Origin: Longimicrobiales bacterium
GTDB lineage: Bacteria > Gemmatimonadota > Gemmatimonadetes > Longimicrobiales > Gaopeijiaceae
Assembly: GCA_965218295.1 (NCBI GenBank)
Contig: CBDCKN010000003.1
Span: 160,001 to 224,000 of the forward strand
DNA length: 64,000 bases
Reading direction: 5' to 3'
The notes beneath the pieces were generated by a model. It ran no database searches, was not told the DNA's origin, and saw nothing but the letters and a program-made list of their open reading frames with translations. Below, in pieces: positions 1-64,000 of the stretch; the first letter of the stretch is position 1; each line of letters begins with the position of its first letter. Both the position numbers and the translations under genes were made by a program.

Positions 1-445
1 GGTTCTTAGGCCGACAGGTTGGGGGCTCGTCGTATTCGCCCAATCGTTTAGAGCATGGTTGGCCCTCGTCACGGAGTATGGCTTCGATCTGTCAGGTACG
101 CGGGCCGTGGCTCGAGTCGGCGCAGATCGATCACGACTCTCCGAAGTCGTGGCTGGAGTGCAGGGGGCCAAGCTCTTGACCCTCCTCTGCGTACCGGTTG
201 GCCTTATCGCCGTGTATATGGCCGCTCCGGCGTTTCAGCGAGAACCTGCCCTCCTACTCTGGGCCGGCGCCTTTGCCGTGGCCCGCGGGCTCAGCCCGAT
301 GTGGTATTTCCTGGGCCTGGAACGTATGAGGGCCCCCTCGGCATTGGATGCCGGTACAAAGATCCTGGCTGCGCTCGGGGTGTTCATTTGGTCGCTGGGA
401 GCACAAGGCTGGGCCCGGCACGCTGCCTTTCTCATTGGAGCCTGA
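1..445 (+). pseudogene. Polysaccharide/O-antigen flippase (Wzx-like), truncated fragment
   Basis: EYGFDLSGTRAVA...P(M)WYFLGLERM is typical of a Wzx N-terminal half; the ORF stops far short of a ~400-aa flippase and runs off the window's 5' edge. Confidence 0.6.
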
Positions 446-579
446 CGAGCGTAAGGGTGGCATTCTGCAATGGTGTTCGGCGAAGGGGGCCACGGCCTCT
501 GTGCGACACGGGCGGATGCCCGTACCGTTAGTAGTTAGTAGTGGTAGCACCGAAGAGGGGAGGAGCCTTGCCGAAAACG

Positions 580-1317
580 ATGCGCCCATTTCTGCTCGCC
601 GCCGCGGCTGTCGCTGCGCTCGTCGCCGGGTGCTTGTCACCGCCGGCCGACACCGACGCCGAGACCGTCATCGTCGTTCACGGGCTCCGCCGGACGCCCG
701 CGTCGATGGCGATCCTCGTCGAGCGACTCGAGGCCGCCGGATTCCGGGTGCTGAACTTCGGCTACCCGTCCACCGAGGAGCCCATCGAGAGCCTGGTCGG
801 CCGCCTAAGGGGCCAGTTGGAGGAGTGCTGTGCCCAGGGGATGGAACGCGTCCACTTCGTGACCCACTCCATGGGAGGCATTCTCGTGCGACTCTATCTC
901 GCGGAGCACTCGCCGAATCACGTCGGACGGGTCGTGATGCTCGCCCCTCCCAACCAGGGGAGCGAGATAGCCGACTTCGTCGCCGATCTCGTCGCCGAGT
1001 CACCCGTCCTCAGCAATATCCTCGGGCCGACCGGATCACGCCTCGGGACGGACAGCACAGGCATCGCACAGCAGCTCGGTCCGGCCGACTTCGAGCTGGG
1101 GATCATCACCGGGAATCGGAGCGTGAACCCCATCGGCTCGTGGCTCATCCCCGGTCCTGACGACGGCAAGGTGGCGGTGGATCGAGCCCGCCTCGATGGG
1201 GCTGCAGCGTTCCTCGTCATCGGGGCCACCCATACGTTCATCATGAACCGCCGTGACGTGGCGGATCAGACCATCCATTTCGTCCGGGAAGGCAGGTTCT
1301 CGGCAGACACGCCTTGA
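580..1317 (+). CDS. Lipoprotein alpha/beta hydrolase (lipase/esterase-like)
   Basis: Lipobox-like VAGC, VHGL oxyanion motif, THSMGG nucleophile elbow, DDGKV and H-T-F catalytic segments. Confidence 0.85.
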   Translation: MRPFLLAAAAVAALVAGCLSPPADTDAETVIVVHGLRRTPASMAILVERLEAAGFRVLNFGYPSTEEPIESLVGRLRGQLEECCAQGMERVHFVTHSMGGILVRLYLAEHSPNHVGRVVMLAPPNQGSEIADFVADLVAESPVLSNILGPTGSRLGTDSTGIAQQLGPADFELGIITGNRSVNPIGSWLIPGPDDGKVAVDRARLDGAAAFLVIGATHTFIMNRRDVADQTIHFVREGRFSADTP

Positions 1318-1339
1318 GGACGGTGGAGCCGCCAGTGGT

Positions 1340-3724
1340 CTAAGGCTCCACATCAATGCTCCCCCCACGGAAGAGGACGGCCGCAGCCATCGCGTACGAA
1401 ATCCCGCCCACAAGCAGCACCACTGGAGATCCGGCCTCGACGGCGATGAGGGCGGCCAGCGGAGCGGCCACCACCGAGGCGAAGCCGTTGGCGGCCCACG
1501 CCCACGCCGTGCAGGGCACATCGCCCCCGGCAAGAGCTCGTAGCCCCACCGGAAAGGGCACCCCCATGAGGAATCCCAACGGCGCCACGGCGAGCACTCC
1601 GAAGCCCGCCCGCGCCGCCAGCGGCAGCGGTTGGAGGAGATGCACGAGGCGGAGCAGTGCTCCCGAGTAGACCAACAACAGCGCCACTATTCCCAGGAGC
1701 AGCATCCATCCGCGATGGGCCGCGATCCGATCCGACCAGATGCTCCCCAAGCCAGAGCTGGTGAGGAACGCGACCAGAACGGCCGTCACGGCGTACACCG
1801 GATGTCCGAGGAGAAGGCTGAGCTGCTGGATGGCGGCGATCTCGGCGGCCAGATAGGCCAGACCGATAGCCGCGAAATACCCCAGGATCGGCACCAACCG
1901 GCCCGAACCGACCGAGCCCACGCCCAGCGCCGCCGGCACCAGGATGGCACCGGCCGCGAGCACCACGCTTTGGAGGAGCGTCGCCAGCAAGGCCATGTAT
2001 CCCCACTCGGCGAACGGGAGCCAATCGGCTCGGTCGCCGCCCAGGAACACGCCGATGGAGCCGGCCCGGAGAAACTGGTGCGGATAGGGGCGTGCGTCGT
2101 CGACGGGCTCGACGTCGAATGGATAGTTCGCCGCCCACTCGGTCGCCTCGTCGCGACCGACTGTAGCCGTAGCCGCGGCCTCGAAAAGCACGGGGTCGTC
2201 GATCAGGTGATATGTGGTCACCGGAGTGGTGAGATCGGGGCGCCAGTCGATGTCGAATGCCCTCCTCCCGGTCCATTCCTCGAGGGCCGCGACATCGGCG
2301 GAGGTGAAGCCAGACGGCTTCACCAGCACAGTCGCCGTCGCCCAACTCCGCATCACTACCAGCCCGTTCGCCACGGCTTGGGGCGCCGTACGACGCAACG
2401 CCTCCACGGCAGTCAGGATGACCCGAATCGACTCTCGCGGTGGGATGCTCAGCCACCTGGTGACCGCCAGGACTCCCCCGGGGCCGAGTAGATCGAGATA
2501 GGCGACGTACGCGTCAACGGTGTGAAGGAAGTCCTCGTTGAGCGCGTGCACGCCGGCGGCGGTTGTCCCGAATCCGCCGCCCGAGCCGAGAGTGACGAGG
2601 TCGAACCGCTCCCGAGTCCGCGCCACGAAGGCCCGAGCGTCACCGATCACCCACTCGATTTCGGCGTCGAGGATACGCTCGGAGGTCGCCGCCAGTCGGG
2701 CCACGTCGGGATGGAGCTCGACCGCCCAGACCTCGAGAGCCCCGTGTACAGCCGCATTCCAGAGCTCCGTCCCTCCCCCAACCCCCAACACGAGCACTCG
2801 CTCACGTCCTCCCAAGGCATACGGCAGAGCGGACGGCAGCCAGTCGAGAACGCCGGTGTCCACGCTGTCGTCTGCCCAGTCTGCCAGAGCTCCGGCAAGT
2901 TGCCCGTCCACGAAGATCCCGGTCTGCGGGGGGAGCGATCCCCGGTACCCGAGGGAGAGACCGGGGGCACTGCGAAACGCGGGTGCTTCCACGGCCACGA
3001 CCCAGCCGATGGGTGACGCATACTCGGCGACGCGGCGGGCATCCGGGAAGGCCTCGACCTGAGGTAGTGCCTTATAGGGCGTGACATCCAGCCGCCAGAG
3101 AGGGTGCACCAGCACGGCCAGCGAGGCTGCCACGGCGGTCCATCCCACTCCCGCGGGCAAACGGGAATCGACCCGCGGAACCACCACCGCGGCCACCGCC
3201 CCGAGCACGGCAGGTACCGCCAGAGCCCGCTCCGGAAGAAACCAGATCAGCGCAGCCGTGGCCAAGAGAGCACCGGCCCCGGAGCCAAGAAAGCTCGCGC
3301 CGTAGATGAGGCCGGGCCGCTCCGACTCCAGCGTGAGCGCGAGCAGGATCGCTACGGCGGCCAAGCCGAAGGGGAGCGCAAGGAGGAGATATACGAGCCC
3401 GAGCCTGAGCCACTGGCCGAGGCCCCATGCAATCTGCGTCGGATCCAGGGACACTGTGTGGGTCAGCGCAGGACTTGCGATCAGCGCCACCGCCGCCGCC
3501 GCCGCGGAGAAGGCCAACCAACGGCTGGCGCTGTGGAGAGGGAGGCGCCCCGCCATTGCGACGAGCGTACCGGCGGCCCCGAACCCCAGCATGGCGACGC
3601 CCACCGCCATGTAGGCGAAGTGGTGGAACTGCTCGATGGCGAAGACCCGCACCAGCAGCACTTCGTACGCCAGGACAGCAGCGGAGAGCAGCGCGACGGC
3701 GACCGACCTCCGATGCCGGGTCAC
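1340..3724 (-). CDS. Membrane-bound spermidine-synthase-like SAM-dependent methyltransferase fusion
   Basis: N- and C-terminal multi-TM regions flank VLVLGVGGG / VELHP / GDARAFV methyltransferase motifs; DDARPY motif. Confidence 0.75.
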   Translation of the reverse strand: MTRHRRSVAVALLSAAVLAYEVLLVRVFAIEQFHHFAYMAVGVAMLGFGAAGTLVAMAGRLPLHSASRWLAFSAAAAAVALIASPALTHTVSLDPTQIAWGLGQWLRLGLVYLLLALPFGLAAVAILLALTLESERPGLIYGASFLGSGAGALLATAALIWFLPERALAVPAVLGAVAAVVVPRVDSRLPAGVGWTAVAASLAVLVHPLWRLDVTPYKALPQVEAFPDARRVAEYASPIGWVVAVEAPAFRSAPGLSLGYRGSLPPQTGIFVDGQLAGALADWADDSVDTGVLDWLPSALPYALGGRERVLVLGVGGGTELWNAAVHGALEVWAVELHPDVARLAATSERILDAEIEWVIGDARAFVARTRERFDLVTLGSGGGFGTTAAGVHALNEDFLHTVDAYVAYLDLLGPGGVLAVTRWLSIPPRESIRVILTAVEALRRTAPQAVANGLVVMRSWATATVLVKPSGFTSADVAALEEWTGRRAFDIDWRPDLTTPVTTYHLIDDPVLFEAAATATVGRDEATEWAANYPFDVEPVDDARPYPHQFLRAGSIGVFLGGDRADWLPFAEWGYMALLATLLQSVVLAAGAILVPAALGVGSVGSGRLVPILGYFAAIGLAYLAAEIAAIQQLSLLLGHPVYAVTAVLVAFLTSSGLGSIWSDRIAAHRGWMLLLGIVALLLVYSGALLRLVHLLQPLPLAARAGFGVLAVAPLGFLMGVPFPVGLRALAGGDVPCTAWAWAANGFASVVAAPLAALIAVEAGSPVVLLVGGISYAMAAAVLFRGGSIDVEP

Positions 3725-3727
3725 TGG

Positions 3728-4456
3728 TCAGCGGAGACCTTTGAGTATCGGCACGAATCTCACCGGGAGCACGTTCCGCGTGCGGACCTCCTCGTGGGTC
3801 ACTTTCTCCACCAGGATCAGGTGCTGCACGCCGTAGAGGCTCCCCACCGGGATGATCATGCGGCCACCCACCTTGAGCTGCTCGATGAGAGCCGGCGGAA
3901 TAGAGCCGCCCGCCGCCGTTACAATGACGGCGTCGTAGGGGGCATGTCTGCTCCATCCGTAGCGCCCGTCGGCATGCCGGGTGGTGACGTTGTCGAAACC
4001 GAGGCGCTGAAGGCGCTCCGTCGCTTGCGTCGCAAGGGCCTCGAAGATCTCCATGGTGTAGACGTCGCACCCGACCTCGGCCAAAACGGCCGTCTGGTAC
4101 CCGGATCCCGTTCCCAACTCGAGGACCTTCATACCCGGCGAGAGCCCAAGGATCTCCGTCATGAGCGCCACGATGTACGGCTGGGAGATTGTCTGCCCGT
4201 GACCGATGGGAAGGGGGCGGTTCTCGTAGGCGTGCGGCCGGTACTTGGCTGGAACGAACTCGTGACGAGGGACGGCGCCGATGGCGCGAAGCGTCTCCGT
4301 GTCCACGATGCCGTCGCTCCGAATGACCGACACCATCTCCGCCCTCTGCTGGCGGAAGAGGGCATCCGCGGGATCATCTGGATTCTGTCCCGCTGCATTC
4401 GGTGGGTTCGCGGTGCATACGGCCAGCGCCAGCACGCCCGCGAGATAAGGCCTCAT
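3728..4456 (-). CDS. pcm: Protein-L-isoaspartate O-methyltransferase with signal-peptide-like N-terminus
   Basis: VPRHEFVP, LPIGHGQTISQPYIVA, VLELGTGSGYQTA, APYDAVIVTAA, VRFVP. Confidence 0.95.
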   Translation of the reverse strand: MRPYLAGVLALAVCTANPPNAAGQNPDDPADALFRQQRAEMVSVIRSDGIVDTETLRAIGAVPRHEFVPAKYRPHAYENRPLPIGHGQTISQPYIVALMTEILGLSPGMKVLELGTGSGYQTAVLAEVGCDVYTMEIFEALATQATERLQRLGFDNVTTRHADGRYGWSRHAPYDAVIVTAAGGSIPPALIEQLKVGGRMIIPVGSLYGVQHLILVEKVTHEEVRTRNVLPVRFVPILKGLR

Positions 4457-4522
4457 CGGGGTCGCCTTTCGGTTCTCCGTAACTTTCCGACGACGGGCCG
4501 AAGAGGTCAAGGGGGAGCCGAG

Positions 4523-4840
4523 CTAGAGCTTCAGAGCGCCCCGAAGAACCGCGAGAGCTCCTCCGCTAGTAATGTCTCCGATTTTTTCCGCCAACTCCTG
4601 ACCCACTGCGCCGAGCACCCTGATGCGATCGATGACGGTCGCGATCGCCTCGTTCCTGTCGGTGGCGCCTCGAACGATTTCGGTCAAGCTGTCATACGTC
4701 GCTTGGTCGCTGAGCTTCAGGTCGTCGAAGATCTGCTCCAGCTGGGCAGCCTGTTGGATGATCGCGTCAAGCTGGTCACCGACGGCCGTATCCCCCGCTC
4801 CCCGGGCTCTCCTCCGGGCCTCCGCAAAGTCTCTTGCCAC
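4523..4840 (-). CDS. Hypothetical helical protein
   Basis: 105-aa ORF with AGGAAG RBS-like sequence, co-oriented with its neighbours; no family recognised. Confidence 0.6.
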   Translation of the reverse strand: MARDFAEARRRARGAGDTAVGDQLDAIIQQAAQLEQIFDDLKLSDQATYDSLTEIVRGATDRNEAIATVIDRIRVLGAVGQELAEKIGDITSGGALAVLRGALKL

Positions 4841-4879
4841 GGTTGATCTTCCTTTCTGGAGAAGCCTGCCTGGACCCGC

Positions 4880-5500
4880 TTATCCGGGGTTATTGCCTGT
4901 CGCACCCAGCGCCGCCGACGCGCCCCTGATCTTCTCGGTGGCGTCGGCCGCGAAGTTGGACGCCTCGGTGATATCATTCGCGATCTCGTTCCGAAGATCC
5001 TTCAGCCCCGCTGCCTCGAGGACGCTATCCTGCAGGCCTTCCACCTTGAGCACGCTGTTCAGGTGGGCCGTCACGGCGGCATTAGCACTTATGGTGCGGT
5101 CGAAAGCTTCGTCGATCTTGGCGAGGAGCGCAGTCTCCCTCGTATTCACGGACTCGACGAACTCCGATCGTTTGGCGTCGATGTCCTCGATCGCCGCTCT
5201 TGCCCACCCCTCGAGATCCTCCCAGTTCTCCTCCCTCGCGATCTCGAGTAGCTCGCCCTCCCTGACGAAGGTCTTGAGATACGCCGGGGTCCAGACCTCG
5301 TCGATGACGACGAGCCCGTTCCGCCGCATCTGCTCGAAGGAGAACCTGACCGTGTTCTTGTAGCCCGAGTACAGCTGCTGGATGTCTTCCCCAACGGCCA
5401 TGGAGAGCGCTACGGTTTCCTTCGGGACGCTGGCGCAGCCCGAGAGCCAAAGGAACCAGATGCAACTCCAGCCTCGGAAAATGACTCTTCGGTAGTTCAC
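4880..5500 (-). CDS. Hypothetical lipoprotein, coiled-coil/helical
   Basis: GTG start after GGAGG; lipobox LSGC; amphipathic helical composition. Confidence 0.65.
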   Translation of the reverse strand: MNYRRVIFRGWSCIWFLWLSGCASVPKETVALSMAVGEDIQQLYSGYKNTVRFSFEQMRRNGLVVIDEVWTPAYLKTFVREGELLEIAREENWEDLEGWARAAIEDIDAKRSEFVESVNTRETALLAKIDEAFDRTISANAAVTAHLNSVLKVEGLQDSVLEAAGLKDLRNEIANDITEASNFAADATEKIRGASAALGATGNNPG

Positions 5501-5765
5501 GCGTCTCACGCCTCCTTTTCTGCGAACCCCACCGACTCGTCTGCAAGAGATCCGCCTTCCACGAGGGAAGTCGCAAGATGAATGGGTCACTGTCTCCATC
5601 GGAGACACATTGTGCCGTGACTCTGCTTCCCCGCCAAACGAATCGGTGGCGAAATCCGGAACGACCGGCGGTGCTCGTCTGCCAGTGCCGCAGGACCGTC
5701 AGGGGGGGCGACGCGGGGGAGGCTGCCTGCGGGGGAGTTGACTCTACGCCGAGCCCTTCAGGGGG

Positions 5766-6711
5766 TCAAGGATCCCGCAACACCACAGCCCTCCGCTCGT
5801 CCAGGCGCCGGAGGCCGACCTCGGCAGCGATCTCCAGCGCCTCGAGGAATTCGTCGGGGTGCAAGCGGCGATCGAGCTGGGCGTAGCGGTCCCCTGACAC
5901 CTTGCCGGCCGGATAGTACTGATCCATGACGTTCACGTAGGTATCGGGCCCGAGCTCCTCGACGATCCACTCCAGGATGTTGCGCGGTTTCGTCCAGGCA
6001 ACCCGGCATGACGAGGTGCCGGATCAGGACGCCTCGCTCGGCCAGCCCGTCGCCATCGATGACCAGGTCACCCACCTGCTTGTGCATCTCCCGAATGGCG
6101 GCCCTGGCGGCCTCCGGATAATCCTCGGCCTTTAGGAACTCCCGGCTCTTCTCGGGGCTCCAGAGCTTGAAGTCGGGCATGTAGATGTCTACCACACCGT
6201 CCATCCACCTGAGGCTCTCGAGCGAATCGTACGCCGAAGTGTTGTATACGATGGGAAGGACGAGCCCGCCGTCCACGGCCAGGCAGACCGCCTCGAGCAC
6301 CTGAGGAACCACGTGCTCGGGAGTGACGAAGTTGATGTTGTGGCACCCGTGGCGCTGGAGGCCCAACATTAGGGAGGCCAGCTCCTCGGGCGGCAGTCCG
6401 GGCTGGGCGGGGCCGGGGCGCACACCCTGGCTGATGTCGAAGTTCTGGCAGAAGACACAGCGGAGGTTGCAGTGGGAGAAGAAGATCGTTCCGGAGCCGT
6501 TCCAACCCCTGAGGCAGTCCTCCTCTCCGAAGTGGGGGAGGGCGCTGCCTACGACCGCGTAGCGTCCGGTCTTGCAGGCCGACCACTTCCCTTGCAGCCG
6601 ATCGACGCGACAGTCTCGAGGGCAAGCGCGGCAGTCGGCCAAGGACGCCACCGCCTGGAGGGAACGCTCCTGGAGCTCGGAACGGCTGAGCCTGAGGTAC
6701 GCAGGAAGCAT
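5766..6711 (-). CDS. PflX-like radical SAM protein (frameshift near 5985)
   Basis: CRACPRDC, HFGEEDCL, CNLRCVFCQN, PIVYNTSAYDS, DIYMPDFK; the C-terminal NVMDQYYPAGK lies in a shifted frame. Confidence 0.85.
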
Positions 6712-6728
6712 GATGTTGAGGCCCTGAG

Positions 6729-7535
6729 ATGAAACCCGACGTTCGGCAGCCGGCCGTCGCCGGGCACTTCTACCCGGACGATCCCGCCGAGCTGCGCCGC
6801 ACGGTGGAAGAGCTCCTGGAGTCCGTCACCCCGATGGGCGAAGACGCCGACGCGCCACCACCGAAAGCTATCATCGCCCCTCACGCGGGCTATGTCTACT
6901 CCGGCCCCACCGCGGCCGCCGCTTATGCGGAGGTGGCACGGACTCGGACCACCGTCGAGCGAGTCGTGCTGTTAGGACCCTGCCACGCCCTTCCAATTCA
7001 CGGGCTCGCCCTTCCCGGAGGCTCAGCTCTCGCCACCCCTCTCGGCGACGTGCCCCTGGACGAGGAGGGCGTCCGCGTCGCCCATGGGCTTCGCCCGGTA
7101 TTCATGCTCCCGAAGGCCCACGACGGGGAGCACAGCCTGGAGGTGCACCTCCCGTTTCTGCAGGTCGTGCTCGACGACTTCACCATCGTCCCCATGGTCG
7201 TCGGCGACCCGGAGCCCGAGCGTGTTGCGGAGGTCCTCGACGCTCTCTGGGGCGGGCCCGAGACGCTTGTCGTAATCAGCTCGGACCTCAGCCATTACCA
7301 GCGCTACCCAGTCGCCTGCGAGCTGGACAAGACCACGGCCCAGGCCATCGAGGCGCTGGACCCGGCCTCGATCGGCTATCACCATGCCTGCGGCCGCGTG
7401 CCCATCATCGGACTCCTCCAGGTCGCCCGGGAAAGAGGCCTCCGGGCTCGGAGGCTGGATCTGCGGAACTCGGGCGACACGGTGGGCAGCCACCACCGGG
7501 TCGTCGGGTACGGCGCCTGGGCCTTCGCGGTCTGA
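6729..7535 (+). CDS. amrB: AmmeMemoRadiSam system protein B (MEMO1 family)
   Basis: RQPAVAGHFYP, PHAGYVYSG, EHSLEVHLPFLQ, SSDLSHY, NSGD, VVGYGA. Confidence 0.93.
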   Translation: MKPDVRQPAVAGHFYPDDPAELRRTVEELLESVTPMGEDADAPPPKAIIAPHAGYVYSGPTAAAAYAEVARTRTTVERVVLLGPCHALPIHGLALPGGSALATPLGDVPLDEEGVRVAHGLRPVFMLPKAHDGEHSLEVHLPFLQVVLDDFTIVPMVVGDPEPERVAEVLDALWGGPETLVVISSDLSHYQRYPVACELDKTTAQAIEALDPASIGYHHACGRVPIIGLLQVARERGLRARRLDLRNSGDTVGSHHRVVGYGAWAFAV

Positions 7536-7540
7536 AGAGA

Positions 7541-8650
7541 TCAGGCCTCGAAGTCTTGGAGGCGGACCAGCTTCCTACGGGCCCCCCAGTGACCCGGCCC
7601 GGCCTCGAACACCCCTGGGATCCGGGTCCCACATCGCCCGCACGCCCCGCCCGCCGTCACGTCCCAGCCGAGGATGCTGTACCACTCCCGTTCGATGAGC
7701 CGGTGCCCGCAGGGATGGCAGTATGTGCTGCTGCCGTCCCGGTCACTCACGTTGCCGACGTAGGCGTAGCGAACGCCGTTCCTCAATGCGATGCCGCGTG
7801 CCCGCCGAAGGGTCGAAGGTGGCGTCGGTGGACGATCCATCATCTTCCAGTCGGGATGAAACGCCGTGAAATGCATGGGCACGTCGGGTCCCAATCGCTC
7901 CACCACCCAGCCGGTCATGGCATCGATCTCCTCGTCGGAGTCGTTCTCTCCGGGGATGAGGAGCGTGGTCAGCTCGAACCACACGTCGGTCTCGTACCTG
8001 AGGTAGAGCAACGTCTCCAGGACCGGCTCCAAGTGCGCCGCGCAGACCTTGTTATAGAAGCGCTCAGTGAAGGCCTTGAGGTCCACGTTGGCGGCGTCCA
8101 TGTGTGCGTAGAACTCGGCCCGTGGCTCGGGGCAGACATAACCCGCCGTCACAGCCACGCTCTTCACGCCTCGCTCTCGGCACGCCAGCGCGACGTCGAT
8201 GGCGTACTCGTGGAAGACGACCGGATCGTTGTAGGTGAATGCTACAGCCCGGCACCCAAGGGACTCCGCCGCGCGGGCGATCACCTCAGGAGACGCCCGA
8301 TCCATGAGCGTGTCCATCTCCCTCGACTTACTGATGTCCCAGTTCTGACAGAACTTGCAGGCGAGGTTGCAGCCAGCGGTCCCGAAGGAGAGGATCGGCG
8401 TTCCCGGGAGGAAGTGATTGAGCGGCTTCTTCTCGACGGGATCGATGCAGTAGCCGCTGGAGCGACCGTATGTGGTCAGGACGACGGCGCCGTCATGGTT
8501 CGCCCGAACGAAGCAGAGGCCCCTCTGGCCGGGCCTGAGCTTGCACGCCCGCGGACAGATGTCGCACTGGACCCGACCATCGTCGAGGCGATGCCAGTGG
8601 GAGGTGTCCACCACGCCGGCTACGCCGGCCTGATCCGATCCGTGCTCCAT
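7541..8650 (-). CDS. amrS: AmmeMemoRadiSam system radical SAM enzyme
   Basis: CDICPRAC, DPVEKKPLNHF, GCNLACKFCQNWDIS, AFHPDWKM, YVGNV, C-terminal CxxC pairs. Confidence 0.93.
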   Translation of the reverse strand: MEHGSDQAGVAGVVDTSHWHRLDDGRVQCDICPRACKLRPGQRGLCFVRANHDGAVVLTTYGRSSGYCIDPVEKKPLNHFLPGTPILSFGTAGCNLACKFCQNWDISKSREMDTLMDRASPEVIARAAESLGCRAVAFTYNDPVVFHEYAIDVALACRERGVKSVAVTAGYVCPEPRAEFYAHMDAANVDLKAFTERFYNKVCAAHLEPVLETLLYLRYETDVWFELTTLLIPGENDSDEEIDAMTGWVVERLGPDVPMHFTAFHPDWKMMDRPPTPPSTLRRARGIALRNGVRYAYVGNVSDRDGSSTYCHPCGHRLIEREWYSILGWDVTAGGACGRCGTRIPGVFEAGPGHWGARRKLVRLQDFEA

Positions 8651-8818
8651 ACCTTCCGACCCGTCTCTCGTAACCTGAAGAAATATGGGTCGGGCATCCA
8701 CACCTTGTCACGTCGCCTCGGTGAACAGGTCGCGCGGGGTCCGGGGGACCACCGGGATCAACTCAGGTTCCCGGCGGCGTGGATTCGCTGGGCGGAGCCC
8801 CCGGAGTTACCGTGCGCC

Positions 8819-9209
8819 ATGGACGAAATCCCGGTCGTAGCGGCGGTTATCCGGAGGGGCGGGCGGGTTCTTCTGGGTCGACGCCCCGAGCACAAGCGTC
8901 ACGGAGGCCTCTGGGAGTTCCCCGGCGGAAAAGTCCACGACGGTGAGACGGACTTCCAGGCCCTGGAGCGAGAGCTGGCCGAGGAGCTCGAGGTCAGAAC
9001 GGTCTCGGTTGGCAGCGTCCTCTTCGAGAGTCCGGATCCGGAAGGCACCGTTCCTGATCCGATTCGTCGAGGTGGAAGTCGATGGTGATCCCACCACCCT
9101 CGAGCACGCCGAGATCGGCTGGTTCGACCCGAGCGTCCTACAGGATCTGCCCCTCGCACCCTCCGACGCCCGCTTCGTTGTCCAGCACCTTCTGGCGCCC
9201 AGACCCTGA
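8819..9209 (+). CDS. MutT/NudG-type NUDIX hydrolase (frameshift near 9040)
   Basis: WEFPGGKVHDGETDFQALERELAEEL Nudix box; C-terminus LEHAEIGWF...LAPSD in another frame. Confidence 0.85.
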
Positions 9210-9244
9210 AGTCGGCCCGCCGTCCGGCCCGGCCCGCCGTCCGG

Positions 9245-10687
9245 TCAGCCACCCTCCAGGATCTTGGCGAGCCAACGGGCCTGGACCTTCGGTATCTCGT
9301 GACAAACACGCCCTCCCCGAACCAGCCCCCGCCCCACCACTTGGCCGTCGAGCCCCAGAGGCACGAAGCCCGGCTCTACACCGGTCACCTCGACCTCCTC
9401 GTCACCGAGGAGCGTCTTCCACTCGTCCCGCGAAAGGGAGACGAGCTTTTGTGCCACGGCCCCTTCGAGGAGTCGTAGAAGGTCGTTCGTCGGCCTGGGT
9501 CTGTCCTTGTAGTCCGGCACCATGGCTCGGAGGCCGACGGACACGACCCGCCACCCGTCGGACTCGCCCCATACGTCCAGGGGCCAACTCCCACAGCGGT
9601 GCACCCACAGGTCATCCCCCTTGGCGATCCATTGGAGATCCTGCATCGCACCTTCCCCCACGCCGAAGAAGGACTTGAGCCTGTCGAGCCCCTCTTCTAT
9701 GGCGCGGGGCCGCCGCCTCGGGATCGGTCCTCCCATCGGGGAACGCCACCGGGACCGGGCTCCAGCCCGGAAGCGCATCGCTATCGCCATCGAGACGGCG
9801 AAGCCGGGCCAGGAAGAGCCCGCCCGAGTCCAGGTGGTGGGGATAGATGCGGCAGGCCCCCTCCAGGCTGGCGTCGTACTGCTGCCCCTCGAAGCAGGTC
9901 AGTCCTGGTGCGTGGGGCGCTTCGATCTCGATGGGATCGAGGACGACCGGAGCATCTTCGAGCACGCGGTGGACCACGGCCTCGTTCTCCTCCGGTGCGA
10001 AGGTGCACGTAGAATAGAGCACGACCCCGCCGGGGCGCGTCAACGCGATGGCCCTTCGCAGGAGGCCCTCCTGTCTCCGCGGGACCCGCTCCCGGAATTT
10101 CCTTCGCTGCCGGCGCAGGGTCCCGCCTTTACGGCGAAGGGTCCCCTCGGCGGAGCAAGGCGCATCCACGAGCACGCGGTCGAAGAGGGCCCCGTCCGGG
10201 AGCGCCCTACCGTCGCCCCGACACCACCAACACGTTGGGATGCGCGGTTCGATAGAGGTTGCCCAACAGGGCGCGGATCCGGTCTTCGTTCCAGTCCACA
10301 GCCACGATGCAGCCTCGATCCTCCATGAGGTCTGCGGCGTGCGTCGTCTTGCCGCCCGGTGCAGCGCACATGTCGAGGACCCTCTCTCCGGGACGGGGGC
10401 CCAGGAGTGGAGCGGCGACACCGGTGGAGGGCCTGCTGGATGTAGAACAGACCGAGCCAGTTCTCGATGGTGTCGGCCACGCTATGGGGGCCGTCCACCA
10501 CGCGCATGAAGTCCCGAAGGCCCTCTACGGGCTCCAGGACGAAGCCCTGCTCCTGGAGCCGGTCGGCGACGTCCGCAAGAGAGATGCGGCCCGTGCGGAC
10601 CCGGATGGTCGTGGGGTCGCGAGAGAGGATGGTGGCCTCAAAGCGATCCCAGTCCGGGATGATGGCTCGGTATCGCTCGAGGGGCAT
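9245..10687 (-). CDS. RsmB/RsmF (NOL1/NOP2) RNA cytosine-5 methyltransferase, several frameshifts
   Basis: GLFYIQ, FDRVLVDAPCSAEG, YSTCTFAPEENE motifs spread over 3-4 frames. Confidence 0.85.
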
Positions 10688-10703
10688 CGGGCGTCCCAGA
10701 GTC

Positions 10704-11389
10704 CTAGAGGTCTGCCGACGAAGTGGCCGGCTTGGCCACCCGGGTCGGGCGCGGCTTCGAAGGCCGGCGCCCCCCTCTCCGGACTCGGACGCGGAACAGC
10801 ATGAGCACCACGAGGACGCTGGTCGCCACCAGGGGCCAGTAGGTATCGGCCTTCACCTGCCAGTAGAAGTGCAGCACGCCGAGGGAGGTGGAGACGTAGA
10901 CGAGGCGATGGAGCTTCTGCCACCGCTTCCCGAGCCTCCGGATCCATCCCTTGGTCGACGTCACGGCCAAAGGGATGAGCAGCACCCACGCCGTGAACCC
11001 CACGATGATGTACCGTCGCTCCGTGAGGTCCTCCAGAATGAACTCCCAGTCCAGGGTCTGATCCAGGATGGCGTACGCCAGGAAATGTAAGGTCAGGTAG
11101 AAGAAGCCGAAGAGCCCCAGGATACGCCGCACCGGGATGATGCTGTTCCATCCGGTGACGCGCCGTATCGGCGTCACGGAGAGGGTGGTGAGGAGGAGGA
11201 TCAGCGCCGCACGACCCAGATTGTGGAGGATCTCCTCGATGGGGTTGGCACCCAGACGGTCCGTGAGGGCGCGCCACACCAGCCAGGTGGCGGGGGTGAG
11301 GCCAATCAGCCACACCACCACCTTGAGGAGAAGGATCTGGCGCTTCTTGTTCAATCGGTTTTCGTGGGTTCGAGCAACGCTTCGCTTGA

Positions 11390-11393
<4 letters not shown>
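10704..11393 (-). CDS. msrQ: Methionine sulfoxide reductase haem-binding subunit
   Basis: [31 protein letters not shown]; adjacent to msrP. Confidence 0.92.
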
Positions 11394-12369
<976 letters not shown>

Positions 12370-12751
12370 CGGTCCCTCCGGTTGGGCCGGGACCGCTTCA
12401 CCAAAGCGGACCCGTCTTTCGCTGGTCCCTCCATATCCCGTCACCCGTTGCGGAAGTTCCCGAGCCGAGCAACACGGGACCGCGTGGAATTGCACACGGG
12501 CGTCCGCCGATCACCCGCCCCGGAATCCGCATCGAGTGATCCGGCCCTGTGGACCCACCGCCCATCCTCGCACCGGAGACACGAAGGCGACGGCCCAGTG
12601 TGGCCCGCTCGGATCGATTCAATCGTGGCGCTTCGGGTAGAGTGTGGGTATCCTGGGCAGTGCCGGGTCGGACAAAAGCCCATGAACACCACCGACATCG
12701 AGGTAGGGAGGAACCAGTGAGAGCGTCTCCCGTTCGTCCTAGCGGTCGCAT

Positions 12752-13261
12752 TTGCTCACGGCAGTCACAGTCTCCCCTGCTCACGTCGCAGCTCAGGAGC
12801 CCGCCCAGAACTTCGAGCTCTCGCTCTTCCCACCCATCCAGCTGCGAGGCGAGGACTCGGCCATAGCCATCCTACGCTTGGGTCTCTACAACAAGAACGT
12901 CGACGTCCGGGGCCTCGACGTCGGCGTGGTGAATCACAACACGGGCGGCGTGTCCAAGGGGCTCCAGTACGGCGTCGTCGGCATCGTCGAAGGCGCCTTC
13001 CTGGGGTGGCAGGACAACATTGTGGTGAACATCAATGAAGCGGAGTTCTTCGGCGTCCAGGGCTTCGGTATCTATAACGAGATCGATTTCGGCGAAGCGT
13101 TCCAGTTCGGGATCTTCAATCGGGCCCGGGATATCTCGGGCTTCCAGCTCGGGATCGTGAACTGGGCCGAGAACACGTACGGGATCCAGATCGGCCTCAT
13201 CAACATCATCAGCGGGAAGGAGAGTCTTCAGTTCCTCCCCATCGTCAACTGGTCGTTCTGA
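12752..13261 (+). CDS. LA_2272-family surface repeat protein
   Basis: Repeated GxQxGxxN units, C-terminal FLPIVNWSF; true start probably GTG 12718 with a frameshift. Confidence 0.75.
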   Translation: MLTAVTVSPAHVAAQEPAQNFELSLFPPIQLRGEDSAIAILRLGLYNKNVDVRGLDVGVVNHNTGGVSKGLQYGVVGIVEGAFLGWQDNIVVNINEAEFFGVQGFGIYNEIDFGEAFQFGIFNRARDISGFQLGIVNWAENTYGIQIGLINIISGKESLQFLPIVNWSF

Positions 13262-13384
13262 GGGCCCTCGCGGTGTAGCCCTCCAGGGAGGCGGTGGGGA
13301 TGGCGAACCGGGTGGTGCGCTGATCGTGAACCCCACGGGCTCCCGGCCACACAATCGCGGAGCTCGGGCGTGCACCACGACGTC

Positions 13385-14216
13385 TCAGGCCTTTAGCACG
13401 ACCCCGGGCCGGATACCCGTCCCCCACCGAACAAACAGTGCGATAACCAGCGTCAGCCCGAACACGCACACCAGAAGCGGCCCCGTCGCGACGTCCCACA
13501 CGAAGGACGGCCACCACCCCGGCCACTAACGGCGACCGCTCCCACGGCCCACGCCAGGGCGAGCGCCGCGAGGAATCGGCTCGTGAACAAGAAGGGCCAC
13601 GACGGCGGGGATCACAAGGGCGCAGAACACCATGAGCACGCCGGCGATGGCGACGGAGAACGAGATGACGATTCCCGAAGGGCACGTAGAAGAGGAAGTC
13701 CCAGAGCCGTGCCTGGGTGACGGTGTCGTCACGCAGAGACAAAAGCGACAAAACGGCCTCGGAACACGTAATAGAAGACGCCTAGGCCGGCGTAAACCGC
13801 AGCCATGCGTAGGATCTGCGGCCAGGTCACCCAGATGAGGCTGCCCATTCATCGTCTCTGCCACGTGCCTCCGCCCCCTCGGCAGTGAAGCCGGCCATGA
13901 GGGATGACCGCCGCGGAGGCCACCACGAAGGTGATTCCGATGATGGCCTCCTGGGGCACCACCGTCCCCCTGAGGCGGCTGAACGAGAAGATCAGGGCCC
14001 CGAGAAGCGTGAAACCGAGCGAGAAGGCCAGCGACAGGGGCGTCCCGTGCTCCACGCCCATTATCAAGCCCACGGTAGTACCCAAAGCTGCGATCTGGGC
14101 GAACGCCCAGGTCGACGAAGATCACGGCCCCGGGCGATGACGTGCAGGCCCAGATACGCGTGAAGCGCGAGGATGACGAGGCCCGCCGCGATGGGCGCGA
14201 GCATCAAATCGAGCAT
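13385..14216 (-). pseudogene. Metal (Zn/Mn) ABC transporter permease, heavily frameshifted
   Basis: Fragments MLDLMLAPIAAGLVILALHAYLGLHV, VPQEAIIGITFVVASAA, LWDFLFY, AGVLMVFCALVIPA in different frames. Confidence 0.75.
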
Positions 14217-14270
14217 CTAGTGTTCCGTTTCCGAAGTTCGCGAGCCACCAAGAGGGTCGGGGCGCCGTGG
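14217..14270. repeat. Single terminal fragment (54 bp) of the IS630-like MITE
   Basis: 53/54 identical to the reverse complement of 15162-15215; begins CTAGTGTTCCGTTTCCGAAGT. Confidence 0.9.
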
Positions 14271-14484
14271 TCAGCTGGCCGGTCGGGCAACAGCCCCGGC
14301 CAGCCCGTTGACCCAGTAGGAGCAGTCGGATGCTGTCCAGCTGGGCGCGGAGCTGGGCGATCTCCGCCCGTAGCGAGTCGGCCTGCGTGCGTGGAATATC
14401 CTGACCCCGCGCCATTACGGGCAGCGCCGCGAGAGCGCCGGCCAAGATGAAGAGGCTCAAGCCTCTTGTTGATTTCTGCTTCAT
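14271..14484 (-). pseudogene. 5' stub of an exported protein (signal peptide plus coiled coil), cut off at the MITE end
   Basis: AGGGAAGG RBS, MKQKSTRGLSLFILAGALAALP signal peptide, ADSLRAEIAQLRAQLDSIR; coding character is lost just before the repeat. Confidence 0.65.
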
Positions 14485-14610
14485 GGTCCTTCCCCTGAGA
14501 CGCCCGCTTCCGACTGCCTGGGAAGGGGCGACGACCGACGGGGCGCGAGCGTCCGCTAAAGTGCGGATGCACCGGCGCTCACGGTCTCCCTGCGTGAAGC
14601 AGGGAGGATC

Positions 14611-14947
14611 TCAGAAGGTGGGTGGACCCCCGAGGGTGGGTGGGACGGGAGAGGCGCGACTGCGGAGTCGCATCCTGCATGGGCGCCACGGTCTCCACGA
14701 TAGAAGGCGGGAGAGCCTTCTCGACATGGGTGGGCTTGCTCGCCCATAGCTGCTTCCCGTAGTGGGAGCAGATAGTGTGATCGTGTGTCGGGAGACTGCA
14801 TGCCGCCTGGTGCTCCGCCTCGATGGCGATCAGAGAGCCCAAGAGATCGCGATCGAGAAAGGGTATGGTGACCCCCACGGCCAGCGGTCCAAATCGCCAG
14901 CGCCGGTCCCCAATCGTTTGGGCCAAGCATTCCCGCAACCGGATCAT
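14611..14947 (-). CDS. DUF2946-like His/Cys-rich leader protein with probable C-terminal RGPP arrest motif
   Basis: HQAACSLPTHDHTIC motif; removing one G from the G5 run gives ...HPRGPPTF-stop (TGA at 14611-14613); lies upstream of the metal-uptake genes. Confidence 0.6.
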
Positions 14948-15029
14948 GACAATGACGCTAGAGGAGTCCGTCTGGGCTGTCAACGCGACGGGCTCCCGTG
15001 GGGGGACTTACGACGTTCCCCGGAAGAGG

Positions 15030-15215
15030 CTAGTGTCCCGTTACCAAAGTGTCTCGGCCAGTCGAGGGCACGGTGCATCCGTGGGCTCGGCGTTGGAACT
15101 CCTTGCGACCACGCTTCGCGCGGTGCCCGCTTGCGCGACGCCGCGTCGTCCCGCCTTGATCCCACGGCGCCCCGGCCCTCTTGGTGGCTCGCGAACTTCG
15201 GAAACGGAACACTAG
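15030..15215. mobile_element. IS630-like MITE (186 bp including flanking CTAG sites)
   Basis: Termini TAGTGTCCCGTTACCAAAGT and revcomp TAGTGTTCCGTTTCCGAAGT (17/20), both in CTAG (TA duplication typical of IS630); no transposase. Confidence 0.75.
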
Positions 15216-15219
15216 ATAA

Positions 15220-17198
15220 ATGAAGAGCTTGTGGAGCGATCGTGAGGCCGCCACCCACGGGGATGACCCGCTGGAGCTTCGCGTCTACACGTCTCGCCTT
15301 CTCGGTCGTGAGCCTGACCTCGTTTTGCATGGTGGCGGCAACACATCAGTCAAGACGACCGCGACCGATCTCTTCGGAAATATTCATCGGGTGCTCTACG
15401 TGAAGGGCAGCGGATGGGGACCTGGAGACCATCGAAGCCCCCGGGTTCGCGCCGGTGCGCCTGGATGCACTCCTGAGCATGGCGGAGCTCGAGCAGCTCG
15501 ACGACGCGGACATGGTCCGCGCCCAGCGGGCCGCGATGCTCGACCCCAATGCGCCCTCCCCGTCCGTCGAGGCCATTCTGCACGCGCTCATCCCTTTCGA
15601 GTACGTCGATCACACGCATGCCGACGCGGTCGTATCCGTCACCAACACGCCGAACGGAGAAGAGGCCATTCGCGACCTCTATGGCGAGCGTGTGTGGGTG
15701 CTTCCGTACGTCATGCCCGGCCTTCGCCTTGGCCCGGACGATCTACACGATGACTCGGGACAGGGATTGGACGGAATGCGACGGCATGATCCTGATGAAT
15801 CATGGCGCATTCACGTTCGCGGACGACGCGAAGAGCTCGTACGAGAGGATGATCGAGCTCGTCAGTCGGGCCGAGAAGTATGTGGCTGCTCGGACGAGTC
15901 CGCCGAATGACGCCTGCGGAGCCTCTGCCGGAGGACCTGGAGGCGTTGGCCCGGATTCGGCGGTCGGTCGGAGCGGCGCGGGGAGAGGCCGTTCTCGCAC
16001 GTTGGGACGAGGATCCGGAGTCCGTCGAATTCTCGCAATTGCCGGAGGTGGCGGGCCTGTCGACACGCGGGCCGCTGACCCCGGATCACGTCATCCCGGA
16101 CCAAGCGCACAGCATTGGTCCTAGGGGACGATCCGGCGGCGGACGTCGAGGAGTACGCCACGAGCTACCGAGAGTACTTCGAGCGTAATACCACCGAGGG
16201 CCTGACCTGCCTGGACCCGGCCCCGCGCTGGGCCGTCTGGCCGGGTCGCGGCACGATCTGCTTCGGACGTAACCCCAAGGAGGCTCGCATCGTAGCGGAC
16301 ATCAAGGACCACACGATTCGCGCGATCCAGGTCGCCGAAGCTCTGGGCGGATGGACCGCCCTCCCGGAGAAGGACGTGTTCGAGGTCGAATACTGGGTCT
16401 TGGAGCAGGCCAAGCTCGGCCGATCCGGATCGCCACCTCTGCTGGCAGGCAAGATCGCCCTGGTCACCGGGGCGGCGAGCGGGATCGGGTTGGCGTGTGC
16501 GAGCGAGCTTCAGCGCCTGGGGGCGGTTGTGGGCGCGCTCGACGTCAATCCCGAGATCGTCGAGCTGATGGACTCCGAGATCGGGCTCGGAATCGAGTGC
16601 GACGTCGTGGACGACAGGGCGCTGGGCGGACGCCGTGAGGGCCGTGGTACGGCAGTTCGGGGGGCTAGACATCGTCATCGACAACGTGGGCGTCTTCCCG
16701 AAGAGCCGAGGTCATCGAGGGAATCCAGGCCGAGACCTGGGACCACAGCATGGCCGTGAATCTGACCAGCCATCAGCGGTTATGGCAGTCGTGTATACCC
16801 TTCCCTGCGCCTCGGCACGGACCCCGCGGTGGTCGTGATCGCGTCGAAAAACGTTTCCGGCTCCCGGACCGGGTGCCGCCGCTTACTCCGTCGCTAAAGC
16901 GGGGCTCACCCAGTTGGCAAGGGTAGCAGCCCTGGAGCTCGGGGGGGCAGGGATCCGAGTCAACGTCCTGCACCCCGACAAGGTGTACGACACCGCCCTC
17001 TGGACCCCTGATTTGCTCGAGGAGCGGGCGGCACACTACGGCGTCAGTGTCGACGAGTACAAGACGCGCAACGTTCTGGGGATCGAAGTCAGCTCCCGGG
17101 ACGTAGCGGCCCTGGCGTGCGCCATGGCCGGGCCGTTGTTCGCGAAGACCACCGGAGCTCAGATTCCCGTGGACGGGGGGGACGTCCGCGTCATCTGA
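15220..17198 (+). CDS. Bifunctional class II aldolase / short-chain dehydrogenase (RhaD/YuxG-like), multiple frameshifts
   Basis: LVLHGGGNTSVK, PSVEAILHA, VDHTHAD, EYWVLEQAKL, LVTGAASGIG, AYSVAKA, GAQIPVDGG across ~5 frames. Confidence 0.88.
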
Positions 17199-17380
17199 CG
17201 ACGGCCACGCGACTGGGCCCCATCAGGGTGTCGGTCGAATCCGTCGCTCAGGCGCCGATCGGGTAGAAGCGAACGCCACAAGAGCCGTGGGCAGACGCGA
17301 CATCCTCCCCGCGAGTGGTTTGGTCGAGGCGGGCTCCACCGTGTACGTTGCTCGATCCTTTTCCCTGACGAAGGATCGGC

Positions 17381-18881
17381 GTGGCTGAAGGAAGCCCCAT
17401 ATCCGAGCATCGACTCGAGTCCTTGGAGAGCCTCGAACTCCCCTCCATGACGCCGCAGGCCCTCATCGCCCACTTCGGGTCCGGGTTGATCCTCATGATG
17501 ACGGGGATCGGGACCAGCCACCTGGTGACCGCGCCCACGGCCGGAGGCCGCTTCGCCTATGCCCTGCTGTGGTGCATCCCCGTGTCTTACGTCTTCAAGT
17601 ACTACGGCTTCGAGATGGCTTTCCGGTTCACGAACGCGACCGGCAAGAGCCTACTGGAGGCGTATGCGACCGCTTGGAAGAAGTGGCCCTTGTGGTACGT
17701 CATGATCACGACGCTTCTCCAGTGCGCCATCGGACAGGCCGGCCGTCTGATCGCTGCGGCGGCCGTGGCCTACTACGCCTTCACCGTGGCCCTGGGGCTT
17801 CCCATCCCCCTGGAGGCGTACGCGCTGGGGCTGGGGCTGATCTCGGTGGTGGTCATCCTCTGAGGTGAGTACAAAGTCATCGAGGTCCTGACAAAGATCC
17901 TCGCCGGCATCCTCCTGATCTCGTCTTTGGCCGTCTACTTCGTGTCGCCCGCACCTCTGTCCGAGATGGGACACTTCTTCATCGTGGAGACGCCCGAGGG
18001 GTCGTGGCTGGTAATCGCCGCCTTTTTAGGGCTTCTACCCACCGGCATCGACGTCTCGCTGCAGGCCTCGGAGTGGGGGAAGGCGAAGAAAGCCGGGCTG
18101 GCGAAGGTGAGGCCCGACCTCGAGGAGGCAGGACTGGTGCCCCGCTTCGACCCCTTCGTGTCCTCGAAGGAGGACCTCGCCGTCGACGCGACGAAGATGT
18201 CCCCCCACGTGCGCGAGTACAGCCGGCGCTGGTTCAAGATCGGGCTCTGGGACTTCCGCATCGGGCATGTCATATCGTTCCTGATCGCCACCATTTTCCT
18301 GTTCCTATCGGCAGTCTGGATGTATCCCAGCGCGGTGGAGGGCCGAGGCGTCATGGGTGAGATCGCCACCATCTTCACCGAGAGCGTCGGGCCCTGGATG
18401 ATGATCGTGTTCATCTTCGGCGCCTTCGCCGCCACCTTCTCTACCGCGTTCAACTACTTCGACGGCTGGCCCCGAATCGTGGGCGCTTGCTGCCGGAACC
18501 TCTTCCGGTCCACGGCCCGCTTGAGCGGAATCGGGCACGAGCGTCATGTCACGGACGAATACAGGAAGAAGTGGTACTCGGAGTACAACATCTACAGGAT
18601 CACGATGCTGTATTCCCTGGTGGGCCTCGGTAATCCTGATCGCCGGCGTTCCTCGGCCCGTCTTCATGGTGCTGGTGGCGTCGGCCTTGGCCTTTTTCGT
18701 AGCCCCGGTCATCTTCTACCTGAATCTCTACTACTGTATGACGATCATCCCCAAGCACGACGAGGTCTTCTATCCGAACCGCTTCGATCGCTGGTTCGGG
18801 TGGGTGAGCCTCGCGGTCTTCACGGGAATGAGCATCATCCTGATCTTCTGGCGGATCTGGGTGCCCCTCTTCGGGGCTTGA
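17381..18881 (+). pseudogene. Nramp-family divalent metal/solute transporter (in-frame TGA at 17861, frameshift near 18620)
   Basis: GSGLILMMTGIGTSHLVTAPTAGGRF, RFTNATGKSLLEAY, AATFSTAFNYFDGWPR, multiple TM segments. Confidence 0.75.
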
Positions 18882-18904
18882 GTCACCGGCCAGCAAGGAA
18901 CCGC

Positions 18905-19639
18905 ATGCACGAAGACCTCCGCTTCCTGCTGCTCCAGATGAGAAACGCCGACGACCCCATGCGGGAGCACGAAGTCCAGTGCTTCGCCCGCTCGCTCCGG
19001 TGCCCCCGCGATCACATTCGCGTTCTGGACCTGCTGAGTGGGGTGCCTTCGCAGCGTGAGCTGAACCAGGCCGACATCGTTCTCCTGGGCGGAAGCGGAG
19101 ACTACTCGGTGGCGAAGGGAGGTCCATGGCTCCCTGCGGCCCTGGAAACCATGCGCGGGCTGTACGAGTCCTCGAAGCCGACCTTCGCCTCCTGCTGGGG
19201 ATTCCACGCCATGGCCCAGGCCCTGGGGGGCGAGGTGGTCACTGATCGCGACCGGGCCGAGGTGGGCACCGTGACCCTGGAGCTGACGTCCGAGGGAAGC
19301 CGCGATCCGGTCTTCGGACCCTTGGGTCCTCGATTCCAGGCACAGATCGGCCACGAGGACATCGTCACGGAGCTTCCCAGGGGCGCCGTCCTGCTGGCCT
19401 CCAGCGATCGGGTCCCCAACGAGGCCTTCCGATTCGAGGGGAAACGCATCTACTGCACCCAGTTCCACCCCGAGCTCGACCGGGATGGGCTCCTCAAGCG
19501 GATCGGATACTACCCCGAGTACCTCCCACTCACGGGGTACGCGACGATGGACGAGTTCGTGGCGGCCACTCCCGAGACACCGGAGACGGAGGCGATCCTC
19601 AGGCGGTTCATTGAGGAGGCGTTCGGAAAGACGCCCTGA
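18905..19639 (+). CDS. Type 1 glutamine amidotransferase (GMP-synthase-like)
   Basis: GGSG, ASCWGFHAMA nucleophile motif, QFHPE. Confidence 0.88.
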   Translation: MHEDLRFLLLQMRNADDPMREHEVQCFARSLRCPRDHIRVLDLLSGVPSQRELNQADIVLLGGSGDYSVAKGGPWLPAALETMRGLYESSKPTFASCWGFHAMAQALGGEVVTDRDRAEVGTVTLELTSEGSRDPVFGPLGPRFQAQIGHEDIVTELPRGAVLLASSDRVPNEAFRFEGKRIYCTQFHPELDRDGLLKRIGYYPEYLPLTGYATMDEFVAATPETPETEAILRRFIEEAFGKTP

Positions 19640-19780
19640 GCCGTTCTCGCAAGGGGCCGCCGAGGACCCGTGTGACACCTCCGGGCCACGACAGCGTACA
19701 TCGAGCGTGTTAGTGGGAACCTCCACGGCCGAGCGGTGGTTCGATCACCACCGGCCGAATTCGGGGTGTCGGAGGAGATT

Positions 19781-21116
19781 TTGACTCGATTGAAGTTCAT
19801 AGATGCCGCTCGGGCTCTACTGCATGCCTCGTGCGTCGTAGGCATCGCACTCCTGTCCACGTGCGACAAGGACCCCACCGGCCCGGGTGATCCCAACCTC
19901 ACGGAGCCCATCCTGGGATCACCCGTCCAGTGCGAAGGCGGGTTCGCCGCTGGATTCAGATGCTCCAATGTGGATTTGGTGTCGTTCCTTCCACTGGAGG
20001 ATTTGGGTGGGGGGGCCCGTGCCGGGAAACGGTCCCGGCCGACAGCGTGCCGGACATCACGGTGAACGACATGTGGGGTTGGACCGATCCCCTGACAGGC
20101 ATGGAGTACGCCCTCGTGGGCCGCACCGACGGCATGGCCTTCATCAGCCTCGAGGATCCGGAGAGGCCGGTGTACGTGGGCCAGCTCCTCAGGACGAATG
20201 GGGCTCCCGTCAGCCACTGGCGCGATGTCAAAGTCTACGCCGATCACGCCTTCATCGTGGCCGACGGCGCCGAGCAGCACAGCGTCCAGGTGTTCGACCT
20301 TCGCCAGCTCCGGGACGTCCAGAGTCCACCGTGACCTTCCAAGAAGCGACGGTCTACGGCGGCATCGCCAGCGCCCACAACATCGTCATCAACGAGGAGT
20401 CGGGGTTCGCGTACACCGTGGGCAACCGGGCCGGAGGCGAGACGTGCGGCGGTGGGCTCCATATGATCGACATCCACGACCCCACCAACCCGACTTTTGC
20501 AGGGTGCTTCGCCGATCCCTCCACGGGCCGCGAGGGGACGGGGTACGTACACGACGCTCAGTGCATCATGTACGCCGGACCCGACCAGGACTACCAGGGC
20601 CGGGAGATCTGCCTGGGCTCCAATGAGACGGCGGTCAGCATCACTGACGTGACGGACAAGGAGAATCCGCGGGCGATCTCCAGGGCGGTCTATCCGAACC
20701 TCGGCTACGTGCATCAAGGCTGGATCTCCGAGGACCACCGCTACTTCTTCATCGACGACGAGGGCGACGAGCTCCTGGGCTTTGCCGGCCGCACGCGCAC
20801 GTTGGTGTGGGACATCGAGGACCTGGACGATCCGGTCCTGGTCAAGGAGCACCTCGGCGTGACCATCTCCACGGACCACAACCTCTACGTCCGCGGTCAC
20901 CTTATGTACCAATCCAACTACGTGAGCGGACTCCGGATCCTGGATGTGTCCGATCCTGTCAATCCCAGGGAGGTCGGCTTCTTCGACACCGTGCCCTTGA
21001 CCGACCAGCCGGGCTTTGATGGCTCCTGGAGCAACTACCCGTTCTTCGAGAGCGGTGTGATCGTCTTCACGAGCCGGAACGAGGGACTCTTCGTCGTGCG
21101 GAGCCGCGTCAACTAG
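19781..21116 (+). CDS. Choice-of-anchor B / LVIVD-repeat secreted protein, frameshifted
   Basis: NDMWGWTDP, WRDVKVY, SAHNIVINEESG, YVHDAQC, YVHQGW, GSWSNYPFFESG. Confidence 0.85.
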
Positions 21117-21199
21117 ACCACGCCGGTCTCGAGGGTCCGAGGCGCTTGACCCACCCGCTGCCTTCCCCGCCTATTGCACCGTCTCCAGCCGGCGGCCCG

Positions 21200-22073
21200 A
21201 TGAGAATTTCCGTGCTCCTTGCTATAACCACCATGGGACTGGCTCCGGCCTTGTTGTCCGCCCAGCAGTGGACGCTCGAGGGCGACGTGGCTCTGAGGAG
21301 CAGGTACGAATGGCGGGGGTTGGCCCTCGACCCCGGGCACAACCTCCAATACTCGGCCTACGCGTCGGTGGCGTGGGATGCGGCCTCGGTGACCTTCGGC
21401 GTTTGGTCGCTGGCGGATCTCTCCACGAACCCCTCCGCCGGCCTCCCCGAACGCTGGGGGTTCGAGACGAGCCCGTGGCTGGACGCCACCCTCGGCGACG
21501 ATCGGAGGCAGCTGGTAGTGGGCATCACGGGCTACGACATCGGGGCCCCGCCGGGTCCAGAGCCTCTTCGAAGGAGCGACACCTGGGAGATCTACGCGGG
21601 GGGGCGCGGCGCCCTGCCGGGCGCCCCCCGTTATCGGCGAGGCAGTGGTCTACTGGGACATGGGCCGGGTGGGGGGCGCGTACGCCGAGGTGGCGGGAGC
21701 ACTGCAGATCCCCGTTTGGGCCGGGCTGATCGTGCCCGTGGGATCGATCTTCCTGGAGGGTCGCACCGGATTCGCCCTCGGCCAGGAGCGCGGGGCCGGC
21801 GAGACTGACCCGCGCGACTTCCACTTCGAGGGAGGTGGCCTGACCCACCTGGACGTCTCGCTCCGCACTACCCTTCTGCCCGTCCCCCTGGGTCCGGTCA
21901 CGGCCTCACTGACCCTGGAGTCGCACTGGGTCACCGGCTTCGACCCGGAGACCGAGCGCGTCGGGGTGACAACCCGCGGCGCGATGGACCAGAGGCGGTG
22001 GTGGTGGGGGCTGGGCCTTCGCCTCGCGTTCCCCCGGTGTCGTCCCGACAGAGAGCTGTGCAGGGACCTATGA
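21200..22073 (+). CDS. Hypothetical outer-membrane beta-barrel (TorF-like), frameshifted
   Basis: Signal peptide, SRYEWRG motif, alternating beta-strand pattern. Confidence 0.55.
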
Positions 22074-24195
22074 CGTGGAGCATTTGTGGACTCCCGTCGA
22101 GCATTCGCGGACTCCTGGTGACCCTGGGGGCTTGGGCAGCGCTCGGCTGCGCCTCCGTGGTCGAGACGCCCCTTCCGGCCCCCCTGTCTCCCCCGGCCGC
22201 GTCTGTCCCCGCCGGTCTGCGTGCCGGATTCGGCGTCCGTGACATCACACCGCCCCCGGGAGTGGGGCTGAGCTCGTTCGCGGCAGACAGCCGGCAGGCG
22301 GTGGGGTACCGCCAGAGGCTCCACGCGCGGGCCATCCTCCTGGAGGACCGGTCCGGCGAGCGCATGGCCCTTGTCGTCGCGGACCTTGGGCAGGTTTCGA
22401 TACTCCTCCACCGGAGGGTCTCGGAGCGTACCCTGTCCTCGGGCACGGGAATTGGCGCCGACCGACTTCTGCTCTCGGCCACGCACACCCACTCCGGTCC
22501 GGGCAACTTCTTCGCGGCCGACGGGCTCAACGCAAACGCCGGTCGCTTCCCGGGGTTCGATCCCGACGTGACGGCCTTCGTCGTGGACGGGATCGCAGGC
22601 GCCATCGAGGACGCGGCCATGGATCTGAGGCCGGCGAGGGCCGGGTGGCGCTTCGAGCCTGTCTGGGACTTCACCTTCAACCGCAGCTATGAGGCGTATG
22701 AACGAAACAGCGCGCCTCGGGTGCCAGTGACCCCGGCCGCCGCTCGGCCCGGTCGAGCAGCAGGCCGTCGACTCCACCTTCGCGCTGCTGAGGGTCGACC
22801 GCTGCGACGACGCTTGGGAGAGCTGCAAGCCTTGGGGAGCGTACAGCGTATTCGCGATACACGGCGGGAACGTCCCCGCTTCGAACAACCTCTTCGACTC
22901 CGACGTCCATGGAGTCGTGGCTCGCTCCATGGAGCGTCACATCCTGGACGAGCGCGCAGAGCTCAGAGGTCCCGCATTCTTCCTCTTTGCCAATGGCGCC
23001 GAAGGAGACGTGGGCGCCAACCTCCGCGACCCGGTCCCCTGCCGGTATTACCGCTTCCTTCCGGAGCGCCGTGCCGCCGGTCCGAGGACCCTTCCGGCAG
23101 CCGAGGCGTGGCGAGCCCCTACCGATGAGGTCGAGGACTGCATGAGGCATGTACGCCACCGCGTGGATTCGTTGGGGTGGGCCCTGGGGGAGCGCGTGGC
23201 CGAGATCTACGACCGTGCCGAGGCTGGCCTCGCGGCCGATCTGAGCGTCGACCGTGCCTTCACGACCATCGACCTGCGGCGGTACCAGGGTCCTCATCCC
23301 ATCTGCTGGCCCCCTCGCGTCGGTGCATCGGCCGTGGGCGGCGCAGAGCGGGGATTCATCCGAACCTGGAAGCAGCGGGTCCTCTTCTTCGATCTCAACT
23401 TCGACGAGGGGGGGTCCGCCGCCCGAGAAGAGCCGAAGGGATGCTTCGGCCGAAAGAAGACGCAGCTCGGTGTCCTCGTGAAGGAGTACTCCCTGCCGCA
23501 GCTTCTTCAGCTGAGCGTCGTCCGGCTCGGGAACATGCTTCTGGGTACCGTTCCGGTGGAGCCGACCACCGAGGTGGGAGCGCTCCTTCGGGAGAGACTG
23601 CTCGCGGCAGGCCCCAGCGAGGCATCAAGGTCCGTCGTGGTAGGAGTGGCCAACGGCTACGCCCTCTACACCGCAAGCGCAGAAGGAGTACGACGCCCAG
23701 CACTACGAGGGCGGCTCCACGCTCTACGGGCCCAATACGGCGGAGATGCTGGCGTTCGAGCTGGGACAGCTGTCTGGGAGTCTGGCCGCGGGGCGGCCAA
23801 CGGTGAATGTGGGCCGCGCCAACGCCTACTACACCCACACGTCGACCCACTTCTGGTCCGCCGATCCGATTCCAGCCGGCTTCAAAAGAAGGATACTGGG
23901 GCTGGAGTGTGGGGCGGAGGAGGTTCGGATGCGGTGGCTCGACCTGAGGCCCGGCACGCTCGTTCCGAGCAGAAGCGCCGTCGTTCAGCTCGAGCGCGAG
24001 GGCACGGACGGGTGGGTCGTGACCGCTGGAGACGGTCATCCCGACACTCAGGTGAGAGCCCTGGAGCCGCGCGACGGCGGGTACGTCTGGGAGGCACGCT
24101 GGGTGCCGAGATCCGCCCCGCCGGGACGCTACCGCTTCCGGCTCCTGGCGAGGCAGGGTCTCCCGGAGACGCCCACCTCAGCCTGCTCGATGTAA
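22070..24195 (+). CDS. Neutral/alkaline ceramidase, frameshifted
   Basis: DITPPPG, RLHARA, SATHTHSGPG, FNRS, NGAEGDV, PVEPTTEVG, ANGY, YEGGSTLYGP. Confidence 0.8.
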
Positions 24196-24268
24196 CGGAC
24201 CCCCGCCGGGGATCGGATCTGCTCGGGCGACGATCGGATGTACCGGTCCGCCGGAAAGGAGCCGTACC

Positions 24269-25243
24269 TCAGCCGTAGCAGCCCGCAGTCCGCGCCCTTT
24301 GCCGGACGAGGGCCAGAACCACGTCGACGGTTGGTGTGGGAAGGTCGACGAGACGCCCCATCTCCTGAACGGCACTGACGAGGGCGTCGATCTCCATGGG
24401 CCGCCCCTTGTCCAGATCCTGCAGCATCGACGTCCGGTGGGCACCCACTGCGGCGGCCCCGTCGATGCGCTGATCCACGTCAACCTTGAAGCGAACGCCC
24501 ACCTTCTCGCCGATGGCCTGGGCCTCGAGCATCATGGCTCGGGCCACGCCCCGGGTGCCGGGATCCGTCGCGATCACATCCAACGTCTCCAGGGTGAGGG
24601 CGCTGATGGGGTTGAAGGTGAGGTTGCCCCAGAGCTTCACCCAGAGCTCGTCGCGGATGTCACGGACTGGCGCACGGAATCCTGCAGAGATGAGAGCTTG
24701 GCTCAACGCCTGAACGCGCTCGGTCTTGTCCCCCGTGGGCTCGCCCAGGGTGAAGCGATTGCCGTCCAGGTACCGGATGACGCCCGGCTCGGCCACTTCG
24801 GTGGCCGGATACACAACACATCCGATGGCCCGCTCCGGTCCGATCTTGTCCCACTGGGCGCCGCCCGGATCCACGCTCTCGAGCCGATGGTCCCTCCACT
24901 GCCCCTCGAGTCCGTAGAAGTACCACCACGGAACGCCATTGGTGGCCGTCACGACCGCGGTGTCCGGCGCCAGGAGCGGCTGCATGACGTCGACGACTCT
25001 ATGCACCGAGTGGGCCTTCAGCGTGACGATGACGTAGTCCTGAGGCCCCGCCTCGGCCGGATCGTCGGTGCAACACGGGTGGGCCACACGCTCTTCGCCG
25101 TCGATGAGCAGCTTGAGCCCGTTCTGCCGCATCGCCGCCAGGTGCGGCCCACGGGCGATGAGGGTGACGTCTTCGCCGGCCAGGGTCAGTTGCACGCCCA
25201 GATAGCCCCCGATGGCGCCAGCCCCGTAGATGCAGATCCGCAT
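24269..25243 (-). CDS. panE: 2-dehydropantoate 2-reductase family (PanE/PanE2-like)
   Basis: IYGAGAIGG, NGVPWWYF, WVKLWGNLTFNPISAL, TSMLQD. Confidence 0.9.
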   Translation of the reverse strand: MRICIYGAGAIGGYLGVQLTLAGEDVTLIARGPHLAAMRQNGLKLLIDGEERVAHPCCTDDPAEAGPQDYVIVTLKAHSVHRVVDVMQPLLAPDTAVVTATNGVPWWYFYGLEGQWRDHRLESVDPGGAQWDKIGPERAIGCVVYPATEVAEPGVIRYLDGNRFTLGEPTGDKTERVQALSQALISAGFRAPVRDIRDELWVKLWGNLTFNPISALTLETLDVIATDPGTRGVARAMMLEAQAIGEKVGVRFKVDVDQRIDGAAAVGAHRTSMLQDLDKGRPMEIDALVSAVQEMGRLVDLPTPTVDVVLALVRQRARTAGCYG

Positions 25244-25310
25244 CAGCCCATCTCCGGACCGTCAACGGAGATCCGCGGGCGGGTCGGCACCACCTCGACT
25301 CCGCCGATCC

Positions 25311-26837
25311 TCACGCCTCGATCCCCAGCTTCTCGGCCAGTCCGATGCGCTGCATTTTCCCGGTGGGTCCTTTGGGGATCTCGTCGAGGATGATGACCTT
25401 CCTGGGGCACTTGAAGTGCGCCAGTCGCGTGGCGGCGAACTCCCGGATCTCCTGAGATGTGGCGTCCATGCCCTCCCTGAGGACCACCGCCGCCGCCACC
25501 TCTTCCCCGAGCTTCTCGTGGGGCACGGCGAAGGTGACCACCTGCTGGATCGCGGCATGATCCATGAGCACGTCGTCGACCTCCCGCGGCGAGATCTTCT
25601 CACCGCCGCGGTTGATGAGCTCCTTTAGACGACCCGTAATGGTGAGGTATCCGTCTTCGTCCATGACGCCCTGGTCGCCCGTCCTGAACCACCCGCTCGT
25701 GAACGCCGTGGCGTTGGCGTCGGGGTTGTTCTCGTAGCCGTTCGAGACATTGGGTCCCTTGATCACCACCTCCCCCACCGAGCCTGCGGGCAGGAGGTCA
25801 CCCTCGGCATCCATGATCGACACCTCGGGTCCGGCGGCGACCCCCACGGTGCCCGCCTTCCGCTCGCCCGGTGGAAGTGGATTGCACGTCATCTGGTGCG
25901 ATGCCTCGGTCATGGCATACGCCTCCACCACGGGTGCGCCGAAGACCTCTTCGAGCTCGGCCATGACCTGCGGTGGGAGCGAGGAGGAAGAGGACCGGAT
26001 AAACCGGAGGCAAACCAGATCGATTAGCTCCTGATTCCGTCGCGCCCGCGCAAGGATCGCCTGATGCATCGTGGGCACGGCCGTGTAGTACGTCGGCCGC
26101 GCCTCGGCCAGCCACGCGAAGAACTTGAGTGCGTTGAAGCCGGGAGTACAGAAAATCGAGGCTCCGGCGCTCAGGGGAGACAGCATCGCCGCCATGAGGC
26201 CATGAATGTGGAACAGGGGCATGACGTTCATGCAGCGATCCTCATCGGTGAGCCTGAGGGTCCTCCGGATGTTGCCTGCCGATGCGCAGATGTTGCGCTG
26301 TGCCAGGGGGACGATCTTGGGCCGTGAAGTGGTTCCTGAAGTGTGCAGCACGAGGGCGATGTCGTCCTTCTCGGCCATCCCCCCTCGGAGGGCCGGTCCT
26401 CCGGGGCCATCGCCCACGAGCTCGAATGTGCCGGCCATCGCCCCGTCACCGACCCGCAGCTCCAGGACCGGCAGGCCGAGATCGGCGGCCGCGGCCACTG
26501 ACGGTGAGTCACTTCCCTCTTCGACGATGAGCGTCTTGGCACCGAGATCGGAGAGATAGAAGTCGTACTCCTGCCGTCGATAGGCCGGGTTGAGGGGCGC
26601 CGTGGCGGCACCCGCAGCCACCGAGAGGAAGGCCGAAGCCATCTCCGGACCGTTCGGAAGGACGATGGCCACCCGATCGTTGCGCCCGATCCCGCGCTCG
26701 TTCAAGGCGGCGACGGTGGCCTGGACGTGAAATCGTAGACCGGCATGTGTGAGGGCGGGCCGGGCCGGACAGGCGATAGCCACGTCCTCGTCGTGACCCG
26801 GCGACAGGAGCTCCCAAACGGTGGTGAAGTCCGACAC
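25311..26837 (-). CDS. Acyl-CoA synthetase, oxalate--CoA ligase (AAE3/Pcs60)-like
   Basis: LHTSGTTSRPKIVPL, MPLFHIHGL, YTAVPTMHQ, RFIRSSS, EAYAMTEASHQM, INRGGEKISP, TGKMQR. Confidence 0.85.
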   Translation of the reverse strand: MSDFTTVWELLSPGHDEDVAIACPARPALTHAGLRFHVQATVAALNERGIGRNDRVAIVLPNGPEMASAFLSVAAGAATAPLNPAYRRQEYDFYLSDLGAKTLIVEEGSDSPSVAAAADLGLPVLELRVGDGAMAGTFELVGDGPGGPALRGGMAEKDDIALVLHTSGTTSRPKIVPLAQRNICASAGNIRRTLRLTDEDRCMNVMPLFHIHGLMAAMLSPLSAGASIFCTPGFNALKFFAWLAEARPTYYTAVPTMHQAILARARRNQELIDLVCLRFIRSSSSSLPPQVMAELEEVFGAPVVEAYAMTEASHQMTCNPLPPGERKAGTVGVAAGPEVSIMDAEGDLLPAGSVGEVVIKGPNVSNGYENNPDANATAFTSGWFRTGDQGVMDEDGYLTITGRLKELINRGGEKISPREVDDVLMDHAAIQQVVTFAVPHEKLGEEVAAAVVLREGMDATSQEIREFAATRLAHFKCPRKVIILDEIPKGPTGKMQRIGLAEKLGIEA

Positions 26838-26969
26838 TGCCCCTCCCCGAAGTGTTATTGACGGCCAGGCAGTTTAAGGAAGGTTGGACCCGATGGCCAT
26901 TCGGGGGTCGGACGGGGATTCGGTCGCTCAGCTCCGGGAGATTCGTCGGGTTGCACCGAAGGCGGGACC

Positions 26970-26984
26970 TGTCAAATATTGACA
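26970..26984. promoter_or_regulatory. Palindrome TGTCAA-ATA-TTGACA between divergent genes
   Basis: Perfect 6-3-6 inverted repeat giving TTGACA on both strands. Confidence 0.45.
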
Positions 26985-27018
26985 TGGTGGAAGCCCCCCC
27001 AGGGACATCCCACATGAG

Positions 27019-27552
27019 GTGCGGATGGCCCTGTTCAAGAAGAAGGTCGAGCTAAACCGCTTCCTGCACCATACGATCGCCGCCACCTTCGCCGGTGGGT
27101 TCCCCATGGCGCAAGTCGATCCCGCGTACGTGCTCACAGCGGTAAATCGGATCAGGGCGGCGGAGATCCTGCGCGTCAGATCGCTGGTGGCCCACTACTT
27201 CGCCCTGGTCACACGTGTGGGCGAAGGCGTCCCCGTCGACACTCCGGAGCTCGGGCGCCGCTATCAGGACGCCCTCTGGCACGTGCTCGTGGAGTCCACC
27301 AGGTCACGGGCGGAGGCCGAAGTGCTCGCGCTGCAGTGGGAAAGGGGCGTACGTGAGGTTCTCATCCGCATCGAAGACGGGTCCGTACAGGACTCCGCCC
27401 TCGCCGAGGTCTCGGCCGCCACGGTGCGCATCCTCAAGAGCGCCTTGGAGACCGACGATGACGAGTACTGCCGGAAGGCCGCCGGAATGGTCACGGAGCA
27501 CTCGGTCCAAGCACTCTCCTTCGCGCTGACCGAGGTGAAACTGGTGTCCTGA
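27019..27552 (+). CDS. Hypothetical protein
   Basis: 177-aa ORF with host-like codon pattern; no family recognised. Confidence 0.6.
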   Translation: MRMALFKKKVELNRFLHHTIAATFAGGFPMAQVDPAYVLTAVNRIRAAEILRVRSLVAHYFALVTRVGEGVPVDTPELGRRYQDALWHVLVESTRSRAEAEVLALQWERGVREVLIRIEDGSVQDSALAEVSAATVRILKSALETDDDEYCRKAAGMVTEHSVQALSFALTEVKLVS

Positions 27553-27560
27553 GCAGGACT

Positions 27561-27947
27561 CTAACGGACTCCCTCGAGCCGCTCCTCGATATGACCTATC
27601 AGCACCTCGGGTTCCACCGGCTTGGCGAGGAACGTATGGCCACCAATGGGATGCCCCTGACCCCTGATCTCCTTCTCTTTGATGATGGCCGTCAGGAAGA
27701 TGATAGGTACATCTCGTAGCTCGGCATCCTCCCCGAGCTCCTGGGCGATGGCGCCACCATCCGCATCCGGCATGACGATGTCCAGAACGATGAGATCGGG
27801 TCGGAAGTCTCGGACTACTTCAACAGCAAGAGATCCCCGGTTCTCCGTCCTCACCTCATACCCACCCGTACGGTCCAAAAAGAGTTTGAGCGTACGGGTG
27901 ATGCTCTCCTCGTCGTCTACGAGCAGAATCCTCTTCTTGCTGTCCAT
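27561..27947 (-). CDS. Single-domain response regulator (REC)
   Basis: ILLVDDE, DLIVLDIVMP, FLTA, KP. Confidence 0.92.
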   Translation of the reverse strand: MDSKKRILLVDDEESITRTLKLFLDRTGGYEVRTENRGSLAVEVVRDFRPDLIVLDIVMPDADGGAIAQELGEDAELRDVPIIFLTAIIKEKEIRGQGHPIGGHTFLAKPVEPEVLIGHIEERLEGVR

Positions 27948-27949
27948 TC

Positions 27950-29171
27950 TCAGGACCCTCCGGTGTCCGGTCTGAATATGAGCCTGCCGAGCACGCCCGA
28001 CTCGCTGTTCTGAAGGTCGAGCGTGCCTCCGTGCATTTCCATGATTTGACGCGAGACCGCGAGCCCCAAGCCCGTGCCCTGCCCAGCGGGCTTCGTCGTG
28101 AAGAACGGATCGAATATCTTGCTCAAGCTGTCTGGCGGGATTCCGGGCCCCGTGTCTTGAACCTCGATCATGACACCCTGCGGGACCTCCTCGGTGTCTC
28201 CATCAAGGATGGTTCTCACCGTCAGTGTCCCACCTCCGGACATCGCATGAATCGCATTCGTGAACAGGTTGACCAGCACCTGTTGCACCTTATAGCCGTC
28301 GATCGTGAGCGGCGGGAGATCCTCCGCGAAGTCCCGTGTGACCGCGATACGCTCCTTGTCACACTCGTGTTTCACGAAGAGTAGGGTCCTTTCCACCAAC
28401 TTGTTCACTTCTTCGTCCTTCAGAACCAGCTCTCGGGCCCGGGAGTAGTCCAGGACGGAGTCCCTTGATCACAGAGTCCGCCCTCCTGACCGCCAACAAC
28501 ATGTCATTAAGGAGCTGTTTGACGTCATCCTCCTCCGGAGGAGCGAATTCCCTCAGGTATTGGACCCCCGTGAGCAACGTCATCAAGGGGTTCTTTACCT
28601 CGTGGGCCACACCGGTAGCGAGGAGGCCGATCGACTCGAGCTTCTCGGCATGGATCAGTTGGAGTTGTGCAGACTTGTGAGCTTCGTGAGACGCTTGAAG
28701 CACCACATACGCCTCCTGTAATTCCTTTTCCTTCGCCCTCAACTCGCGGACCGTCGCCTGCACCTCGGAGATCCAGCCACTCCCCAAGGCGATCGCGATG
28801 TACGCGCTGATCACCGGGAGAAGGGCCGGCCATTCCTCAACGGGCAGACTGAACGTGTACCCGACGAGATATGTGGACCAGAGAAGGGCCATCCCCACAG
28901 CCAACGCTATGCCTACATTCTTCCAGGATTTGTGATAGGCCAAGAGCAGTGCGGGTACGAGGGCCAACGACCAGAGCAGGTCTCGACTCTCGTCGAGCGA
29001 ATCACTGAAGAGGGTAGCGGCGAACACAGCAACCAGCAGCGCCCCGAGGGAGATGAAGAGCCCTCTCCAGGGCACTGATTTGCCAGACGACCCGAATTTC
29101 TCGGCAGTAGGGGGGAACAGCCTAATCACTGTGCGCCTTGTGCTCTGGATGGACGCCGACTTCACGCGCAC
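27950..29171 (-). CDS. Membrane sensor histidine kinase (NtrB-like), frameshift near 28450
   Basis: AHEVKNPL H-box; QVLVNLFTNA, DTGPG, FFTTK, GTGLGL. Confidence 0.88.
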
Positions 29172-29266
29172 ATAGTGTTCCTGTCATTCCCACAAGTTGC
29201 CGGTGGCCAGCACGGAACCGCAACAGCGGGAGTGTCGCCGCAGGGGCTGCCTCGGTCGACCCGGCG

Positions 29267-30499
29267 TCAGTCGACCCAGCGCCAGAGCAGCAGTGCCGCC
29301 ACAAGGGAGAGGCCACTACCGAAGAGGAAGGGGGCGGCAGGGCCAAAGCCGGACCAATCCCCCACCCCCTGCCAGAGAGCGCCCGCGATCACGCTGGCCG
29401 GCAGAGCCGTGAGACCGATGGCGCCGTTGTAGGCTCCGTAGGCCGAGCCCCTGCGCTCGGGCTCCGGCACCAGATCCGCCACGTAGGCTTTCGCCACTCC
29501 CTCCGTCAGGGCGTAGTACGCCCCGTAAAGGGCGTAGAGCACACCGAAGTGCCACGTCCGGTCCGCCATGGCGAAGCCCAGGTACACGCCACCGTACAGC
29601 AACCATCCCCCGATGATGACCTTGCGCCGGTCCATCCGGTCGGAGAGGGCGCCCACGGGACCTGCGAGCACCGTGTAGACGAGGTTGAAGCCGGCCAGCA
29701 GGGCGAGGATCGCCAGCACCGATGCGCCGCCGCTCTGGGCTCGAAGGATGAGGAACGCGTCGGTGCTGTTGCCCAGGGTGAAGAGCGTCATCACCACCAG
29801 GAATCGCTTGAAACGGGGGTCGACCCCCCGAAAGCTGATGCGGGGGAGTGTCGCGGGCCGATCCGTCACGACCTCTTTCACACCCACCGCCACGACCAGG
29901 GCGGCGAGGCCTGCGGGGACCATGGCCCACGTCACGATGGCCCGGAAGGTCTCCTGGTCCAAGGAGACGCTCCCCCCCTGGATCCGCCAGACGAAGGCGA
30001 TGGCCAGAAGCAGTCCCAGGAAGGCTCCCGCACTGTCCGCCGCCCGGTGCAAGCCGAAGCTCGCCCCTCGTTGGTGCGTCTCTACCGAGTCGGCGATGAG
30101 GGCATCGCGGGGAGCCGTTCGGATGCCCTTCCCCATGCGGTCCAAGAACCGGTACAGAAGGACCACCGGCCAGGTCCGGGCGATGAGCAGCAACGGCATG
30201 GCCAGCGCCGCCACGCCGTACCCTCCCACGGTCAGCCCCTTCCGGCGGCCCAGCTTATCGGACAGCCAGCCCGAGTAGATCTTCATGAGGCTGGCTGTCG
30301 TCTCCGCCACCCCCTCGATGAGGCCGATGACGGCGATCCGCACGCTCAGGACGTTGGCAAGGAAGAGCGGCAGAAGGTGGACGAGCATCTCACTGGCGAT
30401 GTCCCTGAGAAAGCTCGTCAGAGAGAGCACCCAGACGTTCCTGGGTAGGGCGCGGGTCTCGGACGTGGTGGGCCTTCCTTTCCGGCTCCGGGCGGTCAC
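29267..30499 (-). CDS. MFS transporter
   Basis: DIASEM, SDKLGRRK, GKGIRTAPRDALIAD, 12-TM pattern. Confidence 0.9.
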   Translation of the reverse strand: MTARSRKGRPTTSETRALPRNVWVLSLTSFLRDIASEMLVHLLPLFLANVLSVRIAVIGLIEGVAETTASLMKIYSGWLSDKLGRRKGLTVGGYGVAALAMPLLLIARTWPVVLLYRFLDRMGKGIRTAPRDALIADSVETHQRGASFGLHRAADSAGAFLGLLLAIAFVWRIQGGSVSLDQETFRAIVTWAMVPAGLAALVVAVGVKEVVTDRPATLPRISFRGVDPRFKRFLVVMTLFTLGNSTDAFLILRAQSGGASVLAILALLAGFNLVYTVLAGPVGALSDRMDRRKVIIGGWLLYGGVYLGFAMADRTWHFGVLYALYGAYYALTEGVAKAYVADLVPEPERRGSAYGAYNGAIGLTALPASVIAGALWQGVGDWSGFGPAAPFLFGSGLSLVAALLLWRWVD

Positions 30500-30550
30500 C
30501 CGCCGGTGACCAAGCTACGCCCCGATCCCGAATCGAGTGGAGTTCAGGGG

Positions 30551-32227
30551 CTACTCCACGCCGTCCATCAGCTTATTCACGCCCGGGCTGACCAGGAGGG
30601 CAAGCAGGCCCGTTACACCGGCGAAGATCGCGGTGTTCGTGAAGATCGTTAAAGCCGCAAGAGTTTCGAGCTGCGCGGCCACAAGCCCAGCCACCAGGTT
30701 GCCCAGCGCCGCGGCGATGAACCAGACGCCCATCATCTGTCCCAGCCGGCCGTGCGGTGCGAGCTTGGTCATCGCCGAGAGTCCGATAGGCGACAGCGCG
30801 AGTTCTCCGCACGTGAAGAGGAAATAGGTGACGACGAGCCAGGCCATCGACACACGGTTTCCGTCAGACGCGTACGACGCGCCCCAAGCCAAAACGAACA
30901 AGCCCGCCGCCAGGCCAATCAGGCCAAGCGCGAACTTCCGCGGCGTCGACGGGTTCCTGTCGCGATACGCGAACCAGGTCCACAAGGAGCCGAAGACCGG
31001 CGCCAGCACGATGATGAAGAACGGGTTCACGTTCTGGAGCCACCCGGTGGGTATCTCCCAGCCGAAGAGGACACGGTTCGTGTCACGTTCGGCAAACAGG
31101 TTCATCGACGAGCCGGCCTGTTCGAACCCAGCCCAGAAGACGGCTGCCAGCAGAAACAGCCAGTAGATGACCATCAGGCGCTTCTGGTCGGTCGTGACCT
31201 CGGCGCCCCGGAAGATCAGCAGGCCGACGCACATTACAACGAACGTGCCGAGCGTGCCGACAGCGGCCCATTGTCCTCCATCGATGCCCATGCCGGGCAC
31301 CAGAGCTGCGCTCAGGACAGCGAACAGGATCAGCAGGGGGGTCGCCCACCTGACGCCGAAGATGAGATACGCGAAAAACAGGATCGACAGCAGCACGATG
31401 CCGTAAGCGATCCATGTGGCAAAGACCACGATGGTCATGCCGAGCGCGTCCGTCGCCAGCAAGAAGACCACGAGGGCTGCCACCGCCGCGACGGCGCCGG
31501 CCGAGAGGTAAAAGATCCGCCGGCGTCGATCGATCTCGTCTTCGGGGGCATCCGGCCTGAACAGGCCGGCTTCGCCCAGATACTTGTCGCCCCTCCGGTA
31601 TTGGATCAGCCCGAGCACCATGCCGAACCCCGCCGCCGAGAAGCCCCAGTGCCAGTTGACCAGCTCGCCGAGCGTGCTGCAGACGAACGGCCCCAGCATC
31701 GCCCCGATGTTGATGCCCATATAGAAGATCGAAAAGGCCGCGTCACGATTTGCGCCCCACACCTTGCGGTCATGCTCTGTCGCGTCATCGCCCAACTTCG
31801 GATAGAGGTCGCCGACCATCGTGCTGACGTTCGGCTTGAGCAGCCCCGTGCCAATGACGATGAAGAGCAGGCCCAGGAAGAACGACGGAACCTCGGGCGC
31901 GCCGACGAGCGGCGCCGCGAGCGTAAAGTGGCCTGTCGCGATGATCACGCCCCCAACGAAGACAGCCTTTCGCTGTCCCCACAAGTTGTCGGCCACCCAC
32001 CCACCGGGCAGCGTGAACAGGTACACCATCGAAGTGTACAGCCCGTAGATGGCGCCAGACGTACTGTCGCCGAAGCCCAGACCGGGATTGGCGGTGCCGA
32101 CCGCCGCGGTCATAAACAGAACCAGGAGCGCACGCATCCCGTAGTACGAGAAGCGCTCCCACATCTCGGTGAAGAAGAGCGTGGCCAGCCCTCTCGGCTG
32201 CCCGAAGAACGTCTTTTGGTCGATCAC
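30551..32227 (-). CDS. POT-family di/tripeptide:H+ symporter (DtpT-like)
   Basis: EMWERFSYYGMR, GTGLLKPN, FYMGINIG, ELALSPIG. Confidence 0.93.
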   Translation of the reverse strand: MIDQKTFFGQPRGLATLFFTEMWERFSYYGMRALLVLFMTAAVGTANPGLGFGDSTSGAIYGLYTSMVYLFTLPGGWVADNLWGQRKAVFVGGVIIATGHFTLAAPLVGAPEVPSFFLGLLFIVIGTGLLKPNVSTMVGDLYPKLGDDATEHDRKVWGANRDAAFSIFYMGINIGAMLGPFVCSTLGELVNWHWGFSAAGFGMVLGLIQYRRGDKYLGEAGLFRPDAPEDEIDRRRRIFYLSAGAVAAVAALVVFLLATDALGMTIVVFATWIAYGIVLLSILFFAYLIFGVRWATPLLILFAVLSAALVPGMGIDGGQWAAVGTLGTFVVMCVGLLIFRGAEVTTDQKRLMVIYWLFLLAAVFWAGFEQAGSSMNLFAERDTNRVLFGWEIPTGWLQNVNPFFIIVLAPVFGSLWTWFAYRDRNPSTPRKFALGLIGLAAGLFVLAWGASYASDGNRVSMAWLVVTYFLFTCGELALSPIGLSAMTKLAPHGRLGQMMGVWFIAAALGNLVAGLVAAQLETLAALTIFTNTAIFAGVTGLLALLVSPGVNKLMDGVE

Positions 32228-32340
32228 CTGAGCTCCGGCCGAGTACTTGGAAGTCGCGCTCAAGACCGCTCTAGGTCTGTGGGCGGAACTCTCTATCTCG
32301 GGGTTCTTCTTGCTCCTGGCAAGGGCGCGTAGCTTGCTCC

Positions 32341-32460
32341 ATGCCTTCCCGCCTACCAAGCAACGTTTGGGTTCTGTCGCACGAGCCTCCTGCGCGACAT
32401 CGCGAGCGAGATGCTCGTCCACCTTCTGCCGCTGTTCCTGGCCAAGGTGCTTGGGGAGAC
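32341..32460 (+). pseudogene. Remnant of a paralogue of the 29267-30499 MFS N-terminus, inverted
   Basis: Encodes LPSNVWVLS / LRDIASEMLVHLLPLFLAKVL; shares gagatgctcgtccaccttctgccgct exactly with the reverse complement of the MFS 5' region. Confidence 0.75.
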
Positions 32461-32524
32461 GACCTTCGTCGCGGGCAACGCACTGCTTGCCACTCCTCTC
32501 AGCGACCCGCCATCTTCGGGGCCA

Positions 32525-32940
32525 TGTCTCATGAACCCGAGCGGCGGTCGCGACCGCACGAGTTGAAGCTCCACGTGGGCGAGGAGCACATCGACGGTCT
32601 CGGTCACGTGAACAACGTGGTGTACCTGTCTTGGATCCAGGACGTGGCCACGGATCACTGGCTGAGTGTCGCGAGTCCGGAGCAGAGTGCGGAGACCGTT
32701 TGGGTCGTCTTGCGGCACGAGATCGACTACGAGCGACCGGCCTATCTCGGAGACGAGATCATCGCCCGAACCTGGGTCGGCGACGCCACGCCCACGACCT
32801 GGAACCGCCACACCGAGATCCTCCGGGAGGCCGACGGCCAACTGTTGGCTCGAGCGAAGAGCGTCTACTGCCCGTTGAACGCTGGATCCATGCGGCCTCG
32901 CCGCCTCGACGCGGCCCTTCGGGAGCCGTTCTACCGCTAG
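32525..32940 (+). CDS. Acyl-CoA thioesterase (YbgC/FadM, hot-dog fold)
   Basis: IDGLGHVNNVVY, RHEIDY. Confidence 0.88.
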
Positions 32941-32971
32941 TGTTCCGTTTTCGAAGTTCGCGAGCCACCAA
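32937..32971. repeat. Single terminal fragment (35 bp) of the IS630-like MITE
   Basis: CTAGTGTTCCGTTTTCGAAGTTCGCGAGCCACCAA, 34/35 identical to 14217-14251; its TAG is the thioesterase stop codon. Confidence 0.85.
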
Positions 32972-33053
32972 TCATGATTCGTCGCCCGCCCGGTGGCCCC
33001 TCTCCCTTCCAGTAGTCCCTCGGCGATGCCGTCGCCTCTCCGCGGGCCGACCC

Positions 33054-33383
33054 TTGGCGCGTCTGCAGGCGCTTGCGGATCCGTCCCGTCGCGAGGTATT
33101 CGAGCGGTTGAGGCGAGGACCACAGTCGGTGGGGGAGCTGGCCAGGGCGCTTCCCATCAGCCAGCCGGCCGTGTCGCAGCATCTGAAGGTGCTCCGGGAG
33201 GCCCGGCTCGTGGACCTCCGCAGGTACGGCACGCGTCACATCTACCGAATGAGCCAGGAAGGGCTGCGGGAGCTGCGCTGCTATGTGGAATCGTTCTGGG
33301 GCGACGTCCTCGCCGCATTCGAAGCATCGGGCGACACACCCGAGATCAACCTGAAGAGGAGGAGGAAGAGGCATGAACGCTGA
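33054..33383 (+). CDS. ArsR/SmtB family transcriptional regulator
   Basis: ALADPSRR...SVGELA...SQPAVSQHLKVLREARLV; start uncertain. Confidence 0.85.
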   Translation: MARLQALADPSRREVFERLRRGPQSVGELARALPISQPAVSQHLKVLREARLVDLRRYGTRHIYRMSQEGLRELRCYVESFWGDVLAAFEASGDTPEINLKRRRKRHER

Positions 33384-33834
33384 GCAGACCCGGGCCGGGA
33401 TAGAGCCTATCGTCAAGTCGGTCACGGTCTCCTGGTCCCGTGAGACGGCGTTCCGCCGCTTCACGGATGAGATGGGGACCTGGTGGCCTGTCGAGACCCA
33501 CTCCCTGAGTGGTGAGCGAGCACGGACGGTGACGATGGAGGGTCGAGAGGGCGGCCGGCTCTACGAGACGGACGTGGACGGGAAAACGTGCCTCTGGGGC
33601 GCGGTGACAGCGTGGCAGCCGTCCGAGTACGTGGCATTCACGTGGCACTTGGATCGAGACCCTTCCACGGCGCAAAGGGTCGAGGTTCGGTTCACGGCCG
33701 ACGGCGAGGGCACCACGGTGGAGCTCACCCATCGCGATTGGGAGGTCTTCGCCGAGCGGGCCGAGGAGGTGCGGGGCAACTATCTCGGCGGATGGGAAGG
33801 CGTGCTCGGGCGGTACGCGGAGGGCGCGTCGTGA
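33373..33834 (+). CDS. SRPBCC/AHSA1 domain protein
   Basis: AFRRFT..WWP, WQP, VEVRF, TTVELTH, GW; typical ArsR-SRPBCC pair. Confidence 0.85.
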   Translation: MNAEQTRAGIEPIVKSVTVSWSRETAFRRFTDEMGTWWPVETHSLSGERARTVTMEGREGGRLYETDVDGKTCLWGAVTAWQPSEYVAFTWHLDRDPSTAQRVEVRFTADGEGTTVELTHRDWEVFAERAEEVRGNYLGGWEGVLGRYAEGAS

Positions 33835-33903
33835 ACCGAAGACGGGCCCTGGTCGGCGGGTGGTTGTATCGCGAGTAGCGCCCCCGGAGATATCTTGCAG
33901 GCC

Positions 33904-34203
33904 ATGTCTAGAGCGTTCGTCAAGGAGGACGGGAATCCGGATCCGGAGCCCCGCTACGGGCTTCCGGATCCGGACTCACCGTACTTCAAGGAAGCGGCGT
34001 CCCGGGCCCTCATCGAGGGTGCCAACCAGGGCAACACGAAGAGCGCCGAGCGTGCCACGGGATACCGGTGGGGACAGCCGGAGCTCGTTCCCGACATCCG
34101 AATGATCCTCGACGAGGCTCGCCAACAGGGTGACGAGCGCCGGGTACAGCTCGCCGAGCGCTACCTCCGGAAGGCAGGGGCGGTCACCGGCCCGGATGGC
34201 TAA
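33904..34203 (+). CDS. Hypothetical protein (MSRAFVKED N-terminus)
   Basis: N-terminus resembles that of some GreA/B-like proteins, but no Gre domain follows. Confidence 0.6.
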   Translation: MSRAFVKEDGNPDPEPRYGLPDPDSPYFKEAASRALIEGANQGNTKSAERATGYRWGQPELVPDIRMILDEARQQGDERRVQLAERYLRKAGAVTGPDG

Positions 34204-34422
34204 AAGCCCGCTGGGGCATCCAACCGTTGGCGTGCCATCAACTCCAGGCGCGGCGGCCCCGTCTACGGGTCTCCCGCGTGAACCCCTTTGTCCTGCGTCG
34301 GAACCGTTGGCCCGGTGTGGCATCTGCGATAGATTCGTATGGGGATTATATACCTATTTACTTTTTTGGCCCGATGCGTTATATTCTATATAAGGTAAAT
34401 GATGATACCGTAAGGGGTTACG

Positions 34423-35376
34423 ATGACACGACGCAAGGGACCGGGCAAGGCGTACCGGGAGGGAATAACCCTCCTCGAACTGGCGGAGATATTCCCGACC
34501 GAGGAGTCGGCCGTCCACTGGTTCGAGCGCGCGGTATGGGGCGAGGAGCGATGCTGCGGACACTGCGGAGGACTAGATACCCGCCAGACCAAGAGCGGAA
34601 AACCACAGCCCTACTTCTGTCGTGACTGTCATCAATACTTCAGCCTCCGCACCGGCACGGTGATGGCACACTCGAAGCTGCCCATCCGCACCTGGGTCTA
34701 CGCGATCTACCTGAACTGCACGAGCCTCAAGAGCGTTTCGTCGATGAAGCTGCATCGCGACCTGGGGATCACACAAAAGACGGCGTGGTTCATGCAGCAG
34801 CGCATCCGCGAGGCGTTCAAGGCCGAGGGACCGATGATCTTTATCGGACCCATCGAGGTGGATGAGAGCTATTTCGGTGGCAAGAAGAATCGCAAGACCT
34901 CGGGCCGTGGCCCGGTGGGTAAGACGGCCGTCGTCGGGGCGAAGGACCGGGCCACGGGACAGGTGACCGCACGGGTGGTCGACCGCACGGATAAAGAGAC
35001 GCTACAGAACTTCGTCGAGACCATCACGCTCAGGGACGGCACGAAGGTCTATACCGACGGCGCGATGGCCTACCGCGGACTGCCCAATCACGAGTGGGTC
35101 GATCACGGCGCCGGTGAGTATGTCGATGGTCAGGTTCACACAAATGGCATCGAGAGCTTCTGGTCGATGCTCAAGCGGGCGTACAAGGGGACGTTCCACA
35201 AGCTGTCCGCTAAGCACCTCCAGAGGTACGTCAACGAGTTTGCAGGCCGGCACAACATCCGCGAGATGGATACGATTCGACAGATGGAAGAGGTCGTCGT
35301 CCGCATGGTCGGTCGGCGGCTCATGTATCGCGACTTGACCGCTGACAACGGCCTGTCGTCAGGAGCGCGTAGCTGA
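34423..35376 (+). CDS. IS1595-family transposase
   Basis: Zn ribbon CGHC...CRDC, HTH (LHRDLGITQKTAWFM), EVDESYFGG / YTDG / HTNGIESFWSMLKR; intact. Confidence 0.95.
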   Translation: MTRRKGPGKAYREGITLLELAEIFPTEESAVHWFERAVWGEERCCGHCGGLDTRQTKSGKPQPYFCRDCHQYFSLRTGTVMAHSKLPIRTWVYAIYLNCTSLKSVSSMKLHRDLGITQKTAWFMQQRIREAFKAEGPMIFIGPIEVDESYFGGKKNRKTSGRGPVGKTAVVGAKDRATGQVTARVVDRTDKETLQNFVETITLRDGTKVYTDGAMAYRGLPNHEWVDHGAGEYVDGQVHTNGIESFWSMLKRAYKGTFHKLSAKHLQRYVNEFAGRHNIREMDTIRQMEEVVVRMVGRRLMYRDLTADNGLSSGARS

Positions 35377-35598
35377 GTCCTTCACCCAGTGGCTAACCGG
35401 CCCGATGAAGACCGAACCATCAACGGTTAGCCTGTTCCAGGAGAGACAGGGTTGCTGACGTAATTAGGGTATCAGCCTCAGCGTGCCGCTTTTTCCAGCG
35501 GAGCGTGAAGTACCGCTCAACCAATTCCTGAGAGGGTGGGAAGGTATTACTATTCATATGGAAAGCTCATTCATTGTTGTGGGTGGATGTTTTCCATC

Positions 35599-35631
35599 GC
35601 GCCCGATCTGACCTCATATCAGATTGGGCGC
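35599..35631. terminator. 13-bp hairpin between the convergent transposase and cargo operon
   Basis: GCGCCCGATCTGA-cctcata-TCAGATTGGGCGC; no clear U-tract. Confidence 0.4.
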
Positions 35632-35675
35632 AACCTTGTTAGTACACGACCCTCCTCGTCGTTGTTTCAGTAATA

Positions 35676-35858
35676 TCATGAAGATATCTTCACAAGAACG
35701 ATCTCGGCTTCGTGGCAGCCACGGGTCAGCGTGATGGCCTCGACGCAGGCGTCCTTGCTGGGGTAGGCAGGAGGAGGCCCCATGGCGATGACCTGTTCCT
35801 CATGGTACAGATTCCAGTGCCACTTGCCACCTTCATTTTTCTTGATCGCAAAGTGCAT
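35676..35858 (-). CDS. DUF1508/YegP (UPF0339)-like small protein
   Basis: F.IKK...GKWHWNL.....IA......Y.SKDAC..AI pattern; GGAGG RBS. Confidence 0.7.
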   Translation of the reverse strand: MHFAIKKNEGGKWHWNLYHEEQVIAMGPPPAYPSKDACVEAITLTRGCHEAEIVLVKISS

Positions 35859-36063
35859 ATCTTTAGCCTCCGCAGGTAAGAGCTACCAACAGGACGAGCG
35901 CTCCAGAGATGAGGTAGATCTGGATGATGGGCATCTCGTTTATCGCATGGGCTATCTCCTCACCCTTCTTCTGTGCTCTAGTGTCAAGGAGCTCTATGTC
36001 GATCACCGGCTCCTGTTTTTCTTTCAACTCTGTAGGCTGACCGGCCCCCAATAGTGGTACCAC

Positions 36064-36966
36064 CTACTGTGTTAGTCCAACGGCCTCCTGCAGCCTGGGG
36101 TGAGGGCCGTTAAGCTTGGGCAGATTCAAGAAGAAGGGATCGGGCCGTAGCGCTTCGGGGGCCGGTGGTCGGTAGCGGAGCGAGCTGTGGGGTCGGATGG
36201 TGTTGTACTCCCGCCGCCACTGTTCGATGAGCACTTTCGCCTCCTCCAACGAGTAGAAGATCTCCCGCTTCAGGACTTCTTCGCCCAGCGTCCCGTTGAA
36301 GCTTTCGTTGTAGCCATTCTCCCACGGGCTACCCGGCTCGATATACAGCGTCTTCACCTCGACCCGCTCGAGCCACTCACGAACCACCTTGGCCGTGAAC
36401 TCCGGACCGTTGTCGGACCGGAGATTGGCCGGTGGACCATGCTCGACAAAGAGCTCACTGAGCGTCTGCAACACATCGTCCGCCCTGAGCCTTCGGGCCA
36501 CTACGATCGCCAGACACTCCCGGCTGTATTCATCCAACACCGTCAGCATCTTCAGCGGCCGACCGTCGTGCGTCCGATCCGCCACGAAGTCATACGCCCA
36601 GACGTGATGGCGGTACAAGGGTCGAAGCCGGATGCATGAGCCGTCCGTAAACCAGAGCCGGCCCCGTTTGGGCTGTTTCTTGGGCACTTTCAGGCCCTCC
36701 TCTCTCCAGATCCGCTCCACCCGCTTGTGGTTCACCACCCAGCCCTCCGCCCTCAACATCCCTGTAACCATCCGGTACCCGTAGCGACCGAACCGACCCG
36801 CCACCTTGACCACGTCCGCTCGTAGCGCCGCTTCATCAGCCCCTCTCTTCCGACTCCTCCGTTGTGTCGATCGAGCCTGGCCCAACACCTCGCACGCTCG
36901 CCTCTCGCTCACCCCGAGCCGCTGCTGGACCCGCACCACACAGCGCCTCCGCCGCTCGGGGCTTAG
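36064..36966 (-). CDS. IS3 transposase OrfB (rve integrase core)
   Basis: RYGYR, NHKRVERIWREEGL, WAYDF, RSDNGPEF, PGSPWENGYNESFNG, RPHSSL; joined to OrfA by a -1 frameshift near GGGAAAC. Confidence 0.93.
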   Translation of the reverse strand, partial: LSPERRRRCVVRVQQRLGVSERRACEVLGQARSTQRRSRKRGADEAALRADVVKVAGRFGRYGYRMVTGMLRAEGWVVNHKRVERIWREEGLKVPKKQPKRGRLWFTDGSCIRLRPLYRHHVWAYDFVADRTHDGRPLKMLTVLDEYSRECLAIVVARRLRADDVLQTLSELFVEHGPPANLRSDNGPEFTAKVVREWLERVEVKTLYIEPGSPWENGYNESFNGTLGEEVLKREIFYSLEEAKVLIEQWRREYNTIRPHSSLRYRPPAPEALRPDPFFLNLPKLNGPHPRLQEAVGLTQ

Positions 36967-37244
36967 AAGTTTCCCTTTGACGCTTCCTTCAGGATCATCT
37001 TGTCCACCGTCAGATCGGCCACCGCCCGCTTCAGTCGATGGTTCTCCTTCTCGAGCTCCTTCAGACGCTTCGCCTGACTCGTCTTCATCCCCCCGTACTC
37101 CCTCCGCCACCGGTAGTACGTCTGCTCGCTCACCCCTAGATCCCGGATCACCTCTTTCAGCGACTTCCCGTTGGCGAGCCCCACTTCCGCCCGCCGTAGC
37201 CCGTTGATGATCTGCGCTGCCGTGTAGTTCTTCCGTGCTGCCAT
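36963..37244 (-). CDS. IS3 transposase OrfA (HTH)
   Basis: LGVSEQTYYRWRREYGG...RLKELEKENHRLKRAVADL. Confidence 0.93.
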   Translation of the reverse strand: MAARKNYTAAQIINGLRRAEVGLANGKSLKEVIRDLGVSEQTYYRWRREYGGMKTSQAKRLKELEKENHRLKRAVADLTVDKMILKEASKGNF

Positions 37245-37637
37245 CTCGACCTCCTCCCGGTCTCGACCCGCCCAGATTCTAACACTGGACCTGGTCTCGT
37301 TTCAGGGGGCTAGGTCATAGGAACAGGCACCACATAGAATGGGTGTTCTGCCTCGTTGCCGATCTCTGCTTGCACGAAGGTGTTCAATCGGTCGGCGAGC
37401 TCGGTGGCGACCGCACGGGTAAATGGCCAGGGCTCGCCGACGTTAGCTGGCCCATGCCCTGGCACATCGAGTGGAAAATCTATCGTCGTGAAGCCGATGA
37501 CCGTCTCAAGTGACTCATCTACACGGTGAGCGATAAGCCACCAACTCTGGTCATCATCGGGTTTGATCTTCTGCGGAAACCGCAGCAAGTTTCCCATCAC
37601 GCTCGCATGATAAGGACACAGTGGTGCCGGGCCGTTT

Positions 37638-37777
37638 GCCAGTCACCACATAGGGAACGTGCGGAAAGACTCCTACCTGTTCACCCGCCGGTCGGGAGCT
37701 ACCCTCTCGGATTTTGTGCTTGGGCTCTTGTATTCGGTAGGTAACCCGACGTGAGAGTCCCCTACGTAATAACTGGC
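37638..37777 (-). ncRNA. Candidate structured ncRNA or 5' leader (~140 nt)
   Basis: 5' GCCAGUUAUUACGUAGGGGAC pairs with 3' GUUCCCUAUGUGGUGACUGGC over 21 contiguous bp (5 G-U, valid only on the minus strand); internal crossing helices GUCGGG/CCCGAC and CCUACC/GGUAGG. Confidence 0.6.
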
Positions 37778-37783
37778 AGGCTC

Positions 37784-37812
37784 AACGTATAACTTGTTGG
37801 ACCCCTTGACAA
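37784..37812 (-). promoter_or_regulatory. sigma70-like promoter TTGTCA-N17-TACGTT
   Basis: Canonical spacing; predicted +1 near 37777 coincides with the first base of the 21-bp helix. Confidence 0.6.
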
Positions 37813-37880
37813 GGCCGTTTCCAGGGGTTACGCAGACGGGTCGTATAAATTATTTTTAACAGGTGATATTAGCGTAGAGG

Positions 37881-38054
37881 ATGAGGATGTCCGAGAAGAA
37901 AATGAGCAAGAAAGAGAGCGAGCAGCGTCGCGACGACTGGGCAGACGCCCCGTCGCGCAATCCTGACTTCAAGGGGGCGACACCGATCGATGTGGCCCGA
38001 GCGTTGTGGAATCATCGCCCGAAGAAGTCGTCACAGAAGGATCCGAAAAAGTAA
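37881..38054 (+). CDS. 57-aa basic small protein (not in the ORF track)
   Basis: MRMSEKKMSKKESEQRRDDWADAPSRNPDFKGATPIDVARALWNHRPKKSSQKDPKK; GAGG upstream; convergent with the tRNA-like gene. Confidence 0.55.
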   Translation: MRMSEKKMSKKESEQRRDDWADAPSRNPDFKGATPIDVARALWNHRPKKSSQKDPKK

Positions 38055-38068
38055 AAATGAGAACTACA

Positions 38069-38154
38069 CGGAAGGCGGGAGAGTCGAACCCCCGGTGCTT
38101 TCGACACCGCCCTGGCTTTTGGGACCAGTTGGACCACCAATCGGGGCACCTTCC
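38069..38154 (-). tRNA. Non-canonical 8/4 tRNA-like gene (allo-tRNA-like), anticodon CAA, G73, long variable arm
   Basis: Acceptor GGAAGGUG/CGCCUUCC (8 bp), anticodon arm CUGGU-CCCAAAA-GCCAG, variable arm CGGUGU-CGAAA-GCACCG, T-arm GGGG-UUCGACU-CUCC (4 bp); weak D-arm, C33, no encoded CCA. Confidence 0.75.
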
Positions 38155-38247
38155 GTGTAGTCTCTACCCTTGTAGCAAGAGCCCGATTTCAATAGAAAGT
38201 AAATAGGTATATAAATCCCATTCGTATTCCCTCAAAAAGGAATGCAC

Positions 38248-38940
38248 ATGCGATTTCAGATACAGTCGGTGGCGGTTCTCGCCTCGATCATCACAGCCGG
38301 CTGCCAGGCCGGCGGGACGGCGTCTCTGGATACAGACGTTCAGAAGGCGAGCTACGGCATCGGTATTGAGATCGGCACGAACTTCCGTCCGGCGCAGGAC
38401 TACTTCGACCTCGATGCGTTGATTCGAGGCATTGAAGACGCCCTGGCCGAGCGTGAGCTGGCCCTCCCCGCCGATTCGCTCCAGGTGGCGAGGCAGCGCG
38501 TGGGTCAGCAGGTTCAGCAGACCCAGATCACGGCTCAGCAGGAGCTCACGGACAAGAACCTCGCCGAGGGGGAGGCCTTCCTCACCGAGAACGCCACCAA
38601 GGAAGGGATCATCACCACGGACAGTGGGCTACAGTACGAGATCCTGACCCAAGGGGACGGCCCGCGGCCCGATGCCGACTCCCAGGTGAAAGTCCACTAC
38701 CGCGGCACGCTCATCGACGGTACCGAGTTCGATAGCTCGTACGAGCGTGGCGACCCTAGCGAGTTCGGCGTCAACAGGCTGATCCCCGGATTTAGCGAGG
38801 GTCTCCAGCTGATGCCCGTTGGCAGCCACTACCGACTCTTCATCCCTGCCGATATCGGGTATGGGCAGCAGGCCGCCGGAAGCAGCATCGGGCCCAACTC
38901 CACGCTGATCTTCGAGGTCGAGCTCCAGGAGATTCTCTAG
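38248..38940 (+). CDS. FKBP-type peptidyl-prolyl isomerase lipoprotein (FkpA/FklB-like)
   Basis: SYGIG N-domain, SGLQY, VHYRGTLIDGTEFDSS, IGPNSTLIFEVEL. Confidence 0.93.
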   Translation: MRFQIQSVAVLASIITAGCQAGGTASLDTDVQKASYGIGIEIGTNFRPAQDYFDLDALIRGIEDALAERELALPADSLQVARQRVGQQVQQTQITAQQELTDKNLAEGEAFLTENATKEGIITTDSGLQYEILTQGDGPRPDADSQVKVHYRGTLIDGTEFDSSYERGDPSEFGVNRLIPGFSEGLQLMPVGSHYRLFIPADIGYGQQAAGSSIGPNSTLIFEVELQEIL

Positions 38941-38968
38941 GAGCCTGACGCGGACCGGCGCTGGGGTC

Positions 38969-39499
38969 TCATCGGCCGGCCTTGGCCAGGATCGCTTCGA
39001 TGAATTCCGTCTTGCCCGCCGTGTATGCCTCCAAGTCCACGTCCTCTCGGGCGCCGAGATCACGCTTGAGGGCCGCATAAGCCTCCCGGTCCGCCTCGTC
39101 CTCGCGAAGGTGATCTCGCAGGGCGAGGTGCCGATCCAGCTCCCGGCCTCCCTCTACCGACACGTAGAGATGATGTGGCGCCCAGTCCCTCTTGGGATCG
39201 CGCAGCGGGACATCGGGTCCCCTCCGACGAAAGGCCTCCTGGCCCATGACCCCACGGTCTCCCTCGTAGATGTAGCCCAGGTGGGCGAGCTGCATGATCG
39301 TCCGACCCAGGTGAGAGTCCTCTGCGATCACCACATGGATGTCGATGATCGGCTTCGCTGCCAGCTCCGGAACGGCGGTGCTTCCCACATGCTCCACCTC
39401 CACGACGCCGCTCTCTTCGGGCAGCTCTTCGAGAAGGCAAGCCCTGACCTCATCGAATCGGGCCGGCCAGGCCGGGTTGTAGTCTGAAATGGTGATCAT
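38969..39499 (-). CDS. GrpB/UPF0157 family nucleotidyltransferase-like protein
   Basis: YNPAWP, EHVGSTAVPELAAKPIIDI, RDHLR, YTAGKTEFI. Confidence 0.9.
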   Translation of the reverse strand: MITISDYNPAWPARFDEVRACLLEELPEESGVVEVEHVGSTAVPELAAKPIIDIHVVIAEDSHLGRTIMQLAHLGYIYEGDRGVMGQEAFRRRGPDVPLRDPKRDWAPHHLYVSVEGGRELDRHLALRDHLREDEADREAYAALKRDLGAREDVDLEAYTAGKTEFIEAILAKAGR

Positions 39500-39574
39500 G
39501 GCACTACTGCCTCCGCCTCGCACCCAGTCCCGCGAGGACGCTCGCCGCCCCCGCCACGAAAGCTCGCCGCTTCA

Positions 39575-40420
39575 TCAGGTGCCCAACCCGCTCAGATAGA
39601 CGTAGCTGGCCGCTACCGACGTGAACCCCTCTGCGGGTTGGTCGTGCTCGACGAAGTAGTGACGCATCCCAGCCAGGGCCCGGGCACCGAAGATGGTCGG
39701 CCAGTCGATATCGCCGGCACCCACCTCCGTCATGACTCCCTCCTCGGTGCGGTCCTTCACATGCACCATGGGCACCCGCCCCGGCCAACGCTCGAAGAAG
39801 GCCATGGGGTCGCCGCCTCCGTGGATGATCCAGAAGAGATCGAGCTCGATCAGCACCAGCGCCGGATCGGTCTGCTCGCAGAGGAGGTCGAAGGGTATCT
39901 GACCGTCGATGGGCACGAACTCGAAGTCGTGATTGTGGTAGGCGAACTGGATCCCGGCGCGCCGAGCCTCATCGGCAGCACGGTTGAAGATGTCGGCGAG
40001 GGCACGCCAGTGATCGAGGGTGACGCGCATCTCGTTCGGGACGAAGGCCAGGACCAGGTACTGATGACCGATGGTGGTCGCGAGGTCCAACGTGTTCGGC
40101 CAGTCGGCGATCACGGCGTTGATGTCCACGTGAGCCGCGGGCGAGCTCAATCCGGCCGCCGCGAGGCCGCTCCTGATCTCGGCCGGGCTACGACCGAAGT
40201 ATCCACCGAATTCCACCTCGCTGTAGCCGATCTCGGCGACCCTAGCCAGCGTCGCGTCCACACCCTTTGCCATCTCTCGCCGGAGGGTGTAGAGCTGCAC
40301 GCCGAGCGGGCCCAGAGGTCCAGTCACAACCTCCGTCTGCCCGCACGCCAGCTCACCGATGCCCACAGTGCCCGCCGCCAGGAGCCCCAGTCTTCGCAAC
40401 GCCTCACGGCGCGTCACCAT
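39575..40420 (-). CDS. Tat-exported sugar phosphate isomerase/epimerase (xylose-isomerase-like TIM barrel)
   Basis: TRREAL signal, QLYTLR, YHNHDFEF, ELDLFW, HVKD, VEHD. Confidence 0.88.
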   Translation of the reverse strand: MVTRREALRRLGLLAAGTVGIGELACGQTEVVTGPLGPLGVQLYTLRREMAKGVDATLARVAEIGYSEVEFGGYFGRSPAEIRSGLAAAGLSSPAAHVDINAVIADWPNTLDLATTIGHQYLVLAFVPNEMRVTLDHWRALADIFNRAADEARRAGIQFAYHNHDFEFVPIDGQIPFDLLCEQTDPALVLIELDLFWIIHGGGDPMAFFERWPGRVPMVHVKDRTEEGVMTEVGAGDIDWPTIFGARALAGMRHYFVEHDQPAEGFTSVAASYVYLSGLGT

Positions 40421-40843
40421 CACAGCTCTCCCCGGTTCGTCAGGTCGACGGCATGGTCGACGGCCCGTGCGGTGAGGCCATATAGGTGATGCTCGGGTTC
40501 TGGTTCGCGACGAGCTGGCCCGGAGAAAGGCCGGCCGTTGCCGCGGTGACACCGAGAATGCGTAGGAGATGGCGCCGATCCATCCGCGCTCCCTTCAGAT
40601 GAGTGGAGCGGTGAACTTAGTCGCGGGGTGCCCGGAGCCGCTAGAAGCCTGACCGAGTAATGGGGTGCTGCCGCGCGACGGCCCCTCGACCTGCGTGCCA
40701 TGCGGCCTGAACTGGTCCCGCGAGTCGTCCCGCAGCATCCTCGGCGAGTCAGACCCACGCGGCCTCGAGTCCGGCCCGCCGGGCTTCGTCAGACGCCAAA
40801 TCCCGGGAGCGATTCGTGTCCTACGTTTCGGACGGGGTGGGAC

Positions 40844-41536
40844 TTACGGTTGAGGCGTCTCGGACGTGCTCGAAAAGGTCACGTCGGTGGAGACCGTCTG
40901 ACCCTCTCCCACCTCCACTGCCGTCTTGACCTCCCCGAACCACTCGTGCCACGCGGTCAGCTCGTACTGCCCCGGCGGGACATCGGTGATCGAATAGGTG
41001 CCATTGTCGTTGGCCCTCGTGAAGAACCCGTTCTCCAGAACCAGGATGTGCGCGATCATCTGGGAGTGGATGTCACACAGCACCAGGATGCTGTCGGGCC
41101 TCGCGAAAACGCCGGAGAACGTCGAGCCGGGGCGCTGGCCGCGGTTGAAGTTGCGGTTTCGGCGCCTCCCCTTGGCGTACGTATGGATGTTGTGGAGCTC
41201 GTCGTCGCTGTTGTGGAACGACACCTCGTCGCCCGCCAGGACGGGCATCACCCTTGGGACGAACGTATAGTCGATCTGATCCAGAAGAAGTTGCTCTGGC
41301 GCCCGTTCCGTTGCCGGGGTCTCCGTCGTCAGCCCCTCGCCGGACAGATAGATCACGGCGTGCGAGATCTCGAAGAACTCGTCATCGGGTATGGTCTCGA
41401 AGATCACCCGTCCTTGAACGATCCCTGTGGCCGGCTGGTCAACTGCCGAGCCGGGGCCGAGGGCCGGCCATAGGAGTGGGGCGATCAGGCCCGCGGTGAG
41501 CGCCAACGTTCCGGGACGAGTCAGGGTGGTGGTCAT
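40844..41536 (-). CDS. Exported cupredoxin-like / carboxypeptidase-regulatory-like protein
   Basis: DQ...FVP, NSD..LHN, CDIHSQM, VPPGQY..AWHE. Confidence 0.75.
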   Translation of the reverse strand: MTTTLTRPGTLALTAGLIAPLLWPALGPGSAVDQPATGIVQGRVIFETIPDDEFFEISHAVIYLSGEGLTTETPATERAPEQLLLDQIDYTFVPRVMPVLAGDEVSFHNSDDELHNIHTYAKGRRRNRNFNRGQRPGSTFSGVFARPDSILVLCDIHSQMIAHILVLENGFFTRANDNGTYSITDVPPGQYELTAWHEWFGEVKTAVEVGEGQTVSTDVTFSSTSETPQP

Positions 41537-41548
41537 GGGTACTCTTGA

Positions 41549-41764
41549 GTGTTGGCCTGCGCGGGGCACGACATTGGCTCCCTCCTACACCGCTGTCCTC
41601 CCCGAGGTCGCTCCACCGTTGGTTACGTCGGCTTCAACCCAGCCACGCGGCAGGATCGGCTGTGGGCAGGCGGCACGGGCGGATACTTCGCGTTCGACGT
41701 CACGGACACGTCCAACCCCGGGGTGGAGAGCCAGTGGCAGCCGCTGCGACTCTTCGAGCCGTGA
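41549..41764 (+). pseudogene. Collapsed remnant of an LVIVD-type secreted protein
   Basis: QDRLWAGGTGGYFAFDVTDTSNP...QWQPLRLFE resembles internal LVIVD-protein segments; no proper start or full length. Confidence 0.4.
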
Positions 41765-41852
41765 GTCGGTGCGTCCCCGGCGACCCACTCATGAGGAAGG
41801 CCCGGCTGCGAGCCGATCCGCTACGAGCGATCCGTTGAACCGCCTATTCGAA

Positions 41853-42977
41853 CTACAGGAGGCCCGTGTTGGGATGGAACGTCGCCCAGGCGAACCAGAA
41901 CGCTACATACGCGTCGGGAATCGGCTCGAGCACCGAGCCCACGAGGGAACCCGAGATCGCCTTTCCAGCCATCGTCCACTCGCTCCCGGTCTCCACGTCG
42001 AAGAACTTGTCGTCACGGACTTCAAACGTGAGGTCCTGACCGTTTGCCCTAGGCTCGAACGCCACGGCGGACTCGGCCTCGGTGGACCAGAACACGACGA
42101 CCGATCGAGTGCCCTGTACGTCGTCGTGAACCACGGCCTTGTTGCCCATGGCAGCGAGAACGGTGAACGGGAACGCCATCCCGAAGCCGTTGTCACGTGG
42201 AATACCGAGGAGGCGCTCCTTCGGGGGGCGCCGGCGGTCGATCTCCTCGTTGGGGTACAGAGTCTCGGCGTTGTTGAGGATCTCGTAGTTCCCGTACGGA
42301 TACGACCCGTAATCACGATCGAAGCCGAGCGCGCCCGAGACGATCAGGGTCTCAGGGTGAAGCTCCCTCCAAGCTTTCCACCGCATCTCCGTCGCCGGAT
42401 ACATGGTCAGGGGTGCGCCGTCTAGCGGACCGCAACGAGCTCCGCGCAGCATCTGCGGGAATAACGACTCCTGAGTCCCGTCGGGCGGGCGGTTGAACAT
42501 GATCAGGTTGTTGTTGTAGAGCAGGCCCGAAACGCCGAAATCGGACCCCTCTACCGACCTGCGATCGAAGACCATGCTCGACCCGGTGAGAGGGCAGTAG
42601 GAGACGGCGAGTGGAATTCCGAAATCGTCGAAGTTCACGATCTCGTGGTGCCACCCGATGTTGTGCGGAACCGCGACGAACACGCCCCCTGCCTCGATCC
42701 CGATCACCCGGTCGGTGTTCATCATGTACGCGGCCTCGGGATGATTGGCAGTGACTAGATGCGGGTTCCGCAGAGCCGGAATTGCGCCCCTGCCTAGTCC
42801 GGTCGAGAAGATCTCGCCTTCGGGGATGCTGCAGACCTGGCCCAGAGGCGGGTCGCCGTTTTGCGGAGACGTCCCGTCACCACCGCCACACGCCGACACG
42901 GCGACTGCGAACGCCAAGATGGCGGTCAGGCTGAATAGCCGCTGGTGGGCGTCACGCACGAACTCGGAAGTGGCCAC
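41853..42977 (-). CDS. DUF3179 domain lipoprotein
   Basis: IPAL, HEIVN, YCPLTGS, FGVSGLLYNNNL, FWFAWATFHP. Confidence 0.88.
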   Translation of the reverse strand: MATSEFVRDAHQRLFSLTAILAFAVAVSACGGGDGTSPQNGDPPLGQVCSIPEGEIFSTGLGRGAIPALRNPHLVTANHPEAAYMMNTDRVIGIEAGGVFVAVPHNIGWHHEIVNFDDFGIPLAVSYCPLTGSSMVFDRRSVEGSDFGVSGLLYNNNLIMFNRPPDGTQESLFPQMLRGARCGPLDGAPLTMYPATEMRWKAWRELHPETLIVSGALGFDRDYGSYPYGNYEILNNAETLYPNEEIDRRRPPKERLLGIPRDNGFGMAFPFTVLAAMGNKAVVHDDVQGTRSVVVFWSTEAESAVAFEPRANGQDLTFEVRDDKFFDVETGSEWTMAGKAISGSLVGSVLEPIPDAYVAFWFAWATFHPNTGLL

Positions 42978-43115
42978 TAGTCTCCGCCTTGAAGAGGAGT
43001 CCGGGATACTATGCGTAACTCTCGGGGGTGGAGAGTGGTTCCCGCGCGCGGAGGAACGTGGTGGGAGGGCCAGCGCCCCGGTGGGAGGCGGTACGGCCCT
43101 ACGCTACTGAGCTAT

Positions 43116-43355
43116 CTAGCGCCTGAGCGAGACGATCTCGATGACGCCCCGGGGGAATCCCATGCCGTAGCGAATGGCGGCGCGACCCGGATCAAGATAG
43201 TGAATCTCGTGAATGTCCCGCACCTGATACACGGCGAGGATATCCAGCCCGCCCATGCGCGTGCCGTCCAGATAGACTGTGGGCGTCAACGCCCTTTGTC
43301 GGGCGGGGCCTGTCAAATGAAACATCCGAGGAGCCACACAGACCCTTTCCGGCAC
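43116..43355 (-). pseudogene. TonB-plug-like small domain, probably 5'-truncated
   Basis: PTVYLDG...IHEIHYL...AAIRYG....GVIEI motif. Confidence 0.5.
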
Positions 43356-43572
43356 CGTTACCGCGAGCCCGAGCCCCTTGTGTATCTTGCCTGCCGACCA
43401 CCATTTGTTGTCCCTGCCCCGTGTGCGAGCGACGCTGTTGGGCGGCGTGGCCCGATGTGTACCTCAGGTGTCCCGACACCGAAGGGCAGACGATCAGCGA
43501 CGACATCATGGGGCGCTTCGACTAGTCCGCTACGGGCCATCACACCGGACATTCACACCGTTCGATCAGGAC

Positions 43573-44133
43573 ATGACTGAAGCCACCGACAGTCCGCTGG
43601 GCGGCCCGAGCGAGCTCACGCTCTGGGTCGGTATCTTCACGCTGACGCTCCTCGTGGGCGGGCTTGTGGCCGCCCTGGCCGCATTTCCGCAAGCGCTGCG
43701 ATTGGACGGGCTCGACGTGTCCAGGCTCCCACGCCTGCACGCATTCATGAACGGCACCACCGCGGTGCTCCTTGGGGCCGGCTATCTGGCGATCCGGAGT
43801 GGACGGCGGAAGACGCACCTCCGCCTGATGTCCATGAGCTTTGGGCTGTCGTGTCTCTTCCTGATCTCCTATGTGACTTATCACTCGCAGGCGCCGCAGG
43901 CCCACTTCGGAGGCGTGGGCTGGGTGCGTCCCGTCTACTTCTTCATCTTCATCACGCATATCTCGCTGGCGCCCATCCTGGTTCCGCTCGTCTTGTTCAC
44001 CCTGTCTAGAGCGGTGCGTGGAGAGCTGGCAAAGCACCGTCGGCTGGCCCGGTGGACGCTGCCCGTCTGGATGTACGTTGCCGTCACGGGCGTCCTGGTC
44101 TACGTCATGATGGCGCCCTACTACGACTTCTGA
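43573..44133 (+). CDS. DUF420 family membrane protein
   Basis: LHAFMN, FLISYVTYH, HISLA, HRRLARWTLPVWMYVAVTGVLVY. Confidence 0.9.
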   Translation: MTEATDSPLGGPSELTLWVGIFTLTLLVGGLVAALAAFPQALRLDGLDVSRLPRLHAFMNGTTAVLLGAGYLAIRSGRRKTHLRLMSMSFGLSCLFLISYVTYHSQAPQAHFGGVGWVRPVYFFIFITHISLAPILVPLVLFTLSRAVRGELAKHRRLARWTLPVWMYVAVTGVLVYVMMAPYYDF

Positions 44134-44193
44134 CGGAGCCCCTGCTGCCCGGGTTTGCCCGGCCAGGGCTCGTTCCTCAAGCCCTACCCGGCC

Positions 44194-45786
44194 TCACGGC
44201 AGCCCGAAGACGAACATGGCGCCACCGGCTGCCATCACGACCCGTTGCCCGCCATCCACTTCGAACGACATGGGGTTCGACCGTGCCGCGGCCCCGGCGT
44301 GGAAATCCCACAACGACTCCCCGGTCTCGGCGTCCAGGGCGTAGAAGTTGTTCTCGCTGGTTCCACCGAACACCAGGCCGCCCGCCGTGGACATGACGCC
44401 GGCCCACGGAGGTGACAGCAGCCCGAACCGCCATCGGACCTTACCTGTTCGAACGTCGAGTGCTTTGACCGAGCCGGAGGCATCGTCACCGCTCAGAGCC
44501 TGCTCCCCACCGCCCATGAAGGGTTTGCCGGGCTCGTACTCGGCTTCACCCTTGTAGTAGACGGATCCCATCTCCCGTACGGCGACGTACACCATATCGG
44601 TGGCGGGACTGTAGCTCGGGCTGAACCAGTTGGTGGCCCCCTGAAGGCTCGGCCACACCAAGTTGCCCTCCTCTGTGGGCGTCGTGTTGGGGAGGACGAT
44701 CGGTCGACCGTTCTCGTCGAGACCGGCCGCCCACGTCTGCTTCGAGTACTCCCTGCCAGTGATGAACTCGCCGGTCTCGCGGTCCAGCACGTAGTAGAAC
44801 GCGTTGCGGTTGGCCATGGTCACCAGGCGGCGCATGCGCCCGTCGATCTCGAGGTCTACCAGGATGGGAATCTCGTTCGCGTCCCAATCGTGCACGTCGT
44901 GTGGCGTGAACTGGAAGTACCAGCGCATCTCTCCGGTGTCGGCGTCGATGGCCAGGAGGGAGCACGTGTAGAGGTTGTCTCCTGGTCGTTCGTCGCCGTT
45001 CCAGTCCGGAGCCGGATTCCCGATGCCCCAGTACAGGAGTTTGAGCTGCGGGTCGTAGGAGCCTGTCAGCCAGGTGGAGCCTCCACCGGTCCTCCAGCTG
45101 TCTCCCCCCCAGGTCTCACTCCCCGGCTCGCCGGGCGCCGGCACCGTGTAGAGGCGCCAGACACGCTCTCCGGTGGCGGCGTCATACGCGTCCACGAAGC
45201 CGCGGATGCCGGCCTCCGCCCCGCTCACGCCGATGACGACCTTCCCGTCGATGGCCAGAGGCGCCGCCGTGATGGCGAAGCCCACCGAGTTGTCGGCGAC
45301 CTCCACGTCCCACCGCACCGTCCCCGAGCCGGCGTCCAATGCAACCAGATGCGCGTTCAGCGTTCCCACGTAGACCGTCTCATCGAGAACGGCCACGCCG
45401 CGGTTCACCCTGGGGAAGCCGATGGCCAGGACCCCCGGAGGCAGAGACGGGGACCAGGTCCAGATGCGGCGTCCTGTGTGCACGTCGAGGGCGGTCACCG
45501 TGCTCGGCGGCTCGGTCAGGTACATGACATCGCCCACCACGAGCGGAGTCGTCTCCACGAGGCCGGGGTTCCGCATCTGGTACACCCACTTCACCTGGAG
45601 GTCGGAGACGGTATTCCGGTTGATCTCCTTTAGGGGTGAGTATCGCTCCGACGAGTAAGAGCCGGAGTAGGTGAGCCAGTTGTGCGGCTCCTCGGACGCT
45701 CGCACAAGCCTCTCATAGGACACTTGACCCGGGAGCGCGCCGGGCGCAGTGGTCACCATCGATGCGATCAGCACGATCCTCCTCAT
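44194..45786 (-). CDS. PQQ-dependent dehydrogenase (methanol/ethanol superfamily)
   Basis: RYSPL, ETTPLV, VNRG, GAEAGIRG, GNPAP, PHDVHDWD, GATNW, tryptophan-docking repeats. Confidence 0.9.
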   Translation of the reverse strand: MRRIVLIASMVTTAPGALPGQVSYERLVRASEEPHNWLTYSGSYSSERYSPLKEINRNTVSDLQVKWVYQMRNPGLVETTPLVVGDVMYLTEPPSTVTALDVHTGRRIWTWSPSLPPGVLAIGFPRVNRGVAVLDETVYVGTLNAHLVALDAGSGTVRWDVEVADNSVGFAITAAPLAIDGKVVIGVSGAEAGIRGFVDAYDAATGERVWRLYTVPAPGEPGSETWGGDSWRTGGGSTWLTGSYDPQLKLLYWGIGNPAPDWNGDERPGDNLYTCSLLAIDADTGEMRWYFQFTPHDVHDWDANEIPILVDLEIDGRMRRLVTMANRNAFYYVLDRETGEFITGREYSKQTWAAGLDENGRPIVLPNTTPTEEGNLVWPSLQGATNWFSPSYSPATDMVYVAVREMGSVYYKGEAEYEPGKPFMGGGEQALSGDDASGSVKALDVRTGKVRWRFGLLSPPWAGVMSTAGGLVFGGTSENNFYALDAETGESLWDFHAGAAARSNPMSFEVDGGQRVVMAAGGAMFVFGLP

Positions 45787-46628
45787 GACTGCCCCCTCAG
45801 GCTTGCGAGATAGGCCACCAGGTCGTCCATCTCGGCGTCGGAGAACGTGCCTCGGTAGTTCGGCATAAGGCTCTTGTCGAACTGCTTTTCGAGAGCCTCC
45901 AATTCCAGCTTCCGGAGCGAATGGACCTTCCCGTCCTCATCCCGAAGCTGGATCGTGTAAGAGTCCTCGTTGACGCGCATGCCCGTCATCTCGACCCCGG
46001 CCCGGGTCACGATCCGCACGGGAAGGAAGTCCGCAAAACCCACGGGCAGGACCGTGAGCCCCTCGGGGAGCGCTGCTCCGGGATCGATGAGAGATTCGTA
46101 CAGATAGCCGGCACCCCTGCGAGCCCCCACCGCCGAGAGATCGGGGCCGAGATTGGTCCCGAAGCCGCCCACCGTGTGGCACGTGCTGCATCCCCCCTTG
46201 CTCTCGAACAGCTCCCTTCCCCGCTCGGGACTTCCCGTGAGAGGTTCATTCGGCGTACGCCCCAGGAATCTGACATAGGAAACGAGTTGTTCGATCTCCG
46301 CGGCCGAGAGGAGCCACGTGCGTGGCATGCCGGTGCCCGGGATGCCGTTCGTGATGAGGGACGCCAAGCCGGTGTCGTCCCGCACCCGGGTGAGGAACGG
46401 GCGTGCCAGGCTCGGGCCTTCGCCCCCGGCTCCGTCCATTCCATGGCAGCGCGCACAGTGCGTTCGGAACTGCCGCTCCCCGGGTACGAGGGTCGTCGCG
46501 TCCTCCTGGGCGAGAATCGGCGGGGCCAGGAGAGCTGTGACCAAGAGGAGGGCGGCGAGAACCGGCTTGGCTATGGGTCGTGAGACCCCAGAGAGCACAG
46601 CGGCGGGCAATGGCCAGAAGCGCAGCAT
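45783..46628 (-). CDS. Dihaem c-type cytochrome
   Basis: CARCH and CSTCH, GPDLS, SLMP; overlaps the dehydrogenase start. Confidence 0.88.
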   Translation of the reverse strand: MLRFWPLPAAVLSGVSRPIAKPVLAALLLVTALLAPPILAQEDATTLVPGERQFRTHCARCHGMDGAGGEGPSLARPFLTRVRDDTGLASLITNGIPGTGMPRTWLLSAAEIEQLVSYVRFLGRTPNEPLTGSPERGRELFESKGGCSTCHTVGGFGTNLGPDLSAVGARRGAGYLYESLIDPGAALPEGLTVLPVGFADFLPVRIVTRAGVEMTGMRVNEDSYTIQLRDEDGKVHSLRKLELEALEKQFDKSLMPNYRGTFSDAEMDDLVAYLASLRGQS

Positions 46629-46859
46629 GGTGGCCTCCGTCGATCGGCGGCAATGGCGGTGACGACCCAACGAGCGTTTGGGTGATCCGCCAAACTATAG
46701 CGGGGAGAGCCGGGAAGACACCTTGTTGTGGCAGGCGTCCGACGAGGTGCTTCCGGTTGCCCCGTCAGGTCCCTCGTGGGGAGGGTTCGACAACCATGTC
46801 GCCACACCCGATCTTGGTGGGGCTTTCGATCCGGGAAACAACCGCGCAGGGGGATCACC

Positions 46860-48416
46860 ATGCACTCCACCGGAGCCAGTCTGGTCCTCGCCGCAATCAC
46901 CTTCGGCTCGCTGGCCTGTGAGCTTCAGCCCGGGCCCATCGATGTGGTGGAGGCGGCCATCGCCGACATCCAACATGCGATCGTGAGCGGACGGACGACC
47001 TGCAGGCTCGTGGTCCAAGCCTACCTCGATCGGATCGAGGCGTACGACGAGTCCACCGTAAGCGCCACCACCGTGGTGAACCCCAACGCCCTCTCCCGTG
47101 CGGACGACCTCGACGCATTGTTGGCCGCAGGCCTGGAGCCCCCACCCCTCTTCTGCGCACCCATGCTCGTCAAGGACAACTTCGACACCCACGACCTGCC
47201 GACCACTGGAGGCTCCATCGCCCTCATGGAGAGTCTCCCTCCCGACGACGCCTTCATGGTGCGTCGTATCCGCGAGGCCGGCGCGGTAGTCATCGCAAAA
47301 ACGAACATGGCGGAGTGGGCCTTCAGCGCCCGCCAGACGGTGAGTTCGTCCTACGACACGACCTCGAACGCCTATGCCTTCGACCGAGTACCGGCAGGAT
47401 CCAGCGGGGGGACTGCCTCGGGCGTCGCGGCCAGCTTCGGGGTGGCAGGGCTGGGCAGCGATACGGGGAATTCCATCCGAGGCCCCTCTTCACACCTCGC
47501 TCTCGTGGGGATCCGCTCCACCATCGGCCTCACGAGCCGGGACGGTGTGATCCCCCTCTTCTTCGACCGGGACATCGCTGGGCCCATGGCCCGCAGCGTC
47601 GAAGACGCGGCCAGGATCTTCAACGTGGTCGCCGGATACGACCCGGCCGATCCGTACACCGAGGCCGGGCGCGGCCGTAAGGAGATCGACTACACGGCCG
47701 GCCTGGACGCGAACGGCCTGGAGGGAGCACGTCTCGCGGTGCTCCGCCAATTGGTGGACGCCGAGGACGCCGACACGGCGGTCATCCGGGTGTTCGAGGA
47801 AGCCGTCGCCGACCTCGCCCGTCTCGGCGCCGAGATCGTGGACCCCCTCGACTTCGACCTCCAGGCACAACTCGATCGGGAGGGCATGTTCTGCAGGCGC
47901 TTCCGCTACGACATGTACCAATACCTGTCGTCCCTGGGCGAGAGCGCGCCCATCCGCGACGTTCTCGAGGTGCTGGAGACGGGCCAGTACGCCGACTACG
48001 CCGAGCAGTCGCTCCGTCGCTATGAAGAGATCCCCATGGACGTGCACCCCCGCGACTGGGAGACGCCCTGCCCCGACTACCTGGAGCACCAGGGGAGGCA
48101 GGCGTATCTATCCGACCTGGTTGCGGCCATGGACGCCGCCGAGGTGGACGCCGTCATCTACCCCACGTGGCGGAATCCCCCGGCGCACCTGGATCGGGCC
48201 CGAGAAGAGTACCTTGGGGACAACAGCCAGCTCGTGGCGCCGGCAACCGGCATGCCCGCCATCACGGTCCCCATGGGGTTCACGTACGCTACGCTTCCAG
48301 CGGGCCTCCAGATCCTGGCGCGCCCCTACGCCGAGCTCCTGCTCTTCCGGCTGGCCTACGCGTATGAGCAGGGGACGCACCACAGACGGCCCCCGGCCGG
48401 TTTCCCCGCGCTGTGA
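46860..48416 (+). CDS. Amidase signature family protein (lipoprotein-like)
   Basis: KDN, GSSGG, GSDTGNSIRGPS. Confidence 0.92.
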   Translation: MHSTGASLVLAAITFGSLACELQPGPIDVVEAAIADIQHAIVSGRTTCRLVVQAYLDRIEAYDESTVSATTVVNPNALSRADDLDALLAAGLEPPPLFCAPMLVKDNFDTHDLPTTGGSIALMESLPPDDAFMVRRIREAGAVVIAKTNMAEWAFSARQTVSSSYDTTSNAYAFDRVPAGSSGGTASGVAASFGVAGLGSDTGNSIRGPSSHLALVGIRSTIGLTSRDGVIPLFFDRDIAGPMARSVEDAARIFNVVAGYDPADPYTEAGRGRKEIDYTAGLDANGLEGARLAVLRQLVDAEDADTAVIRVFEEAVADLARLGAEIVDPLDFDLQAQLDREGMFCRRFRYDMYQYLSSLGESAPIRDVLEVLETGQYADYAEQSLRRYEEIPMDVHPRDWETPCPDYLEHQGRQAYLSDLVAAMDAAEVDAVIYPTWRNPPAHLDRAREEYLGDNSQLVAPATGMPAITVPMGFTYATLPAGLQILARPYAELLLFRLAYAYEQGTHHRRPPAGFPAL

Positions 48417-48535
48417 GAGCGCGAAGCCGTTGCCGAGTGAGACTTCCTGCACCGCCCGGGCCCTCGTTGCCGGTGTATAGAGCCCGGTCTAACGTGGACG
48501 GGCGCCCCCCCGTGGCTCCTTCCGCGGAGACCGAA

Positions 48536-49838
48536 ATGCGTCTTGCCATACTTCTCCTGATGGCAGTCCTCACGAGCACATCTCTGTCCGCCCAACAGTT
48601 GGAAATCTGCCACATCGACGTGGATCAGGGGGACGCGACCCTCGTCGTCTCGCCCACGGGCGAGAGCTTGCTCATCGACTCAGGGGACAACGGCCAGGGC
48701 CAAAGAATCCGTCAGGTGCTTCACAACGCGGGCGTCGACAGAATCGACCACTTCGTGACCACGCACTACCACGCGGACCACTACGGAGGGATCGACGAGC
48801 TCACGGTCAGCCCAGCCATCCCGATCATCAACGTTTACGACCGTGGTGACAAGGCATTCCTACCTGCTAGCAAGCGCACGGGAGCGCGTTATGTCGAATA
48901 CGACGCCGCCCTGGGACATCGCGCCCAGCACCTACAACGCGGCGAATCGTTCATGCTGGGGGCAGTCACGGTGACCTGCATCGCTTCCGGCGGCGGCGTC
49001 ATGGGCGAGCAGGATCCCGAGCCCGGCCACGATGAGAACGACATGAGCGTTGCCCTCCTCATAGAGTGGCAAGGCTTCAGACTCTTCGTCGGGGGCGACA
49101 TCGAGTCGTTCACCGAAGAGAAAATCGCCGCTCTCGACGCAGCAACGGACGTGGATGTCTATCAGGCCAACCACCACGGCTCCCACTCGAGCACCTCGGC
49201 GGCCTTCATCCGGGACCTCTCACCCAGCGTCGTGATTATCTCCAACGGAGACCGGGCCGACTATCGCCACCCCCGGCAAGTCACCTTGGAGGCCTTGGCC
49301 GCCCTTCCGGAGCCACCCGCAGTGTTCCAGACGAACCGCTACACGAAGGGCGGACTGGGGGGCAACGTCGCCGACGACTTCATCGCCGATCAGGATCCGA
49401 GCGGGCCGGAGGGTACGATACGGGTCACGGTGGATGGGTCCGGCGGCCAGTACAGCGTCCGCTACAGCACCAATCAGCATATATTCGACTTCAAGAACCG
49501 GACGCCTCCCGAGGCCAGCATCGTGATCGAGAGCCTGCTTCCCAACCCCGTCGGTCCCGACCGGGAGCTAGAGGAGGTTACGGTCCGGAACGAGGGCCCG
49601 GGCACGGTCGACCTGAAGGAATGGTACCTGCAGGACCTGGCGCTACGCCGGTGGCCCCTTGCGGATCTCGGCACCCTCACCGCCGGAAGCAGCGGCACGA
49701 CCCTGCGGCGCGGCCTGCCGCTGAACCTGAACAACGGCGGAGACACCATCGTCCTCGTGGATCCCACGGGACAGGTCCGGGATCGGTTCGGTTATACCAC
49801 GACCGCGGGAGGGGATCCGCATCGTGACGGGCCACTGA
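48536..49838 (+). CDS. Secreted ComEC/Rec2-type metallo-beta-lactamase fold protein with lamin-tail domain
   Basis: DVDQGDA, THYHADHYGG, GGD, NHHGS, YRHP; C-terminal LPNP..EV.VRN...LNNGGD; frameshift near the 3' end. Confidence 0.8.
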
Positions 49839-49980
49839 GGGGTGGCCGCGTTCAACTACGAGCGGTATCAGGGCGACACCCGCAGCTTCCCGGCCGATCC
49901 CGAGATTTGGGAGGGAGCCATCGCCATGCCGTCCTGCCGCTCCCGAGATCGGTAGCGGCGGGTGGCGGGAGCCGGTGAAG

Positions 49981-50430
49981 TCAGCTGTGGGGAAGTCGGG
50001 GCCGTAGAAACCCGTATGCCCAGGCACCCGCCATCGCCGCCAGCAGCCCCACTACCATCACCCAGACGCCGGCACCGATGAGGGCGTAGATCGGACCGGG
50101 ACAGGCGCCCAGCAGGCCCCACCCGAGACCGAAGATCGTGCCACCGATCCAGTGCTGTGGCCCAGGTCGGGTGTCCTCGGGGGTCGGGAAGACGATGGGC
50201 CGTCCCGTCACGGTGCGGGCACCGGTCCGCTTGATCAGGAAGACACCCAGGGCCCCCACCGCTACCGCCCCACCGATGATCCCATACATATGGAAAGCGT
50301 GAAAGCGGAACATCTCCTGGATCCTGAACCAGGAGACCGCCTCGGTCTTGAGAAAGACCACTCCCAGGTAGACGCCCAGAAGGAGGTACGGCCACCCGGG
50401 CTCCTGTCGGTTCAGCGTCTGCCCGGTCAT
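49981..50430 (-). CDS. YeeE/YedE sulfur transporter subunit
   Basis: SWFRIQEMFRF, GGTIFGLGWGLLGACPGP. Confidence 0.88.
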   Translation of the reverse strand: MTGQTLNRQEPGWPYLLLGVYLGVVFLKTEAVSWFRIQEMFRFHAFHMYGIIGGAVAVGALGVFLIKRTGARTVTGRPIVFPTPEDTRPGPQHWIGGTIFGLGWGLLGACPGPIYALIGAGVWVMVVGLLAAMAGAWAYGFLRPRLPHS

Positions 50431-50433
50431 CGG

Positions 50434-50988
50434 TCAGAGGATCAGCGGAAGAAGAAAATGTGTGACGATGAGACCGCCCACGAAGAATCCGACCACAGCC
50501 GCCAGAGACGAGAGCTGGAGGTTCGAAAGTCCCGAGATCGCGTGGCCGGAGGTGCAGCCGTTCGCGTAGCGGGCGCCGAAGCCAACCAGGAATCCTCCGA
50601 CAACGATAAGGAGGAATCCCGCTCCGCTGGTCAGGCCGCTCCACGAGAAGAGCGACAGAGGCACCAAGCCCTCCCGGTTCTGAAGCCCCAGCTCCGAGAG
50701 TGCGGCCCAGGTACGCTCCGAGATGGGCAGGACGGGATCGGGGGACGCGAGAAAGGCGCTGGCAATCGCTGCGCCGAGTACAATGCCCAGGGCCATGAGG
50801 AGCTGCCAAGCCCCCCGGGACCTCCAGTCGTAGCGGAAGTACTCAAGTCCGGCGGGAACGGTGGCAGCACACAAATGGCGGAGGGTCGACGAGACGCCCC
50901 ACTTCCTCCCTCCGTACAGGTAGACCACCGGGACCACCAGCCCGATCAGTGGACCACCGACCCACCACGGCCAAGTCTCTCGGATCAC
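50434..50988 (-). CDS. YeeE/YedE sulfur transporter subunit
   Basis: WPWWVGGPLIG, GFGARYANGCTSGHAISG. Confidence 0.9.
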   Translation of the reverse strand: MIRETWPWWVGGPLIGLVVPVVYLYGGRKWGVSSTLRHLCAATVPAGLEYFRYDWRSRGAWQLLMALGIVLGAAIASAFLASPDPVLPISERTWAALSELGLQNREGLVPLSLFSWSGLTSGAGFLLIVVGGFLVGFGARYANGCTSGHAISGLSNLQLSSLAAVVGFFVGGLIVTHFLLPLIL

Positions 50989-51191
50989 TTTCCGACCGGA
51001 TCGGGAGGAGCGATGACGGCGAATCTGGACACGACTCCCACGGATATTAACCTCGTAACGTCCTCGTCGGACGAGGCCCACGCGATCGTCCGACCGACAA
51101 GAATGTTGCCCTGTGCTCAGAAGGGACCGCCCCGAGCCGCCGGTAAATAGAGGGCCGGCATTGAGAAACACAATCCCGGCCCACCGAAGGC

Positions 51192-53177
51192 CTACTCCAG
51201 CGCGCCCATCTCCTCCTCGGTCCTCTCCCACTCGGCTATGAGATCGGCCACCTCACCCTGCAGGCGGGACCGCTCGTTTTCCAGCGCCCTGACGTCGTCG
51301 GGCGGAGTCTGCTCGTAGTAGTCGGGCCGGCAGAAGAGCTCGTCGATTTCCTGGACACGGGCTTCGGCTGTCCCGATGCGAGCCATCAGGGCGTCGAGAC
51401 TCTTCTGGATCCGGCTCTTCTCCACCTTCGAATCGCCGCGCCGGGCCTTTCCCGTCCCACGGCCGTCGCGAGTCTTCGACTTCCGGCCACCGCTCCCGTT
51501 GATCGACGCGTCGGCCGCATCCGCCTCTGCCATCTTCCGCTTCTCACGCTTGGCCTTGAGAATCACCCGGTCGGCGTCCAGATGGTCGTCGCCGCAGAAG
51601 TGCACATACTCCTCGTACGTGCCCAGATAGTCGACGATGTCGTCGGACTTGATCTCCACGACGCGGGTGGCCAGCTGGCTCACGAACCAACGATCGTGCG
51701 AGACCAGCAGGAGCGTTCCCGGGAAGGCGCGGAGTCCCTCGACGAGCGCTTCGATGGACTCGAGATCCAGGTGATTGGTCGGCTCGTCCAGCACCAGGAC
51801 GTTCGGCCGCTCGATGGCCAACTTGCTGAAAACCAGGCGCGCGGCCTCCCCACCGGAGAGCGCACTCAGCCGCTTTTTCCCGTCGTCGCCCGAGAAGAGC
51901 ATCAGCCCCATCCTGCCCCGTACATAGCCGATATCCTTGTCCGGGCAGAAATCCCAGACCCACTCCTCTGCCGTGCGCGTCGGGGACTCGAACTGCTCGT
52001 GGTGGTCCTGGGCGAAGTAGCCCGGATGGGTCTCGTACCCCCATACCACCTCTCCGTCATCGGGCGCCAGCTCATCCATGACGATCTTGAGGAGGGTGGA
52101 TTTGCCGATGCCGTTGGGCCCCATGATGGCCAGCCGGTCGCCCCGGCTCACGAGGAGGTCCACGCCGTGGAGCACCGCGTTGTCCCCGAACGCCTTCTGG
52201 ATGTTCTTGATCTTGAGGACTTCCTTTCCGCTGTCGCGCATCTGCTCGAATCGGAAGGTGGGGTAGCGCCGCGAGCTCGGCGGCAGCTCCTCGAGGGCCT
52301 CCGCTTTCTTCTCAATCATGCGGACCTTGCTCTGTGCCTGCCGAGCCTTGCTCGCCTTCGCCCGAAACCGGTCCACGAACTTCTGGTGATGAGCGATCTC
52401 CCGCTCCCGGGCCACGATGTCCTTCTCCCTGCGCTCCCGCTCCGACTGCTTCGCCTCCAGAAAGACGCTGTAGTTCCCGTGATAGAGAAGCACGGTCTCG
52501 TAATCGACATCCAGGATGTGCGTGGTGACGTTGTCGAGGAAGCGGTGATCGTGAGAGATGACGACCACGGGCCCGGCGAAGTCGCGCAGGAACGTCTCGA
52601 GCCAGCGAATGGAGATGATGTCGAGGTGGTTGGTCGGCTCGTCAAGAAGAAGGACGTCGGGGGAGCTTGCCAGTACCTGAGCGAGGAGGACCCGAAGCTT
52701 GAACCCGCCGGACAGCGTGGAAAGGTGGGCGCGATGGACGTTCGCCGGGAGGCCCAGGCCCTCCAGAATCGTGGCGGCCCGCGCCTCGGCAGTGTATCCG
52801 TCGTGCCTTTGCACGGTCTCCTCCAACTCGGAGAACCGGTCCGCGTCGAAGTGCTCCTCGGCCTTGGCCAACAAGGCCTCCCTCTCTATCATGGCATCCC
52901 ACAGCTCCGGGTTGCCCATGAGGGTGACCTCTAGAATCTCCTCATCCTCGTAGAGGAACTGGTCCTGGCGGAGGACCCCCATTCGCAGGCGCTTGGGGAT
53001 CGAGACCGTGCCGTCACTAGCCTCCAGGTCGCCGCTCAGGATGTTGAGGAGCGTGGTCTTACCGGAGCCGTTGGCGCCCACGAGCCCATGACGCTCCCCC
53101 GGGTTGAGCTGAAAGGACGCACCGGTGAACAGCGTCCGGTCGCCGAATGACTTGTCGAGGTTGGAGACGGAGATCAT
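51192..53177 (-). CDS. ABC-F family ATPase (YbiT-like)
   Basis: Two ABC domains (GANGSGKT, GPNGIGKS, LSGG, LDEPTNHLD), no TM, C-terminal coiled coil. Confidence 0.93.
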   Translation of the reverse strand: MISVSNLDKSFGDRTLFTGASFQLNPGERHGLVGANGSGKTTLLNILSGDLEASDGTVSIPKRLRMGVLRQDQFLYEDEEILEVTLMGNPELWDAMIEREALLAKAEEHFDADRFSELEETVQRHDGYTAEARAATILEGLGLPANVHRAHLSTLSGGFKLRVLLAQVLASSPDVLLLDEPTNHLDIISIRWLETFLRDFAGPVVVISHDHRFLDNVTTHILDVDYETVLLYHGNYSVFLEAKQSERERREKDIVAREREIAHHQKFVDRFRAKASKARQAQSKVRMIEKKAEALEELPPSSRRYPTFRFEQMRDSGKEVLKIKNIQKAFGDNAVLHGVDLLVSRGDRLAIMGPNGIGKSTLLKIVMDELAPDDGEVVWGYETHPGYFAQDHHEQFESPTRTAEEWVWDFCPDKDIGYVRGRMGLMLFSGDDGKKRLSALSGGEAARLVFSKLAIERPNVLVLDEPTNHLDLESIEALVEGLRAFPGTLLLVSHDRWFVSQLATRVVEIKSDDIVDYLGTYEEYVHFCGDDHLDADRVILKAKREKRKMAEADAADASINGSGGRKSKTRDGRGTGKARRGDSKVEKSRIQKSLDALMARIGTAEARVQEIDELFCRPDYYEQTPPDDVRALENERSRLQGEVADLIAEWERTEEEMGALE

Positions 53178-53258
53178 GGGGGAGGAATCTAAACGTTAAA
53201 CCCCGACCGGCCTGTCACGACCGCCGGGGCTCCGGCGCGCACGGCCTCTAGATCGTTC

Positions 53259-54482
53259 CTAGGTCTCACGCTCGTCCACCACCCGGCCGCCGCCGCCGCC
53301 GATGGTGCCGGGTTCTACGATTTCCACATCCAGCCTGAGCTTCGCGGCTTCCTCCAGGGAACTCCTCAAGGCATCCACGTCGAGGGCGGTCGCGTCTTCG
53401 GACTCGATGTGCACTGTGAGCTCGTCCTGGTGCCCCTGGGCCGTGACGACGGCTTGCCAGCCCGCCACGCCCGGATGGGCCGCCAACGCACCGGCGATCT
53501 GCCTGGGGTGGACGAACATCCCTTTCACCTTCACGCCTTCCCCGACCCGACCGAGAAAACCCTTCAGCCGGGCGCTGGTCCGCCCGCATGGGCACGCCCC
53601 CTCGAGGAAAGCGGACAGGTCACCGGTGCCGAACCGGACCAGGGGATACGTCTCGTTGGGGCTGGTCACCACTACTTCGCCCGTCTCGCCGCGCGCCAGT
53701 GGCTCCCCCGTGGCCGGATCCGTGATCTCGATGGCCACACCGGGCGCCACGTGCCAGCCGGACCTCTCGGCGCACTCGTAACCGAGGGTGCCGGCGTCCG
53801 CCGTGCTGTACGACTCGAAGGCGTCGATGCCGTGCACGGTCTGGACCGCCTCACGCAGGGAGGGCGGGAACGGACCCCCGGTCACGAGGCCGCGCCGTAG
53901 CTCAAGTGGGGTGCCCATCTCGACGGCCTTCTCCAGGAGCACGAACAGGAACTGGGGAGTACCCACGTAGCCGGTGGCGCCCGCCGCCCGGGACACCTCG
54001 ACCTGAGCGGCCGAGTTACCTACTCCTCCCGGGACCACCACGCAGCCCACCGCCCGGAGCCCGGCGTCCAGCATCAGACCGCCGGGTGTCAGATGATAGG
54101 AAAAGGTGTTGAGGACCACCTGGTCCGGACCGAACCCGGCGGCTCGGAGTGCCGGAGCCACGCGCCAGAAGTCCGCGTCCGGACCCTCCGGATCGAGGAT
54201 CGGACCCGGAGAGGTGTAGATCCGCTTCAGGTCATCCACGGGAACGGCCAGCATGCCTCCGAACGGAGGAGACGCGGCCTGGAGATCGGGGAGGCTGTCT
54301 TTGGAGAGCACCGGCACCGACGCCAGGTCCGACAGGCCCCGTATGCTGTGGGCTTCCACACCTGCACCGGCCAGGCGCCCGGCGACCTCGGCCGACTTCT
54401 CGGAGGCATACTTCACGGCCCGCCGCACCAGGTCGTCCTGGTAGGCATCCCAGTCCGGTAGGAAGTCGGCCTCCGCGCTCAC
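53259..54482 (-). CDS. Phenylacetate-CoA ligase-like protein
   Basis: SPGPI..P, FSYHLTPGG, GEVVVT, YPLVRFGTGDLS, KVKGMFVHP. Confidence 0.85.
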   Translation of the reverse strand: MSAEADFLPDWDAYQDDLVRRAVKYASEKSAEVAGRLAGAGVEAHSIRGLSDLASVPVLSKDSLPDLQAASPPFGGMLAVPVDDLKRIYTSPGPILDPEGPDADFWRVAPALRAAGFGPDQVVLNTFSYHLTPGGLMLDAGLRAVGCVVVPGGVGNSAAQVEVSRAAGATGYVGTPQFLFVLLEKAVEMGTPLELRRGLVTGGPFPPSLREAVQTVHGIDAFESYSTADAGTLGYECAERSGWHVAPGVAIEITDPATGEPLARGETGEVVVTSPNETYPLVRFGTGDLSAFLEGACPCGRTSARLKGFLGRVGEGVKVKGMFVHPRQIAGALAAHPGVAGWQAVVTAQGHQDELTVHIESEDATALDVDALRSSLEEAAKLRLDVEIVEPGTIGGGGGRVVDERET

Positions 54483-55273
54483 GACAGCCACCGCTTTCTC
54501 CGCCGGTAGTGCTTCACGTCGCGATAGGAGCGGCGCTGGCCCACTTCCGTCAGGCCCAGGTAGAACTCCTTCACGTCGGCGTTCTCCCGAAGGCTGTCGG
54601 CCGTGCCCTCGAGGACGACCCGCCCCCCCTCCATCACGTACCCGAAGTCCGCGATGGAAAGCGCGATCCTAGCGTTCTGCTCCACGACCAGGATGGTGGT
54701 GCCCTCTTCGCGATTGATGCGCTCGAGGCCGTCGAAGATCGTGCGCACCAGCAAAGGCGCCAGGCCCAAAGACGGCTCATCCAGAAGCATGAGCTTCGGA
54801 CGAGCCATGAGCGCCCGGCCCACCGCCAGCATCTGCTGCTCACCACCCGAGAGGTATCCGGCGTGCTGCTTCGCCCGCTCACCCAGTCGGGGGAAGTACT
54901 CGAAGACCCGTTCGATGTCCGGCCGCACCTTTCCACGATCCCTCCGCGTGTAGGCCCCGGCCAGCAGGTTCTCCTCCACATTGAGGTGCTCGAAGACCCG
55001 CCGTCCCTCCATCACCTGGAAGATGCCCTGGCGTACGATCTCGGAGGCGTCGAGCCTGTGGATCTCCTGCTCCCGGAACACGATGGCGCCGTCCGACACG
55101 CGGCCGTTGTCCGGCTCCAGAAGACCCGAGATGGCCTTGAGGGTGGTGGTCTTTCCGGCGCCGTTGGGTCCGAGCAGGGTCGTGATCTTGCCTTCCGGGA
55201 CCGAAAGGGAAAGGCCCTTCAGGACGAGGATCACCTCGTCGTAGCGAACCTCGACGTTGGTCAGCTCGAGCAC
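54479..55273 (-). CDS. Liv-type ABC transporter ATPase (LivF-like)
   Basis: GPNGAGKTT, LSGGEQQM, DEPSLGLAP, VEQNA. Confidence 0.92.
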   Translation of the reverse strand: MLELTNVEVRYDEVILVLKGLSLSVPEGKITTLLGPNGAGKTTTLKAISGLLEPDNGRVSDGAIVFREQEIHRLDASEIVRQGIFQVMEGRRVFEHLNVEENLLAGAYTRRDRGKVRPDIERVFEYFPRLGERAKQHAGYLSGGEQQMLAVGRALMARPKLMLLDEPSLGLAPLLVRTIFDGLERINREEGTTILVVEQNARIALSIADFGYVMEGGRVVLEGTADSLRENADVKEFYLGLTEVGQRRSYRDVKHYRRRKRWLS

Positions 55274-55274
55274 G

Positions 55275-56474
55275 TCATTGCGCCCCGGAATTCTCGGCGG
55301 GTCGCCGGAAGTCGGTGATGGGTTGCCAGACCCCGTCCTCCACCCGGAACAGACGCACGCCCTTGGCACCCCGGTGCTCCTCAGCGCTGAACGAGATGGG
55401 TACGGTCACCCCACCGGTGTCCATCTCCGACACGCCTTCCAGGGCCGCCTTGATGTTCTCTCCCGTAACCTCCTGTCCCGCCTCGATCACCCGCTTGATG
55501 CCCTCGGCCATGACCGCCATCGTCCACCAGCCCTGGGTCAGGGCGTTGCTCTTTTCCTCGATCGCCTCACCCTCGGCTTCCAGGAAGCTCCGGATCTCGG
55601 CGGTGCCGGCCACGTCGGTGGCCACCGGCGCGAACGGCATGGAGCCCACCACGCCTTCGGACGCTTCGGGGGCCAGACTGATCAAGAGCCGGTTCGCACA
55701 CCAGTTCAGACATACGAACGTGACGTCCATGCCCAGGCTCCGGGCGTTACGGACGGCCAGCGCCACCGGACCCGAGGTGTTCTGGAAAACTACGTACTGC
55801 GCGCCGGCCTGCCGGATTCGGGTCAGCTCGGCGGTAAGGTCGGTCGCGCCACGGGGCATCTCGTAGGCCTGAGCGCCTAGACCGATCTGGGCCGCATAAG
55901 CCTCTCCACCCTGTTGCCAGGGCGACAAGCCGAACGGGCTGGCGTTGTGCATGAGGGCGACGGTAGGCGGGCCGGTCTCACCCCGCGCGGCGAAGTCCTC
56001 CTTGATCCAGTCCAGGACGATGAAGAACTGGTCGCTGTAGGTGGCCGCCACCAAAAAGTTGTAGGGAGCCTCCTCCGGATTCCCCAGCCGGTGGGAGAGG
56101 GAGGCGGATGTGAACGGGAGCTGGTCCTCGACGATGCGCCGCTGCAGGGCTTCGGTATCTCCCGTGCCCCATCCCATGAATGCCACGACGCCTTCCTGTA
56201 CGAACTGGCTGTAGAGCTGCTCCGCACGACTCACGTCGTACGCATAGTCCTGGAAGATCAGATCGATGGGCCTGCCTGCGATCCCGCCCTGGGCGTTGAG
56301 CCACGCGACGTAGCCCTGGATCCCCTCCGCGTAGTCCGTGCCGACGTCCGCCGTGGGCCCGCTGAGGTCGAAGATGGCGCCGATCTTGATCTCGTTGGAG
56401 TCGCTGGAGTCCCCGCCACCACCACAGGAGAGGGCCAACGGAAGCAAGATCAGGCACGTCGCGAGTCTTCTCAT
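55275..56474 (-). CDS. Liv-type ABC substrate-binding lipoprotein
   Basis: Lipobox LSC, IKIGAIFDLSGP, GWGTGDTEAL. Confidence 0.9.
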   Translation of the reverse strand: MRRLATCLILLPLALSCGGGGDSSDSNEIKIGAIFDLSGPTADVGTDYAEGIQGYVAWLNAQGGIAGRPIDLIFQDYAYDVSRAEQLYSQFVQEGVVAFMGWGTGDTEALQRRIVEDQLPFTSASLSHRLGNPEEAPYNFLVAATYSDQFFIVLDWIKEDFAARGETGPPTVALMHNASPFGLSPWQQGGEAYAAQIGLGAQAYEMPRGATDLTAELTRIRQAGAQYVVFQNTSGPVALAVRNARSLGMDVTFVCLNWCANRLLISLAPEASEGVVGSMPFAPVATDVAGTAEIRSFLEAEGEAIEEKSNALTQGWWTMAVMAEGIKRVIEAGQEVTGENIKAALEGVSEMDTGGVTVPISFSAEEHRGAKGVRLFRVEDGVWQPITDFRRPAENSGAQ

Positions 56475-56524
56475 GGATCGCTCCTCCGCCAGAGCTGTTC
56501 GTTCCACATCGTGGCCCGTCCCCT

Positions 56525-57588
56525 TCACGATCGATACGCAAACGGCCACACGTGGAAGTAATCCTTCACGTTTCTCCACAACTTCGCGAGTCCTTCGGGC
56601 TCGAAGACCAGGAACAGGATGATCACCGTGCCGAACGCGGCCTGCTGCACGTAGGGCAACACACCGGCCACGACGGGGGCCGTGTCCTGGAGCGCCCGCC
56701 CCACCGTGCCTATGCCCGCCGGCAAGAGCGTGATCAGCAGCGCGCCGAAGAACGAGCCGGATATACTGCCCAGGCCGCCGACGATGATCATGGCCAGGTA
56801 GATGATGCTGGTCTCCAGAGTAAAGCGCTCCCAGGTAACGATGGTGCGGTAGTACGCGATGAGCGCTCCCGCCAGACCCACGAAGAATGACGAGGTGGCG
56901 AAGGCCAGCAGTTTGTAGCGGAAGACGCTGACGCCCATGGCGCTGGCTGCGATGTCCTGGTCCCGGATCGCCACGAAGGCCCGGCCGACCCGGGAGCGGA
57001 ACAGGTTTGCGGCGAAGAGGGCCGTGCCGGCAGCCACGGCTACGCCCAGCCAGTAGAACCGGAAGTCCGTGTTCATCCGGACACCCATCAACATGGGCGA
57101 GGGAAGCACCAGCGCTTCCGTGCCGCCCGTTCCGTGCCGCCCGTGACGGCGGTCCAGTGGGTCACCACCCACTCGACGATCTCCTGGGCCGCCAGGGTGG
57201 CCACCGCCAGGTAGAGTCCCTTGAGCCGCAACGAGGGAAGGCCGAAGAAGACGCTCACCGCGGCCGTGAGCAGAGCTGCCAGAACCATGCTCACCCCCCA
57301 GGGCAGTCCCAGCCGAAGCGTCATCAGGCCCGCGCTGTAGGCGCCCACCGCCATGAAGGCCCCCTGCCCCAACGAGATCTGCCCCGTGTACCCCACCAGG
57401 ATGTTCAGCCCGATGGCACCCACCGTGGCGATGGCGACCTGGTTGGCCAGGGTCAGCCCGTATGGCGACGCCACGAACGGAAACACCAGGACGGCCACGG
57501 CGAAGAGCCACAGGCGGATGCGCTCGGCGGGCTTCCGCCGGAGCGCCATGTCAGCCCGGTAGTCCGTGAAGTAGACGCCGCACTCCAT
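56525..57588 (-). pseudogene. Liv-type ABC permease (LivM-like), frameshifted by a 14-bp tandem duplication
   Basis: GYTGQISLGQ, LRLKGLYLA, GRAFVAIRD, IIVGGLGS; TTCCGTGCCGCCCG repeated at 57116-57143. Confidence 0.85.
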
Positions 57589-57590
57589 GG

Positions 57591-57612
57591 CTAGTGTTCC
57601 GTCCCAGAAGTT
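57591..57612. repeat. Diverged IS630-like terminal scar
   Basis: CTAGTGTTCCGTCCCAGAAGTT, 19/22 identical to the MITE end. Confidence 0.6.
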
Positions 57613-57622
57613 AGACAGGGCA

Positions 57623-58495
57623 TCAGACCCGCTCGATGATGGGGCGGCCGAAGAGGCCGTACGGACGGACCATGAGAATCACGATGAGCACGACGAACGG
57701 GATGACCAGGTTCAGACCGTGCCCCACGTATCCGCCCGTGTACGCCTCCAGCAGCCCGATAGCCGCGCCGCCGATCACGGCCCCGGCGATGGAATCGAGG
57801 CCGCCCAGGATCACCACCGGGAAGACCCGAAGGCCGATGGCGCTGATGTTCTGGCTGACGCCGACGATGTTCCCCAGCATGATGCCGCCGATGGCGGCCG
57901 ACACACAGGCCAGCGCCCACGAGATGCCGATGACCCGTTTGATGCTGATCCCCATGCTGAGAGCCGCCTGCTGGTCGTCGGCAATTGCGCGCATGGCGAT
58001 GCCGTCCCGCGTGTGGCGGAAGAACAGACCGAGTAGGATCAGCACCACGGCCGCCGTAGGGATCACGATGAGCCGGTCCATGCCCAGGACGGCCGAGCCA
58101 ACCGCGATCTCGCCCCGGGGGAGAAAAGCGGGGAACGTGCGGGGCCGGGCGCCCCAGATCGCGTTCACAACCGCCCGGAGCACGCTGGACAGGCCCACCG
58201 TGACCATGATCATCGAGATGACGGGCTCCCCGATGAGAGGACGTAACGCGATACGCTCGATGAGCAGCCCCAGCACAACGGCCAACACCAGAGTCAGGAG
58301 GATGCCCGCGCTCCAAGGGAGTCCGATCTGGGCGATGGCGAAGAAAGAGAGATAGGCTCCGAACAAGAGCAGCTCGCCCTGCGCGAAGTTGATGACGTCG
58401 CTCGACTTGTAGATCACCACGAACCCCACAGCCGCCAGGGCGTAGACCATGCCGTTCGAGAGGCCGGAGACGGTGAGCTGGAGAAAGACGTCCAC
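57623..58495 (-). CDS. Liv-type ABC permease (LivH-like)
   Basis: INFAQGE, GIAMRA, ILGGLDS, RPYGLFG. Confidence 0.92.
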   Translation of the reverse strand: MDVFLQLTVSGLSNGMVYALAAVGFVVIYKSSDVINFAQGELLLFGAYLSFFAIAQIGLPWSAGILLTLVLAVVLGLLIERIALRPLIGEPVISMIMVTVGLSSVLRAVVNAIWGARPRTFPAFLPRGEIAVGSAVLGMDRLIVIPTAAVVLILLGLFFRHTRDGIAMRAIADDQQAALSMGISIKRVIGISWALACVSAAIGGIMLGNIVGVSQNISAIGLRVFPVVILGGLDSIAGAVIGGAAIGLLEAYTGGYVGHGLNLVIPFVVLIVILMVRPYGLFGRPIIERV

Positions 58496-58497
58496 GG

Positions 58498-60507
58498 CTA
58501 CGGGGCCTCCGGGGTCTCGGTCCGCCCCGGCGTCTCAGTTTGCCCCGGCGTCCCGGTCTGCCCCGGCGTCTCGGTCCGCCCCAGCGCCTCGGTCCGCTTC
58601 ACCGTCTCGATCCGCAGATCGTGCCGCACGATGGCCGTCCGCCCGTCCTGGTACGTGATCTCATTCTCCACGGTGATCCGGTCACCGTCGCGGTAGAGGG
58701 CCTCGACCAACTCCGCGTAGCGCTCCGCGATGAAGCGCCGGCGCACCTTCCGGGTTCGGGTCAGCTCGGCGTCGTCGGCGTCCAGTTGCTTGTGCAGCAG
58801 CAGGAAGCGGCGGATGCGTGCGGCCTCGAGCAGCGTGGCGTTCACCTCGGCGACCTGGTCTCTGACGAGGGCGTAGATCTCGGGCTTCTGCGCCAGGTCG
58901 GTGAAGGTGGTGTAGGCCAGCTGATCGCGTTCGGCCCACTTGCCCGCGTTCTCGTAGTCGATGGCCACCAGGGCGGTCACGTACGGCCAGTCGCCACCAA
59001 AGACCACGGCTTCCCGCACGTAGGGGCTGAACTTCAGCTGGTTCTCGATGAACTGGGGACTGAAGGTGGTGCCGTCGGCCAGGATCATGACGTCCTTGGC
59101 CCGGTCGATGACGACCAGGTGCCCCTGGTCGTCCATGTAACCGGCGTCGCCCGAATGCAGCCACCCATCTTCCAACGCCCCCACCGTCGCCTCCTCGTCA
59201 CCGTAATAGCCCTTGAAGACCGCGGGGCTCCGGGTCAGGATCTCACCGTCGTCGGCGATTCTCACCTCGGTGGCGGGAAGGGGCGTGCCCACGGTTTGGA
59301 AGCGGATGTCCCCGTCCCGGTGAACTGCGCTGATCCCGCCGACCTCCGTCTGGCCGTAGAGCTGTTTGAGGTTCACTCCCATGGCGTGAAAGAAACGGAA
59401 GACATCGGGTCCCAGAGCCGCACCCCCTGTGTACGCCCGGCGGACCCGGCGAAGGCCCAGCTGATCCTTTAGGGGCAGCAGGGTGAGCGCCGCGGCCAGC
59501 CGGTACTTCCACGCCAGCGCCGCGCTCGGCCTGCGGCCTTCGAAGCGGGCGTCCGCCATGGCCTTGCCCACCGCCATGGACCAGGCGTACACGCGGCGCT
59601 TCAATGCGGTGGAGTCCTCCATCTTGACCTGCACTTCGGACACCAGGCTCTCCCAGATGCGAGGCGGCGAGACCAGGGCCCTGGGCCCGATCTCCCGGAG
59701 ATCCCGGCGCACCGTGCCCGATTCCTCCGGAAAGTTGGTCGTGAAGCCGACGGTCAGGGCCCATGACAACGTGACCATCTGCTCGCCGATCCAGGCCAGC
59801 GGCAGAACGGACACCACGTCGTCTTCCGCGACCATGGGATCGACGCGCTGCATCTGCTCGGCCATGCTGATCAGGTTGGTGTGGCTGAGCATGGCCAGCT
59901 TGGGCCTGCTGGTGGTCCCCGACGTGGTGCAGAGCAGGGCCACGCTCTCCGGGTCGAGAGCGCCGACCATCTCGTCGAACGCCGTAGGGTTCTCCCGGCT
60001 CAGCGCTTTGCCCATCTCCTCCACATCTGGGAAGAAGACGAGATGCTCGCGGTCGTACCCGCTCAGCCCCTTGGCGTCGTGATAGACGACTCGCTCGAAG
60101 CGCGGCAGTGAGCCCTGGATGTCCAGGACCTTGTCCACCTGTTCCTGATCCTCGGCCACCACGATGCGGGCGCCGGACGCCTCGAGGACATGCCGGAGCT
60201 CATCGAGGACCGAATCCTGGTAGATCCCCACCGGCAGGGCTCCCAGGGACTGGGCCGCAAGCTCCGTGATCACCCACTCGGGGCGGTTGTCCCCGATGAT
60301 CGCCAGCGTGTCGCCGGGGGCCACGCCCAGGGCCCTCAGGCCCAGCGAGAACCGGCGGACGCGGTCCAGATATCCGGTCCAGGTTATCTCCTGCCAGACG
60401 CCGAACTCCTTCTCCCGGAGCGCGACGGCGTCGGGCGTGGTCCGGGCACGGTCGACGAGGAGTCCGGGAAGGGTCGGTTGGGCGGCTGCATCGGCCGGAT
60501 CGATCAC
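58498..60507 (-). CDS. Long-chain fatty-acid--CoA ligase (AMP-binding)
   Basis: TSGTTSRPK, YGQTE, WLHSGD, ELTRTRKVRR. Confidence 0.9.
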   Translation of the reverse strand: MIDPADAAAQPTLPGLLVDRARTTPDAVALREKEFGVWQEITWTGYLDRVRRFSLGLRALGVAPGDTLAIIGDNRPEWVITELAAQSLGALPVGIYQDSVLDELRHVLEASGARIVVAEDQEQVDKVLDIQGSLPRFERVVYHDAKGLSGYDREHLVFFPDVEEMGKALSRENPTAFDEMVGALDPESVALLCTTSGTTSRPKLAMLSHTNLISMAEQMQRVDPMVAEDDVVSVLPLAWIGEQMVTLSWALTVGFTTNFPEESGTVRRDLREIGPRALVSPPRIWESLVSEVQVKMEDSTALKRRVYAWSMAVGKAMADARFEGRRPSAALAWKYRLAAALTLLPLKDQLGLRRVRRAYTGGAALGPDVFRFFHAMGVNLKQLYGQTEVGGISAVHRDGDIRFQTVGTPLPATEVRIADDGEILTRSPAVFKGYYGDEEATVGALEDGWLHSGDAGYMDDQGHLVVIDRAKDVMILADGTTFSPQFIENQLKFSPYVREAVVFGGDWPYVTALVAIDYENAGKWAERDQLAYTTFTDLAQKPEIYALVRDQVAEVNATLLEAARIRRFLLLHKQLDADDAELTRTRKVRRRFIAERYAELVEALYRDGDRITVENEITYQDGRTAIVRHDLRIETVKRTEALGRTETPGQTGTPGQTETPGRTETPEAP
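58511..58600. repeat. Five degenerate 18-bp tandem units encoding (G-R/Q-T-E-T-P)n
   Basis: ggcgtctcggtccgcccc-like units at the 3' end of the CoA ligase. Confidence 0.85.
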
Positions 60508-61300
60508 GGCTGCTCGTCTCCCAAGTACGCCTCGACCACAGCCCGGTCCGTCCGGATCTGGTCCGGCGCTCCCTCAGCGATCTTCCTCCCGAAATCAAGC
60601 ACCGTCACATGGTCGGAGATGTCCATGACCACGTCCATGTCGTGGTCGATGACGACCGGGGTCACGCCCCACTCCTCGTGGACGTCGAGGATGTAGCGGG
60701 CAAGCGCCTCCTTCTCTTCCGAGTTCATGCCGGCCATGGGCTCGTCCAGGAGCAGGAACTCCGGCTCGAACGAAAGCGCGCGGCCCAACTCCACGAGCTT
60801 CTGCTGCCCGTAGGCGAGGTTGCCCACACGGCTCCGCCTCATGGACTGGAGCTCCAGAAAGTCGACGATCCGCTCCACCTCCTCCCGATGCTCGATCTCC
60901 CGCACCTGCTGGCGTCCCCAGTAGAGACCACAGCTCAGAACGCCGCCTCCCATGTGGACGTGCCGGCCGAGCATCAGGTTGTCCAGCACCGTCATGTGCT
61001 TGAACAGCTCGATGTTTTGGAACGTACGGGCGATCCCCAGCCTGGCGATGCGGTGCGGTGCGAGGCGGTCGATACGATGCGCCCGGCCCTGACCGTCCGT
61101 GAGCGTGATCGTGCCCTCCTGGGGCCGGTACAGCCCGCACAGACAGTTGAGCAGGCTCGTCTTGCCCGCACCGTTGGGACCGATCAGCGCCTGAAGGGGG
61201 CCACGACGAAGCGTCAGGGTGACGTCGTCGAGAGCCGTCACTCCCCCGAAGCGGAGCGTGAGCCCGTCGACGCGAATCTCGGGCGATCCGGGAGTCTGAT
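60504..61300 (-). CDS. Liv-type ABC ATPase (LivG-like); original start codon not evident
   Basis: LTLRFGGVTAL, GPNGAGKTS, RTFQN, LAYGQQK, DEPMAG, AYLG. Confidence 0.88.
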
Positions 61301-61363
61301 CGTCGGTGAGGATGAGCCGTCTCCGGATGGGGGGCGCAACTGGTCAGGACGACGTCAGGGGGG

Positions 61364-62506
61364 TTAGACCCAACCCCTCCTTCAGAACATCCGAAGAGTC
61401 TCGGCGAACCGGCCCAACTCTTCGGGCATGGCCGAGAGCGAGAGTCGGTTGTACGAGAGCATCGGCGGGAACGGTCGTCCTACCAGAATCCCGTGGTCCT
61501 TCATGCGACGGATGTAGAGGGTCTGGTCGCCGCGGATCTCGTGGAACAAAAAAGCCGTGTGGCTCTGAAAGTAATGAAGCCCGAGCTCGTCAAGGCACGT
61601 GGTCACCACTTCTTCGCACTGCTCCCACGTTCTCAGGCTCTTCTCCTGCCAACCTCGCTCCTCGAGGGCGGCAAGAGCACCGGCCATGGCCAGAGTATTG
61701 GGATTGAAGTGGGTGGCATAGAGATTCAGTCGGCGGGCGGTCTCGGCCTCGCAGAGGCCGTAGCCGATGCGGAGCCCGGCCATCCCGTAGAGCTTGGAGA
61801 AGGTCCGGGTGACCAGCACGTTCGACCGCTCCCCAGCCCACTTCTCCGCGGACCAGTACGTCGCGTCGTCGACGAAAGGGAAATAAGCTTCGTCAACAAT
61901 GAAAAAGACATTGTCGGAAGCCGATGAGATCCAGTCGTCCACTTCGGCGCTGGGGGTGAGCGTTCCGGTCGGATTGTTGGGATCGCAGATGTAAACCACA
62001 GTGGGTTCTCGCCACCCCTCGGCCTGACGTCTCATGCGTTCGACATCGTGGGCGAACTCACTCGTGAGAGGCACCTGCTCGATCCGGTAGGGAAGGGGCT
62101 CTCCGTACTGGATGGCATCCTCGTAGGTCGGATACGCCTGAAGGATGCGACTCTGGGGAGAGGCGTGAGCCTGGATAGCCGTCCGAATGACTTCCGTGGA
62201 ACCGGACCCGAGAACCACCTGGTCCGCGGGCACGTCATGGAGCTCGGCGAGTCGAGCTATGAGCGTCTCTCGCCGGGGGCCGGGGTAGTGCGGCACATCC
62301 GCCATCGCTTCGAGAATCGCCGCGCGCGCTCTCGGTGGTGCGCCCAGCGGGTTGGCGTTGTGATTCAGCCGCAGCGTGGTGTGCTGAACCGGCAGAGCCA
62401 TCGAAAACGGTCCTCGCCTATCGATGCCGGCAAAGGCGGCGCTCGGGAATGCCGCTAGCCCCACCGAGGCTTTGGTCCCATTGGCAATGAATATCCGGCG
62501 GTCCAT
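61364..62506 (-). CDS. Tat-signal PLP aminotransferase, histidinol-phosphate aminotransferase family (in-frame TGA six codons before the TAA)
   Basis: MDRRIFI signal, PNNPTG, VDEAY, RTFSKLYGMAGLRIGY; ends MF-TGA-RRGWV-TAA. Confidence 0.82.
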
Positions 62507-62728
62507 TCTCACCTCCTGGGGTAACGGCTAAGGCGCTGCCGCGAGAATGTGAGTGGCTGGGGATCCCTCGTAGCCGACACGTGGCCGGGGTGCCCCAGGG
62601 AGCCCATAGATCCCCAGCCATTCTAGAGGACATTGGGTTTCGTGGCGAGTCAGCGGCGCCAAACGGACCCCGGCCAGTCTCGTGAAACCAGCCGACGTGG
62701 GTGGGGTGCCTCGGCCTTACCTCCATCC

Positions 62729-64000
62729 TTACTTTCGGGGCCGTACGGCCCGTACGTTGCTCGGGCCCTGGGCGTGCTGCCGCTTCCACGCATCGGGGTG
62801 GAAGAGCAACAACACCGTATAGATCTCCAGGCGCCCCACCAGCATGAGGAAGGTGATCACGACCAGCCCCGGGTCGGTGATCCACCCGTAGTTGTCCGTC
62901 GCGCCCACGGCCCCGAGTCCGGGGCCGATGTTTCCGACCGATGCGGCACTGGCGCCTACCGCGGTGAGGATATCCATGCCGAAGAAGGTCAGAAGCATGC
63001 CGCCTAAGAGCACCAGGATCACGTAGAGGCTCACGAACCCGAGGATGTTCAGCAGGACGTCCTCTCGTACAGCGCGTTTCCCGATGCGGGCCATCAGGAT
63101 CGCCCTCGGGTGCAAATGCTTTCGGATCTCATTGGCCGTGTGCCTGAGTAGCACGAGCACCCGGACCGCCTTGATCCCACCACCCGTCGACCCGGCCATG
63201 CCGCCCACGAACATGAGCGTGACCAGCAGCCCCTGAGCCACCGGGGCCCACATCTCGAAGTCGGCGGAGACGAAGCCGGTCGTGGTCGTTATCGCCACCG
63301 ATTGGAACATGCCGTGACGGAAAGCGCGCTCTACCCCGCCCATGGTGAGCTCGTAGGTACCGGCCATCAGGTTGCTGACCATGAGGAAGAGGCCGGCCCC
63401 CACGATCACCATGGTGAAGAACCGCCACTCCTGATCCCTGAAGTACTCGAGGCGTCCTGCGGCGGCCCGGAAGTGAAGCGCGAAGTTCACCCCGGCGACA
63501 TACATGAAGATGATCGTGACGTAGTGGATGTACGCCGAATCGAAACCGGCGATCGAGGCGCTCTTGGTCGAGAAGCCCCCGGTCGCGAGGGTCGCGAACG
63601 CGTGGTTCACGGCGTCGAACAGTGACATCCCGCCGAGCAGATACAGCACGATCTGCACGCCCGTGAGCCCCACGTACACACCCCAGAGCAGCTTTGCGGT
63701 TTGCGTGATGCGTGGTCGTAGACGCTCGGGGGTGGGTCCGGGCACCTCGGCCCGAAAGAGCTGCATACCACCCACGCCTATATACGGCAGTATCGCGATG
63801 GCCAGCACGATGATCCCCATGCCGCCCAGCCAGTGCGTGACCGAGCGCCACAAGAGGATACCCTCCGGAAGCGCCTCCACTTCGGCGAACACGGTGGCAC
63901 CGGTCGTCGTGAAACCGGACATCGCTTCGAAGATCGCGGGCACGATGCCGTCAACGGTGCCGGAGATCAGGTAGGGCAGAGCGCCGGACACCGCCATCGC
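62729..64000 (-). CDS. trkH: TrkH-family potassium uptake permease (5' part outside the window)
   Basis: [50 protein letters not shown]. Confidence 0.95.

Follow-up and report, generated by a model that had tools for sequence, protein, structure and literature searches.

Architecture of the Transposon and Its Cargo

The window, a stretch of 64,000 nucleotides that was analysed as a whole, contains an IS1595 unit transposon (positions 34341-38219), which has 24-nt inverted ends and is flanked by an 8-bp target duplication. The left terminal inverted repeat GGGGATTATATACCTATTTACTTT (34341..34364, plus strand) and its right counterpart (38196..38219, minus strand) were detected by an inverted-repeat search, and their boundaries were refined with contigs that carry the empty site. 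The same contigs place the two copies of the duplication, ATTCGTAT in both cases, at 34333..34340 and 38220..38227. A target duplication of 8 bp is the rule in the IS1595 family, which has reportedly been described, including passenger-carrying elements, by Siguier and colleagues. The transposase gene (34423..35376, plus strand) is intact and encodes an ISXO2-like DDE protein of 317 amino acids, which matches the Pfam model DDE_Tnp_IS1595 (PF12762; 6.6e-35, 120.8 bits); the match to the Zn ribbon is weak. Related transposases were found at 52 loci, with identities of up to 74%.

The stretch from the transposase gene to the right end holds several passenger genes. A small ORF of the DUF1508 type (YegP-like; 35676..35858, minus strand; PF07411 at 6.9e-5) is followed by a nested IS3-family element in the cargo region (orfA/orfB; 36037..37317, minus strand; Pfam HTH_Tnp_1 and rve), the ends of which could be fixed from its other copies in the genome. 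The ORF list further contains a passenger ORF of 96 amino acids (37310..37600, minus strand), whose 3' end adjoins the IS3 insertion and which belongs to no known family, with no match in Pfam or PADLOC. Closest to the right end lie a small conserved ORF of 55 amino acids with the motif FKGATPxDVARAL (37887..38054, plus strand) and, convergent with it, the tRNA-like gene T1 (38069..38154, minus strand). T1 has an allo-type body, the anticodon CAA, C33 and G73, and it lacks a D hairpin. Its 5' end is 41 nt inward of the right inverted repeat, in agreement with the distance of about 40 bp given in an earlier note on this DNA. With its DDE_Tnp_IS1595 transposase, inverted repeats, 8-bp duplication and passengers in that stretch, the element resembles other passenger-carrying IS1595 elements; unlike these, it carries a tRNA-like gene as well as a small conserved ORF among its cargo. 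Published tRNA cargo in the IS1595 family was not apparent from the titles and abstract openings returned by a literature search.

The transposon is polymorphic. In all four public sequencing runs, which stem from two studies, contigs were found that fuse the left flank to position 38220, and these empty-site contigs coexist with insertion-bearing ones. The mean word depth is 5-9 for the former and 2-3.6 for the latter, and the insertion is the minority allele in the four runs. In the genome studied here, both the IS1595 element and T1 are single-copy. The target duplication, the near-identical ends and the full-length transposase show that the element is young and intact. Together with the empty site, the inverted repeats and the duplication also establish T1 as genuine cargo of the transposon, as had been proposed. 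The earlier note had further raised the concern that the C/A-rich anticodon loop could stem from an indel in the assembly. This concern was dispelled: contigs from the four runs, some of which may be the source sample, cover T1 with 0 differences and 0 gaps, so that an assembly error is excluded as the source of the odd anticodon loop.

Structure of the tRNA-Like Gene T1

Read on the minus strand from 38154 to 38069, T1 runs from GGAAGGUG to CGCCUUCC-G. The acceptor stem consists of 8 bp between G1-G8 and C78-C85, one of which is a wobble pair (U7-G). The T stem, GGGG/CUCC, has 4 bp including one G-U pair and closes a canonical T loop, UUCGACU, and the variable arm is composed of a 6-bp stem and a 5-nt loop. 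The anticodon stem comprises 5 bp with U-G as the closing pair; at the sixth position, A faces G and remains unpaired. The anticodon loop CCCAAAA specifies the anticodon CAA with C33 instead of U33, and U8 is likewise replaced, by G8. G73 is present and CCA is not encoded. The T loop, the variable arm, G73, the anticodon, C33 and the lack of an encoded CCA had all been described correctly in the earlier note. In the stems other than the D stem, 23/23 pairs are intact, and the 106-nt region folds with an RNAfold z-score of -5.15; none of 200 shuffled sequences folded equally well.

T1 was originally described as an 8/4 tRNA. An acceptor stem of 8 bp and a T stem of 4 bp are indeed present; however, this arrangement is not unique, since G62 can pair with C78 instead, which results in a canonical 7/5 branch. 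The predicted energies of the constrained folds are -35.4 kcal/mol for the 7/5 and -34.3 kcal/mol for the 8/4 form, and the computed ensemble assigns a pair probability of 0.905 to G62:C78 versus 0.024 to G8:C78. In these models, the 7/5 fold fits T1 equally well. The unconstrained minimum free energy structure (-38.1 kcal/mol) is a non-cloverleaf.

The D region does not form a proper hairpin, as its 5' strand, CCCCGAU, cannot pair with GGUCC. T1 retains UGGU in the D loop as well as the 3' D strand, while the 5' D strand is unpaired, and the equivalents of G18 and G19 are likely engaged elsewhere. The D arm had previously been called weak; it is defective, and more severely so than this term implies, given that a D hairpin is present in 19 of 23 relatives from metagenomes (see below). 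T1 is thus damaged in exactly those features that are needed for the L-shape and for the anticodon U-turn. A non-complementary D strand and the exchange of U33 for C33 are in line with a dead pseudogene, that is, with an allo-tRNA of the transposon that once worked, lost its D stem and U33 and is now a functionless, neutral passenger. The single-copy state of T1, the IS3 element that already interrupts the cargo region and the minority status of the insertion in the sequencing runs also favour such a fate. However, none of the 23 pairs in the four other stems is broken, the T loop is undamaged as well, and the defect, which is limited to one strand of one stem, resembles a single event rather than general decay; the transposon itself is also young and intact. 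Taking these points together with the sister elements discussed below, we regard the loss of all function as possible, yet somewhat unlikely.

The acceptor stem of T1 is extended by six perfect pairs between leader and trailer (CUACAC/GUGUAG), which gives a closing helix at 38063..38160 (minus strand) that the earlier note does not mention. The closed helix comprises 14 bp in all, and the pairing of leader with trailer spans the RNase P site; a U-rich tail comes after the helix on the minus strand (38062-38042). The energy of the closing helix is modest (-14.3 kcal/mol) and lies within about one standard deviation of that of host tRNAs. A consensus scan near T1 revealed no sigma-70-type promoter; promoters of this phylum may differ from that consensus.

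Relationship of T1 to Host tRNAs

The earlier note had suggested tRNA-finding programs as a check on T1, and the outcome of this check was unfavourable. ARAGORN detected 0 tRNA genes in the 64-kb window, and a scan of Rfam at gathering thresholds gave no match. The sole Rfam match of T1, to the tRNA-Sec model RF01852, reached 32.7 bits in a local scan (E 9.8e-5), which is below the gathering score of 47. When the whole genome was searched with the tRNA-Sec model, T1 ranked twelfth of 23, below selC (73.4 bits) and below ordinary long-armed tRNAs. An assignment of T1 to bacterial tRNA-Sec was therefore rejected on its score and on its anticodon, which is CAA and not UCA. A canonical tRNA-Ser or tRNA-Leu was also rejected, since ARAGORN makes no call, G8 and C33 are present and the D stem is absent. 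It was further considered that T1 could be a decayed copy of the host selC gene; one stretch is identical at 24 of 28 nt, but only 63 of 86 positions are identical overall, and this origin was discarded as well.

Among the 50 tRNA genes of the host, four tRNA-Ser genes are the best matches to T1, with identities of 66-69%. A covariance model built from T1, named R1, matched only ordinary tRNA-Ser, tRNA-Sec and tRNA-Leu genes in 150 relatives; the best of these matches were to canonical tRNA-Ser(UGA) and scored 40-46 bits, compared to 118 bits for T1 itself. Furthermore, T1 possesses the marks of serine identity, namely G2:C71, A3:U70, G73 and a 6-bp variable arm. Judged by the matches to host tRNA-Ser genes and by the model matches in relatives, the body of T1 is of the serine type, and the Ser-type identity put forward in the earlier note was borne out.

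A dense tRNA array also occurs in this genus. In the genome G001, 16 tRNA genes lie within 3 kb, and the tRNA-Ser(UGA) of this array can be drawn in an 8/4 form, with a 5-bp D stem and a tetraloop.

Allo-tRNAs and Related tRNAs from Metagenomes

The allo-tRNAs, which have 8/4 and 9/3 structures, were described by Mukai, Soll and colleagues in Nucleic Acids Research in 2017 (PMC5389517). They possess diverse anticodons, and some members insert Ser at Leu codons (PMC5389517; PMC7609411). According to the text available from the 2017 study, T1 and allo-tRNAs have a number of features in common: an acceptor branch of 12 bp for which an 8/4 drawing is possible, a long variable arm, G73, a serine-type body combined with a non-serine anticodon, and a location beside mobile-element genes; moreover, both were first detected by the tRNA-Sec model (PMC5389517). 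In contrast to the allo-tRNAs described there, T1 is devoid of a long D stem and tetraloop, its anticodon stem has 5 bp instead of 6, it carries C33, its acceptor stem is extended by the six leader-trailer pairs, and a 7/5 form is possible (PMC5389517). The hosts also differ, as the available text names Clostridia, Proteobacteria and Acidobacteria (PMC5389517), whereas T1 is found in a member of the Gemmatimonadota; the names of the nearest transposase relatives likewise point to a host in or near this phylum.

In order to find similar tRNAs in metagenomes, a degenerate pattern of 21 nt was used, which was derived from the T arm and the 3' acceptor strand of T1. The pattern retrieved 47 loci, and R1 matched 30 tRNAs in 29 of them. 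These tRNAs share with T1 the acceptor GGAAGGYG/CGCCUUCC and a long variable arm, and they have a T arm of the form GGGG-UUCGAYU-CCCC and either G73 or U73; because T1's own 3' sequence served to retrieve the set, part of the resemblance in acceptor and T arm follows from the selection. The anticodons include UAU, UAG, GCU, UGA, CGA, GAG and UCA. Among 23 non-redundant relatives, 19 have G8, cannot form a fifth T-stem pair and possess a D hairpin of -4.4 to -11.2 kcal/mol. T1 thus shares G8 with those relatives for which a 7/5 branch is impossible. C33 is also present in two of the metagenomic tRNAs, L196 and L202. The closing helix sets T1 apart, with six extra closing pairs compared to 0-3 in 24 metagenomic relatives.

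An IS1595-type transposase, 25-47% identical to that of the window, is encoded within 2.5 kb at 9 of the 47 loci. Four metagenomic loci with an allo-tRNA and a transposase were inspected for inverted repeats, and none stood out clearly; these loci are truncated, and proximity alone is claimed for them. Both the coherent 8/4 class formed by the retrieved tRNAs and their nearness to one transposase family are independent of the fishing bias. Based on the comparison of sequences, T1 is classed as allo-tRNA-like, as originally suggested, because its acceptor, T arm, G8, variable arm and G73 are common to the metagenomic 8/4 tRNAs. Close homologues of T1 were found neither in 201 relatives searched by DNA nor in 150 relatives searched with R1, and none were detected in the 52 transposase-related loci, in viral contigs or in JGI metagenomes searched via the small ORF. 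This lack of close relatives is another point on the side of a defunct gene.

A connection between allo-tRNAs and transposable elements has been proposed before for the allo-tRNA(UAU) group. Six allo-tRNA(UAU) variants were tested in E. coli, and all proved inactive (PMC5389517); the authors suggest a tie of this group to transposable elements as well as a non-translational role (PMC5389517; PMC7609411). An allo-tRNA(UAU) pseudogene of Edaphobacter C40 is similar to T1 in that it is degraded, contains broken pairs and has a tie to a transposable element (PMC5389517; PMC7609411); the report of such a pseudogene at a transposon-related ORF by Mukai et al. provides a precedent for a functionless T1 (PMC5389517). 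As far as the available descriptions of the allo-tRNA(UAU) group and of the Edaphobacter gene go, T1 differs from both, since it has the anticodon CAA, its transposon is defined to the base, the gene lies wholly within the cargo and it overlaps no ORF (PMC5389517; PMC7609411). tRNA arrays of phages and mobile elements, including those with (8/4) tRNA-Ser, likewise consist of tRNA genes on mobile DNA (PMC5389517). Compared with the arrays covered in that text, T1 stands alone inside an insertion sequence and has no working D arm (PMC5389517).

A Recurring Module of a tRNA-Like Gene and a Small Conserved ORF

The small ORF next to T1 is part of a family with the motif YKGAxPxxVxxAL, which was found in 35 of 314 genomes of the bacterial family at E <= 1e-6. 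The homologues P0002-P0005 are 69-83% identical in the alignment, and the small ORF has no match in Pfam, PADLOC or the ESM Atlas. In many other elements, a tRNA-like gene is absent and no gene comes after the small ORF, whose stop codon lies at the right inverted repeat. Since the small ORF simply adjoins the repeat there, the element can do without the tRNA-like gene. An adjacent tRNA-like gene was present at only 3 of the 45 small-ORF loci that were examined outside this genome. At none of the 52 loci with a related transposase is the space from the transposase gene to the right end occupied by a tRNA-like gene; the seven tRNA genes that ARAGORN identified there, in five loci, are all located upstream of the transposase start.

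Nevertheless, five further modules with a tRNA-like gene tail-to-tail with the small ORF were identified in four genomes of one bacterial family, this genome included. C13 and C15 are two more IS1595 elements of the same genome, each with inverted repeats and an 8-bp duplication. Their transposase genes show 66-67% DNA identity, and their tRNA-like genes lie 14-28 nt tail-to-tail from a homologue of the small ORF. Both tRNA-like genes are 81% identical to the host tRNA-Cys; the C13 gene has an 8-nt anticodon loop, CUAGCAAU, and the C15 gene the anticodon GCC. The third module, G002 (L121), comes from the same genus, and its tRNA-like gene is 74% identical to the host tRNA-Cys, with CGC in an 8-nt loop. 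In G472 (L113/L120), the module is a tandem duplicate, with 79% identity to tRNA-Arg(UCU) and the anticodon ACC, and the transposase is just 36% identical to that of the window. The tRNA-like gene of G094 (L124) is located about 210 nt from the ORF, has the anticodon AGC and can be assigned to no clear parent (75% identity to tRNA-Trp and tRNA-Lys, 72% to tRNA-Arg(UCU)). T1 itself, which resembles tRNA-Ser of the allo type and combines CAA with C33, is the module of the window.

The genes of C13, C15 and G002, which are similar to the housekeeping tRNA-Cys of the bacterial family, have kept the acceptor, D and T arms, including a compensatory exchange of C3:G70 for U3:A70, while the anticodon arm and the variable loop have been rewritten. 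The anticodon arm of the Arg-like gene is altered as well. The best match of the C13 gene among the 314 family genomes is 85%. In four of the five further modules, the pairing of leader and trailer amounts to -22.1 to -29.1 kcal/mol; in 48 host tRNAs, it is -10.6 +/- 4.1 kcal/mol with a minimum of -22.5, so that the pairing in the four modules is stronger than in all or nearly all host tRNAs. These patterns suggest that selection in the sister modules acts to preserve the closing helix and the tRNA's top half, whereas the anticodon arm drifts or is changed. The retention of tRNA-like genes in the same position by sister elements, accompanied by compensatory exchanges, also speaks against T1 being a mere neutral passenger.

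Additional tRNA-Cys-like matches in 10 relatives turned out to be 3'-half attachment remnants and not transposon-borne copies. Their occurrence fits one alternative, in which T1 would owe no function to tRNAs: it could be a large GC-rich hairpin that terminates transcription in the interval separating the convergent small ORF from the transposon end and whose tRNA likeness is incidental, or the leftover of an attachment site in a host tRNA-Ser or tRNA-Sec gene. The 14-bp closed helix with a subsequent U-rich tail on the minus strand and the tail-to-tail position relative to the small ORF would suit a terminator. We nevertheless consider this origin very improbable. T1 has a full-length, four-armed layout with a canonical T loop, and its matches to tRNA models are far above those of shuffled sequences; it is not a 3' half, and with 63 of 86 identical nucleotides compared to selC and 69% identity to host tRNA-Ser it is distant from both candidate sources. 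A U-rich tail is present in only 2 of the 5 tRNA-like modules that were inspected.

Decoding or Non-Decoding Function

The earlier note had proposed that T1, if matured, would place Ser at UUG codons. This would require transcription of T1 from the transposon's right end, trimming, addition of CCA and charging with serine by SerRS, which ignores the anticodon. The serine-type marks (G2:C71, A3:U70, G73 and the long variable arm) and the kinship with 8/4 tRNAs, two of which also carry C33 (L196 and L202), are compatible with this activity. Indeed, allo-tRNAs with Leu anticodons put Ser at CUC and UUA codons in E. coli (PMC7609411; PMC5389517). However, the lost D stem, C33, the ends that are paired across the RNase P site and the non-cloverleaf minimum free energy structure argue against efficient decoding, as does the likely engagement of the G18/G19 equivalents elsewhere. 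T1 is called neither by ARAGORN nor at the Rfam threshold, and the consensus scan found no promoter. The host has two ordinary tRNA-Leu(CAA) genes, which would compete with T1, and UUG accounts for 7.3% of its Leu codons. A working Leu(UUG)-to-Ser mistranslator is therefore unlikely, and we attach only a low probability to T1 being an active allo-tRNA.

The codon usage of the transposon points in the same direction. UUG is not enriched in the transposon genes (4 of 29 Leu codons versus 7.3% genome-wide), and the idea of a private codon, in which the transposon genes depend on the codon read by the tRNA, was rejected as unsupported; nor do the anticodons of the five other modules match the Gly, Ala and Leu codons that are conserved in the small ORFs. 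The sole match between codon and anticodon is the invariant Leu of the small ORF in the window, its only Leu, which is encoded by UUG. A Ser-inserting tRNA(CAA) would hence damage the element's own protein. Anti-phage, addiction and decoy functions had also been considered for T1 and are pure conjecture; no defence family was detected by PADLOC among the neighbouring genes, which gives no backing to a role in defence.

As the best explanation, T1 could be a structurally degraded relative of the allo-tRNAs that travels as cargo and that is, or was until recently, kept as a non-decoding look-alike in a recurring tRNA slot; we rate the chances of this reading as about even. Within the group of Cys-like genes, the anticodon arm varies against constant acceptor, D and T arms, and this contrast suggests that the shape of a tRNA, and not the codon it reads, matters to the element. 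The tRNA shape resides in the top half, which is what synthetases, the CCA enzyme and RNase P recognise. With leader and trailer paired, the RNA would be held as an unprocessed, self-terminating stem-loop. For the transposon, this RNA might insulate the convergent small ORF, might regulate it or might do nothing any more. The preferred explanation has to contend with several findings: the tRNA slot is filled in few loci, the closing helix of T1 is modest, all stems of T1 but the D stem are intact, the T loop is canonical and the serine identity marks fit. In addition, Ser insertion in E. coli is documented for some of the allo-tRNAs that carry Leu anticodons (PMC7609411).

A more far-reaching proposal is that IS1595-type transposons keep a dedicated slot for a tRNA shape beside the small gene, which can be filled with any available scaffold, such as an allo-tRNA in the window and remodelled copies akin to tRNA-Cys or tRNA-Arg in the sister elements, its anticodon arm being rewritten and its ends being locked, and that the shape serves the transposon and not decoding. 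The tRNA shape could act as a sensor, as a decoy or as a partner of the small protein. We consider this generalisation to be rather unlikely.

Conclusions

T1 is a real feature and a degraded, allo-tRNA-like gene, and it is likely a tRNA look-alike or a relic. Allo-tRNAs have been known since 2017, and their link to transposons was only suggested in the text available from that study (PMC5389517). New are the base-exact IS1595 context of T1, its D-less form with C33 and locked ends, the metagenomic association of an allo-type class with IS1595 transposases, and a common slot next to a small conserved ORF, which also takes up remodelled tRNA copies. The analysis gave no support to a role in mistranslation or defence, and unless RNA evidence is at hand, annotations and models ought not to treat T1 as a tRNA that mistranslates Leu as Ser. 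The limits of the transposon that carries this copy are known to the base, and its insertion is still polymorphic. The pattern of the transposon slot is the part most worth following, as transposase, small ORF and tRNA-like gene represent a defined genetic unit in which it can be asked what such RNAs do. If the slot reading is true, it would give allo-tRNAs their long-missing natural role, namely that of transposon RNAs.

Small ORF family and nested cargo

The motif YKGA(T/S)PxxVxxAL marks the family of small basic ORFs to which the ORF at 37887-38054 on the plus strand belongs (alignment A4), and no family match was found for this small ORF family. In the IS1595 subgroup of the window's transposon, the small basic ORF is a conserved last gene. 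Members of the family also form the C-terminal end of larger proteins in the cargo; one such protein is a methylase-like ORF of 753 amino acids (L027:5981-8242). The cargo region of the window's transposon additionally harbors a nested IS3-family element (36037-37317). Pieces that are 100% identical to this element are located on contig C12 of the same genome, G000, where the copy is itself interrupted.

tRNA-Cys-like genes in sister elements and relatives

Two further IS1595 elements of G000 are flanked by target site duplications, one on contig C13 (approximately 70271-72395; L088:1271-3395) and one on contig C15 (approximately 472371-475220; L089:1371-4220). Both carry a signal-peptide ORF as cargo and a remodelled tRNA-Cys-like gene, which lies tail-to-tail with a homolog of the small ORF; the anticodon loop reads CUAGCAAU in the C13 element and CUGCCAA in the C15 element.

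In the related genome G002, locus L121 (1300-1400) contains a second, free-standing copy of the anticodon hairpin (GCUUGCCUCGCAAAGCAU) of its Cys-like tRNA look-alike, around 70 nt upstream of the look-alike itself.

tRNA-Cys 3' halves, which begin at the anticodon loop and extend through the 3' end, are repeated in the relatives G109, G025, G663, G498 and G617 (L219, L220, L224, L225, L232, L234 and L235), with four copies in G109. Repeats of this kind are what islands typically leave behind when they integrate at tRNA-Cys.

tRNA arrays and unusual tRNAs

A single 2.3-kb array on contig C9 (278187-280522) comprises 17 of the 50 tRNA genes of G000, and its gene order is found again in relatives (L079, L080). 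In G001, a member of the same genus, 16 tRNA genes are packed into 3 kb (L075; G001:C1:1034724-1037807); its odd members include a tRNA-Ile(AAU) and a gene whose called 'anticodon' has 2 bases, as well as a tRNA-Ser(UGA) for which an 8/4 fold can be drawn, its D stem having 5 bp and a tetraloop. A metagenomic allo-type tRNA adjoins a short-armed tRNA of around 70 nt with a Leu (CAA) anticodon (L210:2870-2939); body and anticodon are mismatched in both members of this tandem.

Distribution of the transposase

Close relatives of the window transposase, with up to 74% identity (L008-L059), are present in MAGs whose labels cover a broad range of phyla, including Gemmatimonadota, Acidobacteriota, Gammaproteobacteria, Dehalococcoidia, Poribacteria and Nitrospira. 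This distribution of related sequences suggests a wide horizontal spread of IS1595 transposases of the window type.
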